A program made the position numbers and the translations under genes. This document shows positions 1 to 64,000 of a stretch of 64,000 bases of DNA, in pieces (position 1 is the stretch's first letter; every line of letters starts with the position of its first letter). The DNA is from Macrostomum lignano (Eukaryota), in NCBI GenBank assembly GCA_002269645.1, contig NIVC01003614.1, forward strand, positions 23,621 to 87,620, written 5' to 3'. Under the pieces are notes generated by a model. The model saw nothing but the letters and a program-made list of their open reading frames with translations, had not been told where the DNA came from and ran no database searches.

Positions 1-610
1 CTGTGTCCATAGGCATCAGTGGATGAACAGAAATATACAAAATTTAGTCGTAATGCATGCATGGCTTGCAAATCTTAACCCACGAGAGCAGCTGTGTTAG
101 GTTGGTTTCCATGGCAAAATAACGCCGGTCTCGTTCACTGAAATACCCTCATTAGCTGAGCCCGACAACAACTGCCATTTTAAGCCCAAAAAGCGGCTCA
201 GTGGGTAAGCAGAATGACAATAAGGAGGAATTACTAAAGTATCGCAGGTGCAAGTTTTCTCACGGGCCAAAGTAACTGATGCCATGCTGTAGACATTGAC
301 GCCGTATTGTGTTGTTAGTTGTTAGAGATTGGGTAGGAAGTTTTGAGCACATCTCAGGTGTGCCACTCAGCTTGCAAGCATTTGCAGACCCGAAAGGCTT
401 GCGGTAAATCTCTGGCTCTATGCAGCTATTTCGGTACCCAAGAGGCACCAGTTATGGACAAGCTGATTCCCAATTCACCGCACGGTCTATGCTGTGATGC
501 TGACTGCAATAAATCAGCCTCTGGCTTACTTCTAAACTAGACCAAGTCTGAGACAATAAAGAAAGTTTAAATTCTCTCATTGTTAACTGTACGGAGTACG
601 GATAACTTCA

Positions 611-1128
611 GAGTAGCGGTGTGGGGCTGAGTAGCGGTGTGGGGCTGAGTAGCGGTGTGAGGCTGAGTAGCGGTGTGGGGCTGAGTAGCGGTGTGGGGCT
701 GAGTAGCGGTGTGGGGCTGAGTAGCGGTGTGAGGCTGAGTAGCGGTGTGGGGCTGAGTAGCGGTGTGAGGCTGAGTAGCGGTGTGGGGCTGAGTAGCGGT
801 GTGGGGCTGAGTAGCGGTGTGGGGCTGAGTAGCGGTGTGGGGCTGAGTAGCGGTGTGAGGCTGAGAAGCGGTGTGGGGCTGAGTAGCGGTGTGAGGCTGA
901 GTAGCGGTGTGGGGCTGAGTAGCGGTGTGAGGCTGAGAAGCGGTGTGTGGCTGAGTAGCGGTGTGGGGCTGAGTAGCGGTGGGGGCTGAGTAGCGGTGTG
1001 AGGCTGAGAAGCGGTGTGTGGCTGAGTAGCGGTGTGGGGCTGAGTAGCGGTGTGGGGCTGAGTAGCGGTGTGGGGCTGAGTAGCGGTGGGGGCTGAGTAG
1101 CGGTGTGTGGCTGAGAAGCAGTGTGGGG
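611..1128. repeat. 18-bp minisatellite (GAGTAGCGGTGTGGGGCT)n, ~28 copies
   Basis: Read directly from the sequence. Confidence 0.95.
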
Positions 1129-1512
1129 CGAGTCCACAGTTAATTGAACTGCGCTAAATCGATGGCTTTAATCAAACACAGCAGTTTCATATTGGCGATG
1201 CCTCCATGCGCTGTGGCCAGTGAAATTCCTCAACAGCAGCCCCAAGGATGCAGTAAAGCCGACCCAATGCACAGAAGGCCTGGGCAACTCTCCCAAGCAG
1301 CAGAGCCGGCCCCTGCAGTCTCTGCAGTTACCTCTCCCACCGGGGCCCGCCGGCATTTAGTTTGGGGATGAGGAAGACAGTCCAGAATCCCGGAGACTCC
1401 CGAGACCGATTGAGATTTATGACCCCGAATCAGAGTAAGAAGAGTCAGAGAGAAATGAGCTGCGCAAAGTAGGGCCAATTCTCATTTCCGAAGGCCCTCA
1501 CTGCTTTAGACT

Positions 1513-2135
1513 TCTATCTGCCATTCTATCTGCTAATCTGTCTGCCATTCTATCTGCTAATCTATCTGCCATTCTATCTGCTAATCTGTCTGCCATTCTA
1601 TCTGCTATTCTATCTGCCATTTTATCTGCCATTCTATCTGCTAATCTGTCTGCCATTCTATCTGCTAATCTGTCTGCCATTCTATCTGCTATTCTATCTG
1701 CCATTTTATCTGCCATTCTATCTGCTAATATATCTGTCATTCTATCTGCTAATATATCTGTCATTCTATCTGCCAATCTATCTGCAATTCTGTCTGCCAT
1801 TCTATCTGCTAATCTGTCTGCCATTCTATCTGCTATTCTATCTGCCATTTTATCTGCCATTCTATCTGCTAATATATCTGTCATTCTATCTGCTAATATA
1901 TCTGCCAATCTATCTGCAATTCTGTCTGCCATTCTATCTGCTAATCTGTCTGCCATTCTATCTTCTATTCTGTCTGCCATTCTATCTGCTAATCTGTCTG
2001 CCATTCTATCTTCTATTCTATCTGCCATTTTATCTGCCATTCTATCTGCTAATATATCTGTCATTCTATCTGCTAATATATCTGCCAATCTATCTGCAAT
2101 TCTGTCTGCCATTCTATCTGACATTAATTCTGCAA
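1513..2135. repeat. 12-bp-based minisatellite (CTGCCATTCTAT / CTGCTAATCTGT alternating)
   Basis: Read directly; source of the MADR-repeat ORF. Confidence 0.95.
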
Positions 2136-2444
2136 TTCTATCTCTATGTGTGAATCTGTTTACCTTTTTGTTAACGCACTTCTGAGTTTTTCAATTTTTT
2201 AATCTATTCAATCGAATAAAATAAGCAGAAAAATTTAATTTCGTGAGAACCGCCAATCTCAGTTCTCAATGTGGAAGTGCCTGCTGTCACACTGCACACA
2301 CACACGAGTATATATGTGTTTTTAATGCAAACGTTGATTGCTATTAATATAATATAAAAAGTTAACTGTAGCAGCAGTACAAAAGCAATTCTCGCAAGCT
2401 TCACACGCAAGCGATTCATCTGAACTAGCAATGCGTTAAGACTG

Positions 2445-3283
2445 GCATCTAGACTAGAAATCCATCTCTACTAGCTATCCATCTCTACTAGCAATCTATC
2501 TAGTCTAGCAATCCATCTAGACTAGCAATCTATATAGTCTAGCAATCCATCTAGTCTAGCAATCCATCTATAGTCTAGCAATCCATCTCTACTAGCAATC
2601 CATCTAGACTAGCAAACCATCTAGTCTAGCAACCCATCTAGTCTAGCAATCCATCTAGACTAGCAAACCATCTAGTCTAGCAATCCATCTAGTCTAGCAA
2701 CCCATCTAGTCTAGCAATCCATCTAGTCTAGCAACCCATCTAGTCTAGCAATCCATCTAGTCTAGCAACCCATCTAGTCTAGCAATCCATCTAGTCTAGC
2801 AACCCATCTAGTCTAGCAATCCATCTAGTCTAGCAACCCATCTAGTCTAGCAATCCATCTAGTCTAGCAACCCATCTAGTCTAGCAATCCATCTAGTCTA
2901 GCAACCCATCTAGTCTAGCAATCCATCTAGTCTAGCAACCCATCTAGTCTAGCAATCCATCTAGTCTAGCAACCCATCTAGTCTAGCAACCCATCTAGTC
3001 TAGCAATCCATCTAGTCTAGCAACCCATCTAGTCTAGCAATCCATCTAGTCTAGCAATCCATCTAGACTAGCAATCCATCTAGTCTAGCAATCCATCTAG
3101 TCTAGCAATCCATCTAGTCTAGCAACCCATCTAGTCTAGCAACCCATCTAGTCTAGCAATCCATCTAGTCTAGCAATCCATCTAGTCTAGCAACCCATCT
3201 AGTCTAGCAACCCATCTAGTCTAGCAATCCATCTAGTCTAGCAACCCATCTAGTCTAGCAACCCATCTAGTCTAGCAATCCAT
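2445..3283. repeat. 17-bp minisatellite (CTAGCAATCCATCTAGT)n
   Basis: Read directly. Confidence 0.95.
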
Positions 3284-4194
3284 CAAAATAACTGGAGATG
3301 AGGCAGCTCAGCCCTTAACCAATGCTCACGCCTGACTGCGTGTCTTACTGGGTTGGTAAAAAAATCCCAATTTCGCGACGGGAAATGGCAAAAAATGTTG
3401 AAAGTTAAAAACCGCACGGCTCGAAGCTTTAAGAAGCGAAATAATATATAAAGTCGTTAACGTTTTTAGACGGAGAGCACAGTGAGAGAAAACGGTTGAA
3501 AAAAGCTGACTATGCTACTGAAAAGCCGTCAGTAGCAAGTAGAGAAAGATTATCAAAATTCTTGCCAGGGCTTTATGAAAACTCGAACAAATATTGGTTT
3601 AATCCAGCCTTAAAAATCTAAACTATGTACCTAAGAGGTCCTGGGTTCGATGCCCTAGCAGAGGTGTATTGTTTAAAATTCGAATGAATAAAAACTGTGA
3701 AAACAATACCGTGGAGGAATATTTAATAACCAGTTTGGAAGGACAAGTTGACCAGTTAGTGAAAACGCGATCAAGAAGTTGAAAGCAAATTATATGAGTG
3801 AAAAACTGGCTGCTCTGAAAGGCAGGTTAATACTGGACCTTCGCAAGTGGTTGCACTTGTGTGACAAATAACAGAATATTCTTGGCTAGAAATGAATGAC
3901 AAAGCAATTGATTAATTGGGGTTATCAATATTCGCAACCAGTGGAATAGCATTACTTATTGCACTGCTGGGCTTTACATGCTTACAGCAACAGTAAAACC
4001 TGTGACAGCAGCTGTAAGTAGTTCAGCTATCAGTTGAATAGCGAATCACGGCGGCTGTCTCAGACTGCGAAGCAAAGCTGCAAAGCTTGCAGTGCTATGT
4101 ACAGGTGCACCTGGGAGCCAGGCTGGGGCGCTGAAATGGACAGGTATAGCGGGACAGATAGACAGAGAGAGACCATCAGACAGACAAAATCACA

Positions 4195-4835
4195 GACACA
4201 ATTGGAGAGACATAATCAGATAGACAATCAGAAAGACACAATCAGATAGATACAAACAAACAGACACAATCGGAGAGAGACACAACCAGAGAAACATAAC
4301 CAGAGAGACACAACCAGAGAGACACAATCGGAGAGACACAACAAGAGAGACAACCAGAGGGACAACCAGAGAGACAACCAGAGAGACACAATCGGAGAGA
4401 CACAATCGGAGAGAGACACAACCAGAGAGACACAATCTGAGAGAGACACAACCAGAGAGACACAACCAGAGAGACACAATCGGAGAGACAGAATCGGACA
4501 GAGACACAACCAGAGAGACACAATCAGAGGGATACAATCGGATAGAGACATAGTCGGATAGAGACACAATCGGAGAGAGACACAATCGGGAGAGACACAA
4601 CCAGAGAGACACAATCAGAGAGACACAATCGGAGAGAGACACAATCGGGAGAGACACAACCAGAGAGACACAATCAGAGAGACACAATCAGAGACACAAC
4701 CAGAGAGACACAATCGGGAGAGACACAACCAGAGAGACACAACCAGAGAGACACAACCAGAGAGACACAACCAGAGAGACACAACCAGAGAGACACAACC
4801 AGAGAGACACAATCAGAGACACAACCAGAGACACA
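4195..4835. repeat. 14-bp-based repeat (GAGAGACACAACCA)n
   Basis: Read directly. Confidence 0.93.
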
Positions 4836-5020
4836 AGCACCAAGCAGGAAAGACAAAGACAGAAAACATGCCATTGGCAGTGCATGAAACGAATGCAGAG
4901 ACGCAGTGAATGCGGCTGCATAGTGAGGGCACTAGCAACAGAGATGAAGCATTAGCAGCCCAGCTAACCGGACAGAGCGGACGCGGGGACGGCCGGGAAG
5001 GAGGGGGACTCAGAAAATGC

Positions 5021-20749
<15,729 letters not shown>

Positions 20750-20897
20750 TTGGGTCGACAGTCTGTTGTACTGCTATCGGAGCGGCTCCCTGTGCGTGAC
20801 AGGTTGGCAATATTCTTGTGAGACTATCAGAAAATCTGAGTTCTGGTCCTTCTGATTAACCAGTGAACGCGTCAATTAGTAACAATGACTCATCAGG

Positions 20898-21092
20898 CAG
20901 ATGACCCATGTGAATACAGTGGGAGATGACTCATGTGAATACAGTGCGTGGTAGATGACCCATGTGAATACAGTGGGAGATGACCCATGTGAATACAGTG
21001 GGAGATGACCCATGTGAATACAGTGGGAGATGACCCATGTGAATATAGTGGGAAATGACTCATGTGAATACAGTGCTTGGTAGATGACCCAC
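20898..21092. repeat. 25-bp minisatellite (AGATGACCCATGTGAATACAGTGGG)n
   Basis: Read directly. Confidence 0.9.
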
Positions 21093-24000
21093 GAGATGAG
21101 AATACAGTAAAATGCGTAATGACCGACCAGGAACAAAGGAAATAAGAAGCGACTTGAATGCAGTATCTGTAAACTGTGTGTTCCCTGGTGTGACAGGACT
21201 TACTTTAACTGAACCTTTCGCCTCGCAGACCTCAATCTAGAAGCAGGCTTGCCCAAGACAGAAGTGCTCCCCAATTAAATATGTAAGCAGAACGGCAGCG
21301 GAGACTGACATTGTGGTCGATGGGGCATGGATATGTCCGACCTACACCAGCTGGGGGCTGTCCCCCGGGGGTGCGGTGTGACTGACTTTCTAAGAAACTT
21401 CCTGCATGCGGAACAGGCGGAGGCCAAGCGATGCAGAAGTGGGAAGGATGCGGCAGCTCGGACAGAACTTGAGCTCAGAGCCGAACAGAAAATTGCTGCC
21501 GGACAAAAGACAGGAAGGCGGGATCTTGAGGATCTGGGGGGTTCAGGAAGTGAACTGAAAAGAGATTTCTGAGTGGTTTAGCTAATTGCAGTGTTGTTTT
21601 GAAGCCATTAATGTGACGAGGTCTTTTTTGCAAAAACCGTTAGTTACGAGTATTAATGAATCGTTGTTACTTGTTTATGTAATTGCATATATTAATATCC
21701 TCATAGTTTTTTCAGCTTTGATTAATATGCGAAATAATATGAAACGCGAGAAAGAAAATAAAGACAGTTTATAAAATAAACAGAATAAAAAGCAAAAGCA
21801 TTGCATTAATAAAAACTTTAGTAACTCTGACTGGATTTATAATAACTTAAAAATACCTTAAGGATCAATAGCAGAAAAATGCATACACTAAAAATACATT
21901 TACTGTTTTACATTTCTTTTAAATAAAATATCTTTAGCTAAAAACTCTAGCTCCTTTGCTATTTTATCACAGTTTTTATTATTCCCTGATAAAGGACTCT
22001 TTTATATGTTCTCAATTTTTCATATTTTATATGTATAATTATACAATTTATTTAGGACAAAAAGTAAAATAACTAAATATCCATTATCAAGACCTCTAGA
22101 TCTATTTTTTTAAACTTTTTAAAGAGATTTTTTAATCTACGAGCGTATAAATAAATGGACCAAAGATCTCAAAAAAATTTTTAACTTTGAGTTAAGCTGC
22201 ACATGAATACTTTTTGAAGCAATATAAATGTTTATAAGAATCATCTAGACTTCTTCGAAGTGAAAGGCTATATTTAGTTAATGTAATTTAAGACAAATTA
22301 ATGATAATACTAAGCCCATTTTTATTAAGATTTCTTACCTCACTTTTTACTTCAGTAGTTCATTTTTATCTGCTTTTCTCCAACTTTCGCTGGATTCATA
22401 AGGATCTGCAAAACCTATAGAGATACTGAATTTTTCAACAAATATACATGACGCGATTATTCACAACAATGGGTTATTTATACTTCTTAAATCTTCGTAG
22501 GCTCACCATTCAAGTGGGCAGAACGTTGGCTTACGATAAATAGCGATCAAAGTTAAACTCATTATTTTTATTAGTTCACGACTAGTAAAACAAAATAAAA
22601 TAGAGACAAAAAAGACTTTTTGGTTATGAGGATAAAGGATCAGATTTTAGATACGAAAGCCATTTATATAAATTGAAGACGGTTTCATTTGTCGAGAAAA
22701 GTTTATTATCCGAAAATACGGTGTTACCACGCGAGCAACTTGAACATGGATGTTAAAGGGAACAAAAATGTGTTTGAATTAAAAGCCACAACAAATTTTA
22801 GAACTAGAATAACTTTTTGAACGAACCTATTGACTACAAATCTGCATATTAATCGTCTTTCATCAATTTGTCATCATAAAAATCTTGGTCGTCTTTTTCC
22901 ATATATCTATTGAATTTACTAGAGAATGTCAATTTTTTGCCAATCTACTGTAGTGGAAGTTTCTAAAAGCAAGTTAATGCAAAAAGACCTGAAAAAGTAA
23001 GAATTTAACTGTGCCATATGCTATAATGCAACCTCTTCAAGAGTACAACCTCTTGAAATGTTATGTAGCGCAAGTGTACCCAGCAATTTGTATAAATTCG
23101 TCGCTAACCTTGTAGTGATTCTGGGGCTTCCATACTTGTGTACTTGTAACTGATTAATTTGAATGTACATTCCATACTCAAAATTTCTGAGTTCTCAACT
23201 AATAATGCCTATTATACGTATATGGCATGATTTAGACCACCATTTTTTCCTTTCTTGTGTGTACGGCTTAGAAGCCATCCCAGTGACGATAGTACAATAG
23301 TAGTATTGTACAGTATAAATCAGTCGCCGTACTGCATGCATGTGTACGCAGTTCCATGGTCGGTAGTCCTCAATAGTCCAAACAAATAAAAATCGCATTT
23401 CGTTGTCGTTATTAACTAACAATGACTATTTGCAAGAAATTTTTTCATAAATTCAAATGATTCAAACTGTAAGTTTAAGTCGATCTTATTTTAATATTAA
23501 ACAGAGCTGTGCTGGCAATATCCATGTTCTCTATATATGCCTTTATTTTGACCTTAATTTCATAAATTAAAAATGAAAAAAATGGACAGTTAACAAAGAT
23601 CGATGGTCAGCGTGAATATGTAATTGTGCTCAAATATCCGACAGTTGTAGCCCGAGAAAAAGAGAATGAACCTACGAGCTATAATCGCTACATGTAGGAG
23701 CTGAGTAAAGATCACTATCTGGGATCTCATGGATAAAAATACGCAGACATGATAAGCTTCAAAGAATTCAGTGCAAAATAGAGTATGGAAGTGTTGCAAT
23801 GCGAAGTACGACATTAAGTCTGCAATAACGTGTACCAAGAGCAGGTACAGGTAAACGAAAGCATAGCTTATAGCGGACTATTTTGGACAGAGCGGTGAAC
23901 TGCGAGCGTTAGTTATGGAGCAAAGCAGCGCTGCCCGATCGGACAAGGAGGCTCTAAAGACTACGGGTTGACTCGCCACTGAATAACCGTGATTGGTTAG

Positions 24001-24174
24001 CCAGCCTAGCCAGCAGCTGCAGCAGGGATAGATCCGATTAATAGAAGCATGAGCCGAATGTACGTACTAAAGCGTCCACATTAATGTAAATAAGTAGCGT
24101 GTCACAAAGTCGTTTATTCCCCGAGTACACGCGCGAGGTCTTCTCAATTCAATTCATCCCCTCTGCTAATTAGG

Positions 24175-43867
<19,693 letters not shown>

Positions 43868-44038
43868 GTTCGCTAAGAGATGAGGCGGATTCAGTTCCGG
43901 TCTGGGGTGTCAGCTGCACCCATATCCGGACACTGTTGCGACTTCTTTAGTAGGCGAGCTGCAAAATAAATATATAAAAGTACTTTTTTGTGTTCCAAAT
44001 TTTTAGAGAAAAAATGCAAAATTATGTCAGATAAGGCG

Positions 44039-44395
44039 ATGAACGAATTGATCCTGCTTGACAACGGCTCGCCAATTTTAGATCATGCGTACACGAGCCC
44101 AGCAGTCCCACAGGGTGTTAGTTACATGCCTAGCTCGACAACCAAGCTGGTCAATGCAACTGGTGCACTAAAAATCTGTTTCATAGACATCGCTTCATGA
44201 GAAGTGAATAGCGATTGATTCTCGACAAGCTTGAGCAGTTCTGGAGGACAGTGGACAGAGGATGAAGAGGAGGCTGAAGAAAACGAAAACCCACAAAACG
44301 CAGAGGGTCAACAGCCCATAGACTTGGCTCTGATTGACTTAAAAAGGTTCTTTACGTCTCTACTCAAACACCTTCACGTCTGTATCAGTGTTTGA
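44039..44395 (+). mobile_element. Possible decayed pogo/Tigger-type (DDE_1) transposase fragment
   Basis: One frame with two stops: LILLDNGSPILDH...VSYMPSSTTKLV...TEDEEEAEENEN...LALIDLKRFF. It resembles the LLLLDNAPxH / FLPPNTTSLIQP motifs and the acidic tail of this family. Confidence 0.35.
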
Positions 44396-45502
44396 ATTGG
44401 TGTCCCGCTTGTGGGAATAACAAGGGAGTTTGCTCAAAATAAAAGGTAAGAAGGTGTAGTAACTTGTAGCATTTATGATCAACGCCCACCCCCAGTAGTC
44501 AGTTAAAATGGTGCGCTTTTCTGGGACACCAGTACTGGCCGCGATAGTCTATGGCCAGGATCCTGCTATTTTCAGGCTTCAGCTATAGGATTGCATCCCC
44601 GCTTATAAAGTCAACTAAAACTTCCATTTCTTTCTATTGAATTCCTTCAAGCTAAAAGTTCACGGCGGTGACTCCAAGTTCCGCCCCGGTCCCCGCTCTA
44701 CACGGCCGGCTCTGCTCATGAAAAGCCTCAGCAAAGTCCGGACCGGACGGGCCCCAGCTCGCTTTTCTCCCTCAAAAGTGTCTCCCCTCCCCGCCGTTAT
44801 GGAAGGGCCGGCAGCTCATGATGAAATATTAGGTAGGCCGCTTGTCGGCAGCGAAGCGCAGAATTAGGTCTGCGCGTTTTTTTATCTTGAGGAAAAATCC
44901 CCCCTTCCTCAACCCCTAGCAGAGCCGCTCAGCCGAAGGATATTACACCGGTTTATTATATATAGCTACAATAAGAACTTTTTTATCAATCTTCTTCCAT
45001 CCGTTGTCCGATCTTCTCTCTTCTTCTCAGCGTCTCTCTATCTTAAGAGGCCGATATTGAATTTCTGCTCCGAGGAGCTGCTGAGCTTGCCGCGCTACTG
45101 GGACTGGGAGGGGGACGAACGCTTGATTAGAGCGCGTTATTAAATCGCCGACTTAAAAACTTTTGCTGCCTTCTCTGTGCTGCACCTGAGCGAGCGCTGG
45201 AGACGGCTGTATTTTATAGCATTATGGAAAATAAGGAAGAAGGGGGACTCAATTTTAGACTTGGGAGGGCAGCGGCCGTGGCTGGGGGGGGCAGAGTGCG
45301 GAAAGAGGAGAAACTTATTGACCAAGAAGAGGTTTGCCCGCTCCAACAACAATAGTCTCAAGTCCCGCACCAGCCACCGCACAGGCTGGCACTGCTTCTG
45401 TTTGCTGCTGGGGAAATCTTGGTGGGTCCGGCCAGGCCAGTGCGATGAGCTGAATTAGTTGAGGAAGCATGCAATGCTCAGGATAGACCAAAAAATTCCT
45501 TC

Positions 45503-46476
<974 letters not shown>

Positions 46477-47058
46477 CCCAACCCTGTGAGAAGCTCAGAA
46501 AAACCGTGTCTAATCTGCACCAGTTTATGTCGTGAATTCTCTATATGATGCGAGTCAGTAGCCAGAACTTCGTTAGTCATGCTCTCAGCTGGGTTTCTCT
46601 GGAACAGGAGTAGATGGGCAGCAAAGGCCTCTGTTCTGCAGGTGGCTCTTCAAGCTCATGCTGACAAGTTTTTTCGTTTGCCATTCTCGCAGGAAACAAG
46701 TTGAAATTTGAGCCAAGAATGTATTGGCCCTCCAGTGCTTGTTCCTCCTTCTCAACTGCACCGCCCCCGCAGCCTCTTCCCCCAGAGCAATCAGATTTAT
46801 CACGGCGCCGGGCGCCCCACGAAGAGCGCCGGTAATGACTTCTGAGAGTTCCACAGGCCCTGCCTTCCCCCTGCCTCCCGATCTGAAGGTTTCCGGGAGC
46901 ACAAGACTGGGGAAAGATGGGGGTGGGGACGGGGCGGCTGGCCGTCAGAGAAGATGTATGCATCGTGTCAGCGCATCCCGCCACTATGGATCCCTGGAGA
47001 CCGTCCGGTTTGATCGCCCAGCCTCTTGATCTTGTTTTTGCTTGCTTTCCTTTTTGAT

Positions 47059-48237
47059 CTCAGAGACTGCTCAACTACCGTCTCAGCGGGGTTGAGGAGG
47101 CTGCAGCCTCAGTGATGAGGCAAGTTTCATTTCTCAGAGACTGCTCAACTACCGTCTCAGCGGGGTTGAGGAAGCTGCAGTCTCGGTGATGAGGCCAGTT
47201 TCATTTCTCAGAGACTGCTCAACTACCGTCTCAGCGGGGTTGAGGAAGCTGCAGCCTCGGTGATGAGGCCAATTTCATTTCTCAGAGACTGCTCAACTAC
47301 CGTCTCAGCGGGGTTGAGGAAGCTGCAGCCTCAGTGATGAGGCAAGTTTCATTTCTCAGAGACTGCTCAACTACCGTCTCAGCGGGGTTGAGGAAGCTGC
47401 AGTCTCGGTGATGAGGCCAGTTTCATTTCTCAGAGACTGCTCAACTACCGTCTCAGCGGGGTTGAGGAAGCTGCAGCCTCGGTGATGAGCCCAGTTTCAT
47501 TTCTCAGAGACTGCTCAACTACCGTGTCAGCGGGGTTGAGGAAGCTGCAGCCTCAGTGATGAGGCAAGTTTCATTTCTCAGAGACTGCTCAACTACCGTC
47601 TCAGCGGGGTTGAGGAAGCTGCAGCCTCGGTGATGAGGCCAGTTTCATTTCTCAGAGACTGCTCAACTACCGTCTCAGCGGGGTTGAGGAAGCTGCAGCC
47701 TCAGTGATGAGGCAAGTTTCATTTCTCAGAGACTGCTCAACTACCGTCTCAGCGGGGTTGAGGAAGCTGCAGTCTCGGTGATGAGGCCAGTTTCATTTCT
47801 CAGAGACTGCTCAACTACCGTCTCAGCGGGGTTGAGGAGGCTGCAGCCTCAGTGATGAGGCAAGTTTCATTTCTCAGAGACTGCTCAACTACCGTCTCAG
47901 CGGGGTTGAGGAAGCTGCAGCCTCGGTGATGAGGCCAGTTTCATTTCTCAGAGACTGCTCAACTACCGTCTCAGCGGGGTTGAGGAAGCTGCAGCCTCGG
48001 TGATGAGCCCAGTTTCATTTCTCAGAGACTGCTCAACTACCGTGTCAGCGGGGTTGAGGAAGCTGCAGCCTCGGTGATGAGGCCAGTTTCATTTCTCAGA
48101 GACTGCTCAACTACCGTCTCAGCGGGGTTGAGGAGGCTGCAGCCTCGGTGATGAGGCCAGTTTCATTTCTCAGAGACTGCTCAACTACCGTCTCAGCGGG
48201 GTTGAGGAGGCTGCAGCCTTGGTGATGAGGCCATTTT
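47059..48237. repeat. 74-bp tandem repeat, ~16 copies
   Basis: CTCAGAGACTGCTCAAC recurs every 74 nt. Confidence 0.96.
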
Positions 48238-48663
48238 CAAACAAGGACTACTTAATAAGAACGATAAAAGATACTAATGTTGTCCTCGATTTTCAACTGA
48301 AACGGAAATAACGACAGTAGCTCGAGACGGACCCGCGGATATCGAAGAGGGGGGGCGAGTTCGATTTGCTTTGCCGACTGCTAATTAATTATAGGAGTTT
48401 GGTTGCTAGGGGGGATGGCGGTCTCCACATATCTGACGCTACTTCACTGATGAGGTGCGCGTATACTCAAGCCAGCTATAGCTCTTGCTACAAGCTTGGC
48501 TGGGCTGAGCTTTGAGTCGGGCCCGTAGCAAGTCACTCACTCCCAAGCGACTCTCGGGTTACCATGCGAGCAGTTTCAAGCAGCCTGTCAATCACCCGGC
48601 TACAGTATTATACTTGATAGCTGGTTCTAGGTAATAATATAAATAGCTTTACCGTTTTCTCAC

Positions 48664-48842
48664 CTGATGCGGCTGGCTCATTGAATCCCTATAGTAAGAA
48701 TCCTCAACCAGAAGCAAGCCGAACTTCGCGTGTTTCCGACAACGCTCATGATGTCGAGAAGTCGGAGCTGCGGCAGAAAAGGGGGCAGCACTTTTGAGTG
48801 CAGAGAGGCCGCTGGCCAATGAAGGCGGGAGCCAATGGCAAA
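48664..48842 (-). promoter_or_regulatory. Candidate promoter and non-coding first exon, possibly of the D2-like receptor
   Basis: Two CCAAT boxes flanking a GGCGGG box (~48817-48842), followed on the minus strand by a consensus CAG|GTGAGA donor at 48664/48663. Confidence 0.3.
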
Positions 48843-49024
48843 GTTAAGCCGCTTGTTTATCGTTTTTGGTAGATTATTAAGCTGGCCTATTGCTGTCAGT
48901 AGTATAATGGGGATAGTCTGTTTGAATAATTTTATTGGCTATATTGACACAATAACGATTATTTCTGAATGTAAGCGATTTAAAATGACAAATTATTGAT
49001 GCTCTGATATTATTGCTATCATAC

Positions 49025-49902
49025 CGCCTCCTCCCACAGTCAATTCCGATGGTTCAATGTCCATCTGTGGCCTCCTTCCACAGTCAATTCCGATAGCTCA
49101 ATGTCCATCTGCCGCCTCCTTCCACAGTCGATTCCGATGCCTCAATGTCCATCTGTGGCCTCCTCCCACAGTCAATTCCGATGGTTCAATGTCCATCTGC
49201 CGCCTCCTCCCACAGTCAATTCCGATGCCTCAATGTCCATCTGCCGCCTCCTCCCACAGTCAATTCCGATGCCTCAATGTCCATCTGCCGCCTCCTCCCA
49301 CAGTCAATTCTGATGGTTCAATGTCCATCTGTGGCCTCCTTCCACAGTCAATTCCGATAGCTCAATGTCCATCTGCCGCCTCCTTCCACAGTCGATTCCG
49401 ATGCCTCAATGTCCATCTGTGGCCTCCTTCCACAGTCAATTCCGATGGTTCAATGTCCATCTGCCGCCTCCTTCCACAGTCGATTCCGATACCTCAATGT
49501 CCATCTGCCGCCTCCTTCCACAGTCAATTCCGATGGTTCAATGTCCATCTGCCGCCTCCTCCCACAGTCAATTCCGATGGTTCAATGTCCATCTGTGGCC
49601 TCCTTCCACAGTCTATTCCGATAGCTCAATGTCCATCTGCCGCCTCCTCCCACAGTCAATTCCGATGGTTCAATGTCCATCTGCCGCCTCCTCCCACAGT
49701 CAATTCCGATGGTTCAATGTCCATTTGCCGCCTCCTCCCACAGTCAATTCCGATGGTTCAATGTCCATCTGCCGCCTCCTCCCACAGTCAATTCCGATGG
49801 TTCAATGTCCATCTGCCGCCTCCTCCCACAGTCAATTCCGATGGTTCAATGTCCATCTGCCGCCTCCTCCCACAGTCAATTCCGATGGTTCAATGTCCAT
49901 CT
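49025..49902. repeat. 44-bp minisatellite, ~20 copies
   Basis: Unit CCTCCTCCCACAGTCAATTCCGATGGTTCAATGTCCATCTGCCG. Confidence 0.96.
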
Positions 49903-50662
49903 AAATCTACGAGTAATTTTAGATTCAGTCGCTGAGGCGCACGAGAGTGACTGTGGTAGCTCTCTTGCTGCGTGCTTGCCACAGGTACAGCTGGATCAGA
50001 AGCTCAGTTTTGTAATTTTTTTTCGATTCTGTCAAGTCTCGGCCAAATCTAGCCAAGCGAAGACATACAACGAGTCAACCAGAGTTATTTGTGTAACGGG
50101 TTCAGTGCAAGGACTTCTATACTACTATGTAGTGGTCCTTGGGTCAGCATATGAGGAGAGTTAAAGTGTGTATTAGGGGTATCCTTGCGGAACTCCATGA
50201 ACAAGCGTTCTACAATTCCGCATATAAACATGCATGCCTCAAGTGCGTAGTTTTCGCCACAAGACACGCAGTATCCATGCAGTGAGAGCCGGATGACCCA
50301 GAAAGCAGAAAGGCGGTAATTGATTTGGGAAAAATCGGTTGCGTACCCGACAAAGGCTTGGAGTGCGCGTCTCTGTGGATCAAAAAATTGATTTGCAATA
50401 GTTGTCCAAGGCATGAAGCCTGTTAGAATCCTTATCAGTCCGTACAAAATGTGAGAAATTACTTGAAGTTTGAGTAAATCAAAGTTATGCAGATCTATAA
50501 GTTTTGGTCTGACAGCTCTGACAGGCCGAGACCGCGTCACCTGCAGCGGCACCAGCGGCACCATAAATGAGAGCCCAGCGACCGAGCCCGAGACCCAATC
50601 AGCAACTCAACCCAGCAGCCAGTCTCAAGAAGCCAGCAACCAAAGCACCCAGCTCAGCAGCC

Positions 50663-50950
50663 ATGTACAACGTCGTCTGCCTGTTCGCTCTCGTGGCCTT
50701 CGCCGCCGCCGCCTACACTCCGGAGCAGAAGAACGAGGTCGTGAACGACATCATTCACGAGGTCGTTCCCGTGCTCAGCATCGACACCAACTGCCTGCTG
50801 CAGAACGGCATCAGCTCCGTGAACTGCCTGATCTCCAACCTGGCCTCCTGCTACTTCGCCCACGGCACCAACATCAGCCAGCTGGCCGGCTGCCTGGCCA
50901 ACAAGTGCGGCGGCAGCGCCATCCAGATTCTCAGCTGCATCAAGCTGTAA
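50663..50950 (+). CDS. Small secreted cysteine-rich protein, 95 aa, family unknown
   Basis: GCCATG start; signal peptide MYNVVCLFALVAFAAAA; 6 Cys in the mature part; extreme C/G-ending codon bias; AATAAA at 50970-75. The real start is Met 50663, not the 50567 start of the ORF track. Confidence 0.85.
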   Translation: MYNVVCLFALVAFAAAAYTPEQKNEVVNDIIHEVVPVLSIDTNCLLQNGISSVNCLISNLASCYFAHGTNISQLAGCLANKCGGSAIQILSCIKL

Positions 50951-52515
50951 TTTTTTAGGATTCAAACTAAATAAATTATCAGAAAGCAAGCGCAAATCGG
51001 CTAAACAAAAATTTGCAGCACTACTGCTTGAACTCTTCAATTTCCCTGCTTGTTACCTTGTTACTTGTTACCAGGTACCAATAAAAAAACATTTTACCTC
51101 GTAAAAGGCAGTGTGCCGTGCTTAATGACTTACACTGCAGCATTAAAATATCTTACCGTTGACCGTTGAGGTTGAGGTACAATTGTACTATTCCGTTCCT
51201 GCAGAGCTTCAAGAAATGCTAATACTATGACTAAAATATACATTTAGCGACAGAACAAAGGGCTGAGAGGGACAAAGATGAACTATGTCGCTCTACATCA
51301 CCTTTCCGTCTCAAGTCAGAACCAGGCACCTGGGCTATATACATGTATACAGCTAACTTGTTCAATACGTCAAGCTTGCATCGGGTTAGAAATGAAAATA
51401 GCAATTTAGTATCACAGATGCGTGCAGAGCTTTTTAAAAATAACGAAAGTCGTTGATGTTGATGTTTAAAACGTCACCTGGAAATTTAACAATTGGTTTG
51501 AACTGCATGTTTTATTCATATTTAATTAAATAATATTAAATAAGTTGCGTGCGGAGACTGACTTCTGAGACTTCTGAGACTGACAGAGACTGACTTCTGA
51601 GTCAGTCAGGCCGGCAAGTGTATGATGTCTGCCTGCTGTGGTATGACTTGAATTGACTAAAAATATTCACTCGTCGATATCGTCCTACCATGGCCAGCAG
51701 TCCTTGAACACGGGTCTGTTTGCTGACTTTTGTAAGTAAAAATGCATAGCGGATGGCCGCACAGAAGTATGAAGTGTACAGCACAATGTACAACCAAGTC
51801 TTTGTATGGATCCAAAATGCTCCATGCTAAAGCTTCGTGGTAAAATTTATTTTCAATAATTCCTCTGCATTAATCTTTTTTTGCGTCATCAGCCGATTGC
51901 AAGGCAGTTCTGTCCCTTAAAAATAGACTAAAGATTCTGCCAGAAGAAACTGGAGCTAGCTATAAAAAAATTGTTGGCTTCTTCAGCAGGCAAATTGTTT
52001 CACTTACCCCGGTTGCCAACCATTCCAGCTGAGGAAACAAACAAGCTGACTGACTCAGAGATATTGGAAATGCGAAAGATTTTCCTCACCCACACTGCAC
52101 CAGGTGCGCTAAGTATAGAGCGCGGCCGAGATAATGGACTTCCATTTGCCTCCATCAAAGCTCCACGTTCGCTGTTCTCCCAAACATGATGCGCTGCTTC
52201 CACTCTAATTCGGCAGTTTTTATCCTCCTGATGGATAAGTTTTCATGCCAAAAATAAAGCCGAAGAGAAATTGCATTTATCGTATTCGCTAGCCGAGACA
52301 AACCACAATTGGGAAGTTTTTCACCCCCAACCGCAGCGATAGGCCGAGCGAGCCAGAGTGACTCGAGCCGATGATGACTTTGGCTAGGATGGGGACTATT
52401 TCACTGAGCTGCACTGAGGACTCTGCTGGGGTCTGCTTCTAATTCTGTCCAGAGACTCATCTGTTGGATTCTGTCAATCTCGATTCAGCAAGCTAATAAG
52501 CCCTAACAAGGCAGT

Positions 52516-52867
52516 ATGACTACCCCAGCTCGGCAGTACACGTTGCTGATGGCCGTTCTTCTCGGCGGGGCCCTGCTGACGCAGCACCTGGCCTCAGCCA
52601 GACCCACCAACGCCAAATTCAAGGACGTCGAAGAGACCGTGGACGAGGCATTGGCTTCGCGGCCGCCTCCACCGCCGCCGCAGCGACTGATGCGAGCTCC
52701 GGACCGACGAACGGTGGAGAACCCGGATGAGCAGCGAGCCAAGCTGATGTCCAGCCTGCTCAACAGCCTGCGATGGTCCGGCCAGATGAGGTGAACAATC
52801 TGTGGCTATTCAAAATAATAAGCATCTGTTACACATTCCTCGATTCTGTTTCAGATTTGGCCGCTGA
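52516..52867 (+). CDS. NPY/NPF-like neuropeptide prohormone, 95 aa, ending GQMRF-G-R-stop (predicted ...QMRFamide)
   Basis: Exon 52516-52790, 64-nt intron 52791-52854 (GTGAAC...TTTCAG), exon 52855-52867. Signal peptide, ENPDEQR motif, phase-2 intron inside the Arg codon of RF, and a Gly-Arg amidation signal. Confidence 0.8.
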
Positions 52868-53929
52868 AGAATCAAACCAAGCTGAAGGCACTCCATCTCT
52901 GATTCACTGTGACAATCAGCTGAGGAAGAACATTTTTCCCGAAAAGCTGTAAAATACACGAAAAAGTTCAGAGAGTTGCGCAGTTTTATTGAATTTGTCT
53001 TAGTTTCAATTTTGTACAACTTTAAAAAAACATAATGAAAAGAGTAATCTATATATGAGCCAGTTTAGTCTAGGAGCAAGCAAGTTAGAATTAAGATATT
53101 GAAGACTTGCTTTTCATTGTCAATGGTCCAAAAGGAGGTCTGTGAAGCGATCAATTTAAGAAGTTTGGCATGCAATTGTGCAGGCCTCTTAGACCATAAG
53201 GAAATAACAGATTTTATTAGACAAACAGAGATATGGCAAATGACGAATAATTTAGAGACGTCGAGAGAGGTGAGAATATTTTGCGATGGCCGAACGTAAA
53301 TAGAAAAGCAGTGCATTCTACGCTACGACATCATGGGGTTGCGGAGATCGAGCAACACAAGCAACTGCTTCTTTCATCACTGGACACCTATTCAGACCAC
53401 AGATACTAAAATGGCTAGATGGGCCACTCAGGCATATATACTTAGTAAAACAGCTTTCTACTTTCAGTTCAGTAGCAAAGAAGAATACATAAGCTATTTT
53501 TTTTAAATAAAGGCGGCTGAAATGACTTTGATAAGTTTAAGAAGCCCAAGCTTGCAGGCGTAAACAACTTGCTAATTGGTTCAGCAATAATGTACATTCG
53601 CCAGTCCACTTTTGCCACTGGGCTGATGCTGTCAATGAGAATTAGACGATCTTAACTTTTTTTCTATGTAGGCTTCAAATAGGGTAATTTTAAATTCAAG
53701 TTACATTTTATGGGTAAGCTTTTATGTACCCCTAATCTCTTCAATAGGTACCCATGTCTCAATTCAAGTTTAGGTATATAAAAGCAATCCCCATGAAGAA
53801 TCATCCCACCTTAGAACCCCCTATTCCCCATGCCCCAGCTACATGAAAGCAAAGCTTAAATTTGAAATCAAAAGCCCATATAGAGACTCAAATAAATACT
53901 CAAATCAAAATTGCAGCTAATTTACTAGC

Positions 53930-54268
53930 TTGTCTCTGCTTCATGTGTCTGTTTCATTTCCTAGCGGGTTGTCGGGTTGTCTCTGCTTTATTTGTCTGTT
54001 TCCTAGCGGGTTGTCGGGTTGTCTCTGCTTTATGTGTCTGTTTCCTAGCGGGTTGTCGGGTTGTCTCTGCTTTATGTGTCTGTTTCCTAGCGGGTTGTCG
54101 GGTTGTCTCTGCTTTATGTGTCTGTTTCCTAGCGGGTTGTCGGGTTGTCTCTGCTTTATGTGTCTGTTTCCTAGCGGGTTGTCGGGTTGTCTCTGCTTTA
54201 TGTGTCTGTTTCCTAGCGGGTTGTCGGGTTGTCTCTGCTTCATGTGTCTGTTTCCTAGCGGGTTGTCT
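53930..54268. repeat. 42-bp minisatellite, ~8 copies
   Basis: Unit TGTCTCTGCTTTATGTGTCTGTTTCCTAGCGGGTTGTCGGGT. Confidence 0.94.
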
Positions 54269-54718
54269 CTGGTTGATTTTTCTGTCTTCTTGTGAGTTGT
54301 CAAACAGCAAGAAAAGTGCTTGCTCAGACAATTGTTTAGGACCCGAGCAGCGGGTCAACCTGCTAGTATACCGCAAAGTTCAAGAAGTCTCCTTCTCCTT
54401 GGACAATGGAAAGCAAGTCTTCAATAGCTTTATTCTCCCGCTAAATTGAACTGCATGCATCTGGGTAAAGTTTTCTATATTAGTTGGGTTGAAAAGAGTT
54501 GAAAATTTTAGAATGAAATCGTTTGTTCAGAACTTCAATATCTAAACAAGCATATTATCTGAATAAAATATCCAAGTTAGTCTGATATCAGAGTCCGAGT
54601 AGTTATCTGTGCATGCAACCTTTTTATAATAATAAGCAAACCGTTTTGTGATACGCCTTGAGTTGGTTTAAGAGCATATCAACGTGCAAACGTAATGCTT
54701 TATTCATGCGCCATTGTG

Positions 54719-57214
54719 TCACAAAAAGTTGCATGACTTCAACTTCTCTCGGATGTCCTCGTTGTCATGCCCGTCAATCGTCCGGTCAGCACTGGTCTGC
54801 GTTTGTGTTTCATCATTCTGGTCCTGTTTGTTGTCGATGCTTGACTTCGCTTTGGCAGTTGCAGCACGCATAAGCCGGATGTCCTCCTGCGTGACGGCCG
54901 TCTCCGCCAGGGCGGCGTTCTTCCGTTGCTCCTGCTTCAGAGCCGCCCAGTAGGTGGAGGCTGGGGGGAAGCCGATGAATCCGTAGACCCGTTGGTGGCC
55001 CTTGAACGCGTAGCTGTGGTGCAGGCTGAGGTTCACGGTGCAGCTCAGGTCTTCCCTACCATCCAGTCGCCTCTGTCGGGTGTTGAGGTGCTGCCTGACG
55101 TAGCTGTTCATCGCCTGCAGCAGGCGGTCCAGAAACTTGATGTCTGGCTCTGGTGATCTCGATTCCAAGGCGTGCTTTGGGTGCTCAAGTGAGCCGAAAC
55201 CGAGCATTGGCTGCTCCTGGTGCGGGATGAGCAAAAAGTCCTCAAACAGGTCGAATTCTCCCCGCAACCGCTTCGCGGGCTTCCGTTTTGCGACTTCCGA
55301 CGGCGGGTTCCGGCGCGTCACCAGCAGCTCCGGCATCTTGACCAGCTGCAGCCTGCGAAGCACGTTCTTCTCGTACAGCTTCATTGTAAGACGGGGATCC
55401 TTGTCGCTCGAGCTCGAGCTCTCCTTGGAGTAGGTCCAGAACTCGGTCACGTAGCTCTTGTCGGGCCAGTTGGGGATCGCACAGCTGCTCTTTTTCTGGC
55501 GCACGCCCGGCTTTACAGGCGGATTGCAGACCTCGAAAATCTCCAGGTACTTGGTGTGGTCCGGAACGATGATGTAAGCGAAGAACGCCGGGTAGGCATT
55601 GGTGCGATACTTTCCGTGCGGTACCTGCAGCGTGCAGTGGCCAAGGTTGTAGCTTGTGGTGATGTCCGTGGCCGCCTTCACAAGGTCTTGCCGTTCCTCT
55701 GCGTCCAGACAGTCGTACAGCTGCTTGTGGAACTTGTAGTGCAGCAGGAACCTGGGCAGGCAGTGCACCAGATCGAATCGCACCGTGAAGCTGTCGTTCT
55801 TCCTGCGCGCAAACAGCAGATCGTAGTACTTTGCAACACTATTGAAGGGCGAATTGGCAGCTGATGCCTCTTTTAACTCGCAGCAATCGCATGGATACCT
55901 GCCATCGCTACCATCAACGAAATCCTGGCGAAGCTCTCTGCAGAGCTTGTCTCGTGCTTCCTGCTCTTCTGGGCTTAAGACTTCGGAAGTTGGCGCTGCC
56001 ACGAGGCCGCAGAGGCTGAGCAGCTGTGCTTTGCGTGCCTTCTCTTGCTCAGATTCTCTCTGGTATTCGCTGCGCTTTCCCTGCGATCCATGCTTAGCTG
56101 GCTCAAGCGATGTTTCTAGACGCTGGTTAAAGTCCACAGTGTCCGTCCCAACCTTCGACGATTGCGTGTTGCCAATTGTTTTCGTCGCCTCAACAGGCTC
56201 ATCTCCGCCTTGATTTTCGTCCTCGTTTTCATCAGAAATCACGCCATCAGGCTGGTCTAAGCCGATTCTGCTTCGGGGACCACGGCTGCGCCAACCGTCT
56301 TCTGCGCTTGGCGCGGCGCTCTGAGCCTGGAGCTTAACCAGCCAAGCAAATTCGTAGTCATCGACGCTTTCACCTGGAGTTGGAAGGTGCTTGAACCGCT
56401 GCTTGTGCTGGAGATTGCGATCCTGTAGCTGCAGCTGCTCGTATCTGGCTAGGCGGAACAGCCGCTGACTCGGCAGCAGGCCGGAGTCGTGATCATCTCT
56501 GGCCTGCAAGTACGGGTCCATCGGTAATTCAACGTTGCCCTGCTCGTCTGTTATCTGTCCAAATCTGTCCTCATGAAAGAAGTTCTTCACTTGCTTTTTT
56601 AGCGACCCGATTAAATTAGATTTCTTCTTCTGCTCATTCTTGGTTACCGGAATACCCTGAGTAAGTATCTTCGTGAAGTCGATCGTTTGCACTTGCTCGC
56701 CAACAGGTGCAAAAACGTCTTCGTCCGTCACAGAGGTGTCACTCCGTTCTGTCGGTGTGGCACTTGACAAATCAGTTACTCTTACCTCCCCGCCTTTGGA
56801 AACATTTCTATCCTTAGCGTCGACAGCGTCCTTGCCCTGCGCCGGTTTAGCCGGACTCTGCGGAAGGTTCGGTGTTTGAAGACTAGCAGGAACTGCGCCG
56901 CCTGTGCCGCTCCCAGACTGCGGCTCAGTAGCCCGCGAAATGCCAGAAGCTGCCCGACTGTGACTTCGTTGGACATCCGATTTTGAATCGCCTTTGGTGG
57001 CACTTGATGACAGCGATTTAGCGTTGGTAGATTTAGGATAGGTGGCCACTGACGCTGAATTGGCATCGCTTTTAGTAGAAGCATTTTGCGAGCTCGATCG
57101 ATCCTGGACGCCTACAGAGGACGTTGCCCTGTGCTGCGGCTCAGCCTCTGTAGATGTTGGCCTCTGCTGGCCGATGGATGTCGAGGGTCGATTTGGCACT
57201 GGTGCAGCCAGCAT
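54719..57214 (-). CDS. Intronless hypothetical protein, ~831 aa, with disordered Ser/Thr-rich N-terminus and a predicted folded C-terminal half; family not recognised
   Basis: 2.5-kb uninterrupted non-repetitive ORF. First ATG at 57214 (the track starts at a GTG at 57304). TATAAAAG at 57309-57316; AATAAA at 54699-54704, 15 nt after the stop. Confidence 0.8.
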   Translation of the reverse strand: MLAAPVPNRPSTSIGQQRPTSTEAEPQHRATSSVGVQDRSSSQNASTKSDANSASVATYPKSTNAKSLSSSATKGDSKSDVQRSHSRAASGISRATEPQSGSGTGGAVPASLQTPNLPQSPAKPAQGKDAVDAKDRNVSKGGEVRVTDLSSATPTERSDTSVTDEDVFAPVGEQVQTIDFTKILTQGIPVTKNEQKKKSNLIGSLKKQVKNFFHEDRFGQITDEQGNVELPMDPYLQARDDHDSGLLPSQRLFRLARYEQLQLQDRNLQHKQRFKHLPTPGESVDDYEFAWLVKLQAQSAAPSAEDGWRSRGPRSRIGLDQPDGVISDENEDENQGGDEPVEATKTIGNTQSSKVGTDTVDFNQRLETSLEPAKHGSQGKRSEYQRESEQEKARKAQLLSLCGLVAAPTSEVLSPEEQEARDKLCRELRQDFVDGSDGRYPCDCCELKEASAANSPFNSVAKYYDLLFARRKNDSFTVRFDLVHCLPRFLLHYKFHKQLYDCLDAEERQDLVKAATDITTSYNLGHCTLQVPHGKYRTNAYPAFFAYIIVPDHTKYLEIFEVCNPPVKPGVRQKKSSCAIPNWPDKSYVTEFWTYSKESSSSSDKDPRLTMKLYEKNVLRRLQLVKMPELLVTRRNPPSEVAKRKPAKRLRGEFDLFEDFLLIPHQEQPMLGFGSLEHPKHALESRSPEPDIKFLDRLLQAMNSYVRQHLNTRQRRLDGREDLSCTVNLSLHHSYAFKGHQRVYGFIGFPPASTYWAALKQEQRKNAALAETAVTQEDIRLMRAATAKAKSSIDNKQDQNDETQTQTSADRTIDGHDNEDIREKLKSCNFL

Positions 57215-57308
57215 TATCTGGCGTGAGACTGTAGTCGAGTTAGAGTCGTCTTTTGAGGCTACACAACTTTTATTTTCTCTCTCTAGAACCCGTCGGCAGC
57301 ACACCTTA

Positions 57309-57316
57309 CTTTTATA
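57309..57316 (-). promoter_or_regulatory. TATA box of the 831-aa orphan gene
   Basis: TATAAAAG about 95 nt upstream of the first ATG. Confidence 0.5.
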
Positions 57317-60300
57317 AAGTGTGCTTAAGCGTACAACATAGAAGATTAAATCTAGCAGAGATGGGTGGGTTAAATAAGATGTATAAACTGAATTCGGCTA
57401 GTGAAAATGCTGGCTCAGCTTGAATAGGCTCCATTGTTATCTGAGTGGTGGCGAGTACAGAGCTGCATGCGATACTCTTGGGTTGAAAGCATTTAAGGCT
57501 GACTGACTGTACGTGGAGGCACTATAATAGCTCCGACATGAAGATGCACCCCTGTAGAAAAATTTAGCCTGTGCTCTGTGTTAAATTTCCAGGATTTCTC
57601 TCCTTGGTAGCAGCCATCATAGAGACGACGATTTGACCCAGCAGGTGACGCGCCATTTAATTAGCATGGGTGTCAAAGCCAGATGAGCCATGTTACGCTG
57701 ATTTATGATTTCGTGGAAAGCGCCGTGGGCACCAGTACAAAGGCCGCTATTGCCAAGGGCTCTAGTCGTAGCCATACAGTATATGGGCGCGGCCATTACA
57801 TGTACTACATGTACTACAAGGCAAGTGATAGTATCGATTAGTGATCTATTTAATCATATAGCGATTACATGTATATTTCACACCGATCTGACACTCAGGT
57901 ACCATATCATAAAGTTAATAAAATGTGCTTGTTTTAAGCGATTTGTTTTTTTCGAATTGCGAAGCGAAAATAATTTATTTACGCGGATGAACGTGAAAAC
58001 ACGGCATAAAAGTCTAAACACTTCAAACAAGAAGGCATATAGTTTCAGCTTTTACTGCAAAAAACCAAATCCATGAGCTAAATAAACAAATAACAAAATA
58101 CTGCGAGAAAAATTAACTGTTATTGTACATGTATATATGTATATATTGATTGACAATTGATCACTAACGTAAAGTCGCATCTATAAGCTGCCTTCTTTAA
58201 ATGCATTAAGTGGTATGTGAAAGTAGGTTTTATACATGCATGAAAATGCAAGAAAAATGCGAGTTTGAATATATTCCTAACAATTTTTCATAAAGTGAAG
58301 AAAGGATTAAAAACTGGTTGCTTGCATGCAAAAATATAAGCCCGAATGAAAGATGACATCATTGTGACGTTGCTAGTTTAAGTGGTCCCGCAAAAGGGCC
58401 GTTGGACTATAGTTTCCCTTGCAATTTCTCGTTTTAATTTCTCCAATAGTTTATTTTAACGTTTACTTGTAGTAGCGTGCAAATAATCTGTATCAACTGC
58501 TAATTCACTGTGTATTTGGTAGGCCTTGCGCTCGTCTGTGAATTTTGGCACGATCGATAATTTCAAGTTCTCTCGCCAGCCAATGAAAAATCTCCGCGTG
58601 TATTTTGCTAGCCCTCTGCGCTCTTTATTAACCCCGCCTGGCGGCGGGCTCCTCATTTCTGCCCCTTCTCCTGCCTTCTGTCTGCCTCCTTATCTCTCGC
58701 CACGGCTCCTGTGTCTGGGCCAGCCTGTTTACACTGCCTGCCACTGTCTGCCACGGCTAACGCCAATCTCACCACTACGCATCCGCCATTGCTGTGCTCA
58801 TCGCCGTTACTCACCACGTTGCATCGCCTTGCATCACTCGCCTACCACTCGACTACAATTTCTAATTCACCTTCAATTCAAAACCATTATTGCAGCCGCC
58901 AGTGTCCCAAAAGCGCAATAAGTTCTGTATTAACATTAACCAATTTGAATATTGATCTCAAGAATAAAACAACTACGGCAGTTACCTGCCTAGTACGCCA
59001 AGTGCTCCGCTACACAATCCGCTTCTCAAGACTTGACTCGATTCATTTTGGGACTACGACTTACGACAACTCGTAAAACGGCCCTTCTAAGGGTCATAGC
59101 CTCTACGCCAATAACGTGAAAATCATCAAAATGCAAACAAATTTTTGTTGAAAAGAATAAAAGCCCAATATTGATCATTTGAGTTTTTTATTAATGTTGT
59201 GAGTTCTACAAGTCCTCCAGTATTGCATTGTATTGTCCGTCCAGCAGTATTGTATTGATTAAAGCATTATTATCTGTGGAAAGGGGTTTTTCAATACGCA
59301 ATAACATTTGTTTTAGTTATAACAAAAATACTAGTTTGATAATGGGGAAACCACAGTAAAAATTTCAATAACAGTGCAATGCAGATAAATATTACACTTT
59401 TTTTCACAACGATCTTTTAGACCTCCTGTAAAACTAATGACAACAAGTAACCATGAAGGTTTACTATTTTGAAATCCAAGTAAAGTCGTAATCGAGGTCA
59501 ACGAAGTCTTATCATATTTATAGATTGCAGTTTTTCTCACTTCCTAATTCTTCTTATTTCTTAAAAAAAGAATATTGTTACTTCTTACAAAAACATCAAT
59601 TTAAGTATTGAAAGTTTGCCTTTAATCGATTTAAATCATATTTAACTCATATTTTTTACTGCAACAGTTTATCTATGTACAACAAAACAATTGACATAAT
59701 TCAAAGAACCAGAATTAACTTTAACTAATTTTAATTATACTGTCACAAAAAATTGTGCTCAGAAAATTTTTATTGGCTTTTAAAGTCGAATACAGAAGGG
59801 ACCAGACTATCTAAAATTTACTTTCGTTCCAAAGCATTTACTAAAATTCTCGTGTTAATTACAAAAGATTCCAACACCAATATTTTGTTTTTAAAAATTA
59901 AGAGAAAATAAATTAAGAGAAATATTTTTAAAATCTAATTTTTCCTTTTCAATTCCATAGATTTTTGCCTTGAAACATAAAATTTAGATATAATAAGCAG
60001 GTAATACAAAAATCATATTATTTGACAAATTTCAATTTAACTAAGTACATATAATGCATAATTTTTTAATGTCTTCCTTGGAGCTGCGAGAAAAAGTAGC
60101 TCATCCATAATAAATCTATTTAATCTAGATAATTACTATGGATAACTAAAATTTCCTTATAGGATCTAAGTAGGTATCTGATAAACAGAATTTTAATAGC
60201 TAATACAAATAACAAACATTCGAACTGTGCAATCCACTCGTGAACCTAGTAAAAATACATATTTTAGACTTATAAAATTGGAAAACCATTTGAACCTTTA

Positions 60301-60517
60301 TTTCCATCGTAGATTGGCAAACTATTTTAAAATTCTTTAATTCCTCTGTTTTACCATCTAAAAATCAATAACAGCTACTAAACCTTTTCCTGAATTCACG
60401 AGAGCCCTCCGATGTGGGAGGGGCCGAACGGATCGGCTCAGCTCACAGCCGCCACTCGCGGCCAGTGCGGTCAGCCAAGCGGCCTGCGCTGCACAAACGG
60501 CTGACCAAACACTCGAA

Positions 60518-63500
60518 ATGATAGGAGCGCTCACCGAGTTTGACCCATTAGCAGTCTACCTAAAAGTCATGAAAGGCCGTCTGGACGACCTGCCGATCAT
60601 GAACAGCCGCGTCGTGCGCATCTTCCTGTCGTCCACCTTCTCGGACATGGGAACGGAGCGCAACTACCTCATGCAGCACGTCAATCCAAGGCTGAAAAAG
60701 TTCTGCCGCGACTCCTTCGGACTCGAGTTTCAAACCATCGACATGCGATGGGGTCGGTGACGAGGTACAGCTCGACCACCAGGGTCCGTACATGTGCTAC
60801 AAAGAGATCGACAACTCGCTCATCATGTCAGCCGGCCCCTACTTCATCTGTCTGCTGGGTCAGCGCTATGGCAACCAGCCGCCTGCAGCCCTTGTCGAGG
60901 TCGACGTTTTCAACAACATCGTGGAAGCGTTGAAGGAGGACGGACGCGACGTCTCGTGTCTACACGAGTGGTACACGATCGATGAGAACAACAAGCCACC
61001 AATCTGCGTGCTGAGACCGATTGCAACTCTAGCAGAGGCGGTAAGTGTGATTTTTAACGATTAATGCAGCGCTTGTTTTTCAGAGTTTGCAAAAGGATAA
61101 ATTTAATAACCTCTAATCTCGTAATTCATTGTTCCAGGCGGACAAGGAGCTCTTGAAAGCTGCTCGACAGCGGTGGGAAGCTGTCCAAGACTCCATCATC
61201 GGACTCATGAAGAGAGGTGCCGAGTTGTGTCTTCAAAAGACTTTGATCTCGCACGCGACAATGAAGAAGTTCACGGCGTCTGTCACCGAGATGGAGGTGA
61301 TCAGCGGAATATTGTCAAAACCTCCGCAAAAGTTGGCTCAGGCTCTCGCATTCGTGAGAGAATTCTCTGATCTGGAGTCTCAGCGCGACTTCTCTCGAGG
61401 AAAGATGTTCAAGTTCATCGACCTGACCGACTCTTTGAACGAAGATGGCGAGGCAGTAAAGGTTCTTGATGAAGCTGTGAACGCGATGGTCAAGGAGTTG
61501 AACAGACACGTTCTGACTCGAATGGCGGGATCCAATTCCTTCACTTACTCACTAAAATGGACCAATGACGCTGAGGGTGTGGGCATGAGTAGCCACAAAG
61601 ACTATCTGGAAAAGTTTGGCAGCGACTACTGCGATAATGTGAAGCGCCTCGTGGCCGAATCCGTGCGGAGAGCATGCGGCTCCGATCGGACGACCTCTAC
61701 TCGGAGGTGCTGCAGCACTCGACTGCATGCGTCAACTACGTGAAGAAGTTCCAGGGTCGGCAAGAGATCATCGACAAGGTGAAAGCTTATGTGCAAGCGA
61801 GCAACACAACGGAGCCTCTGGTGGTGTACGGCGACTCGGGCAGCGGCAAGACCTCTCTACTTGGCAAGGCCGCCAGTCTGGTGCGAAGCTGGTTGCCAGA
61901 GTCCGATTCCAAAGATGCCATCGTGCTGTTGCGATTCCTCGGCACCAGTCCCGGTACGTCGAGCATTCGACAGACACTCAAGTATCTGTGCCTCAGCTCG
62001 CTGTGTTCGGCAACGAGGACGACCAGGAAAAGTGCGAGTCACTCGACGACTTCAAGAGATCTTGAACACCTTCTACTCCATGCTCGAACGCATGGGCCAG
62101 TTCAGGAGAATCTTGGTGTTCCTTGACAGTGTTGATCAGCTGGACAGCTCTGACGGTGCCTACCATCTGACGTGGGTGCGGACGCCATTGCCTGCCAACG
62201 TGAAGATGGTTGTGTCCACTCTGCCCAACATGTTCGATTTGCTGAAGACATTCAAAGGGAAGCTGCCTAACCCAGACATCTACGTGGAGGTGACGCCACT
62301 GGAGACCAGTCTGTGCACCAGCATTTTGTCGGCTCTGCTCAGCGAACAAGGTCGCACTCTGAACGAGCAGCAATGGGCTCTGGTCGAGCAGGCATTCTCC
62401 AAGTGCTCACTGCCAATCTATGTTCACCTGCTGTACCACGAGGTTCTGAGATGGCGCTCTTACCAACAGGTAGATGAGTCGTCTCTGCGCTACACCGTTC
62501 GTCAGGCAATATTTCAGCTGTTCGAGAAACTCGAGTTGAAGCACGCAGGCTTTTTGTAAGTATTTCGTTCGTGTTAGTTACTGTAGCCCAGGCTAGTGAG
62601 AATATTCCACAACTATCCACTTATCTACAGTGATTGGATTATTCTAGTCAGAATGACTCTCTCTGCTCATTTGTTTTTCCAGACCTCTCACGCCCTGGCA
62701 TTTATCACTGCATCGAGAACGGACTGTCAGAGTCGGAGCTGGAGGATCTGCTCAGTCTGGATGACGCCGTCCTCATTGACGTGTTTCAGCATCACCTGCC
62801 GCCCTTCATCCGCATCCCGCCGATCTGCTGGGCTCGACTGCGTCACGACATTGGCTCTTACCTGGTCGAGAGAGAGGCGGACAACATCCGGGTAGTGTTC
62901 TGGTACCACCGACAGTTCATCGAGGTGGCTCAGGAGTACTTCTTGTCGGACGAAAAGACCAGACGGGACATTCACTCTATCATGGCAGACTACTTCTTGG
63001 GTCTGTGGAGCGGCAGGAGAAAGAAGTTCGTGTACCCAGCCTATCTGCGCAAGAAGCTCGTAAGTGATGAGCACTGAAATTGATCTGTTCTCTGAACCGA
63101 CTTACTGAGCCGTTCATGCATTCGTTCTCACTCCAGAACCTGCCCGAGTTCTCAATGGAGGACCGAGCCGTTCCGAGCAGCCATTCGTGCTCCGCAAAGA
63201 TGAGGACGGCACTGCTCAGTACAACCTGCGAAAGCTGAACGAGCTGCCGTGGCACCTCATCAAGTCCGGTCGAGTGAACGAGTTCTACGACTACATTGTG
63301 TTTGACTACGACTTCATGTTCAACAAGCTGAAGGGCACGTCTCGGTACCTGCTGCTGAGAGACCTCGACCTCCCGCAGAAGCTCGGTGTCGAGTACATCA
63401 AAGAGGCCGAGCTCGTGTACAATGCAATCCGACTCTCCGCTCAGAGTCTCGTATACGACCTTCAATCTGAGCGTTGATCTCATCGTCGGCTCATCATACG

Positions 63501-64000
63501 AGAAGGACTGTCCTCGAGTGAAGCTGCTGCTCAACCAGTGTCGCCAGTCGAAACAGGCTCTCAGCAACTGCTGCCTCATCCCGAAGGTGCAGTGCTTCGA
63601 CTCCGGGTCTGGATTCTCTACTCCAGCTTTGATCTCGGACTCGGAATGGGACTGGTCATGCCCAACGGTCAGCTGGTGTCCTTCTCACTCATCAAACAAC
63701 GAAGTCACCTGTACGACATCGAGGAAATGAGATCAAACGGTTCAGCTCCGACTAACAACCTGTTCCTCAGCATGAAGTACATGTCGACTGGATACATCCC
63801 AGGCGACTGCGTAATGCACGTGCTATCGATGCGCTCGAAGAATGCCGGTGTCACCGAGGACGACATGCAGGCGCTTGTCCTTAACATGGGTCGGAAGAAG
63901 ATCCAAGAGGAGATCGAAGAATACGAAGCGTGCAACAAGGATGTGCCGCAAGAGCTGCGAGACATGATGGAATCGCTCAACGCTGGAGAGATTCCAGACA
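60518..64000 (+). CDS. NWD: NWD1/NWD2-type NACHT-domain protein (DUF4062-like N-terminus, P-loop NTPase, helical region); 3' end outside the window; frameshifted in this sequence
   Basis: Motifs [25 protein letters not shown], Walker [10 protein letters not shown], Walker [50 protein letters not shown]. Introns at 61041-61137, 62556-62682 and 63060-63136. About 9 frameshifts are needed to join the pieces, so it is an assembly-error-laden gene or a young pseudogene. Confidence 0.85.

What the first reader, a model, noticed from the sequence alone, without database searches (positions are those of the whole stretch)
52516..52867. Hidden, highly divergent NPY/NPF-like neuropeptide ending in GQMRFamide
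The raw ORF ends at ...WSGQMR-stop and looks unamidated, but a 64-nt GT-AG intron splits the Arg codon (AG|A) and adds F-G-R-stop. A phase-2 intron in the penultimate Arg is the established hallmark of NPY/NPF genes. An acceptor just upstream of the ATG (52488) also fits the NPY layout with a non-coding first exon, although it could be a trans-splice site. The segment PDRRTVENPDEQRAKLMSSLLNSLRWSGQMRF aligns with molluscan NPF (PERP..F.NP.ELR.YL..LNEYY...GRPRF). However, it has lost the conserved tyrosines, changed RPRF to QMRF, and has no C-terminal flanking peptide. An internal RR could release a 28-residue peptide, TVENP...QMRFamide. It may be an unrecognised NPF subtype with a different receptor.
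Basis: partly seen in the sequence, partly recalled or inferred. Interest (0 to 1): 0.8.

Follow-up and report, generated by a model that had tools for sequence, protein, structure and literature searches.

The report
Divergent RFamide neuropeptide gene, NPF-type intron
This is a real, already-annotated gene of the flatworm Macrostomum lignano for a small secreted neuropeptide ending in ...GQMRF-amide; its intron sits exactly where NPY/NPF genes have theirs, but its sequence is not detectably NPF-like, so it is a modest and uncertain addition to a known family.

Summary
ORF 52516-52794 ends ...WSGQMR-stop. A 64-nt GT-AG intron (52791-52854) splits the Arg codon (AG|A) and adds F-G-R-stop, giving a 95-aa precursor. 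It is not hidden. The identical spliced protein is in GenBank (Macrostomum lignano PAA50541.1, PAA55800.1, PAA61126.1; locus tags seen: BOX15_Mlig011138g1, g3). A 98 % identical copy is g4 (PAA48789.1). These models come from an RNA-seq-based transcriptome, and UniProt auto-names the protein an NPFF precursor.

Predicted processing:
- signal peptide, residues 1-28;
- spacer, then cleavage at RR64-65;
- 28-residue TVENPDEQRAKLMSSLLNSLRWSGQMRF-amide.

The intron position and phase match canonical NPF genes that I mapped here in a snail and a tapeworm. The claimed sequence similarity to NPF does not hold:
- no Pfam hit, and no homologue among 1.84 billion representative proteins;
- NPF-profile z of 1.6, against 3.5-7.8 for true members;
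- Arg at -4 and both hallmark Tyr residues are missing;
- the predicted helix is not amphipathic.

Best reading (about 0.5): a strongly derived member of the flatworm-expanded NPY/NPF superfamily. Main rival (about 0.35): a lineage-specific, FMRFamide-like RFamide peptide with a coincident intron. Interest is low to moderate.

The parts
52487..52488 (+). Candidate 3' splice acceptor (ATTCAG|) 27 nt upstream of the ATG. It could serve a non-coding first exon or the spliced leader.
   Evidence: Sequence read. It matches 5 of 6 positions of the M. lignano trans-splice acceptor motif [T/C]TNCAG (PMC8629364). Its use is unverified.
52516..52599 (+). Signal peptide, residues 1-28 (MTTPARQYTLLMAVLLGGALLTQHLASA | RP)
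   Evidence: Basic N-region, hydrophobic core and A-S-A at -3/-1, by inspection of the translation. AlphaFold predicts a helix at residues 5-26.
52600..52704 (+). Propeptide spacer, residues 29-63. It has an acidic stretch, a six-proline run (P50-P55) and an RLMR motif.
   Evidence: Translation. Apart from a short predicted helix at residues 39-45, it is unstructured in the AlphaFold model.
52705..52710 (+). Dibasic Arg64-Arg65, the predicted prohormone-convertase cleavage site
   Evidence: Sequence. Cleavage is inferred. Internal dibasic cleavage of planarian NPY-1 was shown by mass spectrometry (PMC2953531 supplement).
52711..52790 (+). Exon-1 part of the predicted mature peptide: T66 to the first two bases of the Arg92 codon (TVENPDEQRAKLMSSLLNSLRWSGQM + AG)
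   Evidence: Residues 70-93 are predicted helical with pLDDT about 80.
52791..52854 (+). 64-nt GT-AG intron, phase 2, inside the Arg92 codon
   Evidence: The same position and phase occur in the Bradybaena and Sparganum NPF genes. It is identical in the paralogous locus L001 except for one base.
52855..52867 (+). Coding part of exon 2: third base of Arg92, Phe93, Gly94 (amide donor), Arg95 (basic site), TGA stop
   Evidence: The product is identical to GenBank PAA50541.1, PAA55800.1 and PAA61126.1.
53229..53243 (+). Second, unannotated 'AG|A TAT GGC AAA TGA' (Arg-Tyr-Gly-Lys-stop) in phase with the same donor. It may be an alternative or relic terminal mini-exon, or a coincidence.
   Evidence: This pattern occurs only twice in 64 kb on both strands (0.09 expected). 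The acceptor is weak: it is GAG, the third AG in a row, with a py-tract of 0.40. There is no similarity beyond the motif, and the isoform is not in the protein collection.

Best explanation
The locus is one of four near-identical copies of a transcribed Macrostomum lignano neuropeptide-precursor gene (Mlig011138).

Shown: two coding exons are joined across a 64-nt phase-2 intron, giving a 95-residue prepropeptide.

Inferred from standard prohormone processing:
- the signal peptide is removed after Ala28;
- a prohormone convertase cuts after Arg64-Arg65;
- carboxypeptidase removes Arg95;
- Gly94 is converted to a C-terminal amide.

This yields the 28-residue, largely helical peptide TVENPDEQRAKLMSSLLNSLRWSGQMRF-NH2 (monoisotopic [M+H]+ 3292.67).

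The coding sequence is interrupted between the second and third base of the Arg codon that precedes the terminal Phe-Gly-basic. That is exactly the arrangement in NPY/NPF genes from vertebrates to flatworms. The gene is therefore most likely a strongly derived paralogue of the flatworm-expanded NPY/NPF superfamily. It has lost the RxRF motif and the conserved tyrosines and now carries an FMRFamide-like MRFamide end. It presumably signals through a peptide GPCR that need not be a classical NPF receptor.
For: - ORF, splice sites and product.
- The identical spliced protein is deposited for M. lignano, with a paralogous locus in the same gene order.
- The annotation is RNA-seq based: PMC5730564.
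- The acceptor is the best of 40 candidates, and one of only two that give [F/Y]-G-[K/R]-stop.
- The intron hallmark is documented in the literature.
- I reproduced it in canonical NPF genes of Bradybaena similaris (AG|G, 6255-nt intron) and Sparganum proliferum (CG|G, 5525-nt intron).
- Ten of the eleven planarian npy genes share it, including atypical npy-11.
- Planarian npy-7 and npy-10 also lack a C-flanking peptide. Several planarian npy precursors have an N-terminal spacer followed by a dibasic site.
- Gly at -5 and Leu at -13 coincide with the NPF consensus.
- The right-anchored profile score is weakly above shuffles (p 0.01-0.06).
- A C-terminal helix is predicted at residues 70-93.
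Against: - There is no sequence-level support. No Pfam family matches at E <= 10, including Hormone_3.
- There is no homologue among 1.84 billion representative proteins.
- The NPF HMM score is equalled by 12-15 % of shuffles.
- In the -26..-6 region the anchored z is 1.6 with a negative score. True members score z 3.5-7.8 with positive scores in leave-one-out.
- Pairwise alignment to three flatworm NPFs is no better than shuffles.
- Arg at -4 and Tyr at -10 and -17 are absent.
- The helix is not amphipathic: muH is 0.25, against 0.42-0.52 in NPFs.
- The six-proline run lies outside the predicted mature peptide.
- The CDS has 8 AG|R proto-splice sites, so a coincident intron position has a chance of up to about 12 %.
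- No peptide, receptor or orthologue data exist.
Confidence: 0.5

Rival explanations
1. It is a lineage-specific RFamide neuropeptide, an N-terminally extended FMRFamide-like peptide, that does not descend from NPY/NPF. The intron in the Arg codon arose independently at an AG|A proto-splice site.
For: - The C-terminal tripeptide MRF-amide is that of FMRFamide. M. lignano makes FMRFa and YMRFa from another precursor, Mlig001796.g3 (bioRxiv 10.1101/2022.03.23.485451).
- There is no significant similarity to NPF by Pfam, HMM, profile or pairwise tests.
- The gene is an orphan in a 1.84-billion-protein search.
- The CDS has 8 proto-splice sites, so a coincidence is not negligible.
Against: - The intron position and phase are exactly those of NPF genes. 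The literature treats this feature as NPY/NPF-specific, and sNPF/PrRP-type genes have their intron elsewhere.
- The precursor has a single long (28-aa) peptide at its extreme C-terminus, unlike multi-copy short FLP precursors (established knowledge).
- Gly at -5 and the absence of a flanking peptide are both seen in planarian npy genes.
Confidence: 0.35
2. It is an NPFF-type precursor (Pro-FMRFamide-related neuropeptide FF), as UniProt's automatic name for A0A1I8HF43 says.
For: The UniRef name is shown. The protein has an RF-amide end followed by GR.
Against: - No Pfam family of any kind matches at E <= 10.
- The end is QMRF, not PQRF.
- There is one peptide copy rather than several.
- NPFF-type signalling is represented in protostomes by SIFamide (established knowledge).
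- The name is an unreviewed automatic label.
Confidence: 0.03
3. It is a small secreted protein that is not processed into an amidated neuropeptide. The RFGR end is incidental.
For: There are no peptidomic or expression data. The protein has no homologues.
Against: - A signal peptide, a dibasic site and a terminal aromatic-Gly-basic-stop form the canonical amidated-peptide layout.
- The motif AG|R-[F/Y]-G-[K/R]-stop is expected only 0.09 times in the whole window.
- The motif sits behind the best acceptor of the 40 candidates.
Confidence: 0.08

Closest known systems
Schmidtea mediterranea npy-1 to npy-11 (expanded planarian NPY/NPF superfamily; Collins et al. 2010, PMC2953531)
   Same: - They are small single-peptide precursors, and 10 of the 11 genes have the intron in the Arg codon before the terminal residue.
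- npy-7 and npy-10 end at G or GKR with no flanking peptide.
- Several have an N-terminal spacer plus a dibasic site.
- npy-11 shows that atypical C-termini are tolerated.
- NPY-8A is 29 aa, close to the 28 aa predicted here.

   Different: - All nine planarian members whose sequences I read keep RPR[F/Y/L], and most keep the YL..LN.Y core.
- The M. lignano peptide has QMRF, with Ser and Leu in place of the two tyrosines.
- It scores outside the family range and has no Pfam Hormone_3 hit.
Canonical invertebrate NPF genes (Moniezia expansa NPF, Mair et al. 2000; Bradybaena similaris and Sparganum proliferum genes mapped here)
   Same: The intron has identical position and phase (xG|N within Arg, followed by F-G-basic), as shown and cited. 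Gly is present at -5.
   Different: - Canonical genes continue into a C-terminal flanking peptide, often with a second intron.
- Their introns are 5.5-6.3 kb, against 64 nt here.
- Their peptides carry GRPRF and both tyrosines.
FMRFamide-like peptides, including the M. lignano FMRFa/YMRFa precursor Mlig001796.g3
   Same: The C-terminal -MRF-amide is shared.
   Different: - This gene encodes a single 28-residue peptide rather than short multi-copy peptides.
- No sequence relation was detected by phmmer.
- The gene structure of Mlig001796 was not examined.
Vertebrate NPFF precursor (the source of UniProt's automatic name)
   Same: The peptide ends in RF-amide followed by Gly-Arg.
   Different: It lacks the PQRF motif, has one peptide copy, and matches no Pfam family.

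Membership tests
NPY/NPF superfamily | Phase-2 intron between the 2nd and 3rd base of the Arg codon that precedes the C-terminal F/Y | tested here: met
   AG|gtgaac...tttcag|A TTT GGC. Positive controls were mapped here: Bradybaena AG|G and Sparganum CG|G. The literature is cited.
NPY/NPF superfamily | C-terminal Arg-Phe/Tyr followed by a Gly amide donor and a basic site | tested here: met
   The product ends ...MRF-G-R-stop. Amidation itself is inferred.
NPY/NPF superfamily | RxR[F/Y] C-terminus (Arg at -4, e.g. RPRF or RQRY) | tested here: not met
   The end is QMRF, with Gln at -4. All 40 family peptides collected have RPR[F/Y/L], though that motif was also the extraction criterion.
NPY/NPF superfamily | Conserved aromatic core (Tyr at -10 and -17; YL..LN.Y) | tested here: not met
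   The peptide has Ser at -10 and Leu at -17. Only Leu at -13 and Gly at -5 coincide with the consensus.
NPY/NPF superfamily | Detectable sequence or profile similarity (Pfam PF00159 Hormone_3 or a family HMM) | tested here: not met
   - No Pfam hit at E <= 10.
- The HMM score is matched by 12-15 % of shuffles.
- Anchored z is 1.6, against 3.5-7.8 for true members.
- Flatworm NPF pairwise alignments give p 0.16-0.97.
NPY/NPF superfamily | Single long peptide (about 28-40 aa) per precursor | tested here: met
   One RFG site is present, and a 28-aa peptide follows RR64-65. The cleavage is predicted, not shown.
NPY/NPF superfamily | PP-fold: N-terminal polyproline segment packed on an amphipathic C-terminal helix | tested here: inconclusive
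   - A helix is predicted at residues 70-93 with pLDDT about 80, from a single sequence.
- Its hydrophobic moment of 0.25 is no better than shuffles, against 0.42-0.52 in NPFs.
- The six-proline run lies upstream of the RR cleavage site.
NPY/NPF superfamily | C-terminal flanking peptide after the GKR site | tested here: not met
   The stop codon follows directly after G-R. The feature is not universal: planarian npy-7 and npy-10 lack it too.
NPY/NPF superfamily | Ligand of an NPY/NPF-type GPCR | not testable with these tools
   This needs receptor deorphanisation. The only GPCR in the window is aminergic, D2/5-HT1-like.
FMRFamide-like peptides (FLP) | C-terminal x-[M/L/I]-R-F-amide | tested here: met
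   The peptide ends in Q-M-R-F-G.
FMRFamide-like peptides (FLP) | Short peptides, usually several copies per precursor, each flanked by basic sites | tested here: not met
   There is a single RFG site, and 28 residues separate the nearest dibasic site from the C-terminus.
NPFF / RFamide-related peptide precursors | PQRF-amide (or LPxRF-amide) motifs, usually two or more per precursor, with Pfam NPFF similarity | tested here: not met
   The end is QMRF and occurs once. No Pfam family matches at E <= 10.
Luqin / RYamide-type precursors | Peptide directly after the signal peptide, and a C-terminal precursor region with two conserved Cys | tested here: not met
   A 35-residue spacer (plus the RR dibasic site) precedes the peptide. 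The precursor ends at G-R and contains no Cys. The family definition comes from established knowledge.

The most novel reading that the evidence does not exclude
The gene descends from NPY/NPF but has exchanged the RPRF pharmacophore for an FMRFamide-like MRF-amide end. It would then be a natural intermediate showing how a long NPF-type gene can drift into FLP-type ligand space, with a switch of receptor. The second in-phase mini-exon at 53229-53243 (R-Y-G-K-stop) might also be used, giving RF-amide and RY-amide isoforms from one gene by alternative terminal exons.
Probability: 0.08. Interest if true: 0.6.

Novelty: new member of a known kind. Interest (0 to 1): 0.3.

Why it matters
Flatworm NPY/NPF peptides control muscle, feeding and, in planarians, sexual maturation. 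Their receptors are considered as anthelmintic targets.

Macrostomum is an early-branching, genetically tractable flatworm. My NPF-profile search of public proteins found no canonical GRPRF-type NPF from it. If this gene is NPF-derived, it shows how far the ligand can drift while the gene structure is retained. It would also be a candidate ligand for orphan flatworm GPCRs.

If it is not NPF-derived, it warns that the 'Arg-codon intron' hallmark alone can mislead. In either case it is a single, uncharacterised, already-annotated gene, so the impact is modest.

Tried and rejected
The 861-aa neighbour ORF is not on record.
- The homologue searches found only the gene's own copies (k-mer search, full phmmer over 1.84 billion representatives). 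No orthologue alignment or covariation-type argument was therefore possible.
- The paralogous locus L001 is 99 % identical throughout, so exon-versus-intron conservation is uninformative.
- Pfam found nothing.
- Literature searches for QMRFamide or GQMRF found nothing relevant. No open paper catalogues M. lignano NPF-like peptides.
- McVeigh et al. 2009 is not held in the library. Koziol et al. 2016 did not turn up in the search. Prior listing in those papers cannot be excluded.
- An NPF-profile search retrieved no M. lignano NPF. This absence is inconclusive.
- I considered whether the nearby GPCR could be the receptor. It is aminergic.
- I considered exon duplication for the RYGK mini-exon. 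There is no similarity beyond the motif.
- Rfam finds nothing in the window.
- The first HMM scripts failed on a command-line option clash and were re-run.

Full report
**What is in the sequence**

The + strand has an ATG at 52516 that opens a 92-codon ORF ending ...WSGQMR-TGA at 52792-52794.
- The last Arg codon, AGG, overlaps a donor, AG|GTGAAC, with GT at 52791.
- Sixty-four bases later comes TTCTGTTTCAG| (AG at 52853-52854), followed by A TTT GGC CGC TGA.
- Joining 52790 to 52855 gives a 288-nt CDS of 95 codons ending ...GQM-R-F-G-R-stop. The intron lies between the second and third base of Arg92.
- Exon 1 is 65 % GC (GC3 0.75) and the intron is 36 % GC.
- Of the 40 AG dinucleotides 30-450 nt downstream of the donor, the one at 52854 has the strongest pyrimidine tract (0.75). 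It ends in CAG, the cis-acceptor motif reported for this species. The donor GTGAA is close to the reported GT[G/A]AG.

**Whose gene it is, and whether it is hidden**

The spliced protein finds one cluster in 5.8 billion proteins, and it is from Macrostomum lignano.
- The exact 95-residue sequence is deposited three times: PAA50541.1, PAA55800.1 and PAA61126.1. The locus tags seen are BOX15_Mlig011138g1 and g3.
- A 98 % identical copy (T3A, D63N) is g4, PAA48789.1.
- UniProt (A0A1I8HF43) gives the protein the automatic name 'Pro-FMRFamide-related neuropeptide FF'.
- The g4 locus (L001) has the same neighbours as the window: a small upstream gene, an 850-aa gene on the opposite strand and an NWD1-like NACHT gene. 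It is 99 % identical in DNA, including the intron. This fits the known redundancy of the DV1 assembly (PMC5730564).
- The Mlig gene models were built from RNA-seq (StringTie/TACO plus a de novo assembly mapped to the genome), with ORFs called by TransDecoder. A deposited protein ending in RFGR therefore implies an assembled transcript that uses this junction.
- The unspliced 92-aa product and the products of other acceptors are not in the 15-billion-protein collection.

The splice is real and public, not hidden. What is unrecognised is the kind of peptide. I found no paper that describes it, but the two main flatworm neuropeptide catalogues could not be read.

**Anatomy of the product**

- Residues 1-28 have a basic N-region, a hydrophobic core and A-S-A before the predicted cut. 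AlphaFold predicts a helix at residues 5-26.
- Residues 29-63 form a spacer with an acidic stretch, six prolines (P50-P55) and RLMR.
- Arg64-Arg65 is a canonical convertase site.
- Residues 66-93 are TVENPDEQRAKLMSSLLNSLRWSGQMRF.
- Gly94 is the amide donor and Arg95 the basic residue.
- The predicted amidated 28-mer has a monoisotopic [M+H]+ of 3292.67.
- AlphaFold, run on a single sequence (mean pLDDT 68.5), places a helix on residues 70-93 with pLDDT about 80.

All processing steps are inferred from general prohormone rules. Internal dibasic cleavage of a planarian NPY precursor has been seen by mass spectrometry.

**The case for NPY/NPF**

The literature states that NPY/NPF genes share an intron between the second and third base of the Arg codon of the terminal RF/RY. 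The related sNPF/PrRP-type genes have their intron elsewhere.
- Ten of the eleven planarian npy genes have this intron, including atypical npy-11, which ends in RPRL-amide.
- I checked the hallmark directly. In the snail Bradybaena similaris the NPF gene reads ...CCC AG|gtaagc...ctgcag|G TTT GGA AAG AGG, with a 6255-nt intron.
- In the cestode Sparganum proliferum it reads ...CCA CG|gtagga...atttag|G TTC GGA AAA AGG, with a 5525-nt intron.
- The M. lignano gene has the same position and phase.
- Its odd features have planarian precedents. npy-7 and npy-10 have no C-flanking peptide. npy-3, -4, -8 and -10 have an N-terminal spacer before a dibasic site. NPY-8A is 29 residues long.

**The case against**

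Nothing at the sequence level supports membership.
- No Pfam family matches at E <= 10. Most true members retrieved carry PF00159.
- phmmer over 1.84 billion representative proteins finds only the gene itself.
- I built a family set of 40 NPF/NPY peptides from a profile search seeded with planarian NPYs.
- An HMM built from that set scores the M. lignano peptide no better than 12-15 % of its own shuffles.
- A right-anchored profile gives z 1.6-2.7 (p 0.01-0.06), depending on the columns used.
- In a leave-one-out test on the -26..-6 region, every true member scores z 3.5-7.8 with positive scores. This includes the most divergent arthropod NPFs and planarian NPY-7 and NPY-11. The M. lignano peptide scores z 1.6 with a negative score.
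It vanishes against the three flatworm NPFs, which should be closer relatives, and against a second non-flatworm NPF (p 0.16-0.97).
- Arg at -4 is Gln. Tyr at -10 and -17 are Ser and Leu. Only Gly at -5 and Leu at -13 coincide with the consensus.
- The helix has no amphipathic moment: 0.25, no better than shuffles, against 0.42-0.52 in NPFs.
- The proline run lies outside the predicted mature peptide.

**How much the intron alone is worth**

With one intron in a 288-nt CDS, a random position would coincide 0.35 % of the time. If introns arise only at AG|R proto-splice sites, there are 8 such sites, which gives about 12 %. The intron is therefore good evidence but not conclusive.

The C-terminal MRF-amide is that of FMRFamide. 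M. lignano has a separate FMRFa/YMRFa precursor, Mlig001796.g3. A lineage-specific, extended FLP-like peptide is therefore a serious rival.

I put NPF descent at about 0.5, an unrelated RFamide at about 0.35, a non-neuropeptide at about 0.08 and NPFF at about 0.03. The NPFF name has no support, because there is no PQRF motif, no Pfam match and only a single peptide copy.

**Verdict**

Expanded and atypical NPY/NPF families with this intron are already known in flatworms. This is therefore at most a new, very divergent member of a known kind. It would be worth a line in a Macrostomum neuropeptidome and a receptor test, but it is not a surprise to a specialist. Interest is 0.3.

**Side observations**

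(a) A second AG|A TAT GGC AAA TGA lies at 53229-53243. It is in phase with the same donor and would give ...QMRY-amide.
- The motif AG-[AG]-[F/Y]-G-[K/R]-stop occurs only at these two places in the 64 kb on both strands. The expectation is 0.09 in the window and 3e-4 within 450 nt.
- Its acceptor is a GAG, two bases after a CAG and ten after a TAG, with a poor pyrimidine tract.
- There is no flanking similarity to the first mini-exon.
- The isoform is not on record.
- It may be a coincidence, a relic or a rare alternative exon. RNA-seq junction reads would settle it.

(b) One canonical NPF-like prepropeptide retrieved as a family member (P0028) is encoded without an intron on a gene-dense 34.7-kb metagenome contig.
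- The contig carries a Pox_A32-type packaging ATPase above the Pfam cutoff.
- An adjacent gene has a weak NCLDV-type capsid hit.
- A discoidin-domain protein on the contig matches phage 'tail protein' families.
- This looks like a polinton-like or double-jelly-roll virus that carries an NPF mimic. One library search did not find this described.

(c) The window's GPCR exons are aminergic, not NPY-receptor-like.

Noticed in passing
window 53229-53243 (+); same motif at L001 10713-10727: A second 'AG|A TAT GGC AAA TGA' (Arg-Tyr-Gly-Lys-stop) lies in phase with the donor at 52790/52791, 376 nt after the annotated F-G-R-stop mini-exon. The pattern occurs only at these two places in the 64 kb on both strands (0.09 expected). 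It would give a ...QMRY-amide isoform. The acceptor is weak (GAG, the third AG in a row), there is no flanking similarity to the first mini-exon, and the isoform is absent from the protein collection.
   Followed up: partly
L005 10001-10219 (= L002 3001-3219), JGI metagenome 3300056599, contig Ga0558124_04980 (34.7 kb): A canonical NPF-like prepropeptide is encoded without the hallmark intron on a gene-dense contig. It has a signal peptide, the sequence ...DDYLRRLNEYYIIIGRPRF-GKGRR and a Pfam Hormone_3 hit. The contig carries a Pox_A32-type packaging ATPase (L005 2088-2714, 32.4 bits against a cutoff of 22.8). It also has a neighbouring gene with a weak NCLDV capsid-N hit and a discoidin-domain protein that matches phage tail-protein PHROGs. 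This looks like a polinton-like or double-jelly-roll virus carrying a host-hormone mimic. One literature search did not find it described.
   Followed up: partly
window 43415-43867 (-) and 27055-27993 (-): Two exons of a rhodopsin-family GPCR lie at least 15 kb apart: TM1-2, and TM3/4-5 with a long Gln-rich third loop. The best PDB matches are dopamine D2/D3/D4 and 5-HT1A receptors. It is an aminergic receptor, not an NPY/NPF-type receptor for the neighbouring peptide.
   Followed up: partly
whole window, e.g. 611-1133, 13607-15363, 33174-34669, 40402-42000, 45503-46475, 47058-48239: Tandem Repeats Finder returns 60 rows of minisatellite and microsatellite arrays (periods 3-164 nt, up to 243 copies). 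These arrays produce most of the long 'ORFs'. This fits the 15 % simple and tandem repeat content reported for the M. lignano genome.
   Followed up: no
window 54719-57304 (-): An 861-codon uninterrupted ORF lies immediately downstream on the opposite strand. It has no Pfam match, and this exact product is not on record. The paralogous locus has an 850-aa called gene in the same place (L001 12506-15058). Function is unknown.
   Followed up: partly
window 61129-64000 (+): This is the start of an NWD1-like NACHT/STAND gene. It has a Pfam HTH_NWD1 hit at 62634-63077. The paralogous locus encodes an 1841-aa protein with NACHT, AAA_16 and WHD_NWD1 domains. Overlapping ORFs in different frames suggest several short introns.
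   Followed up: no
window 50567-50950 (+): A small ORF about 1.6 kb upstream of the peptide gene contains an internal Met followed by a signal-like hydrophobic stretch (MYNVVCLFALVAFAAAA) and several Cys. It has no Pfam match. A 124-aa gene is called at the corresponding place in L001 (7941-8315). It is possibly another small secreted protein, and could share a transcription unit with the peptide gene if the 52488 acceptor is a spliced-leader site.
   Followed up: no
protein database search: A profile of planarian NPY/NPF peptides retrieved planarian, cestode, mollusc and arthropod NPFs, but no M. lignano protein at E <= 10. Either canonical GRPRF-type NPFs are missing from the M. lignano annotation, or the species lacks them.
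   Followed up: no
window 52489-52515 (+): The M. lignano spliced leader ends in ATG. If it were trans-spliced at 52488/52489, that ATG would open a 6-codon upstream ORF (ATG CAA GCT AAT AAG CCC TAA). This uORF is in frame with the main ATG and terminates before it.
   Followed up: no
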